Shown: piece after piece, positions 1 to 64,000 of the stretch
Layout of the letters: each line of letters opens with the position of its first letter
How positions within the stretch are numbered: position 1 is the first letter of the stretch
Made by a program: the position numbers and the translations under genes
DNA from: Marsupella aquatica
Lineage: Eukaryota; Plantae; Marchantiophyta
Length of the DNA: 64,000 nt
Direction of reading: 5' to 3'
Assembly: GCA_973895155.1 (NCBI GenBank)
Contig: OZ316898.1
Span: 11,927,187 to 11,991,186, forward strand
Notes under the pieces: model-generated
What the model was told of the DNA's origin: nothing
Seen by the model: the letters and a program-made list of their open reading frames with translations, nothing else
The model's database searches: none

Positions 1-37
1 GCTTGTTAATACTGTGTTTTTGCATTTGGTTTTGCAG

Positions 38-3000
38 TTGTTGTGCTCTCTGCACTACTCATAGCAGTTATCCCATTGGCAGTTGGGACTCATCATCATA
101 GGCATTGGATTTACTTGGCTCTGGTCCTTCTTGTGGTAGCCTGTCCCTGTGCCTTGGTTATATCCACGCCTGTGACTACAACATGTGGAATTGCACAGGC
201 TGCTCGATCAGGCCTACTCGTTAGGGGAGGCGGTCACTTAGAAGCCTTGGCAAGGGTGAAGGTGCTGGCAGTTGACAAGACCGGGACGTTGACTGAAGGC
301 CACTTTCGTGTCTTAGACGTCCATCCTATTGACAGTGGGACAAGTGCCCAACAAATCTTATATTGGTAGGTGGTAGCCCGCGGAACTTCTGTGTTGCTTT
401 ATACATGACTGTTGTTGAACTCGTCAAAACTGCCCCATTTATGTCCTGTGCAGTTTGGGGACGTACAGTTTTTAACTTCTATGTTTTCTCACCACATGTA
501 TAACCCCTTGTTTCACGCGCTTGATCCTCTACTGAAGCTGTTCAGGATTGAAGATTTGGTGTCCCATGCATTACTGGTCTGAACTGAACTGTTTGTTTTG
601 TTTCTAGGATTGCATGCGTGGAGAGCAAATCGAGCCATCCACTGGCACCAGCGCTGGTTGCATATGCACGACTGCAGGGAGTTGAACCAACTGGGGATAT
701 TTCAGATTTTGAGATCCTTCCTGGATTGGGAGTATCCGCCGTAGTTGACGGCTGTAAAGTGCAGATAGGAAACGCCCGGCTAGCTGCTAATTTTGTTGGG
801 TTCGAAGGTAAGCATCGGAATCTAAAAAATGGTTGTCTTTTCGTGTGAGCTGTTCTGGGTTATCCTGATTGTTTGTTCAGCACGGTGATGGTGTTGTGAG
901 GCTCGATTAGCACATGCAGACTTACCGATGTTTCTGACATTCTAAAGTTTGACACGCAGGCTCCAACTCTGAAATTGTAAATACATGGAGTAGTCTGGGT
1001 GCTACCATTGGCTGGGTTGGGGTCAATGACCGATCTGTTGGGTTGTTTGGAGTTGCTGACTCTGTGCGGCCCGAGGCCATTGAAGCAGTAGCCAGCCTGA
1101 AGGTAGGATCTCGACCTCGATTTTGCACCCCAACAAACAGAGCTGGCATGAACGCAAGGGAGAAGTAGTCAGTCTGTTGTTCTCATGAAATGTTCGGTCT
1201 AGTGGTTGTCATTCAGTGACCTCCTTTCTGTATATTTCTCCTAATGTAAGTGGAGGTCCGGTGTATTGATCTGCTCACCGAGAGCTGTGACTGCTTTTCT
1301 GTATATTTCTCCTAATATAAGGGAAAGTCCGTGTGTACTGATCTGCTCACCAAGAGCTGACTTTTTGTTTGACTTACGCTAATACGTTTTGGACATTTGT
1401 CGACAGAAATTGGGCTTGCGAGTGGTCATGCTCACCGGTGACAGCGCTGCGGCTGCTTCTATTGTCCATACCCAGGTACTTCCGATAGTTCCTGCAGATG
1501 TTTGTGGTCTAGACAAGCCAAGGAAGCTTTGATGAGTGATTCCCCCTTTCAGGGATACTCTGAACGTCTATGTGACATCCAAGTCCTATTTCTTGTTGGT
1601 GTGTTCAGATTGGCGATATCGAGGTTCATTCTGAGCTCCTTCCTGAAGACAAGGTTAAACTAGTGAAGGAGTTGAAAGGAACTGGGGTCACTGCTATGGT
1701 GGGCGATGGTATAAATGACGCTCCAGCTTTGGCTCTGGCAAATATTGGAATTGCAATGGGTGTGGCAGGTTCTGCGGTTGCTATGGAAACCGCTGACGTT
1801 GCCCTCATGACAAATGATCTGCGGAAACTGGCAGTGGCCATCGAACTTGGACGGAGTGTCAGATGGAAGATCATTCAGAATGTCTCCCTGTCGTTCCTCA
1901 CAAAACTCGCCATCATCATTCTTGCAGCCGCAGGACACCCCTCCCTGTGGGCTGCTGTCCTTGCAGATGTCGGGACATGTTTGGTGGTGATCTTTAACAG
2001 TATGCGTTTGCTGAATAGAAAGAAGGGAGTTGTTCTTCCCAAGTTCGAGTCGAGTAAACAGCAGGGTCACAAGCGTGGCCATCAAAACCATGTCCATGGG
2101 CACCACCACCACAACCATGGAAATCACAATGATCTTCAAGAGCATGATAGTACAGACTATCATCAGCATCATCACCAGGAGCTTGGCAAAATTAGAGACA
2201 GTCATGATCATCATGATCATCATCACCCTCATCCTCACGAGGAGGTTGACAGCTGTGGGGACAGTCACCATCATCTTCACGAAAACCGTGACAGAACCGG
2301 AGACAATGATCACCATGAGCTTGACAAGACGTGTGAGCATGACCATTCTGTCCATAAGATGGATCATCATCACATTCACGGACTCAGAATTCCTTGCTGG
2401 CCTTCTCACCGACATGGGCACAGCAAAGCGGAGGAGGACCATGTTGTCATTGTCAAATTAGATCATACACCGACAGGTCAACCTGTAAAATGTTGGTCAA
2501 AAATCCAGCATAAAGTTACATCTCTTTCAGGAACAACTGCAAAGAGCAGAAAAGTGTGCACGAAAACTAGCTTTGAAAGCATTTGTTGTTCTGAGACCAG
2601 TATCAGTGTAGACAACAAATGTTGCCAGAGCTCAAATAAGGAAGCCAAATCCAGGTCCAAGATAAAGCAAACCTATAGATCTGCTCCAGACAGCACACCT
2701 AGCATCAACTGCTGCACAAAGCCAGGTAGAAGGACTGAATGCTCTGCGGGTAATAGCACCTGTTCCACAGGCGCAGATGAAGACAGCAAACCTAATTCAA
2801 AGCTTCATCTGAAGCCTCGGGCTAGTCAAGGACCTGTTATGGGCAAACAGTGTTGCCCTAGACAAGATAATAATAAGAAGTGCTTGACTGCAGATAACAA
2901 ACTTAAAAGGACAACTGGTAGCTATTGTTGCTCTGGGCAATTAAAGGCCAACTGCTGCTCCGATGCGAAAGGTAAAGCAGCATCGGACAGCAAGTGTTGC

Positions 3001-3534
3001 GCTGGGCAAGACGAGGAGAAGAGACGCTCCTCAAACTCAGATACAAAACTTGAGGCAGGACATGATCATCATTTTTATTCTGGACAGGAGGACAAGGAAA
3101 GGACATGTTGCTCACATTCAGAAAAGAAACTGCAAGAACCTGGTTGCTCTGTACCAGACCCGGCGAACAAATCCTTCTCCAGTTCAGCTAAGACGCTTAA
3201 GGCATCATCCGGGAGCCAAAATTGTTCTGGACATAATGTGGAGAAGAAATGCTGCTCAAGTTCTGACAAGATACTTAAAGCAGCATCTAGCAGCCAGTGT
3301 TGTTCTGAAAAGGATGCCGAGAAGAAAGCCTGTTCTGGAGACGACGCGGAGCAAAGTTGCAGTCATCATGATGTAGCCATTCAACCACGCAAGGCAGCGG
3401 CTACTGAAGCCTTCCGCAGTTGTGGAATGTCCAGGTGTCAGTCTGCAGATCATAGCAAATGTTCAACAGAGGCACTGGTGCATAGTCCTCTGCGAGATCT
3501 CAGTTCATTCACGCGTCCAGTCTCTCCTCTCTAA
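38..3534 (+). CDS. HMA: P1B-2 heavy-metal (Zn/Cd) ATPase, HMA2/HMA4-like; 3' exons only (5' end is upstream of the window)
   Basis: Exons 38-365, 608-807, 960-1102, 1407-1475 and 1609-3534 join in frame at GT-AG sites. Motifs: CPC(x4)Sx[35 protein letters not shown]7 Lys (TKL), TM8 ADVG. Followed by a ~500-aa His-rich then Cys-Cys-rich tail. Confidence 0.95.
1228..1362. repeat. ~70-bp imperfect tandem duplication in an HMA intron
   Basis: ctgtatatttctcctaat...gatctgctcacc(g/a)agagctg occurs twice in a row. Confidence 0.75.
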
Positions 3535-6482
3535 CTGATGGGTCCAATCATCGTTGTTTTTATTTCGTATACATATATTTCCTGGTTCGTATGTTGAACA
3601 GACATGTAATATGCTGGATCCTTTGGCAGGGATTTTGCTGGTATCATCTAGCAACTGTAATTCGATATGAATCATTGAGCCATAGGTTAAGTTCTATGGA
3701 ATGAGTCGTCATCTTATAAGATGCGAGGTTGAAGAGAGCATCAGTGTTGCTATTGAGGCTGATTATGGGTGTCTTCTTAAGACAGGTCAAGAATAACAGA
3801 GCTCAAGTCAAGCTACAAAAGTAGAAACGGAAAGTTGGTATCATCGTTTTCTGTCAATATTTTCACGAAAATGTGGGATGGGTGATGTTGAGAACTGTTT
3901 GAATGATTCAAAGATCAAACAGATAAAAGGGTTTAGAATAGTGATATGGGCGTGGGCATCGTCAAGTTGTCTATAGCTTGTCCCAGAGGGCACAGGTTAT
4001 TCACTAGCCAGGTATTGCAACAGAGAAGATTGTTTAGAGTGGGTTGAGGAAACGGTTTTGTGTGTTTTGTGGAAAAACGTAAGACTTGACAGAGAGTCCG
4101 AAGGGATCTGGAATGAGCATCATCAATGTGTACTAAAGCCAGAAATAAGGTAGTTCTGATATTGCAGCAAGGAGAGAAACTGGTCTCGTCGTTTCCTGTG
4201 AACTTGAGATCTGGATGAAGCAGTAGCATTTTTTGCATTCCACTCGAAGATTATGTTAGTTGTGGAATTTTTGGCGAACTCAACTTTGGAATAAAGAGGG
4301 ATAGTGTATTTTCGTTTCCCTGTGAGGTTCTGCAGTAGATTGTTTCACTGATTACTGTGAAACGCTGTGCTGCTTTTGCAGACTGACCCTGTTGAGGTCA
4401 GTCTGAAAAGAGGACTCCCGGTATGAAAAGTCTGGGGAGGCTTCATTGTTTCTCCGCAGTCTTTCAGTAACTCAGCCCAAAGAGCAAATATAAACAACAC
4501 CACTAGTAGGAATTACTGGGCGGGAGTCGGCGAATAGTGCATTCCTCTACTTCAGAATTCAACGTTGGGAATTTACGCCTTTTTATCATTAATCTGTCAA
4601 CTAATTGAAGAGAAATTTCACTGATTCATTCAGGTCAACATGAGCATTCAGCTGTGCACCTTTTTCAGGCCTCTTTGAATTTAGCTGTGTATTTTCAAAA
4701 TCATGTTATTTGACAGAGTGCACTTGTGAAAGCTTAAAAAACTTTAAGAAAAAGTGTCACAATTGTTGAAGGTTACCAAAGGCATCATCCCCATTCTCAA
4801 TATTGTCAGTTGCGAACGTCTCTCCAGCTTCATCGTCAAAAACTTATCAGATGTTCTCAAATGGAAAAGACTCCCATCCTGGCGAGTCAGAAGTTAAGAG
4901 CCCTTGCAAGCTTCGTAAATTAGATCCTACAGCAAAGGCAATCTTGAACTAGATCCTGCAGCTAGGGCGATTCACTTGAATGCCCTAGCAAGATAGGCCG
5001 CCTACTTTATCATGCTTATAGTAGCGTCCAAGAATTGTACTTATCAGTTCATCGAAAAGGTTTGTCACCAAATGGCGCCGCGGACGAACTAGTCCAGTAC
5101 AGGGACAGTAGCACGGGAGGTCTAGTCTGGGTTGAATTGTTTTTGTGGGAATCCTCAGGTTTCAATATTCCTCACCAAACAATGGTGGAGAGAACCGAGG
5201 GAAATATGTCAATAATCCCAGTCCTGAGGGCGGGCTGGCCTCCATAAAACACGAAAAATCGAGCACGAGCCAAGCATAGCGATCCATTTTATCGATATCA
5301 GTTGATACAGGATAGGTTGAATGGGCTACAGTGTCCAAGAGTTCTGAGAGACTTCACAAGGATTCATAACAAGGAAAGGATCCCTCAACAGGGCCAACTT
5401 AGCAGTTGCGATCAGTACAAGGATCTCTCTTTAAGAGCCAGTCCAGTGAACGAATCAATAACATAGAAATCTTCGAGACGTAGTGTTGTGAGTCATTGAT
5501 TCCTGAGCAGGCCAATAGCATCGCATGGACAAGAAGCAGGACAGTTATTCGTCTTTGGACCGAGTCATGTTAGCGACTAGACGTCTTGAACTTGATTCAA
5601 TCCCTGGAAAAACATGCAAACCTGGTGAGGGAGTGTGCCAATAATCAGGTAGAATGATGAAGCATTCATGAGAAAGTGTACGACTATTCTTTGAGCCAAT
5701 TATCCACGGGGGTCACAATTATATTCAACACATCATGTGCGAATATGTACAACCTCTAACCCGTTTTTCTAATGACATGTGACATTTTATCAGAACCCTT
5801 TCTTGAATGAATTAGAAAGCAGTAGTTTTTGGTCGAACGTGATAAGCCATTCAAACGGAAATGAGATCCCTAAAGGACAGTTCACTAGAACATAGATTCC
5901 ATAGCTACGACGTGGTCTTCACTAGACCAGCAACACAACTGGTTTTTCATGTCTCACTGTCCAAAGGCTGTAATGCTCTAAATAGAGTTCCTGAACTATC
6001 CTTTATTTACAATTGAATTTAAATGCTTTACTGGTCTATCCCTAGAAAACTACGAGTGGAAACTGAGGTTTGCCTGTGTGTTAGAATCAACTCTTGATGG
6101 TGTCTGAAGCAGCTTACAAATAACTGGACTTGTGGCTTATCGGTTGACTACTTTGGCCACCATATCATTACAAGAAATATTTGTTTGAACAAACTTTAAA
6201 TGCTTTGATCATATAAAACTTCATTTAGCCCCATTTGGACCAAAGTATGACTATATCAACCACTTTAGGATGCTAGCAGCTCCTACTGCTGCAGTCTCTA
6301 GGTAAACTCAACAGAACTTGAAGACATACGCAAACATACTTGGAGATGTCAGTCTCCCAATCGGCAATCCCTGTCTTCATGCTCTTCGGTTGACTCACAT
6401 ATTTATCCATCGACCATAAAAGGCATATGAGTAAGGGAAACGTTTCAACACGATAATTGTCATCTCTTAAAAATGTGAGAAT

Positions 6483-9400
6483 TCAGTAGGAGTCGAGCTC
6501 AATGATTTTCACGACTGACGAGTTTCCAACTTTTTGGCAGACAACAATTCGGTCATGTGCCCTGATGATGCCAGCTACCTTCCCATGATCCAGAGCCACC
6601 TTCAAAATCGATTCATTGTTGGGATTCGTTGTCCCAGCCTATAATAATGCACACGCAACAGACATCCAGTAAATAAAAACATTGCCAAGATAACAGGTAG
6701 AAATTAAATACTTAAATAAATAAAATTATTTCACACTATTTGATACGAGGCATGGAACAGCAAACGCACTCCCCCCCCCCGCCTACCTTGCACACGGAGA
6801 AACAGAGCACTCAGATATCTAGAGGATTACATTGTGTCCTCACCGCTTCAATCTTACCAAAATCCTCTTTGATGGGGTGGCTCAAGCCATGTGTAGTTGG
6901 AAATTGCTATCTTGTTAAACTGCTATCTTTGGAAAGACCAAGAGAAAGCTTCACATACGAGATAATTACATGACAATAGAGACACTGACACTTAATTCAA
7001 GAAGATAAATTTTCCTATCATATTGTACGCCCAGGCCGCACAATGTTAAGCACAATAGGTCACAGAAGCCATTAAGGGAAGGGATGCGATTCGAGTCCCA
7101 GACGGTTGGTGTGTATGTATAAGGAATCCAACGCTTTGATAAGTCTTACAAAGTGATTCAAGTTTTAAAATTATTTTCTAAAACTTTTTCCCAATTACGG
7201 GCAATGTCGAAAACGTGGGCTCCTAACGATTCAGGATATTCTTGGTCACTTATTCATTTAGTTGAGAGAAAGATTGCCATGATAATCACTGGTTTTGGAG
7301 ATAATACCGTGTCCACCATATATTCTCATTGCTCACTCACTCAATCACTTGAGTTTGGATTCAATAAGATTCTCTGATACAATGGATGTACTGACGTTCG
7401 CAAAAGCAACAAGAACAATCATCATCACTTCATATATCGTTTGTGAGGCAGGAAACAGGACAGCATGGTTTGCCAACAAGCTTCGCACAGTAAACCTTTG
7501 CCTGAGACACAACCGAAAGGAAACGCTTACCGGATGTCTAGGGTCTGCGAGCATGGGAAAGAGACCTCTCACAGCCAAACATTGCCTTGCCTGCAAATAC
7601 ATGAATTTAAGTAAATTGACCAGGCCCAGTTCAAACATTCTTCCTCGGGGAAAATTTGTTCTATACTAAAGAAAGGAGTTTGATATCTGATAAGCAAAGG
7701 TGGGGTCTTAATATTACTTACCTGGAATGCCCCTGTGAAAGTCCACCGCAGACGATTTGTAGTAAGTTTGGGAATGATGACCACTAGCACGGGCATTGTT
7801 GGCTTGTATTTTGAAATTAATCTAATGCATGAAGTTCCACGAGAGCGTTACTATGATAACCACCAGTAGACTAACATATGTTTTGGAAAGACGAAAGAGT
7901 GAGCATGGAATCCTTGGCAATAGTGAAAAATACCTATGAGATTTCCCGGAGCATTAGCATTTCAAGCAACGTCATGTTATACGAATGATTGCTCGGCTAT
8001 GTCAGTACTTTTGCTGTTTCCCCTTGCTTTTTATGATCAACAATCAATTGTTACACGTCCTTCACACCTTTTCAGCCTATCAAACATTTGAATGTGGGCA
8101 AAAGTACAGTAGTACTACCTTGCCGCCTTTCCAGAAGATGTGAAGACAAGTATGACTGCAGCGTTTACTTTTATTGCAGCCCTAACCTGCAACGCCACAA
8201 GATTTCTGACACTGACTACACAAAACAGTAATGCCGATAATACAAGTTTTCACAGTGACACAAAGTCCAGAAATTCTCTTCTCATATATATATAAGCATA
8301 TGGGGCCATCAACACTGAATAGAGAGCGAGAGAGCGAAAGAGAGAGAGCACTACGGATTTTGTTATGTCCACATCTTGGTGACATTTACGCATCACGACT
8401 TTCTTGAATAAAGCAGAAAGTTTAAATCCTCACAACTATCAATAAGCACATCTACAATCTCAGGAAGGAGGGAGGCCATACTGCTGAGGATGCAATTGAC
8501 TCCAACTGTGACATCGGCTCCCCGACAAAATTCACAGCTCTTTTATAAAATACAGGTTGATTGAACACCTTCTCAGCCTGAAAACAATGTTGTCAACTTG
8601 GCTGTAAAGAGGTGATCCACAGCATTTAGGGGTGAGCCCTTATTTACTCCACTACCACATTTGAAGGTTTGAATACACTTATTTTGAGGACAAAGTCAAT
8701 GACAACTATTACGAAACAGTCTGGGCTTGAAGATTATGGCAAATATGTGCAGAAAAATACAAGTTCGACTGGAGAAAATGTCACACCTCTGTGCAGATTT
8801 TGTGCACCGTTGAAATCGTGTCAACTGGATACTTTCCCCTTAGTGTTTCTGCTCCTAAAAGGATACCATCAGCACCTGCATATAGAAAAGTCATGACACA
8901 GGCACAATACAATTTAAGCACTGATAAAACTATGTTATCGGATTGTCATTAGGACAAAGATGGACCAAAAAGGGCAACAGTTTATATGCAGAATTCTTGG
9001 TCATTCTGGAGGAAAATATCTCTCTATGGTTGATGCTGTCATTTCACTAAGATTCTAGGCATTGGTTCAACGGAACAAATCTACCCCTATACTATTCCCT
9101 TGTGCAAAGGGCTAAAGACTGACCTCTCACTGCACATACCCGTCCCAGGTTGGTTTCAAGACAAGAAGCACACATGTTTGTGATAGGGATGCATACTACA
9201 CCGTTCCTCTAAGGTGAACGAAGACGTAATACATACACATGAGAAGAGAATGCATGTATCATTGGACACGGGACAGAAAGGGCATGGTGGCAGTAAGCCT
9301 AACGATGTTGAGTTCTAACATAATAATGTACTGAAAACTGTCCATTTGATGTATCATTAGAATAATAAACAAATTGTTGGTAATAAAACGTTATGTGTGA

Positions 9401-12400
9401 GTGCAAAATTCAGCTACAATTAGATGGCGACGGGTAAAGAGAGAAAGATGACCATCTAAGATAGCATTTGCCACATCAGTGGCTTCTGCGCGAGTTGGTC
9501 GGGGTGTGTCAGTCATTGAATCAACAACCCGAGTGACAAAAATTGGTTTTCCAGCCATGTTGCTCTTGTGAACTGCTGCCTTTTGAAAGAGAAACACCTG
9601 CCCACAAAGAGAAAACTTTGAAAAATTCCTCAACGACGCGTGAATTAGTAGACTCTCTCCTTTAATTCACCACCTATGTTACTAATTGTAAGTCTAAATG
9701 CCTGGATATCCAAGTTCGTGTCATTTAAATTTATGTATTTTAAATCAATGAACAGCCGATTCACAAAAAAAAGTCTTCTCAGAAAATAGAGGTTGAGATG
9801 AGACCTTTTCAGGAGGAAGATCAATACCAAGGTTTCCACGAGACAAGATAATGCCATCCGCCTCTTTCAAATCTCATCGAAGTGCCTCAAACCCTGGAAT
9901 TGAGGCAAGAATAAAATGGCACTTCAGCCCTTCAGATATCTTGTCTATCCATCACATATATAAGGTAGGACAAGACTTACTTTCAACTCAGACGAGCATA
10001 CAATGCCTCCTAACTATTTCAAGCCTTTAAGGTGCATCACTAGGTTCATCAGAGCCAAAACGATGATTTCTGGAGGACTGTCATGTCTTTTAGGCAAAAT
10101 ATAATTCGCCCATTGACCAAAAGCCTTGAATATAAATAGCATCGAGTGCAGTGCTGATCACGATACAGAAAATCAAACAGCATTTTACTCCATGATATGG
10201 TACCAAGCACCATATATTTGGAGACCACTATTGGGCTGGGGGTCACTCAAACATGTACATCGACATTCTCGATCTTCGCAAATATTTGTGTCTGGTGGAG
10301 ATCTCCCAGCTTTGCTAGATGTGCCCGTGCCTGCAAACAGCAAAAAGTATTTTGTCTATAAAAAGAATCCATAAAGTTTGAAACATGCATCTAGAATGAT
10401 CACGGTCAGCCAAAGTGATATTAAAATTCACACCTGGAGTACATCCTCAGCATGCCTTGTATAGGAGAGCGATAGAAAGTCAATGTTGTTACGCACTCCC
10501 CATGTTGAGATTATCTGCAAACAATCCACCATCTCAGACAAGGAACATGCATAATGACAAGCTTCGCAGTATCATTAATGAGAAACACTCTTGAAAGGAT
10601 AAATAGTATTGATCAGATTATTTTATCTGCAGAGAGGTCTACGGAGCCTGCCTCAAGCTAAAATGTTGTGCATGCCAACGCTAAATATTTGGTAAATTGA
10701 GTTCACATGTTAAGAATGGCAATTTAATTGATATGAGGGAAGATATTTGCGCTTACCTCCCTGTCAAATTCAGTCAAAGTAGGGAGGGTAACGTGAACTT
10801 GAGCCGCATGTGCAGTGAACAGAGCCCCTCTTAGTGTTGTAGAATTCTTGACGAGGCATATAACGTTCATGTTTTGCACCTCAGCCACCTGATAGAGGAA
10901 CAAACTGTTTATGCTATTTGGTTTAAAGTGAATATCCTTAACTGGATGGAAAATTAGAAGTCAAGTACATCATGTAATGAAAATAAAAAGAGGACCTCAA
11001 GCCAGACTGAAGTTGATTCACTCCCAGTAAATAAATATTCTCCCACAAATATCATATCTTTTGGCTTGACTGCCTGCACAAACAGAAATCAAGTAAGTAC
11101 TTTCTTGAAGAGTGAGACAAAGCTTGAATACCTTACCACCACGCGAACTCTTACTCCAAGAAACTTCATTGCACTCACCGGCATGAGAATTCTACAAAAG
11201 CTTGTTACAGGCATATTCCATTCTCCAATTGATAAATGTAACAAACTGGATTGAGTCGAAAACTGGCAAGAACAAGTATAAAATCTACCCAAGAGAAGAC
11301 AGAATCAGTTGGGATTAATTGCCCCATCACCTAGAAGCCCACAAGTCTCTAATCAGTAATATGACCTTGTTCGCTTGCAAAAGGTTGAAAGTACAACTCA
11401 CATTGGCAAGCTCTGGGTAGTTGATCGGCAACATTGTTGACGAGGATTGTTGCGTGGTGTCTGGTGTTAGCGTCACAAATGCCTCCGCCTCTAGGACAAT
11501 GGGTTGCTCCCCTTTGTTGAGAACTTGCATTTCGGGTCCTGCCGTATCAAACATCACCTGTTTGGAAGAACTGCATGTTAACAATGAAGTCCGGCACACA
11601 TAGAAGCCCACACAAGTCTGGTGGACTATAATTGAGCTATTGCATCTCAGTCTCTGTAAGACAAGCATTGATGGCACTGAAGATATTGAGACCGAGGTAT
11701 TTTGTACACGCACAACCCTCACACTCCAATGTACATAGAAACTTTGGATACTCGGAGAATCATTACTAATTCGAAGTCTGGATTAGTCACTTAAGCTATT
11801 GAGACCAATTTATTTCGTACAGTCACTCACAAGCCAAATACTCCAGGGTACATTGACACTTTGGACACTGCTTATCATGAGAATGTGAACTTAGCGGTGA
11901 AGATTGCAAGACTATAAAATGCTCATAAGTATAGTAAAAAATAAAACTTAGGGCGAATCTGAGCACTGGGAATTGGGTGGCGTACGGCACAAAGTCTTCT
12001 CGTATTCTTCACAGCAGTCTTCAAGTTATTCATAGTCTCTTGGTGGTATGCCTCATCCCCCCAGGAAAAATCAAACCTGGCAACTGCCACACAAACAGAT
12101 GGTCAATAAAGCTTATGAATGGGTAAAAGCATAATTCTAGTTTTGGCTCATGAAGGCCCAAATTTCTTTCCCTCCCTTTGTTTGTTTGTTTTTTTTTTTT
12201 TTTTGCCTTGAAAACCGAAAGCAGGCCCATCCAACAGAGGATAGACGTCCTGCTTTGGAGCATGCATTTCTATGTAGGGCAGCCACAAGGGGACAATACC
12301 CAGGGATCCGACAGGGACCCAGACCAGGAGGGAGAAAGGATTAAACCAGAACCCAAAGTGGACAACCAGGGCTGAGGAGATAATCAATACTCCCACCACT

Positions 12401-14604
12401 ACACCCCACCCACACACACATACTCTCCACACCCCTTATGTGTGGAGGGAGGATTGAACCTGGGACCTCTCGGTTCTAGGCTCATCCTCTGGCCAACTGA
12501 CCAAAGCCAGTTGGTTCTTTCCCTCCCTTTTCAAAACTTAGTTCGGTGGGTCCTTAGCAGTAAAACTTATACATATCTGCATTGATCATCCAGAAGGACA
12601 GAGATTGACCCTTTCCAGTAGCATATTAACCATGAAAACACAAAAGATTGATAGTTTTTGACAATGTTCGTACCTGACATGCCAGCTTGGAGAAGCTTTT
12701 CAATTGTCTCAACATCTCGAGATTGGGGCCCAAGGGTTGCAATTATCTTGCTCACGGATGAAAAGGATTGCTGTGATACAGAGACATAATAATCAGAATT
12801 ATGAAAAAGATCCTTGAAAAACATTGATCCTCCTCATTATTTCCTAGTGAGGCAGTGCAACCAAGTTCAGTATTTTACATGCTTTTATCAATTCTCAACC
12901 TAGGAACAACGGCCGTATTCTTTGAGAATTTGGACTGATAGTCTCACCACAATTGAGCAATCAATCCAATAATTGGGTTTTGCAGTTTAATGATCTTGAT
13001 GGACATGCAAAGGAATGATCTTGATGGAGGATCATGTCAGCATGCTGGTCCAATAAAAAGCTTAACATCACTGTTTCTGCACCCCTTGACCTTATTACTA
13101 ATGAATTCTTGGAATTTACTAAACTTTGAGCCAGGCACCTTATTAAAGTTCTATGTTTCTGTAGAGGACGAACCAATATTACCTCTAATTCTTATAATTT
13201 AGCTCCACAAGAATCATTGAGGCTTGCGCATTACAGGTCGGAATAGGTAGTCAATGAGCTGCACTTTGACCTTAACCAGTGCTGCTTCTTGAGATGAGTG
13301 ATTTCAAGATTCTTTTTCGAAAATCACGATCACTATTTCAGTAGAGAGACTAAAACTGTCATCTATGGCTCCACGTAGATCGAAAGTTCAGTGCTAATAG
13401 CTATAACTTACTTATTCCTGCGAGGAAAGGTCATTTAAGTTTGATTAAAATTGCGTGGTCACTCCCTGTGCAATTGTACAGACGCAATTGTACAGGTACA
13501 TCTTCGCCGCTTCTAACTGTGGAGAGCGCGAACTCAAGAGTGATCCATTCACCATCGAATTCAACATCGTTCTCCTGCACGGGTGTAGGAGAGTACTTCT
13601 GATTCGTGTGTATTTAGCGTGAAGGCTACATAATTTCTAATCATGGATGTTGAATGAACGCTTCCTGAAGTCCTTACACCAACTTGAGGATGAGTTCCCT
13701 TCACAGTAAATGGAATTCATCCAGTGGGACAGCCGGACATTATATACTTCGTGTGCCAGTTTGGCGAAGAATCACTTGGTGGATACTGATACACAATATG
13801 AACTTGACAACAGAGTTCGCAAAAAGATTGGAAAACTGTTAAGGCAGCGAGAAGTGCGCACAAGACTAGTCGAAAGATACGAAATAGGAGGGATGCAAGA
13901 TGACTTGGGAATAGATAAAACTGCTAGGACACCTTGATTTGCAATAGTGGCAAACACCAAGTAATGATTCAACTGAGCAAGAAACTCAAATTCGAACACA
14001 AAAGTCTGATGCATCTAGTCAAAGCGAAGTAGCTCAGATAGGGACAGGCAACGGGAATTGGCTACACGGAAGCCCGTTCGGCTGTGAATTAGACTTTCAC
14101 TGGCTCATCAGACAGAATTGAACAGCAAAATGGCCACTACACTACGAACGTTGTTATCACCCTTTCTTTCGAAATTGATTCACGCAATGAGGAACATTTA
14201 TCCTCGCTCCATCGCACTCGCAGTCATGCTTCATACGTGCCTCGAACTGAATAGCAGTCAGACTGCCCGGCCCGACAAAGAGACATCCTATTCCAATCGA
14301 TCAATTGACTGACTGGAAAGGCCACGGCTAATTAGTCAAAAGCTCACGCCAATTCGACAACGAGGTCAATAATATCGATCAATTGACGGACTGGACAGGC
14401 CATGGTTAATTACTTAATAGCTCCCGCCAATTCGATAACGAGGTTAATTAAATAGATCAATTGACTGCCCGGATAGGCCACGCTTAACTGCTTAATAGCT
14501 CACGCCAAAATCGATAACGAGGTGAATTACGTTACCTCCTTAGATGTCTCTAAAATGGAGGCCAGCTTGACTGGCTCCTGCAGGAGCAATTGCGATCCTG
14601 GCAT
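6483..14604 (-). CDS. PK: Cytosolic pyruvate kinase, multi-exon (about 16 exons)
   Basis: Exon 1 14604-14536 [23 protein letters not shown]; 12770-12674 [14 protein letters not shown]; 12083-11986 VARFDFSWG; 11557-11402 VMFDTAGPE. Later exons carry [49 protein letters not shown] and [12 protein letters not shown]. Last exon 6638-6483 ends ...[11 protein letters not shown]. Splice sites checked were GT-AG. Confidence 0.95.
12180..12514 (-). mobile_element. tRNA-derived SINE in a pyruvate kinase intron
   Basis: 16-bp TSD TTCTTTCCCTCCCTTT at 12164-12179 and 12515-12530. The minus-strand head has Pol III box A (TGGTCAGTTGG) and box B (GGTTCAATCC). A-rich tail (T run at ~12180-12204). Confidence 0.9.
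14297..14525. repeat. 3 x ~77-bp tandem repeat in pyruvate kinase intron 1
   Basis: gatcaattgac...aggcca...agctc(a/c)cgcca...cga(c/t)aacgagg repeated at ~14297, ~14375 and ~14453. Confidence 0.85.
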
Positions 14605-14727
14605 TTTGCCGGCTTCGACTTCTGTCTGTACCTTCACGAACAATCTCGTCGCTGTTGCGCCTTTTCTCGATCCTCCGTCTCTACCTGCCTTCACGAACTT
14701 TGGATGGAATTTTCAACTTCTGATTGA

Positions 14728-15275
14728 AGTGACAAACAGCAATCAATCAGCTGTGCAGGCCCGACTTTTCTCGATATCCCGCCACAGACAGAATTCATGC
14801 ATGCACCTTTTCACGATTCTCCGTAGCTACCTACACTTTGGACAGAATTCTCCACTTCCGAGCGAAGGGACAAACATCAATCAATCGGCTGTGCAGGCCC
14901 GACTTTTCTCCATACCGCACAGACAGGATTCTCCACTTCCGAGCGAAGTGACAACATCAATCAATCAGCTGTGCAGGACCGGCTTTTTCTCGATAATCCG
15001 CCACAGAGAATTCTCTAGCACAGACAGAATTCATACATGCACCTTTTCTCGATTCTCCGTAGCTACCTACACTTCGAACAGAATTCTCCACTTCCGAGCG
15101 AAGGGACAAACATCAATCAATCAGCTGTGCAGGCCCGACTTTTCCCGATACTCCGCCACAGAGAATTCTCCAGCACAGGCAGAATTCATACATGCAGCTT
15201 TTTTCGATTCCCTGTAGCTACCTACAGTTTGAACAGAATTCTCCACTTCCGAGCGAAGGGACAAGCAGTAATCAA
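14728..15275. repeat. Imperfect tandem repeat (~80-155-bp units) in the pyruvate kinase 5'UTR/promoter
   Basis: aatcaatcagctgtgcagg-like motif at ~14741, 14879, 14959 and 15114, with repeated gaattctccacttccgagcgaagggaca blocks. Confidence 0.85.
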
Positions 15276-16009
15276 TTACAACGAAGGGCATACGCAGAGA
15301 GAAATCGTGGGGGACAGGGGCGAGTAACTGGCTGTCATTCAGAAAGGCTGGGCCATCCTATCCCGGCGATCCTATCATTGCGTGTCAAAGGTCGCATGGC
15401 TGTAGTTAATTAGGACGGAGAACTTTTCGCTGCGAATAATGACATCTACGACAACTTTTCGTAAGGAAATTCATGTTTTGGAGGTGTCAACCTTTTATTA
15501 GGACCCACCTTTTATAGGTCGTTGAGTTTTACTAGGCTCTTGGGTTCGCCTTCTGCCCTGGTCTTTCTGGTTTTTTGGCTTTTTCTTTGTTCCCTCTTGA
15601 TTGGGTTTTTGGCCTGTATGATCATGTTCGCCCTCTTTTTGCCTTTTGGCAATTTGAAATATACTTTTAGGATACCTTTATTTGTTTATGCATCACAGGT
15701 AACATTTGGAAACGTGAAGAATACCCTCATATTTTCACCTTCTGTGCTAGATCTATTACACTCAATAATGTGATCTGTGCACCTCAGCTAACATTCGCAA
15801 ATATCAAGAACACTCTTTAGTCTTTACCATCTGCTATAGGGTTGCTCCAACTTTAAACAATCTCCTCCAAAATGTTAATAAAAAGCTTTAAGGACTATCG
15901 TATCTAGATAAACCAGAAAACATATATTCTATAAAGTATCTAAAAGTGTAAAAATTCACGCCAGAAAGGTAAATAAGCTGTATAATGTTTCACGCTCAAA
16001 AGATGGAAT

Positions 16010-17057
16010 ATACAACCTTATTACATAAAAGGATCAAACATAGTACAAAAGAACAAACAAAAGAGGGTCCAAATGGACAAAACCAAACGTAAAAGAACTG
16101 AGCAATAGGGAACCCCTAAAAACCAAGAAAGAGAAACTACAACTAAGAAGTGAGCAATAGGGAACCCCTAAAAACCATGAAATAAGAACTAAAACTAAGA
16201 AGTGAGCACTAGGGAACCCGTAAAAACCAAGAAAGAGAAACTAAAACTAACCCAAAGGGACTGAGGTTCTCATCATTCCTAGCAAATGTGGCAAAAAGCT
16301 AATGGTCTACATCAAGTGCCGAAACTAAATCGGCAAGTGGGATTGGAAACGTTCTCTAGGGGAGCGAGCCGCTGCGGGGGCACACTAGCACCCACTGTAA
16401 GAGATCAACGATAGATAGCCCGAGCTTGAGCACGCTGTAAGGTGACTGAAATGCGTTGGCGAAAGTGCGTGATCAAAACAAATAGCGGGGGCCCGGTGGG
16501 ACCCATCTGGCCATGAACATCCCGGGCAACTTGTCTAAGAAGCCCGTCAAACTGGTGATGAAGACGCCCGAATACTCAAGAGCAAGGGGGAGGAAGCTAT
16601 CAGATGAAGCTCGTGCAACATATTTGGCCTCCTTTGCTGTTTCCGCACAAGACGCTACTGCCCCTGCCATTGTTGCCGCTGTCCCAATGATGTCTTGGGC
16701 GCAATGGGTTTGCCACCACTACATCTGCCAAAGTATGTTGACCCTCACGGACCATGGTAAGATCGACCCGTAACCGTTGTGATGGAGGACCAGGTAACTT
16801 GAGTACCACCTCCCGTCGCACGCATACCAAAGAGCCTGAGAGAACCTGAGCAGTTGCACATCTCACAAAGTCGTGAACAATAATGGACACCTCTGGCATC
16901 ACAAGGCTTCCCACAAGTACAAGGAGGTAAACCAGCGAGAAATGGGTGGGGCAGCCCCATACGAAGATGCATGGTTGTCGAGAACTCCGCTGAAGACATC
17001 CGCAGATGAGAAATGACTGGATTGGCCTGAAGCCATCCTCCTGTGCCCTTCCCTCCG
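16010..17057 (-). mobile_element. 5'-truncated, decayed CRE-like non-LTR retrotransposon (Zn knuckle + restriction-like endonuclease)
   Basis: Frameshifted translation CTCGKPCDARGVH...HDFVR...RVDL...LADVVVANP...KEAKY...FLPLALE. Highly similar to the copy at 46829-47498, including the 3'UTR. Confidence 0.75.
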
Positions 17058-18923
17058 GAAGGATTCCCATTCGAGAAGTATAATTAGTCACTCTTTCCTT
17101 AGATAAATGAGGAAACAAATATTCTTTAAAGTATCTAAAGTGTGAAGATTCCAAAAAGGTAAAATAGATTGTCTTGTAATGTTTCTGGCTCAGAAGGATT
17201 CCCATGTCGAGAAGTATAATTAGTCATTATTTTTAGAGATTGGGTGTATTTTTTAGTAACCTTTAAAGCAAAAATAAGTTAGTCTTGGGTAACTTGGTAC
17301 TTGTGCCTGAATGCTTATTACTTCACAAATTGTCTTCTCCTCACTACTTATTCCTTTATAAAGTGTTGGCCCCACATATATCCCCACTTGCCATTTTTCT
17401 ACTAGACAACTGTTTAGCGTTTAGACTATTGTGAATCCAATTTCAAAAAATGGTGAGCCTCTCATGTTTTCTCGTAATGACTCAGGCTAGTGATATGTAA
17501 GTTAATCAAAACCATAAACTTAGGAAACATAACCCTAAGAGAGGACGGGGTGAAATGATTATGTCACAATTCTTGGATTCCATCACACTCTTGAAAATAA
17601 ATAGCTTAGGGTCTAGGTATCTCTAGTGTATGAAGAATAAAATTAATATATCTTAAATACAAGGATAAATCAACATATTCTAACAAAGGATGGGCAATAT
17701 GAAAAGCTAAACACAAACCTAAAGAGGGGGTCTCAAAATAGAAAATTAAAAACATTAAGAGAGGGTTTAAAATAATCTCAAAGTTCAAAAAATACAAAGG
17801 ATTCATAAATAAATCAAAACAAAAACACATATCAAAAATCTAAATAAGATAAAATAACACCGAACATAATTACACTACAGCCCATTTAGTGTCCAAGATT
17901 TTTTTATTTTTTTTTACCTTCTATTCAATTTTTTTCTCCAAGGTGCCAGTCTCCTCCACCATTTTGGGAAAAGAGTCCCCTCAGTAGTGAAGTTTGGATC
18001 CTGATAACCCATAGCTCTCGAAGGGGCAGGTGCAAACATTGAACGAAAATCAAAACGTCCAAAACTAAAATAATGATTTCGCAATTAACTCACGTGCAGA
18101 ATCTTTGACAGGTGTGAAATTTGATAAGTCTCAATTCCCAATCGAATCTCTTTTGGCGTTACTAGTAACCTTATGCGCAGAAGTCTCCGTCGCTTTTGCG
18201 TTTGTGATTCAAGGAATCAAGGTTCCTTGTATTGTCCAAGCTCTGGACCATTGACTTTGTTTCCACACCCGCCCTTGACGCTACCCATGTCGCCGGGATT
18301 TCTAATTGCTTGCTTCATCCAGGAAGTACCACTGCAAGTTTTCTTCTTGGCAATTGCAAATGCCTTGGATGCACCCTTCATCAAGATACTGTCCAGGCCA
18401 GAGAGCCAACCAAAAAAACATATGTCCAGCGTCGTTGTATCCGCAAGGAGGTATCCACAAAAAATTGGTTGGGCATGGTGAGCAATCGGTTTTGCTGTCC
18501 CGAGTAAACTTTGAGCTTCACTTGAGTAGTTGCCTAGTTTTTTACCTGCAGATTGGGAACTTTGGCCGATCGGCTACTCTGGACGATACAAAAGAGATTC
18601 CCATGTTTCGGAGCTTGTTTTGAACGACATCTGGTCATGGTCCAGAAGTGTTCTCTCTGACCGCGTTTTCTGCATGGTGAAGATGGACAGGAATTGTTGA
18701 TGCAGAGTATCAGCTACTCTGCCGCACGGGTTGTATGAACCTGGAATTGTCTTCCAGGTTAGTACTGCAATTGAGATCATCACCAAACTAGTTGCTTATT
18801 AGTTTAATAGATCGTGCATTCATTGCTCGGCCTAATTTTTCTTCTTTGGATGCCGAATTCGCAATGGAGGGTATTAAGTTGCAGAGCATCTATGAAGATT
18901 CAGCGTATTGTGGGCCCTTGCAG

Positions 18924-19105
18924 GCGAAATGCTGAGAAATTCGGGGAAACTGTCGCCATCAAGAAATTATTGCAAGACAAGCGCTACGAAATTCGTGAGC
19001 TGCGAAGCATGTGGGTCCTTGACCACCCTAGCATCGTGACTTCGAAGCATTGGTTTTTCTCCACCACTGAAAGCATGAGTTGTATCACACCTAGTTCTGG
19101 AATAA
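18924..19105 (+). pseudogene. Isolated, decayed exon of a GSK3/shaggy-like kinase
   Basis: After a ttgcag acceptor: AKC/..[50 protein letters not shown], with frameshifts. Matches plant GSK3 [21 protein letters not shown]...LDHPNVV.LKHCFFSTTE. Confidence 0.85.
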
Positions 19106-19612
19106 TTACGTTGCATCGACTCTCCTACAACGTGATTCAATCAAGAGGTTGCTGGGCTGTGTCTTCATGTCTCTCACTAAGCTGGTAGTCGTGTCCTCGT
19201 AGTGTATATTTGGCTCTTCTATTGTATGAAACAGAACATTCCTCGCCGTCATTTTAACGTAGTAGTGAGGTTGGCACAGACGTGCCGATCACCACACCCT
19301 ATCTCTTGGTAACGCGTCTAGTTCGATTCGGTTCGGAAGGGTTTTAGATTCTGACCCTCACTTTGCCGATAGTTCATGTGAGGGAAGAGATTTCGTGCAA
19401 CGGAGCTGAAGGAGATCTGGCACGGTGCGTCGTCCCGGAAGGTCTGTTTCAGCATTTTCTTTGTAACTACTCATAGATAGGAATGGGGTTCAGGGTCTAT
19501 GGATGGGAATCTGTCTCTCACATGTAGGCGAGCTCCGATTAGGCATGGAGGGTTGCAGTGTCCTGATGAATCTTACTCTTACCAAACAATTCCTCTGGTG
19601 GCCATTTTGCAG

Positions 19613-19871
19613 ACCATGGAGTTCCTCACAGTTCTCGTTCTGGGTAAAGGAGGAGTGGGCAAGGGCTCGACTGTTCCATGAGGGGAGAAATTAGTCGCCG
19701 TCGTGAGTGCTTTCCAGGTACTTGGTCGAAGGTTATCGGGATATACCCTTCTTAGGTATCTTCAATGCTCAGGATCAAGAGCAGGCTTCACTTCAAATAG
19801 TATCGATACAGCAGGGTTGGTTGAAGGGCGCTCTTGTGTCAATTGACCAAAGCCCTCCAGATCATCCGAAG
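19613..19871 (+). pseudogene. Two decayed consecutive exons of a TOC34/TOC33-like chloroplast import GTPase
   Basis: 19613-19717, bounded by ttttgcag and gtact: LTVLVLGKGGVGKGSTV*..VVSAFQ. ~19771-19871: SRAGFTSNSIDTAGLVEG..ALQIIR|gt. Compare Toc34 LTILVMGKGGVGKSSTVNS...SRAGFTLNIIDTPGLIEG. Confidence 0.8.
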
Positions 19872-20258
19872 GTGATTCCTAAACCATGGTATCTGCTTTG
19901 GTCCTACATATCGTGGTCCTACATATCGACAGAAGCTATGCAAGGTTTCCCCGTGGAGTATTATTTCTATTGGCCCGTCGTTACGTCAACGATTTCCAAT
20001 TTGGTCTTCATGACTCTTTAACTTAACTAGGAATCTAGAACGCAAATTGTCATAGAGCAATCGACCCATGGAGTGGTTCTCATGGAGTGCATCCATTGGT
20101 GCCCGACTGTTCCTACGTGCAGATGTCTTCTCACAAAACCATTAATGCAGTACTGTCGGGACCAAGATTCTTGTCATCCTTCCCAGCAACTTCGATCTCA
20201 AATCCTCAAATTTAGAATCTCAGCTTTACAAGTAGAACGCATTAGACAGAGCTAAGCC

Positions 20259-21649
20259 TTATAGTTTCGTAAAAATGGGCTTCCGCTTCGTCATTCTGGC
20301 CCTTATAGCCTCTTCGATGTCACCAGGCCACATATGAGCAGCATTCCATGTCGCAACCCAGTCCAACCCCTCAGCAACGGAAACATCCCTGGACTTGAGA
20401 AGCATTGCCTTGGTTCCCATCACTGCCAGGGGAGACTTCTCGGCAATCCGTGTGGCAATTTCCCTCACCCCCTTCTCTAAACCTTCCTTCGAGGAAAATA
20501 ATCCTGTCACTAGTCCGAGGCTCTTTGCCTCTTTGCCATCAAAAATCCTTGCAGTGAGGGCCAACTCCACTGCATTGGAATAACCTATTATGAACGGGAG
20601 TCTCTGCAAAGTGCCAAGATCAGCCGTAATTGCAAGATCTGCTTCTAGTACCGAGAAAGTAGCGTCCTCCGTGGAATATCTACGACCACAGAAAAACACT
20701 AAATCTGTAAGTTAATGCAAACACGGTAGCAACAACCTCATGTCAATCTGATGTTTGGCATTTCATACAGCCTCGCACTGAACATAACAGTTAACACATG
20801 TTGCACATAAGAGTCCCAAAAATCTTCGGTTGAGCTCAAGTAAGGTTCTGGAAACAAAGTCCGGCGTACAGTCGCACTGGAGCCCCAGAAACCCCAGAAA
20901 GGCAGGCAGTATGCTAGTCAAGAAAATCCCCCTCAAATTTCACTTAAGAGTCTGGTCAATCGGTCAATAGCATTTGCCTTGCTCGTCGATCCCAACGCCA
21001 GAGTATTATCTTCCTTGACAAATCAATTATCTTCCAATTCTTACTCTTTCCACCTATCAAGCTTCACTAACAGCGACAATTATCGGGAAACCTCTCATGG
21101 CATCAAGGTTGTCCCACCCGGACAAGTCAGATAAGGAACAACATCTGGACACCAAAAAGCAAAATATAACCCTAACGGAGGCATGGCAATTTCGAGTTAA
21201 GCAGGTCACCTGAGATCGCAAGCAGTGATCAGATCCACACCCCCACCAATACAAGGCCCGTGTATAGCAGCAATGACTGGCTTCCTACACTTCTCGATGG
21301 CAGTGACCGCATCCTGCATAACCTTCAGATTCCTCCTCCAAATGTCCCTCTCTTTGCCAAACTCCCTCCTGCCGGTCTCGCTGTCTTTAATTCCAACGCT
21401 CGAGTCGCTGGACAACGTATCCAAGTCAATTCCGGCACAAAAGTGCCGTCGACCTGCTGCACTGAAGATAATCACTCGTGTCGACGCATTCTCATCCAGC
21501 TCCCGCAGAGCCAAAGGAAGTTCCCGAAAGACAGCACTGCTCAGAGCGTTGGCACGAGATGGGCGATTCAGCAAGATGGTGGCAACGCCTTCCGCATCTG
21601 GCAACTCAATCTTCACGGTCTCGAAAGTTGAGGTGCCTCCCGCCGCCAT
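20259..21649 (-). CDS. DCI1: Peroxisomal delta(3,5)-delta(2,4)-dienoyl-CoA isomerase (crotonase superfamily)
   Basis: Exons 21649-21210 and 20679-20259 join in frame. Motifs HFCAGIDL, KPVIAAIHGPCIGGGVDLITACDLR and EADLAITADLGTLQRLP; C-terminal PTS1-like TKL. Confidence 0.92.
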
Positions 21650-21954
21650 GAGAACGAAATTAATCGCCTATTGCTAGAGAAACGTACACATCAATTACCG
21701 AACTTCTGTAGCGATCCCTCGAACTACAAACAATGGATGCCCAAAACAGACAACCAGTCTGCTCTCTACAACAACAGAATTACAACACTCCTACACGAGA
21801 AAACTACTTTTCCCGTTTAAAAAGTTCAAGGATCTCTTGGTTAAGTGAGTTTGATATGACAAGTTAAAGCACATGAAGAATTAGGTGTTGGAATAGGTTT
21901 GAATATGGAGGCAAGCTTAAATAACGAGGAGATTATTCATTGTAGTAATCCTTG

Positions 21955-23075
21955 CACAAAGTTCCCTTCAGTTGGTATTCCTCTGTCCATGCACTCCACT
22001 CCAAAGGTTTCTTTTGGTATTCTTATATCCATAGTAGTTACAAGGTTTCTTTTGGTATTCTTTTATCCATAGTAGTTGCAAGGTTTCTTATGTTCTCTTG
22101 GTATTACCCTATCCACACTAGTCTAAAAGTTTCTTATGTTCTCTTGGTGTTCCTCAATCTACACTAGAGAGGTTTCTTAAGTTAGCTTGGTAAATGTTAC
22201 AGGAGATGAAGAGTTTTTGTATTAATGGTTATTTCAAAAAATTATCAATTAAATAGAAAACTCGTACAATTTACTGAAACTATATCAATCACAAACCATC
22301 CAAAGGTTATTTTCTTTTATTCCTTTTCCATCTATTTCTTTGTTTATTTGAAATGTTACTTTTCAAATTTCTACTATTTTTAGAGTTACAAGGTCTAACT
22401 ATTTTACTTTGCCTTGCCTCAAACACAAATAGTCATATTTGGTTCTTATTGAGTAATGAACAGTTCTTGTTTCTGAAAAATGGTGGTGATGTGGTTGCAT
22501 GTGGTTGAAGTAATCAAAGGGTTTCTTATGTTCCCTTGGTATAGATTTCCCATGCTCACCAAATGTTTCTTACATTTTCTTGGTATTACTCTATATCCAT
22601 AGTAGCCAAAGAGTTTCTTGCCTTACCATATATATCAAAGTGCCACAATTCAAAAATGAAAAACCAGGAGACAGGATCCCAAAGGCAAAACAACCCAATA
22701 AAGGGAAGGAAGCAGAAAGGGGAAGGAACCCAAGAAGACCCAAGAGGTTCAACAAGACAAGGAGTCCCCAACCACAACCAAGGAACAATTAAGAGTTTCT
22801 TTCTACCCATGGCTATCCCAAAAGTTTGACAATTAAATACAAAATTCAAACAGTTTACCAGAAAACATTGATATATCAATCACAACTCATCCACAGTTAT
22901 TTTATTTTACCTGGTTTACCCATTTCTTTGTTTATTTTAAGTCTGTGTTATTTTTCAATTTCCCATTACTTTTACAATTATGGGTTCTAACTATTTTCCT
23001 TCATCTTGTCTCAAACACATTCTTCTTGCATAACTAACCATTCTTGTTTGTGACTATTGGCCCCGATGTGATTGC
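21955..23075. repeat. Degenerate ~40-bp minisatellite plus an old ~200-bp duplication
   Basis: aaggtttcttatgttctcttggtatt...atccatagtag-like units at 21960-22190 and 22520-22620, also at ~41730-41850. The block at ~22280-22500 is duplicated at ~22870-23075. Confidence 0.6.
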
Positions 23076-24229
23076 ACATGCTTACAGGGATTTTGGAAGG
23101 AGCTTCCCATGGGGTCTGTAAACAATCATGAATCTTAATGCCTTTGTGATTTTTTCCTTTGTGTTTTTCATGGCATTATAGGAGTCATGATGACCCCTTC
23201 AAGATCTGGATCACTTCCTTAGGAACATTCCCTCTACTTTTACGAGAGTTTGAAAAAAATAAAAATAGTTTAGGCCTTTAAGTGTAGTACCTAAGATCCT
23301 GTTTTTGCAGTATTATGGGCAATAATAGCTCTTCAAACTCGAGGTGAAGCTCTTTTTTGGGCAATATATTTGATAATGCACTCTAAAGAGGACTTTATTC
23401 TATACATATATAAAGTTTGGTTTTACTCTATTGCCAAGTACCACCAGATTATAAATTTATTGCAATTTTGATTTGTCTCATTTTTGTTACTCAAATACAC
23501 GTGCTACTATGAACACTGAACCTCCCCACTGTTGGGGGAGACCAAAGTGGTGGATTTCTAGCATAACTGCCCTCCACCTTACTACTGTACTACACTTAAC
23601 CAGCCCCAGCCTCGGAAAATGGATTGGGCCAGTGGAGTGCCAGACTGCCAGTGGAGTTCCAGCTCAACTGCCTGGTTACCAAAAAAAAGGGTTGGAAAAG
23701 TTTCACCTGCGCAGGTAGGGAAGATTGTAAACTACCTCCGTTTAACTTAGTCCCTCCAACACCATTGACCCAAGACTATTGGTCAATTTGCACTATCCAA
23801 CAACCTTCACTTCTGCCAATAATAATTGAGTCATTCTAATACCGTGGACTGAAGGACATTGGTTGTTCCACACAATATATCAAACAGCAGCTAAGGAATC
23901 CAATTGGGCACAACTCCTCCAATCCAATTGAGTAAGCTGGACCCATGGCATTATTTAACTGTAGAAAATCTTCGGATTGTCTTTCCATTTTAGCGGCAGA
24001 GTTGCAGAAAGCTTGAAAACAGAGGCTTCGTTGTATGATTTGAGTTCTTTCTTGTTGTTCTTGTACGAGATACGCTCTTCTCAAAGAAAATGATTATGAA
24101 GCTACTTCTCGAAGAAAGTGATCATGAAGCTTCCAATCAAGACGGCTGCCACTGCCACTGCCACTGCCAAGCCCGGTTTGACCTTGCCCGTCAAACTGGG
24201 CGTTTGAGAGCGGCAAATTGACAACCCGG

Positions 24230-24803
24230 CACCCGGGTTCGGAAGCAGTCCGGGAAAGGAAACGTCCGGTTCGGGGTTCGGGTTCGGGAGGAGGTTCGGG
24301 TGGGGGTCCGGGTGACTAATCGGGTCCGGGTCCGGGGCGGAGGCGCTCGGTGGGGGCTCGGGGTGGGGTCCGGGTGGGGTTCGGGGTGGGGTCCGGGTGC
24401 GGCTCGGGTCCGGGAGGAGGAGGTACGGGGGGTTCGGGTGGGGGTCCGGGTGGGGTTCGGGTCCGGGTCCGAGGGGTTCGGGTGCGCTCGGTGGGGGTTC
24501 GGGGTGGGGTTCGGGTCCGGGAGGCCGGGGTGGGTCCGGGTGGGGATCGGGGTTCGGGGTCCGGTTCGGGGTTCGGGATTGAGGCTCGGAGAATTAGGGT
24601 TTCGCGATTTAGGGTTGGAGGATGGGGCCGGTCGGGAAAGGGTCGGGGGCTCGGGAGAGGATAAAAGGAGGAGATCCCTCCTCCCCCTCCTCATTTTCGG
24701 TTTTGCAGAAAGGAGGAGAGGAGGAGAGGAGGAGGAGGAGGAGGAGGAGAGGAGGAGAGGAGGAAGAGGAGGAGGAGGAGGAGAAGAGGAGGAGGAGGAG
24801 GAG
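24230..24803 (+). repeat. G-rich subterminal microrepeats (GGGTTCGG/GGGTCCGG) and a GGA tract at the left end of the hAT
   Basis: Dozens of GGG-containing 6-12-bp units, with TTAGGG motifs, then (GGA)n at ~24715-24803. Confidence 0.9.
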
Positions 24804-24890
24804 GTAAGTGTTTGGTTTTGGTTTTTATTTTTGATTTTTGGTTTGTTTTGTGATTTTTTAAGTTTTCTTTGTGTTTTAAACCCTAACCTT

Positions 24891-25255
24891 AGAGCCAAAT
24901 GGAGGGATATAAAGAAACACTTGTACGCGCACGCTTTGAGCCTCGGTTCGGTTTGCGATACTCCGTACAAGAATTTCTTAATATCACCTTAACAATTTAG
25001 TCTCCTTTGTTCATTAAGTAAAACATTTGCGGAGATAGAGGAATCCATGTACGCATGCTTAGAGTTTCGGCTCGGTCTGCGATACTTTGCATGGATACCA
25101 CGATTCGCCGAGAATGTTTTTACTTGAATTACAAATGAGTGTTAAGTTATAGACACCAAATCACATATGTCGAAGCAGGAATATAACAACTTTGAAAGAA
25201 AAGAACACTTTTGTGCGCATGCTTTGAGCGTCCGCTCGGTCTGCGATATTTCACA
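24891..25255. repeat. Left subterminal inverted repeat of the hAT (partner at ~34335-34705)
   Basis: Three copies of gca(t/c)gctt(t/a)gag..tcg(g)ctcggtctgcgata on the left (~24925, 25050, 25215) are mirrored by tatcgcagaccgagcc..gctcaaagcat-like copies at ~34345, 34510 and 34640. Confidence 0.85.
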
Positions 25256-25475
25256 AGTGTTGTCTTTCTCTTTTATTGTTGTTATATAGAAAGGTAATTA
25301 AAATCATGTGTGCAATAAAAATACATAATGCATGGGAGAAACAAACCGGGAAAAGATAATAACAATACGACTTGTAATTTTCAGGTTGGTCGTTGAATCC
25401 TTATTGGAAGGATTTTATTTAAATCCCGATAAGATCTTGTTCCTCCCTCACATATTCCTTTTGTGAAGGGAAAAC

Positions 25476-27077
25476 ATGGTCATCGAAAATTTTAGTTTAG
25501 AGTATAGGCAAGTGTTGGAGATGATCACAAAACATGTGAATGAAGGATATGAGCCGAATCTTGTTGCTCTGGATGCATTGAAGAACGCTCGAAACACTCT
25601 CGAACATGCTAGGAATTCTAGCAAAGTGGCCGGGAAACGAAAACGGAAGGGGGCAAACGAAGAAGCAAAACAGGTTCGACACAATGTGGTAGTGTCGATA
25701 TGGAAAGAGATACTTTATCGCTACACTCAACCGAAACAGTATGGGGTGGACGGGTTCGAGAGGGAGTTCACAAGACACGGAGAGAAAGGATACAAGAACT
25801 TTCTTGGTGAGATAACCCGTTGTATGCGGGAAAGTGTACAAAAGGAGGACAATTTCACACGAGAGCAAATGAAGTCATTTGAAGATGAAACTGAGAAACC
25901 GGGAGGATTTCTGGAAAATTTGGCACTCAACTTGGAGAAGCATGTTTGGGATAATTTGGCAGCCAAAGTGGAAGAGGGTGACACTACATTGCTTGGAAAC
26001 CCCGGGATGTACACACACAAGAGAGAATTGCTAGTGAAGTGGAGTAAGGAGTTGGCAATGGCGAAATCTGATAGCAATGTCAAATATGCTAACGAGATTG
26101 TGCACTTTGGGGATGTCAGCATCAAAAGTGCTCGAAAAGGAACACGTCCATCGCGTGTAGTTCCAGAGGTTAGGAGTATCCATTTTCTTAAACCTGAGCA
26201 AGTGCACAACACACGTCGCATTGGGAAAGGAATCCAAGGAGAGGTATACACTTGTCGTATATTACATTGTTCTCTCATTCCCGTCAACGTGACCTTAGTC
26301 GCAAAGCGGTTCAAGGATGGGGACAAGCATAAGAGATGAACTGACGCATTACAAGAAGTGCTTATGGGAGGACTGAATCATAAGGGAATCGTTGGAGCTC
26401 TTGCGTTGACTATTGAGGATCCGCCAAAACTTATTTACGATCACTATAATGGAGGTGACTTGGGTAGCTTTATTGATAAGTGCGGCATATCGTCAAAGAG
26501 CAAGGGGAAGGCACAGATCACGACGGACCTTGATTTCAAGTTTATTTCGGAGAAGAAACTCTTGTTGGAGAACCGGTTGGGAATCGTCTTGGCTTTGCTG
26601 GAGACACTGCAATACTTGCATGAGCATGATCGATTTCATTGTGATCTTCACTTTGGAAACATCCTTCTTCATTTCGATCACAAGCACGATGTGGCTATTA
26701 AGGTGTATGTTGGTTTATGTGATTTTGGCTTGTCTAAGCATAAATCACAGTGCAAATTACCAGCTAATCGGATGTGGCCCACAGCAACAGAAAAAGCAGC
26801 AACATACCAAAAACAATTTCCACAGTTGGCTCCGGAGCTTGTTCAACCTACCCCTGTCGAGTTTAGTGAAAGTACCGATATATATGCTTTGGGGAATATT
26901 TTTGAGACATTGTTGATAGAGAATTGGGATGGAATGTCTAAGGGTTCACGGTTTTTGGGGAGGGGTTGGAGTGCACAAGTGCATGGCCCCAAATTGGATG
27001 TCATAATCCGTGAAATGATGGCCACGGATGCCAAGAAAAGAATGGATTGTGCTTTTTGGAGTTTGAAGATAGTTTGA
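25476..27077 (+). pseudogene. Transposon-borne protein kinase (TKL-like) with an in-frame TGA at 26337
   Basis: ORFs 25476-26339 and 26358-27077 are in the same frame. Motifs IGKGIQGEVY, VAKRF, HCDLHFGNILL, DFGL, APE and DIYALG. The frame continues upstream through another TGA (25464) to an acceptor at 25384. Confidence 0.88.
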
Positions 27078-27267
27078 ACGTTTCCAGATTGCACATTGTA
27101 TTTGCACAACAGTCCATATCTTAGAGATTAAAGATTAGGGTTTACACAATTTTGTAAAGGTCACCTTAACGATTATATGTTTATTCATTGTATGTCAATT
27201 ACAATGTTCTGCATTTTGTTGATAATATTCTATCAAACTTTGTCGTGAATGCCCAAAATTGTGCTAA

Positions 27268-29277
27268 ATGTGTTTGTACATTGTCAAATATCGCAGACCT
27301 TTTGTACACATCGCAAACATGGGACGATGGGAATTGTCTTCTGATGATGAAGACAAAGAGTTCACGACACAACATCTTACCATGCAAGATGGTCAAGGAT
27401 CCTATTGTGACGATGAAGCTCTTCGTAATAATGTGTTGGATAATCTTACAACCATTGGCATTCACTATGAGGCTAAACCCAAGGTTGATGGAACACCGGC
27501 GCCAAACACAAGAAGATGGGAAGATGAGGGTATGAAGGATGAATGGAGTATATTAACGCCCAATGTAAATCCTCCCCATGACGAATGGGCCATGAATGCA
27601 AAGGAATTGGAGATGTTGATGCCAAAGAAAGACTTTTGGCCATTAGCACAACAAATTTTTCACGATCTGGATCTTTGGGCAACAAGATCATGGGCGCAAG
27701 AAAAATTCACCATGTCCAAAGTAACACATGCAGGTGTTAAATCACATTGGCAGCAACGATATCGAGAGTTTGCTCCACACAAAGCCCAAACGAAAATGAG
27801 TTCCATTTACCCTCCTTTTATCCGATGTCTGATTGCTGAATTCATTCTCAAGTGGAAGGTGGATTACCGTTGGGAAAACAGTGCTGGCAAGCTGACTCAT
27901 CAGGTGCATCCATCAGTGGTTGCGATTGCAACGAATAGGAATACAACTATTACAAAGGACCCTTCAATGGAGACTTCCAACAAGGGATCCAAAAGAAAGC
28001 TAGATGACACTGGGGAGGGATATGCGCATGAGAAGGGGAAAGCGGCTGTACTTCCTCGAGTCTCCATGCCTGACCGTGCAGCACCACCAACCAATGTGGA
28101 GTCAACGCACACCAAAAAACCAATCCTTGTAGGTGTTGGGAGTAGAACTCCACATGCAAAGAACAACAATGTTACTGATGCTAACAAGGATAAGTTCAAC
28201 CTGCACAACATATGCAAGAGCTTGGGGGCAGATGTTGCAGAGGTGATTGAGACAAATCTCCGCACGAAGTATGTAGTGGAGCTATGTGAATGTGGTAGCA
28301 TCGAAAAGTTCAAGTCACAATTGCAACAAGCTGATATAAAGATGAGATCACTTGAGAAGAAGCAGAACGAGCTGACGACCAATTCTGAAGTGATGTTGTA
28401 CAAGTGTCAATTGTTTGACAAGATGGAAGAAATCAATAAGCTGACAAAACAACTTGCTGAAAAAGAGCGTCAATGCAATGAACTGGCACGACTTGAGGAG
28501 AAGGACAAGATCATTAATGATCTTAAAAGTGAACTTGCAATGCAAGCAATCATCATATCAAATCTTCACGAAGAGGTGCAAGAATTTAACAATGGTGCTT
28601 TGGGGATGAGGTCAAACAAAGGGCAAGGTGAATTATCGTCGCCAAATTTTGTTAACATGCAAATCATAGATCCTACAGGGCACAGCAATCTTTTTCCAGA
28701 TGTGGAGGTTGACGCGGAAGGTATTGATAGGTTTTTTTAATAGTGGAAAAAGGATGAAACTATGGCAACATTTGTTCGTGAAAAGGATGACAAGTGTACT
28801 TGGTGCCTATATCCTTGGGGCCCTCAATCTGTTTCCATGTTGGGAACCTGCGGTCATATATGGCATCATGCTTGCTTGTCTAAATGGTTGAAGAAAAGCC
28901 AAAAATGTTGGTGTCGCACACCATTTCATGAACGCGAGTATGAGCAACGAGGATTGTTGAAGCAAATGCCATCAATGGAGACTCAACAAAACACTGAAGA
29001 TATGACTGAAGATATGACTGAAGATACTATACCGGCGATGCAAATAGATGAAACTCCCATTGAACATTTCACAATCAATGAATATAATTTGTCAGATGGG
29101 GAATTTGACAGGTTGTTATTCAGTGGTCGACTCGATGAGTGGAAACAATATGCGGCAGCCAACCAGCCATCAATAGATGAGCAAAATTTGCAACGATCCA
29201 TTCGGCGCCATCGACGATGTCAACAACAGGCAGAGGTGAAAACAGAAGCTGTTGACAATAACAACAAAAGGAACTAA
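27268..29277 (+). pseudogene. Transposon-borne coiled-coil + RING-finger protein (putative E3 ligase), interrupted by in-frame TAA-TAG at 28738-28743
   Basis: ORFs 27268-28740 and 28762-29277 are in the same frame. Heptad-rich segment KSQLQQADIKMRSLEKKQNEL..., then CTWC...TCGHIWHHACLSKWL...CWCR (RING-H2-like). Confidence 0.75.
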
Positions 29278-29782
29278 AACCAATAGTCTCTACATTTTGA
29301 TGTTATTTTCATGTAGTTACTATTAGAGACATTTTGTTAAAATAGAAGCGGCATATCCTCTTTGACAATTATTTTCAACTTGTAATTGGTAAAGAGATTT
29401 TGGAGTGACATTACATTGCATATCTCGTTGAGTACATATATTTTTCATTGGGGGCATGGCGTCGCCTTTTGGAGAATGTGTATTTTCGTAAGAATATTCC
29501 ATCCTACAATCAGCCATAGGTTTTGGAGGCATATTGTCGGGCTCACAATCATATTTTTGGACAAGTATGAGGAAAATAGACGTGATGAGAGATGGTAGCA
29601 CAGTGGACTCAGGTACTGATCCTTCTCTGAAATCATTTCCAAAAGGAGATCGTGTAGCACAATGAGTTCAACAAAGTCAACATCGCAATGGTTTTAGCCG
29701 CCCAAGTTGAGAATGATTTTGTAGAAGGATGTATACCTAAGTCCACTCACTTTTCCTGTCTTTCATAATTTTTTCCGCTATT

Positions 29783-31110
29783 GCTGCTACGGCCAATGAC
29801 ATTCATGCACATGCGAACCGAGGCCAACGCCTACTCCTTTGCCCACCGCAAAAATGGGCCCTCATTACAACTTGAAGTTGAACGGAGTTTATTTGAGTAC
29901 GAGAGAAGTTCTGAAAGCAAATGCACTCTCAGGTCAAATTTTCAGGTCCTTCGAGCAAAAAATTACTGAGTATGTCATCGATCCGTTGGTTTCACAACTT
30001 CTCTCGTACTCAAATAAACTCTGTTCAACTTCAAGTAGCGTAGCTGCTATGACCAATGACATTCATGCGCATGCAAACCGAGGCCAACGCCTCTACATTT
30101 GCCTACCCCAAAAATGGGCCCTGATTAGAACTTGAAGTTGAACAGAGTTTTTTTCATTATGAGAAGGTTTATTCAAGCAATGGCACTCTCAGGTCAATAT
30201 TTCAGGTCCTCCTGACTTTGTTATTATTGAATATGTCCGTGCTCCGTTGCTTGAATAAATCTTCTGATAATGAAATGAACTGACCAATTACTGGAGTACG
30301 GCTGCTACGGCCTATGACATTAATTCGCACAATTGCATGTTTATATCCTCTCCTTTCCGAATTCCAATTCGAGCTTGGACATCCTCTCGTCAGCTGGTCT
30401 CCACCATTGCAGTTGCTCTTCACGCAAACCAAGATAGCAGTCTCTAGAATCCTCGAACCTATTTTATTTCAATGCATCATTCATAGTGTTTGAGGAATCC
30501 AGAGGTTCGCGTGAGGAGCAACTGAAAGGGTGGAGACCTGCTGACGAGAGGGTGTCCAAACTCGAATTGGAATTCGGACAGGAGAGGATATAAACGGGTG
30601 AACTTTGACTTGAAATTGGTGACTGTATTTTGCGTCTGCATATCAATTTGGTGATTGATCTTGCGGAATCCCCGTGACCGTGTCTGATCATCATCATGAC
30701 ATTGCTCTCCTTGGCCACCAATGGGCCCTCATTACAACTTCAAGTTGAACGGGGTTTATATGATTATGAGAAGGTTACTGATTATGTAGGCGATGTGTTC
30801 ATTTCACAACTTCTCTCATAGTCATATAAACTCTGCCCAACTTCAAGTAGTGCAGCTGCTACGGTCAACGACATTCACCCACCCCAAAAATGGGCCCTCA
30901 TTACAACTTCAAGTTCAACTAAGTTTATTTTATTACGAGAAGGTTTATTCAAGCAATGACATTCTCAGGTCCAATAATGAGGTCCTCTCGACCTCATTAT
31001 TATTGAATATGACGGTGCTCTATTGCTGGACTAAATCTTCGCATAGTGAAATGAACTAACCAATTAATGGAGGGGGCTGGTATGGACTACAGCTGCTATG
31101 GCCAACAACA
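29783..31110. repeat. Array of ~260-bp units, each with a long fold-back hairpin (putative ncRNA/small-RNA precursors)
   Basis: Leader GCTGCTA(C/T)G(G/A)CCAATGACATT-like at 29783, 30043, 30301, 30855 and 31092. Hairpins at 29870-30036, 30152-30275, 30339-30595, 30737-30848, and a degenerate one at ~30930-31050. Confidence 0.85.
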
Positions 31111-31344
31111 AGGTACTTTGAAATAGTCAGTGTTGGAGATTTGGAAAACATGTTGCGTTGGTGTGTCTCTATGACATTCTCAAATGCAAATACAAATAAA
31201 TTATTCAATCATTGTACAATAATAAACACACTGCAAGATAATACAATCATGTTACAAAAAATATAATTGTTTATAATTTTGTCTATGTCAGATACGACAA
31301 TATAAGAGTAGCAACACTTGATATTATCCTAATGAAAAGATGCT

Positions 31345-34250
31345 TCAAGGCTGTGAAGAGAAATTTCGTGCATTGTTGTTAAGATTTTTGCACAAAAGCG
31401 CATTCCACTCGTCTTGTTTGTCGCCCCAACTGAGTGGATCACGATTGTGTGACTGAACATTGTGCGATGTTTCTTGAAATGATGATATTCCTCGAAACCC
31501 ACCAAGGCCAATAGGCCTGTTCGACGTATATGGATTCATGACACTTGGCCCTGCATACGCATTCAAGGGTGGACCTGCATGGTGTTGCCAGTTTGCATGT
31601 GGGTCGTTTGAAGTTTGACCTTCATGATTGTTGTATCCATGAAAAAAGGTTGATGTCCTTCCATTCATCGGATGCCCTGCTGTGCCTATGCGTTGCTCGT
31701 TGAAATATGGTCTGCTTGTGTCAACATCATTCGCAAAGTTCGACCAAGGTGACCTTGGTTGGGAAGGCATCACAAAGTTTCTGTCCAGTGATGCATCTTC
31801 CTCGTCTTGGATTTGCGATTCATCAATTGTAGGATACATCTCCAAATCCATTTCATTCTCCCATTCCTCTGCAGCAATGATGTCTGTATCTGGTGGAATA
31901 CGAGTCAAGAACTCACTATCCTTATCCAATGAAAATCCGTGTAGCAATTCATCAGCATCATCAATTGTATCATAATCTTCGACATCTTTTTCACCAAGAG
32001 CCGCACGTGTTGCATCGTACTCTTCATTGGTGCACAACTCCATGGAGATAGGTCTAGGTCCATCATTTGTTCTTCTTCTTTGGTCATAACGTTCATATAT
32101 AAACGTATGCGGGTTTTGAACATTTGTGAGCCCTTTCTCTACCCTCATGTTTGTAAATACAAACACCAAATCTTTTGCTCGATCATTTGTCAATCGATTG
32201 CGACTTTTGGAATGTATAAATCCATACGAACTCCAGTTTCGCTCGCAAGCTGATGCACACACTTTTTGGTGTAAGATTCTTCGCGCCAGGATTCTCAAAT
32301 GTTTATAATCTGCACCATACGCATGCCACCACTCTGCTGGACTGACATTACCTATACTTGATTGGGCGGCTCCCATCGCTATTGATGTGTTGGGATTTTT
32401 TTTTTGGGCGTCAATGGCTTGACTGTGGATGGCAGAAATAAGTTCTCTGACGTCGCGATCACGGTTGATCCCCTCCTTCACCTGTTGTTCTGAATATCTA
32501 GCAATGTATTCACTGAAACCCCTATAGAGTTCTGGATCTCCAGCGACATCTATGTCCTCATCAAAAAACATTTGGGGATTGAGATATGCTGCCACTAGCA
32601 TGAAATCAGTGGTAAGAGATTTTTTCGATCCAAATACACTTTTAGTATCTTTGGTTTCAATACCTCTGTTACCAATGGACAATCCTCCATGCTTGCTTTC
32701 AAAACATCAATCCCTCTTTTCAAACTCCAATACAACCAACCTGATTGCGGAGAATCACCATCAAATTCTCGCAACATCTTGACCAACGGAGTAAAGAATT
32801 TAACTGTATCCTTCACTTCAACCCAAAATGTATCTTGCTGTATCCACATTTTAAGTTCGTCTGCCTTTCCCCTCGTCATGTGTCCAGCTGATTTTGGTCG
32901 CAATGGAAGTCTATCACGATAAGACTGCCAATTATCATCAATGACCATCTGTTGTAAAGCTCCTCTTAGCTCCAACGCTCTTTGTGCCATTAGGAAATTA
33001 GTCGCAAATCTAGTTGCATTTGGATTCAATAGTTTTTTGTCAGGAGATTTTCTTGCAAATATTGCAGAAAGCTTTTGCGATGATGAAACTGCTTTTACTA
33101 TCCACCTCAACCGCTTAAAAATCTTTTAGAATGGATTCTGTCCAGCATCATCTAGCACTACACGCTTGTGACCACACATATCCTCTAGCAGCAAATTAAA
33201 CACGTGGGCAGCACACCAGCTCCAAGTGACATGAGGATACTTTTTCATGACTACCTCACAACCTGCTACGCGACTTGCGGGTGCTCCATCAGTTACAATT
33301 TGAATAATATGATCTGCACCAATATCCTCAATGTATTTCAACCACATGTTGCCAAGATATTTCCCATCTTTCTTGTCAGCTTGCGTAGCATTCCAACTAT
33401 CCAAGAAGAAGTCACCTTTAGAAGTCAACAACATGACATTCATCAAAGGTTCTCTTCGGACGTTTTCCCATCCATCTGAAGAAAGAGAATACCCATAAGG
33501 TTTTGCCTCCTTTAAAGTTTGCGTCATGTCCTTTGTGAGATCCTCCTTACTGTCTTCCAATAATTTCAATCGCAAACTTCGCATCGTAGGTAGAGAATAA
33601 CCATTGACAATCCCTTTTGAAGTCTCTATGACTGCTTCTCGAAAAAAAGGATTATTTGAAATATTGAATGGAATACCACTGGTGTAGAAAGCTTTCGCCC
33701 AAAGCTTATCCAAATTTGTTCTATTTGGAATTTGATAGGCATCCATAATTGGGTTAGGAAGATTTACTGGCCTATCTCCTTCCCTTACATGTGTATCATC
33801 CATGTCAACATAGTTTGACCCTCGTGTGGATGCTTGCGAATATGAACTTCCAACGCTTGGCCTACGACCTCTCACATCCCGCAAGATATGACTTCCATCT
33901 CGTCGTTTGTACTTTAAGGTCGGTGGAACCTTTATCACATTGTACATAATGTTGATGGCATCCAAATCGACGACACCATAGAGTTGCATGCAAGGGGGCG
34001 CATCCCCTTTTTGGATGTTTCCCATCAAATGCGCCTTTGCTCGTGTTGCATGATGAGTAACGTATGTTAAACAATACTTGCATCTTCGATAGATACGATT
34101 GATATCATGACATGTTGAAGGCGCATCACATCGTTCAAAATATCTCCACACTGGAGATTGTTTTGAAGGGTGTTCTTGCACACGAGTTGGACCAGGTCTG
34201 GGAGTAGTGGAATGATATCCAGTTTCATGCGAATCCTCTTCATCGGACAT
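31345..34250 (-). pseudogene. hAT transposase (BED finger, DUF659-type core, C-terminal dimerization domain) with one nonsense codon and one frameshift
   Basis: ATG at 34250. Motifs VWRYF..CKYC..RAKAHL, SSDGW, IIQIVTDGA, WCAAHVFNLLLED, NATRFATNF, AAYLNP and EWW..YG..LARRIL..SACERNWS. In-frame TAA at 33126 and a frameshift in the A run near 32620. Confidence 0.93.
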
Positions 34251-34824
34251 TGTTACGACTCTCAATGGTAAAAAAATAAAAGGGTTGATTCTTTTGATTT
34301 TGTGAATATAACAAATATAGTACAATGGGTTACTTTCCTGAATTATCGCAGATTGGGCCTAAGCTCAAAGCATACGCAGGAAAGTTTCCCAAATTCTTAT
34401 ATTTGTCAACATCCCTACTTCAACCTATGTTATGTAATATCTATAACTTCACAATAGTTTATCTTTGAAGTGAACATATGTACGAGAAATCGTGATACCC
34501 ATATGAAATGTCATAGACCGAGCCAAAGCTCTAAGCATATGCACATGGGTATCTCTTTACTCGCAAGTAGTTCACTTTCAAACAAAACAATGATGCAAAG
34601 TTGTTAAGGCGATATAAGGAACTTCTCGTATGAATTATCGCAGACCGAGCCGAGCTCAAAGCATGCGCGTACAAGAGTTCCAATGTATCCCTCCGATCTC
34701 TCCCTAATGCTAAACCACAAGAGAGAGAAACACAATGAGACTTTGGATTAGTGAAATGAATTAGTTATTCCTACTTATACTAAATCATCTACTTCTTATC
34801 CTCTCTTAAAACTCTTAATCTTTG

Positions 34825-35405
34825 ATCCTAACCCTAATTGCGCCTCCCTTAACCCTAATCTCGCTCCCCTAACCCTAATCCCGCCCCTAACTCTTCCCCG
34901 GCCGCCAATTCCCGAGCCCCGTCCCCGAACCCCGCACCCCGTTCCCCGAACCCCGTTCCCCGCATCCCCGCATCCCCGAACCCCCTACCCGAACCCCCTT
35001 CCCCGAACCCCCTACCTCGTTCCCCGAACCCCGTTCCCCGAATCCCCGAATCCCGGCCCCCCTTTCCCGCCCCCCCTTCCCCGGTTCCCCGAATCCTCTT
35101 CCCCGAATGCCCCCCGTCCCCGGTTCCCCGAATCCCGTCCCCCGGGCCCCCTTTACCCCGGCCGGCCCCGGAAGGGTCCGGGGAGGGTTCGGGTGGGGGT
35201 CCGGGGAGGGTCCGGGAAAGGCCCGAGAGTCCGGGGAATGTTCGGGGGAGGGTCCGGCGAGGTTCCGGGAAAGGCCAGGGAGGGTCCGGGGAGGGTCCGG
35301 GAAGGGCCCGGGAGTCCGGGTTCGGGTCAGGGGGAGTTCGGGTTCAGGTCCGGGGTGCTCGGGAGGTGTTCGCGAAAGGTCCGGGGAAGTCGGGGTTCGT
35401 TCGGG
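34825..35405. repeat. Right hAT terminal region: AACCCTAA motifs, a C-rich CCCCGAA block, then a G-rich GGTCCGGG block
   Basis: Direct inspection; broadly mirrors the left end. Confidence 0.85.
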
Positions 35406-35528
35406 AGAATCTTCAGAAATATACGTCAAATTGCGTGTTTTCGGGTCGTCATTTGACGATTTGACGTGCCCGACAAGGCGTCAAGGTGCCCGTCAGATTA
35501 AACCGGGCTGCCAAGGTCTCGATCTCTG

Positions 35529-38500
35529 ATGGGTACATCAGCAGCTGCATCAATTGTCCTCTCGCAGTTGACCGTTCCCGTCCCTCGACTAGTCATCCAT
35601 CACTATCACCCCTTCCTCCCCCGGCGTTCACTAATACTCTCTCGAAAACCTCTATGGAAAAGCCCCTGCCTCCCAGCTGCGATTTCGGTGCACATTAGTA
35701 ATTTGAGACCTGCCCGGAGGTGCCCATTCATCGCTCGAGCCAAAGTGGTGGTCGCAGAGACGATGCTTTCGTCGAATGCTTCACCAAAGCAGCACCAGAA
35801 GCAGCAGGAGGAATATCAGCATTATGATCTCCCCTCCACGGAATTGGGATACTTTCAAGACATGTTCGCGTTGCGATCGAAAGCAACTTTCCTAGCTCTT
35901 GTTCAGGTAATTGAAATTTTTGTCTCCGTGGAAGCTCTGAATTTGCAGACTTGGAGAAGTCTGTGCAAGAAACAACGATGTGGCTGTGGAGGAAAGTAGA
36001 TGCATTGAGATTGCTAATATTTGTATTGCTACTCGATTTCCCGAGATCCCTTCTGTTAATTCTAATGTGGACACCAGGGTTGCAATTCGGGAGAGACGCA
36101 GCCTCCTAATACTCCCCGCACTAATTCACAAATCAAAACATCACAGCGTGGATCATCAGCGGTAGACTTTATCGGGGTCTGATTAAGTCTTTTTCTGAAT
36201 TCGTGCTGGTGAATTGCCAGCTCTAATGGAGTCAGGCATGACACGTTGAACACAAGCAGATGAGCATGTTATGTTTGAGTTTGGACCAATCATCGTGTCC
36301 CTTTCAACGTGACTGTCATGAAGACTCTTTTCAATGTCTACACGCTATCTGTCTCTCCTCGTGATAACATATGTACATATGACACTGTCAAGGACTTGGG
36401 AATTTGCGTAATTAGAGGCGCTGTGTGGATGACATTTGATTTGATTTTTTAACCCTTTTCAGTTGAGATGTTACTGAAACGGAACAGCTGATCGAACTCT
36501 TGAATTCCGCAAGGGTCTAATATTCTTCTTTTTGGGCAAATCTAGGAAGGCGATCGATTGGCAGTGGTCGTTGACCGCACCGTTCTGTATCCTCAAGGTG
36601 GCGGTCAGCCTTGCGACACTGGCTACATCTCCACCGTGGATGAGAAAATCAAATTCTGTGTGGAGGATGTGCGCGCAAAGAATGGACTTGTCAGTCTTAT
36701 CCCTAGTCCTATCAGTTTGTTTGACAAAGGATGAAGACAAGGGTTTTAAAGTACAGTAGAGGATTAATAAGCACAGTTTTGTTCTGTCCAGCTGTGAAAT
36801 CTAGGTCAGATAATCTAGTGATGTGCATTTCGCGTTCAATGCCCCTTTATTTTGATTCCAAGTCATATCAATCGATTTACCAGGTGTGAGTAAAATGTCT
36901 CAACCCTCAAATTGAGCAACAGGACGGATTGTGATGGTTCGTCTCAGGAATCTATAAAATATTATTTCCGTTTATCGATAGCATTTACAGTATGAGCCTG
37001 CAATGTGGCTCGGAGAGAGCAGATCGTCTGAAAGTCAATTAATTCCTTTTAGAATCCCTAATGAGCCAAGCCGTAACCTTGGGTTCTATAGTTTAGATGA
37101 GCAGATCTGCAGGAGCTTGATTTCTTGTCTTTAAGACATGGCTGTAACGAAAGATTCTACCAAGCATTGATCAAACGCTCATGCTGTTATCGCAGGTGTA
37201 TCATTATGGAAAGTTTGAGTCTTCTGAGGACACTTCCTTTCAGATAGGGCAAGAAGTACTGCTAACTGTTGATGATTCTCGGCGGTCACAGAGCTCGAGG
37301 TTCTTGAGCCTACCTCGTCATGTCATGGTGCTTTCATCATAGGATTCATTACATCTGCTTTTTTCAAGCCAGAGCCTGGGGAAGCTAAGTGTCGCATAAA
37401 GGTGTCATATGCATTGGATCTGCAGTTTGAGTCATGAAGCCTGGTGTATGCTTTTTCTTTAATCAATTAACACGAGCTTTGTGAGTTATGTTTCAGAGAA
37501 AGACATTTTGAAAGCAATCCCAGGTTATGCAAAAGTATCTATGGGATGGCAAAAAAGTCTCGAGGTTTCATGTCAGCAGATGGAAATTTGCTTTAGGTAC
37601 TAACTTTACCTGGAATTGTCTTTGCAGGTTACACTCAGCTGGACATTTGCTAGATGCGTGTATGAAAACTATTGGTTTAGTTACTTTCGAGCCAGCAAAG
37701 GGGCATCACTTTCCAGATAGGTATGGTAATCTGGACGTACATGTAGTATTTTCTGGATTAAGAACGGGGTGACTTTTCGATGTTTGCATTATCAGCCTCA
37801 GGTTCTATCGTTGGTGCAAGGGAGTTCACTCATTTCAGTGTTTCAGGGTTCCTGGACTATAAGACTCTCTCGAATTGATATTGTGATGGTAGAAGGGTTA
37901 TCATGCACACAGGAGTAGAGCAATGGGTTTATCTTTAATCAAATTCTTCAGACTCTGCTTATAATACATGTGCAGCCCCTTCGTGGAGTACAAGGGTACT
38001 ATTCCAGCTTCAGATATTGAGAAGAAGCGTGCTGAATTGGAAGTAGAAGCGAATCGATTAGTCACAATGGGCGGTTCGGTACGTGCATCTGACATGTTTC
38101 ACCAAAATTAATTGTTTTAACTCGCAGCACCGACCGTGAAAGTCTGGTCACTGTACTTTTTCGGTTGCATAGCCCAGAAAAGCAGAGTTTATGTGCTGTC
38201 CTCTGTGGTGAGCCCATAAGTCACCGGGCATTGGGACGCAGACTTGACGTCCAATCAACCATCGGAATAACAGAACGCACGGAATGCCATGATTTGAAAG
38301 AGCTGTCCGGTTTGCAGGTTCAAGCTGTTGTAGCACCTTACGAAGAAGCTGCTAATTTATGTGGCGGGAATCTTCCAGACTACATAGCTAAGGTTGGCTT
38401 CTGGATATGACACTCACCTTTGTTCTCGGTATTACTCACCTACTATAGAGAGACTACCTTTTCATTATCCGGAATTCTATTTTTGTATACCGGAATTCAT

Positions 38501-39055
38501 TTCCATGCTTTGGACCCTGTACGCCACCCGGCGGTCTATGTGCTTTTGAGTCCAATTGTTTTTTCCGCATTTGTTGAAAACAGACAGCATCTGAAGTTGA
38601 AATTCGAAGTACTCATTGCGATATGTAATTGCAGGAAAGTACTCCCAGAATAGTGACTGTGGGTGGTCTAGGTTGTCCCTGCGGTGGTACGCATGTTGGA
38701 GATATCTCAGAAATTGGAAGCATTAAGGTTTACCCTGCTGACGATTCTTGCCTCCATTCTTTAGTACATCCTAGGAGCACATGAATGTCCCCACAATCGA
38801 TGGATATCAGAAATATGTAGAATGCGTCGGAGCTCCAAGAAGTCACTAAATTGGAGGTCTTCATTAGTGCACTTAGAGCCGAAGTAGTGAAGAATTAAAA
38901 CCGAGTGAGTTTTGTTGAGCATCATTCATCTCTAAGTTTGCTTTGCATGTTAAAGTATTGTATAAACGCTGAGGTGGGATGTTTTGCAGGTTGCGCAAAT
39001 TCGTGTCAAGAAGGGTTTGACCAAAGTTTCCTACACAATTGCGGCTGCTGCATAG
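35529..39055 (+). CDS. Free-standing AlaX-type alanyl-tRNA editing protein with a probable organellar transit peptide
   Basis: Exons 35529-35906, 36546-36689, 37196-37299, 37628-37720, 37976-38078, 38318-38392, 38635-38727 and 38990-39055. Motifs DRTVLYPQGGGQPCDTG, RLHSAGHLLD (HxxxH) and CPCGGTH (CxxxH). Confidence 0.92.
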
Positions 39056-41879
39056 TGAGGTCTAGAAGCTTGGAATTTAGAAATTATCATGTTGGTTTAA
39101 GATTTTCTCTTTTCTCCACGCATTCAAGGAGACAGATATCCAGAGTTCGCATGATAAGCCAAGATTAAAAGACTTTCACCTCAATTGACAGCGCCCTCAG
39201 GTTTAAACTGGGACGGAACCAAACAAAAGCTCAGTACACCTGATATATCTTTGCTGCATGGAATATTTTCATATTTCACACTAGCAAACCTGAGAGCGAG
39301 TCAGAGATTACATTGTTGTGTTCTCAGGTGCTTTTAGCATTTTTGGGGAACAGGGTCGACCATACTGAATATATCATCGGATTGATCAGTATCTACTGAA
39401 ATTTCTAGTAGCATTACATGAGATCGGTCGATAATTCTTTTGCCCAGGATCGTGTGAACGCACAAACTCATTTTAGATATCTGCTTTATTGAGCAATTCT
39501 TGTAAACACTCTCAACACACAAAAATTGACCCGTCACTCAGAGGTTAATATAAGTGATAGCTTTGAACTTTGATCATGGAGCATCGTGAGGTTATCCAGC
39601 AAGCGCTAGGATTCTAACGGACTCAGGGTAAAGTCCAGAGAAGCAACTTTGTGGCCCTAGTGGATCTTGTCCCGTCGCCTTTCCATAGCAACACGTAGGA
39701 GAAAGAGCAGGTGGGAACATTTGTTAGTCTTGTAAAAATGTGTACACGAATAGTAGGTTCCTTTGTTCATTAACCAAATGCAAGAATTCTCGGAAGTTGG
39801 ACAAAAGAACCACTCTGTCCAAATAATTTACAGTAGTTCATTGTATTGGTAATTGCTTGGTAATTGCAAAATGCATTCAAATTGGTAAGTACAATTTTAA
39901 AGTAAATATAGAGTGCTCTATGGTTGTAACCAGCACGCAACCTTCTATGAATCCCCTCTGTACGGGTTGAAATTATGCAAGGACCTTACATTTAGATTGA
40001 AGCCCAAGCTGTTGAAATCATGTTATGGGATGAAGAAAATATACCCACAGGAGGAAGCCGGGAGAAGTAGAAAATGCATGGGAGGAGGGCTAAGGACACA
40101 GCATGAAGGACATATACTCATGCAAGGCATCAGGAATAATATGACTCATTAGAGAATCTACCAACGGGAGGGAATCGGGAGGCCAGGGTAGAAAATACAA
40201 GAGACAATGAAGGCTAAGGAACCAGCACGATGTAGGGATGAAGGAGCATGATGTGGTCAGTGAAGTGGCCAAACTCTCTTTGGTCCTCTTTGGTCCTCGT
40301 TGGTCATGGACCTGGTTACAATTGGTACTGAAACTTTTATTTTGCAACTACTAGGCAATTGCATCAACCCGACACTGCCACCCCAGGCCCCAAAGCCAGC
40401 CATTAAATGTGTTTTTCCTAAGTAGGCAAACTGCGATTGCATCCAGAAGATCAGAGTCAATTACACAGTCTATGGAAGACCCGGGGGAAGCTATGCACCA
40501 TCAAAGATTCCTGATCTTTTGGGCAACCATTAGATCTAACCAGGTTAATGACCAAAACGCAGTCGGTCATGAAAGACTGAACAAATATTCTCTCTCCTTT
40601 GTGACTAGTCTTTCACCTACCTTCCTTGAAGCTGTACGCCCTACCTTCTGACTACATCTTTCCTTACACATTCAGGAATATTGCGATCATTATTCCAGAC
40701 TATCCTAGCACTACTATTCGATTCGATTAAGTCGATTAGACCTCGCGATGTCACCTTGGCCAGGAGAAGCTGTTGCTGAATATGTGAAAAGATATACTCT
40801 AGGCCAATAGAAAGTAGTGGCAAGTTGTCCATGGCAACTACTATGGACTGATACGATAACTGTAGGATTTACATCACTGAAATCAAGTTCTTAAGGCTAA
40901 AGCTACTAATTAAGGATGAAAAACACCTTAATGTCGAGGGCAGTAGGAGCCTATCCCTGAGTAATAAGGATTGGTGCAGCAATTAGGCTGGACGTTGCTT
41001 GTAATTTGTTTGATGCTGTGAGTAATTTATAGGGACCTTGACTATTTTATCAAACTTTACAATACTTTGGTCGGCCACTGCAAATACTTCAGTTGGCCAC
41101 TACAAGAAGGTTTTGGCAGAGTTCGCCAGCTATTTGAAGTCCTTTTGGATTCCATTCTCAAATTTCCGCTCGAATTCAAATGGACACAATATTGAACACT
41201 AGAAATTTGAGGTATTTGCTTCATGTGACCCTTGAGGTTTTGGGTACGTTGATTCAAGGTCTATCAAGGACAATAGGGATCTGGATCATTCCCAAGTGCT
41301 ATTAAGCAACACTTTTGATTTTCTAGTGTAGTGACTAATACATGGGTCCATCCCACATATTACTCTCAAATTGCTGCGCGCAGCTATACAGGGCTTACAT
41401 TTAGCGAGGGACCAGAGAACATTAAAATTAGTTGGAGTACCCCTTGGTTATATACGTTTGTTTTATTTAACTATTTGGAGTCAGGAAGAGTTGCACATTG
41501 GAATATATAGGAAGATGAGAGGACAAAGATCAAATAGAGTATTCTAAATTATGAAATGAATTCTAAAGGTAATTAGGATAATTTCATTGAAGACAAATAA
41601 GAGTACGTTCATGGTAATAACAAGAGCAATTCTCCATGCAACATGTTTCCCTTACTACCTCTATGTCTATACAATACATGTAATATTCCATATAGTTCAT
41701 GCAAAATATTATCTTGTCTAGTATTCAAAGGTGTTAGAGTCCTTTGGTATTCCTCTACCCATAGCTGTTATCATAATGATATTTCTTACCTTTGCTGGTT
41801 ACTCCTCTATCCATAGTAACCAAAGGGTTTCTTAAGTTATCTTTACAAATGTTAGAGAAGTTGAAAAGTTTATTGAATG

Positions 41880-43225
41880 TCGGGACGTCCAAGATGTCGT
41901 TAAGAGAAAAGATGTCATGATGCCCAAGATGTCGTTAAGAGAAAAATGTCGTGTCACCCAAGATGTTGTTTAAGAGAAAAAATGTAGTAAAGATAAAAGA
42001 TGTCGTTAAGAGAAAAGATGTCATGTCGCGATGTCATTGAGACAAAATATGTCACTACGCCCTCGACTACGCCCAAGATGTCGTTAACAGAAAAGATGTT
42101 GTTAAGTATAAAGTTGTTGTTAAGTAGAAAATGGTCCATAAGTAAAGTGATGTTTGTTAGCATACATGTAATCAAGTCTCTGTTGCACAAAAGATGTTGT
42201 TGCGTAAAAACATCCTTGCATTTACAATATTGTTAAACCGCGCATCTGGGTATAAGGGGCTTGGCGTAACGCGGAGTCCCCATACAAAATGTATCCAGCC
42301 AGCGAAAAGACGGGCTACGCAGCAGCACCTCCCCTCCACCATCCGATTGACACTCATAGCTGCACCCACCCTCAGCCATAGGATGTGATCTATGGCTCAA
42401 ATCGTAGGTCTCGTTGAGATCTACGTCTCCAAAAAATCTCACCCAAAATGGTTTATTATTTCAAGAGAAATGATGGAAAAAAGAATGGTGCGCTCTGATT
42501 GGCTGGATTCAAAACTTGAATTTTGGGGGGAAGATTGATCTAAGCCGTCTGATTGTTTTGCCTCCACAAATCTCATGCGGTCATCATATTGGCCAATCTA
42601 TGGCTCATAAGAAAGACCTCAAGGAGATCTATGGATGGGTTTTTTTCGTTTTGTAAATGGGTTGATATTTCTCAAGTGAAAAATAAAACAAATCTAAGCT
42701 CTCCTGGCCGTCGATTTGTTTATTTTGCAATCTCTGCTGTTCATTGTTTATTGCATCTTAAAATCTTGTCCGTCCATGTTAGAAGGTGATCTAGGGTGCA
42801 AAAGAAAGATCTCAAAGAGATCTACAGCAGGGTATTTTCGGTTTCAAAAATGAGTAAATAGTTTTTACAAGGAAATTTAGTGAACTTTGGAGTTTTGAGC
42901 CATCCCTCCTGCCCGATCCTGGATTTCCCTGCGCCCTGCCCAACATTTATGGCCGTACAGTACCAGGCTCCTTTATATATACTGATGCGTGGTTTAAATA
43001 AAAGATATCATTAAGTAAAATATGTGGTTGCTCGAAAGATGTCATTGCGCAAAAGACGTAGTTTACTAAAAGATATCGTTCGGTGAAAGACATCAATGCG
43101 TAATAGATGACGTTGTGCTAAAGATGTAGTTGAAAAATATCATAGTGCAAAATATCTTTGTTAGAAAGATCTCATTGGCTGCGTAAAAAAAATTGTCGAG
43201 TGAAAGATGTCATGAGGCAAAAACC
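41880..43225. repeat. Degenerate 18-bp minisatellite (aaagatgtcgttaagaga), split by a TIR element
   Basis: Units at 41880-42230 and 42998-43225. Confidence 0.75.
42237..42993. mobile_element. Non-autonomous 757-bp TIR element flanked by TTAA
   Basis: TTAA|ACCGCGCATCTG ... CTGATGCGTGGT|TTAA (TSD at 42233-42236 and 42994-42997). Imperfect ~30-bp TIR; removing the element restores the minisatellite pattern. Confidence 0.7.
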
Positions 43226-43375
43226 ACCACCAAAGTACAACAAAATGAGAATAATTTTTTAAATAATTTTTGTAATTTATATCTTTAAAAACCTTCCTTC
43301 TTTTTCACTATTTTTCTTGTCTTGTCTTTGTCTCATTGATTAGGTTGTGCACTATTTTCTTTATTATGTAAAATA

Positions 43376-44520
43376 CTAGCCCCATGCCCGTGCGTTGCAC
43401 GAAAGACTTCACGTGAGGGCAAGATGTCGAGGAGAGGGCAAGATGTCAAGGAGAGGGCAAGATTTCAAGGAGAGGGCAAGATGTTGAGGTGAGGGCAAGA
43501 TGTCCAGTAGAGGGCAAGATGTCGAGGCGAGGGCAAGATGTGAGATGATGGTAAGATGTCAAGGTGAGGGCAAGATGTGAAGGTGATGGTAAGATGTCGA
43601 GGAGAGGGCAAGATGTCGAGGTGAGGGCAAGATGTCAAGGTGAGGGTAAGATTTTGAGGCGAGGCAAACATGGTTGTGCATTGCCAACATATAATTCAGG
43701 CAAAAAGTCAAACAGATTAATACAAAAGTGATACAATCTTTATTCAACGCGTTCAATAAAGAACCTCATCATATACAACATTTTTTGTCAACCTTGCTTC
43801 AGTTACCCTCCTCGGAATCCGAAAGGAAAACCTTGGTAGTTGTAGAAGATGTTGCCCTTGAAAATGCCACACACAATTGTCCGTGACTAAATACAGGCTT
43901 TGAAAGTTGTAACCCTACATGTTCTAAAGTCTGACCTTGAACCTTGTTTATGGTCATTGCATATGCCACTTGAATGAGAATTTGGACCCTACATAATAAA
44001 AAAGGAAGTAATTTGCCAGATGTCCACGGAATCTGTGGGATAAATGTAAGGGTCCTTGCATGCTTTCCTGCAAGAACTCGTGCCTCAATGACACGATGAT
44101 TCATTGCTCTCACAATTAGCAGAGAACCGTTACACAACCCCAAAGAGTGATCTATAATCCAAAGTAAAATGATAGGGCATCCAACCTTCATTGTACCAAC
44201 TTATGAGGCAACAAACCACTCGACGTGAGTGTTTCAAGAACTCCGTAGGGTAGAAATTCTCCTCTTCGAACTGGTCCGGACGATCAACACTAAAAAACTC
44301 CCTAGATATCTGAGTCCTTCTAAGATATCTGAGTCATTAATTTTTAGTGCCTCGTCATTTGTCAGCGCCAGGGTAGTTCTTTCACTTAAGAACCTGTCGT
44401 CCACAGGAGCAAGAGATGGGTAAATTCCATGAATCAATGATTCCACACATCCTCCATCCACCACCTTAGACTCAAGGCAAGTAAAAAGATTATTTGAAGG
44501 CGAGGCAGACAAACCAATGA
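43376..44520 (-). mobile_element. Helitron 3' remnant with decayed PIF1-like helicase
   Basis: Helicase motifs GLCNG, YAMTINKVQGQTL and VFSHGQLCVAFSRAT (43799-44191) plus TLALTND. The 3' end has the hairpin CGTGCAACGCACG followed by CTAG|T at 43376-43379. Confidence 0.9.
43415..43662. repeat. 18-bp minisatellite (gagggcaagatgtcgagg) in the Helitron subterminus
   Basis: About 13 tandem units. Confidence 0.9.
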
Positions 44521-44633
44521 ACAGCCCTTAAAAGACGTCAAAAACTCCAATGGCCATGGATGACTCCCGCCCTCAGCTCATTTTGTAAATGGACAAAAGG
44601 CAAAAAAAGGCGGCATCGGTTATTATAGTGTTA

Positions 44634-45150
44634 GATAGCTCAATGCCCATGCCTTGCACATAATATGTCAAGGTGAGAAAAAAAGAGGTTGAGGAGAGAA
44701 AAAGATGTCAAGGAGAAGACAATGTGTTGAGGTGAGATAAGATGTCAAGGAGAGAAAAATATTGAGGTGAGCAAAAGATGTCAAGGAGATGAAAAGATGT
44801 TGAGAAAAGAAAAGATGTCAAGGTGAACAAAAGATGTCAAGGAAAAGAAAAGATGTTGAGGTGAGCAAATGATGTGAAGGAGATCGAGAAAAGATGTGAA
44901 GGTCAGCAAGCGATGTTGAGGAGAGGAAAAGATGCCAAGGAAGGAAAACATGTCAAGGAGAGAAAACGATGTCCACGTGAGAAATATATGTCAAAGTGAG
45001 GAAAAAACATGTCAAGGTGACAGAGGACAAAACATGTCAGGGAGAGAAAAGTCGTCGAGATGAGAAAAAGATGTCAAGATGAGACAAAGACATCAAGGTG
45101 AAAGAAGATGTCATGGGAGGCAAAGATGACAAAGGTAAAATATGTAAGAT
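44634..45150. repeat. Older related 18-bp minisatellite following a degenerate second Helitron 3' end
   Basis: atagctcaatgcccatgccttgcac resembles ctagccccatgcccgtgcgttgcac at 43376, and is followed by many aaagatgtcaaggagaga-like units. Confidence 0.65.
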
Positions 45151-46828
45151 GCTAGTGTGTTGCATGATTGTTGTTGGGAGCATGTTTTTGTGATGGCCAT
45201 GAAGTCATTGTAGCCATGTTGTTATTGCCAAAGTAATGGGGGTGAACACAAAACAGGCTATAGTGATGGGGCCAGGCGCAGTTGCAAGGTGCGTGGATGG
45301 AGATTTTTTTCCCTGCCCTCGTGGCCTCCTGTCCCATCCTTTCCCATACTGTCCCTTCCCTCTCCTTTCTCTCCTCCCTCTCGCGCTCACCCGTCCTCGT
45401 ATTATCATTGCAAAAAGTGTGTCACTCATTGAGAAAATGTTGTCAGTATAGAAATCCATGCAATCAAACATTTCAGAGGTCAACAAACAAATAGGGGATG
45501 GAAGACACAAAAGGGTAGAGAGTCAAAGTTAGAGAAAGTGTTAGGCAAGCCCTAAGGTGAGAGCTAGGGCGGGACTAATATAGACATATGGCAAGTAGAG
45601 TGTTGACAACAAAGAAACCATGCAAGCCCCCTAATGGCTTCTCTCTCCCATTGGTCGGATAATCTTCTCCCCCTCGTTTGGGGAATCCAATGGTCACCAA
45701 AAATGTCACATAAATTAGATGACCTTAATTTTATCACATCCTTAATTTCTCCCTTAACCTTTTTTTTCTTTGTCTTTTTCCTTCCTCCTTGATTTTTCCT
45801 TTTCCTTCCCCACCCCCCGCATTACTTGGAGGGGGCTTCCGGTGCTGGACAGGCCCGTGGAGTAGTTGGGTGCCAAGAGTTGAGGAGTCAGGGTGGGCAG
45901 AAGGAGAGCAGAAAGGGCGGAAGAAAGGCGGAACATATGTAGGGTGGGGTCAGATGGCCATGGAGTGAGTTATGGGCAGTCAGTGGGGTTTTGCCTTACA
46001 TCTGGCTAGTGTGGAGAGGGCCGCAAATGGAAGCCAAGAGGGGGGAAGGACATGAAAGAAATTCAAAAGCAAAATTTAATAGGATAATTAATCAATTGAG
46101 AGGTGGATTCAATCCTGATAAGAGATTGGCAAGTCTCAAGAGGGGCCAGGTAAATAATCGCCTTGCACCCCCATACATGCCACCACCAACCCAAAAGTAC
46201 TCACACCTTCTCACACACCTTAATTTACTTTCCTATTTTAAACACGTTGCCCCACCCTTCCCCCCAAGGAAAAAGAACAGCACCACACAACAACCCACAA
46301 AAAATAATGGTCTCTTCAATAATAAATATATAAGAACAAACTCCCAAAAGGTATCTCCCAATTTCCACCAAAAAATTAAAATGGAAAGAAATAAAAACCT
46401 TCTAAAAAAGACAAAAAATTATCAATAAATGAAAAATTTCCTGGTCTTCGTTCCCTCTCCTTGGGATTCTCCCAATAATGATTGAGTGGAGGTTGTAACT
46501 TGTACCTCTTTATACATTTACTTATGTACATTAAATTGTATGTAGATATCATAATTCCTTATTCATGTATCTATATACATTTTATAAGTTATCTCAACTT
46601 TAGATAATCTGACGGTTCTCAAAAGTGGCATAATAAATCTAAAGGTGGACATGTGTTCACACCAAAAAGCTAGTTTGTAGACCTCTTTTGGCGGGATTCT
46701 ATATTATAGATATACATTTGTCATTAAACTCTTCTCATGATATTCCTTTGCATGGATACATGGAGCACTTCCTTTCTCTTTTTGCAGTTCCTTTTTCTTT
46801 CACTTAAAAAGCCTCTCCAAATGTGAAT

Positions 46829-47498
46829 ACTTTGGCAGATGTAGTGGTGGCAAACCCATTGCGCCAAGACATCATTGGGACAGCGGCAACAACGGCAGGG
46901 GCAACAACATCACGAGCAGCACAAACGAAGGAGGCCAAATATGCTGCACGAGCTTCATCTGATAGCTTCCTGCCCCTTGCTCTTGAGATATTTGGGCGTC
47001 TTCATCATCAGTTCGACGGGCTTCTTCGCCAAGCTGCTCGGGATGTTCACGGCCGGATGGGTCCCACCGGGCCCCCGCTATCTGTTTTGACCACGCACTT
47101 TCGCCAACGCATTTCAGTCACCTTACAGCGTGCTCAAGCTCGGGCCGTCTATCGTCGATCTCTGACAGTGGGTGCTAGTGTGACTCCGCAGCGGCTAGCC
47201 CCCCTAGAGGACATTCCTGTCCCACTTGCCGATCTAGTTTCGACACTTGATGTAGACCACTAGCTTGTAGCCACATTTGCTAGGTATGATGAGGACCTCG
47301 GTCCATTTGCGGTAGTTTTAGTTACTCTTTCTTGGTTTTTAGGGGTTTCCTTTTGCTCACTTCTTTTAGTTCCTCTTTTTTGGTTTTTAGGGTTTCCTTT
47401 TGCTCACTTCTTTTGCATTTGGTTTTGTCCACTTGGGACCTCTCTTGTTTATTCTTTTGTACTCTATTTGGCCTTTTTCTGTATGAAGTATGTGTATA
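46829..47498 (+). mobile_element. 5'-truncated CRE-like non-LTR retrotransposon (endonuclease C-terminus + 3'UTR)
   Basis: Perfect 16-bp TSD CTCTCCAAATGTGAAT at 46813-46828 and 47499-47514. Intact frame LADVVVANP...KEAKY...FLPLALEIFG...QRISVTLQRAQA. Confidence 0.85.
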
Positions 47499-49216
47499 CT
47501 CTCCAAATGTGAATGACGACCATTTCAAAAAGTGGCCCAACTCTGTATTATAGTTTCTGATTCTGATTTGCCTTGTCCAGAGAAAAGAAAACTAAAGGAC
47601 ATTCAAAGAGTACACAAATACAGGTATTCTTACGGTATTGTATACACATATCCGTACCGTAATCCATGTCCAACTTTGATCTGCAAAAACGCTACCGAGG
47701 TAACCTTGTTCTCCAACCAACTCAACCGGACCGAGGCTCCGTCAGTAATAACTACTATCCTTGAACGACCCCGATGTATCCATGTGTCTAATCTAACGGT
47801 GGGCGCATAGCGCCGGGACCTGCGTAACCGTCAGATCTGGTACTCCGACAGGGGGCCGGGGCGTCCCACCCTCGTGGACCCCTCGTCTCTCACTCACGCC
47901 CCCACTTTTTCTCCTTCCCGCTTCGAATGTAGAAAGGAAATTTTACAGAGCAGAGCATTTGCGTCGAGGGTTTCCTCTTCGCTTCGGAGTTTTCAATTGC
48001 TCTGTTCTCGCTCCCTTCACTACTACATTTTCTCTCTTGCACGTCGGTCTGTGTCTCGCGGCGGATTTCGATTTCTCTCTCGCTCTCGTCGAGCGGGCAC
48101 TAGTAGTGCAGTGGATGATCTGATCATCATTTATCAGTCGAGACGGAGTGATGCCGTAGTGGTGGATGCCAAGTTGCCAACCGCCTGGAAATCGACGAGG
48201 GAGCGGAAGTGAGTTCTTGGTCGATCGATGAGTGAACTGATTATTTGGACTGCTGATGTCCGTTTCTGCAGCGACTGCTAGAATTGCTTTCCGTTTGGCG
48301 TTTCTTGCAAGATTGGCTGGCGGTAAATCTCGGTTGGTTACCTGGCTGGCTTTCATGTGTTCGAGAAAGGAAGGAGGGATTGATTGAGCGCTGAGGAAGG
48401 GGAGAGGAAAGGATGAAGCGGAGTGAACGGTCGGCATCGTAAGCATTGGCAAAGAAGAGAGCGAGGAGGAGAATATAGGAGAGGAGAGGGTGTGAGGAAG
48501 AGAGCGCAGGCAAGGAGATTGAAGGAGTGGAGTCTAGAGGAGAGGAGTGTAAGGAGCGAGTGGATTGAATTGGATCGGAGTGGATTGGAGAGGAGTGGAG
48601 TGGAGAGGAGGCGATTGGGGAGAAATTTAGAGGAAAGCGATTTGAAGGAAGGGCTAGCTGCACCTATGCAGGGGAGAACGCATTCGCTGAGAAAGCGAGG
48701 GCAGTCACGAGTGGTGGCGAGTGTGTGAGCAGATTTTTGCCAAATCCAAACAAGCCAAGCAACCAATCTGTGATATGCTGATCTGCTGATATGCTGTAGT
48801 AGTGACTGGGCTGTCGTAGCCTCTTATCTGTTATGTGACTGTGTTTGGCTTGGCTGGGTGGATGGTTGGTGTGATTGGTGTGGACTCTCCGTTTGTTTTT
48901 TTGCTGGGTGGCTAGGCTTCGCTTCCTCACTTGGGCTGCTGCTGCAGGCGGACAAATCCTTCAATACTATTGCAGACATTATCCGGTTGGATTGGGCAGG
49001 TGGGAGGAGAGTGGTGTCATATTGTGAGTGAGGGATCGGAGGGAGAGCGGGAAGGAGGTGGTGGTGGTGGTGGTGGTGAAGAGGAAAGGAACCAGGGAGG
49101 GTTGTGGTTTGTGGTTGGTGGAATCCTACTAACACAATTTTTGGTGGGGGCGGGGCCGGGTGCATACATCTGTGGTGGGAGGGATCATTGTGTGGGTTTC
49201 ATCGTCGGCAGGCATT

Positions 49217-50753
49217 ATGTTCTCCAGGGGGTAAGTGAGTTTAGGGTAGGCAGGGGGCACCAAACACTCTTGTTGCATGACAAGTCGAGGTGGGCTCGGT
49301 CCTCCTCCTTAGTAGGGAAATGAACAAAAATCATTTTGATCTACATGAGGCTTCCGAGATCTGTGGCATAGGATCAGATCAAGCAAGCACTTTAACAATT
49401 CTACGGTACTCACGTTGAATATCACCATGGTTTTCACTAATGTTGTCAAAAAATTCCACACCGTCTTGTCTACATTTCATGTTTGCGACTGATGATCTAG
49501 GGTTTCCCAATTAACCAGCATCAATGCCTAGAACTATTAAATACGATGAAGAAATCAGTTCCCAGCCCCTTCTCTAGGCTTTTGGTTTTTTTCCTCAGGG
49601 GCGCTGTGGTGATGTGATCCGTGCGAGGTTTCTCCCACGAAGTCACACTTGGCCTGTTGGGAATACCCAGCTGAATCAGTGTCGCTTGTTTGGTATTTAT
49701 GCATCAGGATAAGCAAGATGTTGTTCTGGTCTGCTGTAATTTCTTCTCTTGGAGCATTTTGTCTGAGATTCTTAAAATAAGGAATTTGTCATTTAGAGAA
49801 CATAACTGAGACCTGGAAACTAAGATCTGCGATCTGATGTGCATGACATAAGAGTGAAGGGAATTTTAGAGGGAGTCAGGACGGAACACATCTGAGAGGT
49901 TGATGTGTGGATTAGGGGAGGGTGATTATATTGACGGGGTGGGCTGTGGGCGGGGGCTGGGATGTATCTTTGAAGGAATCTTTTGGGAAGCGGGGGAGGT
50001 GCAGATGGCTACGAGGTTGGGGCTAAAAGGCAGCGATTGATCGATGCGGGCCCTTATTTCGGCGGGGGCCCTGGGCTTTCTCAGGCCAGCTTGGCCTATG
50101 GCAACCCAAACATCGCTCAAGTGCTTGGGCAACCCCGTCCTTTCCCGGTGGTGCGATTGCGGGGTCTACCCTTCAACTGCAGTGAAAGTGATGTCTTCGA
50201 GTTCTTTGCCGGGTTGGACGTGGTTGACGTTCTGCTGGTACGCAAGCAGGGACGCTTTTCTGGTGAGGCGTTCGTAGTGTTCGGTGCTCCCATGCAGGTG
50301 GATTTTGCTCTCCAAAGAAATAGGCAGAACATGGGGCGGCGTTACATTGAAGTTTTTCGCTGCAAGAAACACGATTATTATCAGGCAGTCGCAATGGATG
50401 TTGCTGAAACTAAGGATGATGTTGGACACATCTCGACTCCTCCAGGCAAACCCTCATCCGACAAAGATCACCTGGAACACACCGGTGTTCTGAAACTCAG
50501 AGGCCTCCCATTCTCCGCCTCTAAGCGGGACATCATCGACTTCTTCCGGGAGTATGGGTTGACTGAGGAAAATGTGCACATAGTCTCCCACGCTGATGGT
50601 CGAGCGACTGGGGAGGCTTTTGTTGAATTCGCCTCTCCCTCAGAGTCTAAGGCCGCCATGAACAAGGACAAGATGACATTGGGAAGCAGATATGTTGAGC
50701 TCTTCCCGTCCTCACGAGATGAAGCCACTAGAGCTGCATCCAAATCCAGATAA
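49217..50753 (+). CDS. hnRNP F/H-like (two qRRM) RNA-binding protein
   Basis: Micro-exon 49217-49230 (ATGTTCTCCAGGGG|gtaagt) joins 49976-50753 in frame: MFSRGNLLGSGGGADGYEVGAKRQR. Motifs VVRLRGLPF/SGEAFV/RYIEVF and VLKLRGLPF/TGEAFVEF/RYVELF. Confidence 0.93.
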
Positions 50754-53283
50754 TTTATATATTTGTACTGCATTAAAGGAGGCTTCCAATGAATTGGAAG
50801 CTGTGTAGGCCATATCAGTAGAAGGCTCAGCCACAACAGAGATGGAGGAGTAAATTTTGAAAAGCGTTGTTGAGTTTGCCGATGTGGGTTTTTGTACCGC
50901 ATTGCGAGATTAACAACCAGGAAACTGGGTACAAAAAAACTGTACAGGGTAAATATCTGTGAGAGAAAAGGTGTACAAGATAGAGCAAACACTTAAATTA
51001 GCCAGACATTCGAGGGCTCTAAAGTACGTGTCGAGAAATGTAGAGCGGAAAATTTCTATTCAGGATGCTTGAAGCTATGGTTCGGTCCCTTATGTATGGT
51101 AATTTACCTTCAAAGACAAATTGCCTTCGGGCATTTTTTCCTACTGTTGCTGTCCACTACCTAGCATTGGTCATTTGTCACATTGGATACTATCTAATTC
51201 TCCTCAGAAAGCTTCCTTCACTGCCAGATTGGATACCACCTAGTCCTCTAAAAAACGCTGCCTTCATTGCCAGGAGCGTCCTGATCAGGAGAATATGGGC
51301 AATGTGGTCAGCCTTGAATATGGTAAATCTCAGACCGGAAAAGGACGGGGTAATATTGTAGTCGATAAGAAGTCCCCACTTCTCGGAGTCATGCTAGCTT
51401 GAATTACGTGTGGAAACCGCTCATGGTTAGAGAGCCTAACAGAGGTTTTCCCTCACTGTCTTCTCATTAAGCCACCCACCCAGTCACCGCAGCATCTGCA
51501 GTCTACAAAACATTCTTCTTTGATATTAAACATACCATATGCTCTCTTGGTTGGCCAATTTTCCCCAAAACTAAACGTCAAACTACTGCGAATGATGCAG
51601 AGAAACCTAGAGATCACCATTCACCAAAATCTGCATTGGACTTGAAGACTGGCAATTTTTCATAAATTTATCCAATGTCGTTAGATCAAAACATGCAATT
51701 GTTAATAGATTAATTCAATCCTGGTAGATCAAAACATTAACCACAATCTGTCGATCAGTTGCATTTGGAATATCTGACCATTATTTATTAAAATTATGTA
51801 AAGTCTTACATCAAACAGCCACCAAATCGGTGGAGGGTATGTGTGTATGTAGGTGGGGTGTCGTGATGGGGTTACCAGGTTTCCTTTCAACCCCTGGTTA
51901 GCTCATTTGGGATCTGAGTTAATCTCTCTCTCTCTCTCTCTTGGTTTGAGTCCCTGTTGGATCTCTAGGTAGCTCAGACTTTCATCATCGTGTCTATCTT
52001 TTGTTGTTTATTTTAGATTTCAAGGGGCACCAAAAAAGTTGCAAAAATCTATCTTTAGTTGAACGTAGATTATGACGATGGAATTCCGATCGATAAAATT
52101 ATGAATATTTATAGATGACTTATCTCACATATTTCCTCCTACCGTAGTCCTAGCCTTTGAGGTATTTGCCAGTTCAATTATCGGAAAAAATTCACTGCCT
52201 TAAGCCACGTACCTCTCCAGGTCCAGTACACACGGGCTCCTTGAGCACGTTCACAGCACTCATAGATATCTTGCTACGTGGCCTTATCTTGGGGGGTGGA
52301 AGCTCACGTGTCGCACGTATGGACGTTTGCAGATGCAGCAGGTTTGGAGCACTGTATCATGCGGAAGATAGTTTGCTGAGGGGGACTAGGATACATTTTG
52401 CAGAATGCAGACCCGTAGGAAAGCTCTTTAAACCTGTCATTATGGGACTTGACATGAGAGTTGGATTAGATCAGATAATATTATTGCTTTTCGTGATAGA
52501 CTAGCTTTCGTGATTCGACTCAGTAAATTTTTTCGGAAGAAGAATGCTCAACATCAATTCGTTATGAACATTCTCCTTCACCTTTCTTCAACTTACTATA
52601 ATAATGATAATAATCTCTTAGACCTCTGACTCTGTTAAGGTTATGTTCTCAAAGCACTCTGGGAAAATAATAGCCCTTCCAAGCTTGAGCTAAAGTTCTT
52701 GTTTATAGGGGCATTATAACCCACAATGGTATGTAACCAGGACTTTACTATATACAATGGGCATCCAAAATGCTAGGTTTGTCATTCTGGGTTTTGGGCT
52801 GGGTTTTGGGGTTTGAAGAATAGAGAAACCAGCATAACCAAAAAAATGTGATTATCAATCGTGGGAATACTAGCTATAGAACTTACACTCACAAAGACAA
52901 AAATTTGCAGGCTATCCAATACTGACATCAAATACATATTTTCTGTATATTACCAAGAACAAAAAGAGACTAACAAGCGAAAAGATTTAAATGCATTCTG
53001 GCCCAATGGGCTTGTGTTTCTTTGTGCTCCTGGTCTTTGCCATAGTTTCCCTTGGACTCAAATTATAACACTGTCTTACGAAAAACAATAAAATAAAATA
53101 GTTAAAGGCAATAGATCCACTAAAGGACCTTGACAAAAGCAACAGTACCTGAGCATCGATGCTTGGGTTTACTAAAGAATACACCTTTCACAACTTCCAA
53201 TGACACGCCCTAAACAAGCAGCTTTTCAACTGGCAACAAGTCTTGGGCTAGGGAAAACTTATATTTAAAGAACAAAGGGTGCC

Positions 53284-53486
53284 CAATAATACAAGAAAAA
53301 AACTTAACAGGACCGTCCCCTCTAAGATGTCCTGGACTGGGTCCTGTGTGACAAAAAGACTTAACAGGACCCCTGTGCCTACCTATTTTGCTGAGATCTT
53401 GATGGCATTTTACTCACAAGAGTCTGGAGTCTGGTATGAGTCCAGGAGATGCCAGAGGGGTCCTCTTAAGTCCTTGTTTGTTATTG
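53284..53486. mobile_element. Possible MITE (~200 bp) with imperfect TIRs
   Basis: caataa...acttaacaggacc versus ggtcctcttaagt...ttattg, plus an internal copy of acttaacaggacc. No clean TSD. Confidence 0.4.
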
Positions 53487-56400
53487 TTCCACCCAATAAT
53501 ATGAAGGTCATCGTGGTGGAACCGAGAGCAGAAATGGGAAGAAGCCACGGGCTAAACAAGGTCATCCAGCTCAAGTCTAACTACCTGATGTATTTCAACC
53601 TTCGATACCAGAAAACTTGGCAGTAAAACCGAGGGGCAGGGGAAGCTGCCCCGTGATCTACGGTATACTGTACCCAAACAAAGGGTTTGGATACAGTATA
53701 TCCCAAAATTTATACTTGCATTAAGAGCATGAAGATTCTTCAGAAATGACAAAACGTTTTGGATGCGACAGAAACAAGTGCAATTTCTCCCTTGCAGCTG
53801 CAATGGATTGTTTGATAAGTGCAATTGCATTTGTTTCCCATCCCCCGTTTGCAGCTAGTGAGGGTTTTGAAAACAAGATAGTCATGTGTGTGCAGTGCTG
53901 GACACGTAGTTGTTGATAAATCTTATGTCAGTTTTGAATTGCACTTGCCAAATTAGTTCAAATTTCAATAAGCTATCCATTGATACAGACTATTTGTGCA
54001 AGTGACAGTCGGGAGAGCAGTCATTTTTATTCCAAACTACAGAAGGATTGCAAAGCACCCCAACCTAAATTTTTCATCGAAGCTGCCCACAGAAAGCTTC
54101 GACAGCATTGAATTTCACGAAATGCCTCTGCACGAAACGCTGATAAATTATGTGCCCAGTGAAACCCTCTCCGCGAACTTTGGCTGGACAACGAGCGCAA
54201 CCTGTGCAAGTGAGAGAACCTGATCGAGTGCCAGAGCCCCAAAGATTTTGCTGATTCTGACGCAGGAAATTAACTGGATTTGCAATTACTGCCAGGCGGC
54301 CCAATTGAAGCAGCAAGGATGGACCCTCATTGTCATTAATTTGTGTACGTGGAGCTAGATTTCTGGCGTATGAGAGACAGAGTGTGCTGTCAGGTGGCCC
54401 AAAGCAGTGAGTTGCAAACATTTGGCTAGTGTTAAAGCAGACAGCAGCGATTGAACGACAGCCCATTCTCCCATAGACCTGATTAGGATCAGCCACAATT
54501 GAAGTAGAACCACTGTCTCATTGAGCCGCAGCCTTCCACATCTCACTCTTATCAACCTGCCAGCGTGGGAGTACGTAAAGTGACTGTGTGAAACATTACA
54601 GTGCCACTTGCTCGAAGTCAATGTGATTATGTTGAGATCTATGTCTTTATTAGTATGTCGAGATTTGGATATAGTCGTGTAGAAATCATTACAAGACTAT
54701 TGTGCCTTGCCCTTGAAATCACTTCAATTGGATTTGAAGGTCACGTACCACTGGCACTACATAATATTGACATCATTCGACCGAGCATGCATTTAGAGAG
54801 TTTAAGTGTTTTCTGGCATTGCCATCACGCTGGAGAAGCTTGGAATAAGTCAGAATAGAACCCATTCATTGGAGAACCTCAATTCCGTCCTGACTTAAGC
54901 AGCCAATTGAAAAGCCTGGAAAATAGCTCAGCTGCAAAATCTGTTGCCGAGTAGCCTGAGCGTAGGAGACCCAACAAAGGAGAGAAAACAAAGAGGAAAA
55001 CCAGGCATTGCGAAAAAGCCAGAGAATGCCAACAACGACAAAAAGAACTAAATCTCTACTCAACAACAAACCGAGAATCCTAGAAACTAGCTCAAGTGCA
55101 AAATCACCGACAGCTCTTCTGGGAGGTTCTTAGTGAGCACACTGTCTGAGACAGAAGTAGCAAATGACTACCCCTTTTATCTCCGATATCACTACTGTAG
55201 CTAAGCTATATTTCACACAGTATAGAGAATTATAGGACATGTATGTATATGAAACCGTTCAATGAGTCTTTTGAAAATTGAGGACTGTGTTCGATCAGAA
55301 TGAACGATTTTCCTGAGACTAGCATTGTCATCAGTCGACATCTAAAGGTAACGCCAGATCAATTTTACAAATCTGTCCAACAAGACTGTCCTCGTCCCAA
55401 ATAACGGTGGGCGGCGTATAAAACTATAGCTTTAAAATTTCGGCCAGAGCCACTTTTGTCATTAACAGACCATTTTGTCAACGAAAAAAGCAGTGCAACT
55501 TTCTTGACAATTCACGTCGGTCAGGGTCCTTTCGAATCGTTCATGGCACAGTCGATCGAAGGCAGTTGGAAAGCTGGAGTTCGGTACTTCGGTGGATGTC
55601 CGACCGTGGACGATAGATTCCCATGCCACCATGGTCGGTCGGTGAAGAGCAGGATTGACAGAGTCACAGAGGGCAAACTTTGACAACACATCGCTGCGAG
55701 CAATAATGGTGATGCAGCCACAAGATTATAGACCAAGTCGAAAGCAGTTTCGGTCAATGAAGCGGCTCGAATTTCTTCGAGCACTTGCAGCATCATCGAT
55801 CCCAACAACATAATAATGACCTGTCTGACATTTTCTCCCTCAAGTCCACTGCACTGTAAGGGTATCTCCTACACCACTGTAGTGGGTTCGGTTACTGTAA
55901 CCGGGTGTTCCATGAAAGACTTGATGGCCCCCCCCCACGGAAAGGCCCCTTCTTTTGAATGGGAATTGTTGGCCCCGGTCCCATGCAGCACGTTTCCCAA
56001 TTGTGAACCTGTCTCCCTTTCTGGCGTTCTTTGTTCATTTGCAGTTTGATATATAAGTGTGAACCCTACCATTATATCTCTAAAATTGATGAAATGGGAG
56101 CTGATCCAAAAACTAATTGCAAAACGGATTAGACTAAATCACTATATTCATTAAAAGTGGAATTATAAAGAAGATTTGGAAATTTGGGCATTTAAAAACA
56201 CACTTTTAGGCATAAGAATTGTAAATTTGAAGGATGAAAAATGAAAATTTAAGCATCATGAATTATAAATTTGGGGCAAAAAAATAGACATTTGGGCAAA
56301 GAAAATATTAATTTGGATAATATTAAAAAACATTTGGGTGATAAAAAGTGTTCATTTGGTTGAAAATAGATAGAACGTGTGTAATAACACATAAGCTTGG

Positions 56401-56722
56401 ATAGCATCTATACTCAAAACATCTAGCTTGGATAGGATCATTATCTAAGCAACAATGAAATGCTAGACAAGTTAAATATCTTATATTCAAACTAGGATGA
56501 CATCCAAGTAACTTAGAACTGCCATCATTTTCTAGAAATATATGTACTAAGACAAAAATAACAATAATTATCAAAAAGTCCATTCAATAACTAAGAGAGA
56601 TCATAGAGTATTTGATTGCAAGCCTTGTTCTCTCACTTACTTTAGACAAATGCATGAAAATTAACTTGACCCTCCTACCTACAAGTCATTACATAGTGGA
56701 CACTTGTGACCACTCTATCACT

Positions 56723-59487
56723 CTACTCATCAATACCTTCCATGTAAGTTTTGAGAGTTTTCAAAACATTCTTGGGAATTGTCAAACCTCTATCCATAAT
56801 ATTTTGTTCTTTGGCACCTGACTTAAACCCATACATTGCAGAATTTGCAAACTGCCAACTTTGAGTGATAGTGTTAAACCCAGGATCTAGCTCCCAAGTC
56901 TTAGTGGTCTGAAAGCAACGTTCGTATCGAACATCATCCTTTGCATCATGCTTACCATGTTTAGGCCTCCACCATTGCACTTGGAACATAGGAGCATACC
57001 GCTTAGGAATGCTACTTAGGTGAATGCTCTTAGAAAACCTTGAAGAAGACCCTTCACTAAATTGCAAATCTAGTGAAGAAACCTCATGGTTTGGATCCAC
57101 ACCACCCAAAGCTCGAACTAACCAGAAATGCCCTTTGCCATTTTTTTGCTCCCATTCATCCTCTGGACGTAAAAACACAAAGTGACCCTCTTGAATATCT
57201 TGTAGGGGAATCCAACGTGCAAGTTCTCGCTCTTCTCGTGCACCAATGAAGGGTGCAGCTTGACCTTCCATCTCTTCCATGTACTCATTTTGAAGGTCCA
57301 TCATCTCTGAATTTTGAGTAGGTTCACTTGAAGGTTGAGAGGTCCCCAAAATCACCTTGTAACCTGTGCCATGGTTAGTCTTTGGCCAGGAATCAGTTGT
57401 CAATGACAATTGTCTTTCTCCCTCCCCTTCTATTGTAAGTGCCTCAGAGAGTGCCATAACAAGCCTCTCCCAATATTTCACCAAAGGAAATCTCTTGCGG
57501 TATGCTGCAGAGGTCTCATCCTTGCAACTTTTCCTCAAGAAATCAATGTAACGATTAAGGAATGGGATGATTTCCTTGGCTTTCTTTTGTACCTCCCCCG
57601 ATATAGGTTTTGCAAATGGTTGGCCCTCCGGTAAAATGAGCGTGTTTGTGATGAGATCAGTTCTCCAAATTGACCTCCCTGTTGCTGGAAGCCAAGGTTG
57701 TTTGACATGTGCTTTATATTGATACACTGGCACATTATCCCTCATGGAGAATAGAAATGACACTGGTTTTGAGTGACCTTCAATCTCTTTCACTTGGAAA
57801 GCCTTCAAATAGTGCTTGTAAGATGCAACCTCCTGAATCAATCGTGGTACGGGATGGATGCTTTCACACTCCCAAACCTCAGCCATCAACGCAAGGAGGG
57901 TAGCAACCTCTTTGTACCTGACCTGTTTGGATACTTGAGAAAATAGTGCATCCACATCCTCATGGGTGTGGCCAACCATGAGGAATGACATTTGCACAGT
58001 TTCAAACACCCCCTGCTAACAAGCTCGCTACAAAATGCCATCACATATTGATTTTTATTATCTTTTCCTGAATTGTCCATCTACAGTGTTAGGTGCCTTG
58101 GTAAGGGCTTGAAAGAGCTCGTAGTCTCAGGATCAACTCTAGAACCAGCATCTGTTGTGCTGGTTTTTTGGCTCTCCTGACCGTCATCAAGGCCTTGAAA
58201 CTTGAGAATTGAAACATTTTTGGGTTCCAAGTAACCCGCTTGAAATGCTTCAAAGTCCAAAAGAGACTGAAATATTGGCCTAGTTGCGTTCCAATTGAAA
58301 GCTTCAAGCATGTCTCCTGTTTTGTCTCCAGTGTAATCTTCCAAATCTCGAAGGCATTTGGCCAAAGATGTCACAGTGAAGTCTGCATCTCCAGGCCAAA
58401 GGCCAGTCAAACTAAAGTGTGCATACACTCCTGGATCCCTTCCATGGGTTAACATCCCAGTAAGGGCAATGGGCAGAGGTTGACCACTACCAGAGAGAGA
58501 TTTTGGAGTGGGGACCAATCTGGGGATCCAAGTCTTGGCTTGGTCCATCTTATCATGAATAATGCAAAGATAGTTTTGAGGATCCTTCTTTGCAAGAACC
58601 CTATGAGCATAGTAAACATATCTCCTTGACATTTGTTCACGAAGATGTCGTGCTCTTTTCTCTTCAATCTCTGCACGCTCTTTTTTTCTCTTCTCCCGCA
58701 TCAATTGATCTTTGAACTCAGTGCAAAATGTGCACTTGGCAAATGCACTGCCCTTGTGAAAGTCAAAATTATCAAAAGAATTTTTCCAGATGTTGTACAT
58801 GGTAACTTCAGTAACCTTAGCATAGCCGTCCAATTCCATCTTTGCAAATACCTCTTGAAAAATCTCCTTCTTAGTGAAACATGATGGGAGTCGATATTCG
58901 ACAGTATCGGTGTCGTTGGACCCACCATAGGGAAGATGTGGCATTGGTTCTCCATTTTGGATTAAAATGGACTCCAACAATGCACGAGCATGCAAGGTGC
59001 TTGATCGTGTCTTATGTTGCCCTTGATTTCCATGGAAACCAATTGTGCACCCAGCTTCGTACTGATTTTTGTAATCATAATACTTTGCCATACTAAACCC
59101 ATGCATTTTTATGAACGCATCCTTACAAACCACACATCCCTTTAGAACAAAAAATCCTTTTCTCTTGACTTGGTCTTCTCTACACCCAAAAAGATTGAAG
59201 ATATGACTTGTTTTGTTGTCACTTGACATTCCATGGAATTCCCTCCTCATTGCCTCCAAGTCCTCTCTTGGCATGTTCAAGCAACACTTTAACCTGCAAC
59301 AACCTTCTCTTTGGATGGAATCAATGGACTCCTCGGTGATTTTCAAAAGCGCCCTTGATTGCAAATGTTTTTTTTTCTCCTCCAGATCCACTTTGGTCCT
59401 TCTAATGAAATTATAAGGTCTTTTTGGAGGTTTCCCATCACCATCCAAATCCGGGTCGCTCTCATTTCGACCCGATTCTATCCACAC
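56723..59487 (-). pseudogene. DDD-type transposase, Sola-like (DUF7869-type motifs), with a nonsense codon and a frameshift
   Basis: Three ORFs join: CCRLKC...VCKDAF...FAKCTFC...IHDKMDQAK...L*MDNSGKDNKNQY (TAG at 58081), a frameshift at ~58010, then FLMVGHTHEDVDALFS. The superfamily call rests on motif recall. Confidence 0.75.
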
Positions 59488-60455
59488 ATGTGAACCTTCT
59501 CAAGGATATCCCCGAGAAACATTTGAGATGAAATCAACAACAAAGATTTGAGTTCCCACCTCACCAAACCTGGAGTACCAGCACGGATATTTGGAAATAA
59601 TGCGGGATCGTTGATATTCACAACAGCTACACCCACATGCTCTGGACCAAGAAGTTCATCATCAACAGCACCTGCTTCAAAAGGAACTGTGATAACCCCT
59701 GTCGCAACCTTACGACAACGAGAAACATCATACAAGTCAACTTCCTCTGCCATCCAGTTGGAACACATTGTAAAATCTTTCAATGGAAGATCCTTAAACA
59801 GGTTTGCACCTGGGTTTGCACCAACAAACATGCCAGAACCTCGAATAGAGCCTTTTCTTGAAACATCAGCAACATCCCACATTACCCAAGTCTGCATTGC
59901 CTCTTGCACTGTGTCAGCTCCAGGATGCGGATACGGTAATTTTCTATTTCCCTGAACAACCTCTGATATTTGTATACTGACACGGCCAACACCGAGTCGT
60001 TCACTATGACAAATGTCCATTGGATTGGTATTGAAGACAACTCCTTTTGATACAAGTTCATCTAAAATGAACATCTCAACCTCCTCTCCTTCAGCAAGGT
60101 TGCCTCCTTTACCACCAACGTCCATTTCGGAACATCCTTCATCCCCGTCCACTGGAGTAGGAACACCATCCACAGCGGTTCTTTTCGGCAATGTTGAAGA
60201 CCTCAAATATGCCAAGGAAGAATCCCAGATCACACACGAGTCAACTGCATCACCTAGGCTTGATGATGTTTTGGATGGAAATGGTAGTGGACAAGATGTT
60301 TCAAGACACCTCTCGATAAGGACCCCAATTTGATTTTTCCCAAGACAAATATTGTGTATAGTGTCTTTGGGATCAACCTTTTGGATGGTCCCAATTGCCA
60401 CTTCAAAACCATCAATTATCAATGAAACTTCATCCCCTCGCATAAATTTACTCAT
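59478..60455 (-). CDS. Transposon ORF with three tandem Tnp1/En/Spm-like domains (possibly the frameshifted N-terminus of the transposase)
   Basis: Three repeats of V(A/S)xG...LG...(I/V)(G/S)x...(LPxP)...VxW: VAIGTI..LGKNQIGV..LPFP..VIWD; VSKGVV..LGVGRVSI..LPYP..VMWD; VATGVI..LGPEHVGV..VRWE. Confidence 0.65.
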   Translation of the reverse strand: MSKFMRGDEVSLIIDGFEVAIGTIQKVDPKDTIHNICLGKNQIGVLIERCLETSCPLPFPSKTSSSLGDAVDSCVIWDSSLAYLRSSTLPKRTAVDGVPTPVDGDEGCSEMDVGGKGGNLAEGEEVEMFILDELVSKGVVFNTNPMDICHSERLGVGRVSIQISEVVQGNRKLPYPHPGADTVQEAMQTWVMWDVADVSRKGSIRGSGMFVGANPGANLFKDLPLKDFTMCSNWMAEEVDLYDVSRCRKVATGVITVPFEAGAVDDELLGPEHVGVAVVNINDPALFPNIRAGTPGLVRWELKSLLLISSQMFLGDILEKVHMCG

Positions 60456-60630
60456 GGTAGCAAAAGGATCTCTGCATCCAAAAACATTTAAAAATTGTTC
60501 AGCTGATGTGCATACTGATAAGCACTACTCTAGATATTACAATTTTAGATCTAAACATTTGAATTCTATTTAAAGGAAAAAAATATTTGGGAGTTTACGT
60601 GTATTGGCTTTACACAACAGGATTCTAAGG

Positions 60631-61070
60631 TCAGGGACGCTCTTGGAGCGAGGCAAGGTTGCGACGCTCTAGGGGCGAGGCGATTGAGGGACGCTCTAGG
60701 GACGAGGCGATGGAGGGTCGCTCTAGGGGCGAGGTGATGGAGGGTCGCTCTAGGGGCAAGGCGATGGAGGGTCGCTCTAGAGGTGAGGCGATGGAGGGAC
60801 GCTCTAGGGGCGAGGTGAATGAGGGTCGCTCTAGGGGCGAGGCGATGGAGAGACGCTCTAGGGGCAAGGTGAATGAGGGTCGCTCTAGGGGCTAGGCGAT
60901 GGAGGGTCGCTCTAGGGGCAAGGCGGTTGAGGGACGCTCTGATGGCGAGGCAATGGAGAGCGGATGCCCTTGGAGAAAAGAAAGGGCAGGATGCTCCTGA
61001 TGAAAGGTAAGTGTATGACGCTCTTGGAGCGAGGCAAGGGCATGACGCTCTTGGAGCGAGGCAAGGGGAG
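60631..61070. repeat. 30-bp tandem repeat containing the near-palindrome (T/A)CGCTCTAGGGGCGA
   Basis: About 13 units of ggagggtcgctctaggggcgaggcgat, upstream of the minus-strand transposon genes. Confidence 0.92.
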
Positions 61071-62212
61071 AGCAAGAAAAGACGAGCACAATCCTGGAGA
61101 AGCAAGAATTGTGAAGGAAAAGAGAAAATATGGAAATGAATAAATCAGGGGAATGATTAAGCTGAATTAGACCATTGAAGTGTGTAGACGTGTGGGTAGA
61201 CGAGTGTGTCGTTAGGAACCCTACATTATCTAGGGCTTAGTTAGGTCCATATATTAAGATAAAGCTAGGGCCAAATATTTGGTGGATATCATAGAGAAGA
61301 AATTAAGAGAATGGTAGATGAAGTAATACCTCTCTTAAGGACTATAGAAGACGTGTCGCCAACCAAGGACACCAAAACTAATGCAATGTACTTGAAACAG
61401 GACTTTCCTTGCACGAACTCTTGTAACCATAAATGTCCAAGTCAGTCGAATCAGTCACCGAACAGAAGCAAGATAGACAAGGGCCGAAGGGCGAGACCGA
61501 GAGTGAGCAATGACCAGAAACGCACGCGCCATACAAAAGAGAGAAATGATTGGAACTGTAGAGCTTTATACCATTTGTGAGCAAGCTTTAGCCAAGTTTG
61601 TCCTGAAGGGGTTCACAACATTGAGAGGCCGAAAGTCTGATTACTCTGATCGGCATTCTGTGGACACCCGTACGACCGTGCATCATTTTTCAAAATCTAT
61701 GGATACCCGTACAACTAGGTCATTATAAGGGTTGCGAGTTCACAGGCGTGTGGAAGGGAGCAAGTGGCTGGGTTGCGTAAGGTCGCGTACGATCGGCCGT
61801 GGCTGGGGTCGCAGGTAGGATCGGCCGTGGCAGTGAGGGTATAGGAAGGCAAAAGGCAAAGACATTACCTCATTTGCCTCATTGTCTTCTTGCATCCATC
61901 TCCTCCTTCATTGTCTTCTTGCCCGGCTGCCCTGGTTTCCCTCCTCCCTCTTGCCTCGCTCTGTTGATTTTGCCTTGCTCATAGTAGATTTTTTTCCTTG
62001 CTCTAGCTGTAGCCTCGCTCGGTGGTGTGGTCTAGCTATAGGCGTTCTTGTATACTAGGCTGCCACGTGTCATCTAAACGTTTGTGAGGCATTTTTCAAT
62101 GACCACTTCCTCTAGTTCTGATGATTCTACTAGCACTTCTAGTTCTGGGTAGTCCCTGAACTTTGATTCTAGTAAAATCTTTGAGTATGATTCTCAAGAC
62201 ACTTTACTAAAG

Positions 62213-64000
62213 ATGTCGGTGGAATCTGCTTTGGCCGCCTCAAAGGGATTTCATATCACAGTTCCACGTAAGTATGATTCAACAATTGATGCAAGTTAGT
62301 CTTTGAAGGGTCGCTCCAGGAGCGACCCAACTTTGTTGTTGGTTGGACGTTGATTTAAGTTTTCCTAGGGTCGCTCCAGGAGCGACCCAACTTTGTTGTT
62401 GGTTGGACGTTGATTTAAGTTTTCCTAGGGTCGCTCCAGGAGCGACCCAACTTTGTTGTTGGTTGGACCTTGATTTAAGTTTTCCTAGGGTCGCTCCAGG
62501 AGCGACCCAACTTTGTTGTTGGTTGGACCTTGATTTAAGTTTTCCTAGGGTCGCTCTAGGAGCGACCCAACTTTGTTGTTGGTTGGACCTTGATTTAAGT
62601 TTTCCTAGGGTCGCTCCAGGAGCGACCCAACCCACATGTTTGTTGATGCAGACCTTGTCTCCAGCTCGCTCTAGGGGCGAGGCAACACAGAAGATCTCTT
62701 GCTTTAATGTTTGTCATTTCAATTTGTTTTGCCAGGAGAACAACTTGGATCCCCAGAGTTAAATATTATGGCCGAGGATGTCAAGGACTTTATTTTCCCT
62801 GGACAAGATAAGGCAGGATTCTCGTGGGCACTTGAAGTAGGGATCATGGAGAATGACTTGTCGATGATTTGTATCAAGGCAATCACTGCTGAGACAATGA
62901 ACGACAAGAAGATAGTTGCGTTGGGCCCTGTGGTCCTTGTAAATTGCAGTGATAACCGCAATGTTACAATCATTATTGAATCCAGAGAAAGATCTCAGTG
63001 GATGAGACTTTACTTGCCAATCAAGATGTACTCGTCAATTATCAACGTGGAGTGGATAGCACGCTCGGAGGCTAGTATTTGTTCAATGGGATTTCTTCCA
63101 GATGGGTTCACTATAGAGGATGTTCTTGAGAGGCATGGAAGATTCAAATTGAGTGGGGTTGATGTTGTCTTTGGATTCCTCTCTGTGAAGCGGTACATGC
63201 ATGATCATCCGGACCTTATAGATCTTCCTAACACATGGGTTGTCCAGAGGATGATTGAAAGAGCACGCTTTTCATATGAGCAAGCAATTGATAAGAGTTT
63301 TATTTTCTCTGATGAGTTTGACGAAGATGCTTGCATGAAGTGGATTTCAACTCAAAAGAAGAAGGAAGAAAAGCATCGAGGTAAGGGGAAGATGAAGATG
63401 AAGGCCAAAGAAATGACGTCGGCTGAAACACAGAAGAAGAGAAAACAAAGAGAGCCAAGGAGTGAAGGAAGTACTAGAGGAAAAAAGGCGGCGTTGAAGG
63501 ACTCCGACAAGAAGCCCAAGAAGAAGGCCAAGATTGGAAAATCAAAGCCCGTGTCAGCGTCAAAAGCAAGGTTGGTCTTGGATCCGGAGGATGATACATG
63601 CCCAACAGATGCACCAGAGGAACGAGATGTATTGGAGGGGCAGAAAGCTTTGCAGAACATCGAGCAATACTACACTTTTGGAATCAGGGAGGTTTTTGAA
63701 ATCCCGGTTAAAAGTATTCTTCCGCCTACTGCAGTTTTTGTGTATCGGATGTTCAACCAGGCTCATGCCTTAGAGATAGCAAAATCAATGATGAAAAACC
63801 CTGGCCAGGAACCACATGTTGCAGATTTGATTCCATTTCTAGAGCGCACTAAGCAGTTGTTATATTTTGACAATACCGCACGCGATCAGAAGCAATTTTT
63901 GTTTGGTGTTAAGAAGCAAGAGATACAATTTCTTGCAATCAGTGGGCAACATTCCGCAAAGGCTGCACAATGGATTCAAGGGTGGGCAGACAAGGATGCC
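62213..64000 (+). CDS. Transposon-associated protein with a Lys-rich linker and a putative ParB/Srx-like domain (3'-partial)
   Basis: Exon 62213-62267 (MSVESALAASKGFHITVP, gtaagt donor) joins in frame to 62736-64000. The frame is open for 411 codons from ATG 62768 to the window edge. C-terminal part reads YRMFNQAHALEIAKSM..P..ADLIP..FLAISGQHSAKAA. Confidence 0.7.
62308..62630. repeat. 60-bp tandem repeat with six 21-bp palindromes GGGTCGCTCC-A-GGAGCGACCC
   Basis: Palindromes start at 62308, 62368, 62428, 62488, 62548 (one C>T) and 62608, inside the predicted intron 62268-62735. Confidence 0.95.

Follow-up and report, generated by a model that had tools for sequence, protein, structure and literature searches.

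The window, the whole 64-kb stretch of liverwort DNA analysed here, contains an 11.3-kb hAT-type element at 24172-35507 that carries a protein kinase gene and a coiled-coil/RING gene (cc-RING) together with its transposase gene. It very probably belongs to a leafy-liverwort family of three-gene hAT DNA transposons, as a copy that inserted recently and has since lost its activity. The kinase and RING genes are very probably accessory genes of the element itself, co-inherited with the transposase and under purifying selection across lineages and species. For the whole explanation, in which this identity is combined with the nuclear mechanism set out below, we put the probability at roughly 0.7.

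Ends of the element and their repeats

The element is framed by an exact 8-bp TSD: the identical 8-mer CTGCCAAG lies directly beyond both termini, at 24164-24171 on the left and at 35508-35515 on the right (neither with a strand), and the right copy sits 14 nt upstream of an ATG, that of an ORF at 35529. The left TIR (24172-24181, plus strand) opens with CCCGGTTT at 24172-24179 and diverges later; its inverted match, AAACCGGG, forms the right terminus on the minus strand at 35500-35507. The two agree at 8 of 8 positions, or at 10 of 10 when part of the TSD is counted. An 8-bp TSD, short TIRs and a C-terminal dimerisation domain in the transposase are the features of hAT membership found here, and they bear out the first-pass annotation, which had proposed an 11.3-kb hAT bounded by TSD and TIRs. 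Left termini homologous to the CCCGGTTT end are present at two Calypogeia fissa loci (L003 and L004); the comparison covers left ends, the right end of L004 lying beyond the fetched locus. The CCCGGTTT-type motif is absent verbatim from the C. fissa loci, where diverged versions are present.

Element-specific repeats extend about 1 kb inside each end, and the subterminal regions share a long inverted similarity in which 24450-25253 pairs with 34339-35011. The 64-kb window has 38 copies of GGTYCGGG, every one no more than ~600 nt from one or other end of the element. Twenty-three copies, followed by an (AGG)n run, make up a G-rich field at 24172-24810 on the plus strand (GC 57%, GC skew +0.39), where they are candidate transposase-binding sites; the remaining 15, as the motif or its complement, lie in the right field at 34901-35507 (minus strand). 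A second tier of repeat units, GCGCAYGCTTTGAGC...GGTCTGCGATA, stands in three copies upstream of the kinase gene (24885-25290, plus strand) and, mirrored, upstream of the transposase gene (34339-34694, minus strand; inverted pairs I2, I7, I8, I15, I16, I18 and I23). Because the same units precede both gene sets, the cargo genes and the transposase gene may be co-regulated. Such units also precede the kinase in C. fissa L001-L005, and the region 24885-25290 has the deepest coverage of the whole stretch in sequencing runs X3 and X5.

Gene content and state of the window copy

The transposase gene is read inward from the right end, and the kinase and cc-RING genes are read inward from the left; Pfam domains and strands thus agree with the convergent arrangement described at first pass. 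The transposase gene (31345-34250, minus strand) is intronless and spans about 965 codons. On that strand, DUF659 (PF04937, E 1.5e-30) matches over the segment characteristic of plant hAT transposases, a putative site of the RNase-H-like (DDE) catalytic core with its insertion domain, and the C-terminal dimerisation domain Dimer_Tnp_hAT (PF05699) matches with E 6e-11 and 42 bits against a cut-off of 21.4. Pfam gave no zf-BED match at E<=0.1; a CxxC...H...H motif (CKYC...HHATRAKAH) was spotted by eye. A long low-complexity C-terminal tail extends beyond the dimerisation domain.

The kinase gene (25476-27077, plus strand) is a single intronless frame of 533 codons. Its product combines an N-terminal helical domain bearing a KRKRK motif with a kinase domain that matches Pkinase at 26358-27077 on the plus strand (E 9e-13), and PK_Tyr_Ser-Thr as well. 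The motifs of that domain (G-loop, VAK, E, HCDLHFGN, DFG, APE), catalytic ones included, are conserved across the alignment. AF2 models a kinase fold with confidence (pLDDT 79); its best Foldseek matches are Roco4, FGFR and LIMK (E ~2e-12 for Roco4 and FGFR). Motifs and modelled fold together place the protein, predicted to be catalytically complete, in the eukaryotic protein kinase superfamily. The family itself is tiny, divergent and remote from host kinases, with 79 matches at E<=1e-3 among 1.84 billion representative proteins, and the exhaustive search of this set returned no close host parent. A PDB sequence search gave marginal matches only (best E 6e-4), and a fold search of BFVD returned viral kinases of a generic type, without particular affinity to any.

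The cc-RING gene (27319-29277, plus strand) is likewise intronless and occupies one frame of about 650 codons, which encodes a conserved N-domain, a KGSKRK motif, a coiled coil, a RING-H2 domain and a conserved tail. The earlier reading of coiled coil and RING as two ORFs does not hold: they form one gene, whose frame is unbroken in P0017, L001 and L007 and is split in the window by TAA TAG at 28738-28743; contigs from the sequencing runs have GAT AAG there. The Pfam match to zf-RING_2 (28762-29277, plus strand) scores 27.8 bits (cut-off 27.3). Each of the eight zinc ligands of the C3H2C3 pattern is kept in the window, L001, L004, L007 and P0017, the last pair being CxC rather than CxxC, and the product is a RING-H2 ubiquitin-ligase-like protein with putative E3 activity. 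Its AF2 model (pLDDT 43) is too poor for a fold search, and an ESM Atlas search with the N-domain gave no usable match. A complex prediction for the L007 kinase and the cc-RING N-region scored 0.00, which gives no verdict either way. Since the KRKRK and KGSKRK motifs are conserved, both proteins may be located in the nucleus.

All three genes are broken in the window copy, by four stop codons and one frameshift. An in-frame TGA at 26337-26339 interrupts the kinase, where relatives read CGA; in the transposase, compared with L004, the frame meets a stop at 33126-33128 and shifts by -1 at the A-run 32620-32625, which lacks one nucleotide. The window copy is therefore not autonomous. For the RING gene, the one open to this check, the lesion is confined to the window copy.

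Conservation across copies and species

The order of kinase, cc-RING, spacer and opposite-strand transposase recurs at C. fissa L004, which is complete, at C. fissa L001 and on the Logan contig L007. The last is more distant, with an intact kinase (546 aa), an intact cc-RING (624 aa) and a convergent transposase tail. Identity to the window drops in parallel across all three genes, L001 and L004 being closer than L007, which fits joint descent. The genes are single intronless frames in all copies, and private stops are scattered among them.

Against C. fissa, dN/dS is 0.10-0.17 for the kinase domain and 0.15-0.24 for the kinase N-domain, 0.38-0.44 for the coiled-coil part of cc-RING and 0.23 for its RING part. 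The cargo (0.10-0.44) is thus as low as the transposase (0.18-0.48), and these values, which answer the first-pass call for a dN/dS check, point to purifying selection on the cargo. Kinase dS is 1.0-1.2 where the other genes give 0.5-0.8, roughly a twofold difference, and so the kinase part may share only some of its history with them.

The family is young and has multiple copies. Near-identical contigs from two organisms (runs X1 and X3) cover cargo and ends at ~12-14x and ~5-6x, respectively, relative to flank depth, cargo depth being similar to that of the element ends, and they depart from the window sequence at 19 of 3630 positions (~0.5%). No intact member of the window copy's subfamily was observed directly, and none of the RNA sequencing runs holds the window stretch.

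The spacer between the convergent RING and transposase genes holds a hairpin array (29783-31110, no strand). Its presence had been reported at first pass and is confirmed: four related units with a period of ~170-260 nt are accompanied by one unrelated hairpin with 92-nt arms (30339-30595), arms measure 35-92 nt with 76-94% complementarity, and the MFE of the array is -574 kcal/mol. The C. fissa copies have arrays at the equal position, unrelated in sequence to the window's, and L007 has none. Sensitive blastn found no similarity between window and C. fissa hairpins, nor any elsewhere in the window, and the best Rfam match of the region, the miRNA family MIR7533, reached 81.6 bits against a gathering threshold of 230, with the remaining matches lower. 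The array evolves fast and is probably not essential to the module. The first-pass annotation had grouped hairpins, kinase and RING gene as one dedicated accessory module; the kinase-RING-transposase order is conserved in L004, L001 and L007, and the two genes are constrained, but the hairpin array, its sequence unrelated or missing, is not a conserved part.

Possible roles of the cargo and known systems

The first-pass annotation had offered anti-silencing, host manipulation, toxin-antidote drive and small RNA as roles, all of them conjectural. The kinase and RING E3 may act as a nuclear counter-defence or counter-silencing pair, a mechanism that we propose tentatively. On expression of an intact copy, both proteins would enter the nucleus, where a host factor, for example a silencing, chromatin or DNA-repair protein, would be phosphorylated and ubiquitinated; its modification would favour transposition, making the two genes a counter-defence module. 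That such a host target exists is suggested by analogy with other transposon accessory genes (PMC12730594; PMC13547354).

Further loci bear on how tightly the cargo is tied to hAT elements. Two in C. fissa (L002 and L005) have the kinase without RING or hAT transposase, so the kinase-RING pair is not obligatory. Their kinase cassette lies beside a DUF6729 ORF, and that of L011 beside a P-element-like ORF, a label that comes from an Atlas match and is a lead; Pfam and PDB searches gave no classification for the ORFs of L002/L005 and L011. L002 and L005 were also considered as simple deletion derivatives, a reading that was dropped because other ORFs come after the kinase; it may still apply to L003. 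A broader and rather doubtful proposal is that the divergent kinase, partnered here by a RING E3, serves liverwort transposons as a mobile cassette for counter-defence that is swapped among unrelated superfamilies (hAT, DUF6729-type and P-element-like), disabling a host silencing or repair factor through phosphorylation-dependent ubiquitination.

These loci also weigh on the strongest rival, in which kinase and RING E3 would leave host defence alone and target the transposase or transpososome of the element itself, controlling how active it is, its entry into the nucleus or how fast it turns over, for instance limiting copy number or timing transposition. Co-inheritance of the cargo with the transposase gene, the upstream repeats that they have in common, the NLS-like motifs on both accessory proteins and the low-complexity transposase tail, a possible substrate, all suit such self-regulation. 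The kinase cassette, however, also rides with non-hAT gene sets (L002/L005, L011), which argues that the target is not one particular transposase, and we consider this reading unlikely.

Considerably less probable is a selfish addiction or drive (toxin-antidote) module, or a host-beneficial cargo, for which the hAT would be the vehicle. Retention of two enzymes as a pair under selection would be in keeping with it, as would a fungal precedent: kinase domains are present in the Spok drive genes, which travel on the giant Enterprise transposon (PMC8092012). Pfam and PDB searches, however, gave no similarity to Spok or known toxins, copies decay through private stops as ordinary transposon copies do, and transposition alone accounts for the amplification of the family.

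Least credible, and largely refuted, is passive capture of host genes or fragments (Pack-type transduplication) or of a separate nested element: plant DNA transposons commonly take up host fragments, and kinase dS is unlike that of the other genes, but the ORFs are full-length and intronless, with their order kept in three divergent lineages, dN/dS is 0.1-0.44, the exhaustive protein search found no close host parent, no TIRs lie inside the element around the cargo, and cargo depth equals end depth. Constrained, conserved cargo without a close host parent therefore argues for a dedicated accessory module, neither host scraps nor a nested insertion; the first-pass annotation had already set it apart from Pack-type scraps, and the cargo is not specific to this copy, since it recurs in C. 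fissa and L007. Pack-MULEs also have non-transposase coding sequence within transposon ends, but theirs consists of pieces of host genes that can be identified, mostly chimeric and under weak constraint, whereas the liverwort ORFs are full-length, strongly constrained and conserved across species.

Among classical plant hATs, Ac/Ds and Tam3 resemble the liverwort element in their 8-bp TSD, short TIRs, subterminal repeat arrays at both ends, hAT dimerisation domain and insertion beside a gene start. They measure ~3-5 kb, with one gene and CAG/TAG-type ends, whereas the liverwort element is 11.3 kb long, ends in CCCGGTTT and has three genes, two of them enzyme-type accessory genes convergent with the transposase. 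Fungal DNA transposons, including hAT7, carry TET/JBP dioxygenase genes, and in IS3EU elements an alpha-kinase gene runs towards the transposase gene (PMC12730594). The liverwort element shares with these a conserved enzyme gene inside the TIRs and, with IS3EU, kinase and transposase genes that face each other; it differs in the kingdom of its host, liverworts instead of fungi, and in its enzymes, since a divergent eukaryotic-type kinase and a RING-H2 protein take the place of TET/JBP or an alpha-kinase. Occurrence of one accessory gene across several superfamilies, as with TET/JBP, is in liverworts a lead (L002/L005, L011).

To our knowledge, VANC of VANDAL is the only well-studied counter-silencing factor that a plant transposon encodes and that acts on the host. 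VANC is an anti-silencing DNA-binding protein encoded by VANDAL21/Hiun, an Arabidopsis MULE of the Mutator superfamily (cited in PMC13547354). VANDAL21/Hiun is likewise a plant DNA transposon with ORFs besides the transposase, and the liverwort module may work similarly, but the superfamilies differ, and VANC is no enzyme pair and has no sequence relation to the liverwort cargo. Our literature search turned up no report of a hAT that carries kinase and RING genes; a three-gene layout retained by selection across several copies and species is, as far as that search reaches, without precedent among plant hATs.

The hAT element is the textbook one-gene cut-and-paste transposon. A hAT family selected across species and recently amplified to many near-identical copies, with a kinase and an E3-like RING protein, points to a new form of host interference, by enzymatic protein modification. 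It also supplies a concrete protein pair in a plant lineage where Marchantia serves as a tractable model. Should the kinase cassette truly be exchanged across superfamilies, plants would have an equivalent of the fungal TET/JBP genes.

Boundaries, repeats, and copy number of the element

The insertion at 24172-35507 is bounded by a target site duplication (TSD) and terminal inverted repeats, as the first-pass annotation had proposed: the exact 8-mer CTGCCAAG immediately flanks both ends (24164-24171 and 35508-35515), and the element starts with CCCGGTTT and ends with AAACCGGG. TSD, termini, and domains assign it to the hAT superfamily. It lies 14 nt upstream of an ATG (ORF at 35529), with an enoyl-CoA-hydratase-like gene upstream of the site. 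For about 1 kb inward from each end, the two sides resemble each other in inverted orientation. These regions comprise an outer subterminal field of short G-rich repeats at both ends (all 38 copies of GGTYCGGG in the 64-kb window fall within ~600 nt of the element ends) and inner, longer repeat units at 24885-25290, mirrored at 34339-34694, just upstream of the 2 inward-facing gene sets. The 24885-25290 units reach depths of 4275 in sequencing run X3 and 1150 in run X5, far above the remaining element (~20-50 elsewhere in X5), so numerous other elements, or short derivatives, must carry them too.

Near-identical element contigs occur at word depths of ~183-229 in run X1 (flank, 16) and ~360-413 in X3 (flank, 66-89), contig depth being a rough guide only to copy number; in both runs, the cargo (the kinase and coiled-coil/RING-H2, or cc-RING, genes) has a depth similar to that of the element ends. 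Over 3630 positions, the long X1 pieces show 19 differences from the window, and X5, a third organism, holds copies at 85-95% identity. The family is young and multi-copy.

Other repeats surround the element. A 380-nt inverted repeat pair (16197-16574 and 46989-47365; 88-91% identity), 30 kb apart around the hAT and neighboring genes, adjoins at each arm a tandem repeat with a unit of ~50 nt; the arms are probably 2 dispersed copies of another repeat family. Several long tandem arrays with 18-19-nt and 35-37-nt units (for example, GTGAGGGCAAGATGTCGAG and ATGTCAAGGAGAAG) lie within a purine-rich stretch at 41889-45132.

Three intronless genes, all broken in the window copy

Pfam places 4 domains in the element, protein kinase and RING-H2 finger on the plus strand and DUF659 and hAT C-terminal dimerisation on the minus strand, and frame reading yields 3 genes, each intronless. 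Broken ORFs were searched piecewise, stops were read through as X solely for the tree, and spliced models were not used. The kinase gene (25476-27077, plus strand) is a single frame of 533 codons, broken by a TGA at 26337, a position at which 8 relatives encode Arg or Gln (4 of the 8 with CGA). The “coiled-coil” and “RING” ORFs, formerly taken as separate, are one gene (27319-29277, plus strand): the junction, TAA TAG in the window, reads through without a break (..FFDKW..) in JGI protein P0017, the Calypogeia fissa locus L001, and the Logan contig L007. At 28738-28741, the entire X1 contig depth and at least most of the X3 depth support GAT AAG, so the double stop is private to the window copy. 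These paired stops (28738-28743) arose through 3 substitutions within 4 bases (GATAAG to TAATAG), an unusual cluster at only ~0.5% divergence; a micro-conversion or assembly artefact could account for it. The transposase gene (34250-31345, minus strand), encoding both minus-strand domains, has a stop at 33126-33128 and, relative to C. fissa locus L004, lacks one A from the run at 32620-32625. With stops or a frameshift in each, the window copy is therefore dead in all 3 genes, and it is not autonomous.

Conservation of the cargo and nature of its proteins

The closest kinase relatives are unnamed proteins of C. fissa, a leafy liverwort, and short metagenome and Logan contigs. The window comes from a species closely related to, though distinct from, that of the C. 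fissa assembly. L004 carries the full order: kinase, cc-RING, a ~4.4 kb spacer with hairpins, and the transposase on the opposite strand; L001 matches it as far as the transposase C-terminal part. The far more divergent L007 (5.4 kb; 30-59% amino acid identity) holds an intact kinase (546 aa), an intact cc-RING (624 aa), a plain 500-nt spacer, and a convergent hAT transposase tail, and the JGI contig L006 holds the kinase ORF and the start of the cc-RING ORF. Identity declines in parallel across relatives for all 3 genes. The proposed kinase-RING-hairpin-transposase order thus holds for the genes but not for the hairpins, which L007 lacks. The window array is real, with 4 related units and a further hairpin, unrelated to them, whose arms are 92 nt long; the arrays at the equivalent position in L001 and L004 are related to each other and unrelated to it, and Rfam scores for the region fall far under every threshold. 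We read the array as a palindromic repeat that evolves quickly in the spacer separating the convergent genes, not as a conserved component; it may be a source of small RNA.

dN/dS of the cargo, which the first-pass annotation suggested computing, is 0.10-0.44 when the window is compared with C. fissa copies (Nei-Gojobori): 0.10-0.17 for the kinase domain, 0.15-0.24 for the kinase N-domain, 0.38-0.44 for the coiled-coil part, and 0.23 for the RING part; the transposase gives 0.18-0.48. Single copies have differing, scattered stops and few frameshifts. Together, these values and stops fit the usual pattern in which active lineages are under selection and copies decay neutrally once inserted. Kinase dS (1.0-1.2 for 25476-27077) is about twice that of cc-RING and transposase (0.5-0.8 for 27319-34250), which suggests either that lineages of the element have recombined or exchanged the kinase cassette or that the substitution regime differs.

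The kinase is very far from ordinary host kinases, since an exhaustive phmmer search of the family protein P0001 (403 aa) against 1.84 billion representatives gave 79 matches at E<=1e-3 (9 at E<=1e-30) and the top match among PDB sequences has an E of 6e-4. Its catalytic motifs are complete (GKGxQGxV, VAK, alphaC Glu, HCDLHFGN, DFG, APE), and its N-terminal domain bears a KRKRK motif. In the AF2 model (pLDDT 79), the N-domain is entirely helical and the kinase domain has the canonical fold, nearest to TKL/TK-type folds such as Roco4, FGFR, and LIMK (15-21% identity); a viral structure search returned generic kinase matches only. The RING finger keeps all 8 zinc ligands, with a final CxC pair. 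Elsewhere the protein carries a KGSKRK motif and a coiled coil, its tail is strongly conserved, and its N-domain, for which an Atlas search found no match, is conserved as well; the AF2 model of this protein is poor.

Relatives of the kinase occur in other settings. In C. fissa L002:7073-15474 and L005:10001-15700, a more divergent lineage (45-59% amino acid identity) precedes, on the same strand, a DUF6729 ORF and a 679-aa ORF, the latter nearest among named relatives to hypothetical proteins that are multi-copy in the orchid Platanthera zijinensis (46-47%); cc-RING and hAT transposase are absent there, and 1.18-kb inverted repeats, 99% identical, enclose the L002 block. These loci are probably a different transposon type with the same kinase cassette and upstream repeat units. 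On the JGI 3300047329 contig (L011:30-4683), a relative with 35% identity precedes 3 same-strand ORFs, the last resembling P-element/THAP9-type transposases (ESM Atlas score 0.94; Pfam and PDB give no support), a lead that a second or third superfamily may carry the kinase family.

Putative role and precedents

The element is a hAT with 2 selected, apparently catalytically competent accessory genes. Their basic motifs would place both proteins in the nucleus, and the shared upstream units would co-regulate the cargo with the transposase; prediction of a kinase-RING complex returned no verdict. Tentatively (probability about 0.4), the accessory proteins would act on a host nuclear factor and so favor transposition. 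That they instead regulate the element's own transposase is unlikely, and a drive or addiction module is more doubtful still. Passive capture or nesting is highly improbable: the repeat search of the window found no inverted repeats around the cargo block, which has no termini of its own.

The element is not Pack-type, and the earlier contrast with host scraps stands, given only 79 family matches and the kinase's distance from host kinases. For the architecture, the nearest precedents are of two kinds: fungal transposons that carry TET/JBP genes (hAT7 among them), and IS3EU elements, in which an alpha-kinase gene converges on the transposase (PMC12730594). Among plant systems, VANC of VANDAL21 comes closest to the function that is putative here. 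The words kinase and RING are absent from an Arabidopsis atlas of transposon products (PMC13547354), and full-text literature searches found no description of a hAT with this arrangement. We rate the kinase and RING arrangement as new for hAT elements, within an already known practice of transposons carrying accessory enzyme genes.

What the first reader, a model, noticed from the sequence alone, without database searches (positions are those of the whole stretch)
29783..31110. Polycistronic array of diversified, miRNA-precursor-like hairpins inside the transposon
Seen: a conserved leader recurs at ~260-bp spacing (29783, 30043, 30301, 30855, 31092), interspersed with long fold-backs. These are 51-bp arms with 3 mismatches (29870-30036), 32-bp arms with 3 mismatches, two of them G-U on the + strand (30152-30275), 92-bp arms (30339-30595), ~40-bp arms (30737-30848) and a decayed fifth. 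Related hairpins differ in both arms together (atttgagtacgag/ctcgtactcaaat versus atatgattatgag/ctcatagtcatat), so pairing is kept while sequence changes. Inference: a TE-encoded small-RNA cassette with a constant scaffold and variable stems, potentially targeting host silencing genes or acting as an antidote/regulator of the cargo.
Basis: partly seen in the sequence, partly recalled or inferred. Interest (0 to 1): 0.85.

Follow-up and report, generated by a model that had tools for sequence, protein, structure and literature searches.

The report
Hairpin RNA array inside liverwort transposon
A jumping gene (hAT transposon) of a liverwort carries a tandem row of long RNA-type hairpins between its two tail-to-tail genes; a related liverwort has unrelated hairpins in the same place, and base pairing looks selected, but no RNA data show what they do.

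Summary
Five copies of a leader motif and five long fold-backs lie at 29783-31110, and pairing is kept through two-sided changes (9 pairs against 3.7 in shuffles).

The array fills the spacer between the convergent 3' ends of the two genes of an intact 11.3-kb hAT transposon: the transposase and a kinase/coiled-coil/RING gene.

Eight copies of a related hAT family in Calypogeia fissa have the same gene layout. Seven of them carry 2-13 long hairpins in the same spacer, with no sequence similarity to the window's array. Hairpins are about 30 times denser in the spacers than outside.

In both species the stems tolerate G-U wobble mainly on the strand that reads in the kinase/RING sense. In C. fissa old mismatches run 33:11 and copy-specific ones 19:17. 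This points to selection on RNA structure rather than on a particular sequence.

That fits a transcribed hairpin-RNA module better than a conserved microRNA with a fixed host target. No Rfam family, no MITE-type target-site duplications and no match to the element's own genes were found, and no RNA or small-RNA data could be obtained.

I call it a new variant of transposon-borne hairpin-RNA loci. The function (Dicer substrate, barrier or sink between convergent genes) is inferred. Other copies in this genome were noted earlier in the scan.

The parts
24173..35507 (.). Host element: autonomous hAT transposon, 11,335 bp. Terminal inverted repeats start with CCCGGTTT; G-rich subterminal repeats; 8-bp target-site duplication CTGCCAAG at 24165-24172 and 35508-35515.
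   Evidence: Sequence read; subterminal inverted repeats; DUF659 and Dimer_Tnp_hAT domains.
25476..29277 (+). Accessory gene: kinase (ORFs 25476-26339 and 26358-27077), coiled coil (27268-28740) and RING-H2 (28762-29277, stop TAA at 29275-29277).
   Evidence: Pfam Pkinase and zf-RING_2. 47-89% amino-acid identity to the same ORF series in eight C. fissa copies.
31345..34325 (-). Transposase gene pieces: DUF659 (33126-34325), a middle piece (32595-33110) and the hAT dimerisation domain (31345-32682). Convergent with the accessory gene.
29602..29747 (.). Weak extra hairpin upstream of the array (36-nt arms, 81% Watson-Crick). It folds better on the - strand.
29783..30042 (+). Unit 1: leader 29783-29852, conserved pre-stem block from 29853, and type-A hairpin H1 with arms 29870-29920 / 29986-30036.
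   Evidence: z = -12.5.
30043..30300 (+). Unit 2: leader plus type-B hairpin H2, arms 30146-30183 / 30244-30281. The outer stem is lost on the 3' side.
   Evidence: z = -6.6.
30301..30854 (+). Unit 3: leader start 30301-30338; a 372-nt replacement (30339-30710) that holds palindrome H3 (arms 30339-30430 / 30504-30595); then type-A hairpin H4 (arms 30734-30771 / 30814-30851, loop shortened).
   Evidence: H3 has no strand preference. Read depth over 30211-30504 is up to about 5 times that of the rest of the array.
30855..31091 (+). Unit 4: leader with a 33-nt deletion plus the decayed type-B hairpin H5 (about 30903-31075).
31092..31110 (+). Truncated fifth leader; the array ends here.
31111..31344 (.). 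AT-rich hairpin-free stretch between the array and the transposase stop, with AATAAA-like motifs readable on both strands. Probable 3' end region.
   Evidence: Sequence read. That it is a 3' end region is inference only.

Best explanation
The segment is a tandem array of four and a bit units of about 260 nt. Each unit is a conserved leader followed by a long imperfect hairpin. The array fills the spacer between the convergent 3' ends of the two genes of an autonomous hAT transposon, the transposase and a kinase/coiled-coil/RING gene.

Such arrays are a feature of this hAT lineage. The related family in Calypogeia fissa keeps the same gene layout and carries up to 13 hairpins of unrelated sequence in the same spacer.

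Shown:
- The anatomy of the array.
- Its enrichment in the spacer.
- Compensatory changes that keep the stems paired.
- A wobble (G-U) bias on the strand that reads in the kinase/RING sense, which is the window's + strand.

Inferred: the array is transcribed as a downstream extension or read-through of the kinase/RING transcript, and what is selected is RNA double-strandedness, not a particular sequence.

Most likely role, still inference: a row of Dicer/RNase III-type substrates that ends or absorbs transcription running from the accessory gene towards the antisense of the transposase gene. Double-stranded RNA and siRNAs would then be confined to the spacer, not the coding regions. Small RNAs made from it would be hairpin-siRNA-like, not a conserved microRNA.
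For: - Anatomy and significance.
- Host element and convergent genes.
- Same layout in 8 C. fissa copies and one metagenome contig.
- Hairpins with arms of at least 25 nt: 50 in 27.5 kb of spacers against 11 in 184 kb outside. In the window, 5 of 5 lie in the 2.1-kb spacer.
- No sequence similarity between the two species' arrays, so it is the position that recurs, not the sequence.
- H1 and H2 differ at 33% of stem sites, yet 8 of their 9 two-sided changes keep the pair.
- Wobble pairs persist in diverged paralogues: G-U at columns 55/148 in 3 of 4 window units, and U-G in 6 of 6 members of a C. fissa family. Arm-to-arm homogenisation would be expected to remove them.
- Strand bias in C. fissa: mismatches shared by most copies are A.C: G.T = 33:11 on the transposase strand (p = 0.0013). 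Copy-specific, post-insertion mismatches are 19:17.
- Folding: 11 of 13 L005 hairpins fold better as kinase-sense RNA (p = 0.01). The bias follows the gene orientation in the flipped locus L010.
- In the window, G-U: A.C on the + strand is 14:5, and all four family hairpins fold better on + by 2-15 kcal/mol.
- Unpaired parts show no G+T skew (G+T 0.49-0.50), so a standing mutational strand bias is not evident.
- In related copies of the source organism, the majority base at 30270 is G, which makes a U-G pair on +.
Against: - There are no RNA or small-RNA data. No run on record as RNA holds the stretch, and the four runs that do are contigs of unknown library type.
- The window's own strand bias is not significant alone (14:5, p = 0.06; 9:5 when counted as independent events). 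The strong statistics come from a non-homologous array in another species.
- C. fissa copies share hairpins by descent and some families are paralogues, so the counts are not fully independent (28:11, p = 0.009, after dropping one paralogue).
- The arrays are dispensable for the layout. Copy L007 lost its array by deletion, and contig L008 has a 486-nt spacer with no structure (z = -0.14).
- H4 and H5 pair about as poorly as neutral decay predicts.
- H3 and the 29602-29747 hairpin do not share the strand preference.
- C. fissa spacers contain scraps of other parts of the element, as repair filler would.
- A transcription-linked mutation bias in the active lineage could mimic the wobble bias.
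- The barrier/sink role is untested.
Confidence: 0.45

Rival explanations
1. Neutral DNA-level filler. The spacer is the one place in the element where insertions, inverted duplications and tandem duplications are tolerated. Palindromes would arise from hAT-associated repair (abortive gap repair, template switching, alternative transposition). The arms would co-vary because palindromes are re-formed or homogenised at the DNA level, and any transcription would be incidental.
For: - Hairpin number varies from 0 to 13 among copies, and order is reshuffled.
- Deletion end points lie in palindromes.
- The spacers hold scraps of the element's coding exon, its 5' region and its terminal region.
- L007 and L008 do without hairpins.
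- H4 and H5 look like they are decaying.
- Other transposon families in the same genome are also noted to carry palindrome arrays (unchecked notes).
- Ac/Ds alternative transposition is reported to create inverted duplications (bioRxiv 10.1101/2020.01.07.897926, abstract seen).
Against: - The strand-specific wobble excess appears only in old, shared mismatches (33:11), not in post-insertion ones (19:17).
- Wobble pairs are conserved across paralogues that differ by 18-35%. DNA homogenisation should erase them.
- H1 and H2 stay 94% and 87% complementary although they differ at 33% of stem sites.
- The 30-fold local enrichment recurs in two genera with unrelated sequences.
Confidence: 0.25
2. 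Self-regulatory hairpin-siRNA source. The hairpins are diced into siRNAs that act on the element itself, as copy-number-dependent damping of the kinase/RING gene or of the whole family (Mu killer-like logic, but built into the element).
For: - In C. fissa, one spacer hairpin has an arm copied from the coiled-coil exon of the kinase/RING gene (44 nt, 84-88% identity; 2 mismatches in the first 31 nt in L003).
- That arm is antisense in the kinase-sense RNA, and the hairpin folds far better on that strand (-65 against -50 kcal/mol).
- The RNA-level signals are as in the best explanation.
Against: - The window's array has no detectable complementarity to any other part of its element or of the 64-kb window.
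- Only one of about 13 C. fissa hairpin families shows it.
Confidence: 0.15
3. One reading: a true polycistronic microRNA cluster with a constant scaffold, whose mature products target host genes such as silencing factors, in the way miR820 of rice CACTA elements targets OsDRM2.
For: - Hairpins of precursor-like size lie in a row behind a conserved leader, and the 5' arm is more conserved than the 3' arm.
- The preferred strand is +, the same direction as the leader-then-hairpin order.
- The precedent of miR820 (PMC3459959).
Against: - No stem sequence is conserved between the window's array and the C. fissa arrays, although a target in a conserved host gene should hold the mature sequence.
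- The most conserved 5' stretch is unpaired in the type-B hairpins.
- Near-perfect stems of 35-92 bp are atypical for DCL1-type precursors (established knowledge).
- There is no match at Rfam's gathering score; the best is 81.6 bits against a threshold of 230.
- No expression data exist.
Confidence: 0.08
4. Each hairpin is an independent MITE that landed in the spacer.
For: - The arms look like long terminal inverted repeats.
- Read depth over 30211-30504 (the right end of H2, leader 3 and the left arm and loop of H3) is up to about 5 times that of the rest of the array, so these segments occur in more copies.
Against: - No target-site duplication flanks H1, H4 or H3 (sequence).
- The four family hairpins share a non-palindromic leader and a 260-nt period, and form a 2 x 2 higher-order repeat. 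They therefore spread by tandem duplication.
- No copy lies outside the spacer in 62 kb of window or 184 kb of flanks.
Confidence: 0.04

Closest known systems
miR820 family inside rice CACTA transposons (Nosaka et al. 2012, PMC3459959)
   Same: A hairpin RNA gene carried inside a DNA transposon and proposed to act in the conflict between element and host silencing.
   Different: miR820 is a single precursor with a defined mature sequence that co-evolves with its target site in OsDRM2. Here there is a tandem array of long, near-perfect hairpins. No sequence is conserved between related elements, no target is known, and no small RNA has been shown.
Mu killer and other inverted duplications of transposon sequence that give hairpin RNA (PMC3440606); Ac/Ds silencing started by inverted duplications (bioRxiv 10.1101/2020.01.07.897926)
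   Same: Long inverted repeats of transposon-linked sequence, transcribed by read-through from a neighbouring gene and used as an siRNA source. One C. fissa hairpin is an inverted duplication of the element's own coding exon.
   Different: Mu killer is a rearranged derivative at one locus that silences the family. Here the hairpins are part of the autonomous element itself, they travel with it, and in the window they do not match its genes.
MITE-derived and inverted-duplication-derived young plant MIRNA / hairpin-siRNA loci (for example PMC4091103; bioRxiv 10.1101/2024.07.25.605110)
   Same: Long, nearly perfect fold-backs of repeat origin, the usual raw material of young small-RNA genes.
   Different: These hairpins have no target-site duplications, no dispersed solo copies in the sequence at hand and a shared non-palindromic leader. 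They are tandem units at a fixed position between two convergent transposon genes.
Repetitive extragenic palindromes between convergent bacterial genes (bioRxiv 10.64898/2026.03.23.713779, abstract only)
   Same: Arrays of structure-conserved, sequence-labile palindromes at the 3' ends of convergent genes, acting as RNA 3'-end elements. This is an analogy of logic only.
   Different: Those are bacterial, short (about 35 nt) and unrelated in origin and machinery.

Membership tests
hAT superfamily transposon (host element) | Short terminal inverted repeats and an 8-bp target-site duplication | tested here: met
   The CCCGGTTT... ends are inverted at 24173 and 35507. CTGCCAAG flanks both sides.
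hAT superfamily transposon (host element) | Transposase with the hAT C-terminal dimerisation domain | tested here: met
   PF05699 at E = 6e-11 and DUF659 at E = 1.5e-30.
Canonical plant MIRNA precursor | Single-stranded fold-back with an extended stem | tested here: met
   (z = -12.5 and -6.6).
Canonical plant MIRNA precursor | Precise excision of one 20-22-nt miRNA/miRNA* duplex with 2-nt overhangs, seen in small-RNA reads | not testable with these tools
   No run on record as RNA or small RNA was offered. The runs laid were contigs of unknown library type.
Canonical plant MIRNA precursor | Homology to a described MIR family | tested here: not met
   No hit at gathering score. The best permissive hit is MIR7533 at 81.6 bits against a threshold of 230, on both strands of the 92-nt-arm palindrome.
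Transposon-encoded miRNA of the miR820 type | Mature sequence conserved among related elements and complementary to a host gene | tested here: not met
   There is no similarity between the window's array and the arrays of the related C. fissa family. Host targets could not be searched because the source genome is not at hand.
Long hairpin-RNA (inverted-repeat siRNA) locus | Long, near-perfect inverted repeat with a short loop | tested here: met
   Arms of 35-92 nt, 82-94% complementary, with loops of 42-73 nt.
Long hairpin-RNA (inverted-repeat siRNA) locus | Both arms transcribed on one RNA strand | tested here: inconclusive
   Only indirect evidence: the wobble bias and the better folding on the kinase-sense strand. 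No transcript data.
Long hairpin-RNA (inverted-repeat siRNA) locus | Production of siRNAs from the stem | not testable with these tools
   No small-RNA data.
MITE | Target-site duplication directly flanking the inverted repeats | tested here: not met
   The flanks of H1 (..CATTACA / AGCGTAG..), H4 (..CATTACA / AGTGCAG..) and H3 (..TTGCAT / GGGTGAA..) show none.
MITE | Dispersed copies at unrelated sites | tested here: inconclusive
   None in the 64-kb window. Read depth suggests that the stretch 30211-30504, which includes part of H3, occurs in more copies than the rest of the array.

The most novel reading that the evidence does not exclude
A lineage of liverwort hAT transposons carries, as a selected part of the element, a fast-evolving multi-hairpin RNA module between its convergent transposase and kinase/RING genes. 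The module works through its double-strandedness alone, as a Dicer/RNase III barrier, sink or decoy that keeps the host's RNA silencing away from the element's coding regions. It would be a structural counter-silencing device encoded by a transposon.
Probability: 0.25. Interest if true: 0.8.

Novelty: new variant of a known kind. Interest (0 to 1): 0.6.

Why it matters
Transposons that carry their own small-RNA genes are very few; miR820 in rice CACTA elements is the textbook case. Little is known of how autonomous DNA transposons with convergent genes avoid making double-stranded RNA against themselves.

Here a hairpin array recurs at the same place in related elements of two liverwort genera. 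The sequences are unrelated, but pairing is kept and the wobble bias is strand-specific. If the array is transcribed, it gives a tractable case of selection on RNA structure alone inside a mobile element.

It also gives a concrete test, in bryophytes, of whether transposons use structured RNA to manage host silencing. If the array is not transcribed, it documents a strong local bias for palindrome formation in hAT elements.

Tried and rejected
- Rfam at gathering score over the whole window: nothing. The permissive mode gave only sub-threshold matches to long-hairpin MIR models, on both strands of the same palindromes. I read these as structure-only matches.
- Sequencing runs: the search returned four holders of unknown kind, none on record as RNA. 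Laying them showed near-identical contigs, diverged low-depth variants and joints that skip or reorder units. This says nothing on expression.
- Similarity between the window's array and the C. fissa loci: none.
- Complementarity of the array to the rest of the window or to the element's own genes: none beyond chance.
- Coding origin of the 92-nt arms: four of six frames are open over 30 codons, so this is uninformative.
- My first BLAST-based hairpin finder missed palindromes with short loops. I replaced it with an anti-diagonal extension finder.
- Exact look-up of the window's RING ORF in public assemblies: not on record.
- The motif AATGGGCCCT is absent from all fetched loci.
- Literature searches for a described hAT with a kinase/RING gene or with hairpin arrays in liverworts found nothing relevant.
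- MITE reading rejected: no target-site duplications, and the units are tandem with a shared leader.
- A standing mutational strand bias is not supported by the composition of the unpaired parts, but it is not excluded for the active lineage.
Full report
**1. The observation**

The leader GCTGCTACGGCCAATGACA occurs five times (at most 3 mismatches) at 29783, 30043, 30301, 30855 and 31092. It occurs nowhere else in the window, and 0 of 100 shuffles reach five matches. A second block, AATGGGCCCTCATTACAACTT, occurs four times, again only here.

The repeat finder returns these inverted repeats:
- 29870-29920 / 29986-30036: 51 nt, 94% complementary.
- 30146-30183 / 30244-30281: 38 nt, 87%.
- 30339-30430 / 30504-30595: 92 nt, 91%.
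- 30734-30771 / 30814-30851: 38 nt, 82%.

A decayed fifth hairpin at about 30903-31075 is the homologue of the second (202-nt direct repeat at 82%). Hairpins 1 and 2 fold with z-scores of -12.5 and -6.6 against dinucleotide shuffles.

**2. Context**

The array lies in an intact hAT transposon at 24173-35507. The ends, CCCGGTTT..., are inverted, and the 8-bp duplication CTGCCAAG flanks both sides.

On the + strand the element has a series of ORFs for a protein kinase, a coiled coil and a RING-H2 finger, ending with a stop at 29275-29277. On the - strand it has the transposase (DUF659 and the hAT dimerisation domain), ending at 31345.

The array therefore sits in the 2.1-kb spacer between two convergent 3' ends. 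About 500 nt of hairpin-free sequence lie between the RING stop and the first leader, with one weak hairpin at 29602-29747. About 235-270 nt lie between the array and the transposase stop.

**3. Anatomy of the array**

The four related hairpins align over their whole length (alignment A1). They fall into two types. H1 and H4 are type A, with a full stem. H2 and H5 are type B, whose outer stem is lost on the 3' side.

The order is A-B-A-B, and the two halves are about 82% identical. The array is thus a 2 x 2 higher-order tandem repeat.

In unit 3, about 35 nt of leader are replaced by 372 nt that hold the unrelated 92-nt-arm palindrome H3.

Conservation is uneven across a unit:
- Pre-stem block: 94% mean pairwise identity.
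- Left outer arm: 84%.
- Left inner arm: 76%.
- Loop: 73%.
- Right inner arm: 68%.
- Right outer arm: 60%.

The best-kept stretch is unpaired in the type-B hairpins, so it is not kept for pairing.

**4. Co-variation**

On A1, 9 of 54 pairs have changes on both sides. Shuffles give 3.7 +/- 1.3 (0 of 500 reach 9), and slid partner columns give 1-3.

H1 and H2 differ at 33% of stem sites, yet 8 of their 9 two-sided differences keep the pair. H1 and H4 differ at 17%, with 3 of 3 kept.

The distal copies pair less well. H4 has 76% Watson-Crick pairs over its 38 comparable positions (82% over the arms), and H5 about 71%. This is close to what neutral decay would give.

**5. Relatives**

The transposase's closest database relatives are unnamed proteins of the leafy liverwort Calypogeia fissa. 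Identity is 58-64% for the C-terminal piece and 74% for DUF659. The window therefore comes from a liverwort.

I fetched eight C. fissa copies (L001-L007 and L010) and one metagenome contig (L008). All have the same layout: transposase, spacer, then the RING/coiled-coil/kinase gene in convergent orientation. Amino-acid identity to the window's accessory ORFs is 47-89%. The accessory gene is thus an old part of this hAT lineage.

The spacers are 1.06-6.0 kb in C. fissa and 486 nt in L008. With a finder for arms of at least 25 nt and loops of at most 300 nt, the hairpin counts are:

| Locus | Hairpins in spacer |
|---|---|
| window | 5 |
| L001 | 9 |
| L002 | 4 |
| L003 | 8 |
| L004 | 9 |
| L005 | 13 |
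| L006 | 2 |
| L007 | 0 |
| L010 | 11 |

 L008 has none.

For the window and L001-L007 this is 50 hairpins in 27.5 kb of spacer against 11 in 184 kb outside, about 30-fold. In the window, all five hairpins of the 64 kb are in the spacer.

The C. fissa arrays have no sequence similarity to the window's array. Among themselves the C. fissa copies are 93-99% identical in shared segments and differ by large deletions, duplications and reshuffling. L007 lost everything between two palindromes.

Reads from the source organism tell the same story. There are near-identical contigs, low-depth diverged variants, and joints that skip about 1.4 kb of the array or reorder units. Notes from other windows of this genome list further copies of 9.85, 9.86 and 7.2 kb, one of them described with hairpin arrays. 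I did not check these notes.

**6. Which strand, and RNA or DNA?**

A transition in a Watson-Crick pair gives either G.T, which is a wobble pair on the strand read, or A.C, which is a wobble pair on the other strand. Without selection and without a strand-biased mutation process the two should be equal.

In C. fissa I split stem mismatches into two classes: those present in most copies, and so fixed in the active lineage, and those private to one copy, and so arising after insertion.
- Shared mismatches: A.C : G.T = 33:11 on the transposase strand (p = 0.0013; 28:11, p = 0.009, after dropping one paralogous hairpin).
- Private mismatches: 19:17.

The old mismatches are therefore mostly wobble pairs in RNA read in the kinase/RING sense. 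The neutral input is symmetric.

Folding each hairpin on both strands gives the same answer. On the kinase-sense strand, 11 of 13 (L005, Wilcoxon p = 0.01), 8 of 9 (L001), 7 of 8 (L003) and 4 of 4 (L002) are more stable. In L010, which was fetched in the opposite orientation, the bias flips with the genes: G.T: A.C = 36:15, and 9 of 11 are more stable.

In the window the same direction is seen. G.T: A.C on the + strand is 14:5, and H1, H2, H4 and H5 fold better on + by 2.2, 10.1, 6.7 and 15.4 kcal/mol. The numbers are too small to stand alone (p = 0.06). H3 has no preference, and the 29602-29747 hairpin prefers the other strand.

The unpaired parts of the arrays show no G+T skew (0.49-0.50), so a standing mutational strand bias is not evident.

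Wobble pairs are also kept across diverged paralogues:
- Columns 55/148 are G-U in three of four window units.
- One U-G pair is kept in six of six members of a C. fissa hairpin family that shows six compensatory pairs.

Arm-to-arm gene conversion would be expected to resolve such pairs. I take these results as moderate evidence that the stems are maintained as RNA on the kinase/RING-sense strand, which is the window's + strand.

**7. What it is not**

- *Not a known RNA family.* There is no Rfam hit at gathering score. The permissive matches are to long-hairpin MIR models at a third of their thresholds, on both strands.
- *Not a set of MITEs.* No target-site duplication flanks H1, H3 or H4. 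The family hairpins share a non-palindromic leader and a tandem period. No copy lies outside a spacer in the sequence at hand. Read depth over 30211-30504, which includes part of H3, is up to about five times that of its neighbours, so these segments may have further copies.
- *Not aimed at its own element in the window.* No complementarity beyond chance was found.
- *In C. fissa, one hairpin does have an arm copied from the coiled-coil exon of the kinase/RING gene.* The match is 44 nt at 84-88% identity, over the codons for EEKN.IINNLRQEL. In kinase-sense RNA this arm is antisense to the mRNA, and the hairpin folds at -65 against -50 kcal/mol on the two strands.
- *The C. fissa spacers also hold scraps of the element's 5' region and terminal region*. 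The raw material of these arrays thus looks like repair filler.

**8. Expression**

The one search for sequencing runs found four holders of unknown kind and none on record as RNA. They are contigs and cannot show an RNA.

Every statement about transcription is therefore inference from the sequence statistics above.

**9. Explanation**

*Shown:* a tandem hairpin array at a fixed position between convergent transposon genes; recurrence of such arrays with unrelated sequences in a related family of another genus; compensatory maintenance of stems; and a strand-specific wobble bias.

*Inferred:* the array is transcribed as a downstream extension or read-through of the kinase/RING transcript, and its double-strandedness is what matters. 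Several observations fit a structure-dependent, sequence-independent role and speak against a conserved microRNA with a fixed host target:
- No stem sequence is conserved between the two species.
- One array holds many unrelated hairpin families.
- Hairpin number varies from 0 to 13.
- The best-conserved stretch is unpaired in half of the units.

My preferred reading is a row of Dicer/RNase III-type substrates that ends or absorbs transcription running towards the antisense of the transposase gene, so that double-stranded RNA is confined to the spacer. I give the whole chain 0.45: about 0.9 for the anatomy, about 0.65 for RNA-level selection, and about 0.3 for the barrier/sink role.

The rivals are:
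- Neutral palindromic filler with DNA-level co-variation: 0.25.
- A self-regulatory hairpin-siRNA source: 0.15.
- A true polycistronic microRNA cluster with host targets: 0.08.
- Independent MITEs: 0.04.

**10. Comparison and novelty**

The closest known cases are:
- miR820 inside rice CACTA elements (PMC3459959).
- Mu killer-type inverted duplications (PMC3440606).
- Inverted duplications from Ac/Ds alternative transposition (bioRxiv 10.1101/2020.01.07.897926).
- MITE-derived young MIRNA loci (PMC4091103).

None of these is a tandem, diversified hairpin array carried by the autonomous element itself at a fixed place between its convergent genes. My literature searches found no description of this hAT lineage or of its arrays. 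I rate it a new variant of a known kind.

It would be worth a small-RNA and long-read RNA experiment. Without that, the function remains open.

Noticed in passing
L003:15769-15860; also L005 about 15030-15121, L001 about 12800-12897, L004 about 14790-14875: One C. fissa spacer hairpin has an arm copied from the coiled-coil exon of the element's own kinase/RING gene (44 nt, 84-88% identity; 2 mismatches in the first 31 nt in L003). In kinase-sense RNA the arm is antisense to the mRNA. The hairpin folds at -65 against -50 kcal/mol on the two strands.
   Followed up: partly
window 24173-35507 and L001-L008, L010: The kinase/coiled-coil/RING gene, convergent with the transposase, is conserved (47-89% amino-acid identity per ORF) in all eight C. 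fissa copies, and its RING gene, the part the contig holds, in a metagenome contig. It is therefore an old accessory gene of this hAT lineage, not a recent capture.
   Followed up: partly
L001:12058-12094 (loop of the 133-nt-arm palindrome) against L005:8449-8485, L003:8027-8063, L004:8813-8849, L007:8533-8569: The loop of the first big palindrome carries a 37-38-nt copy (87-92% identity) of a stretch about 1.3 kb upstream of the DUF659 exon, in the 5' part of the element.
   Followed up: no
L003:12493-12764 and L006:13019-13135: Two C. fissa spacers hold a 110-290-nt segment (67-82% identity) that matches sequence 1.5-2 kb beyond the start of the kinase gene in L002, L003, L006 and L007. It may be a nested or rearranged piece of an element end.
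   Followed up: no
L007:13254-13263 compared with L005:13254-18040: Copy L007 lacks the whole array. The deletion end points fall inside the first and the last palindrome of the L005 arrangement.
   Followed up: partly
window 28741-29034: In the laid contigs, the RING-finger region has roughly 2 to 70 times the summed depth of the array, depending on the run (for example 7961 against about 430 in run X1). RING-like sequence therefore occurs in many more copies in the source organism.
   Followed up: no
window 30211-30504: The summed contig depth is up to about 5 times that of neighbouring array segments. Most related copies carry G at 30238 and G at 30270, and the latter makes a U-G pair on the + strand.
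   Followed up: partly
window 29303-29336 and 29369-29402: A 34-nt direct repeat (74% identity) lies in the presumed 3' untranslated region just after the RING stop codon.
   Followed up: no
window unit junctions, for example 30038-30052 and 30851-30864: The unit junctions carry GCTGCTA. The junctions into units 4 and 5 hold the CAGCTG core, and the junction into unit 2 forms the short palindrome GTAGCTGCTA. GGGCCC sits in the conserved pre-stem block. These could be protein-binding sites but were not tested.
   Followed up: no
same genome, other windows (notes s1-755510 and s1-753274): Earlier notes report palindrome arrays in other transposon families of this liverwort (a Sola-type element and a transposase intron). 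Palindrome arrays may therefore be a general trait of its transposons.
   Followed up: no
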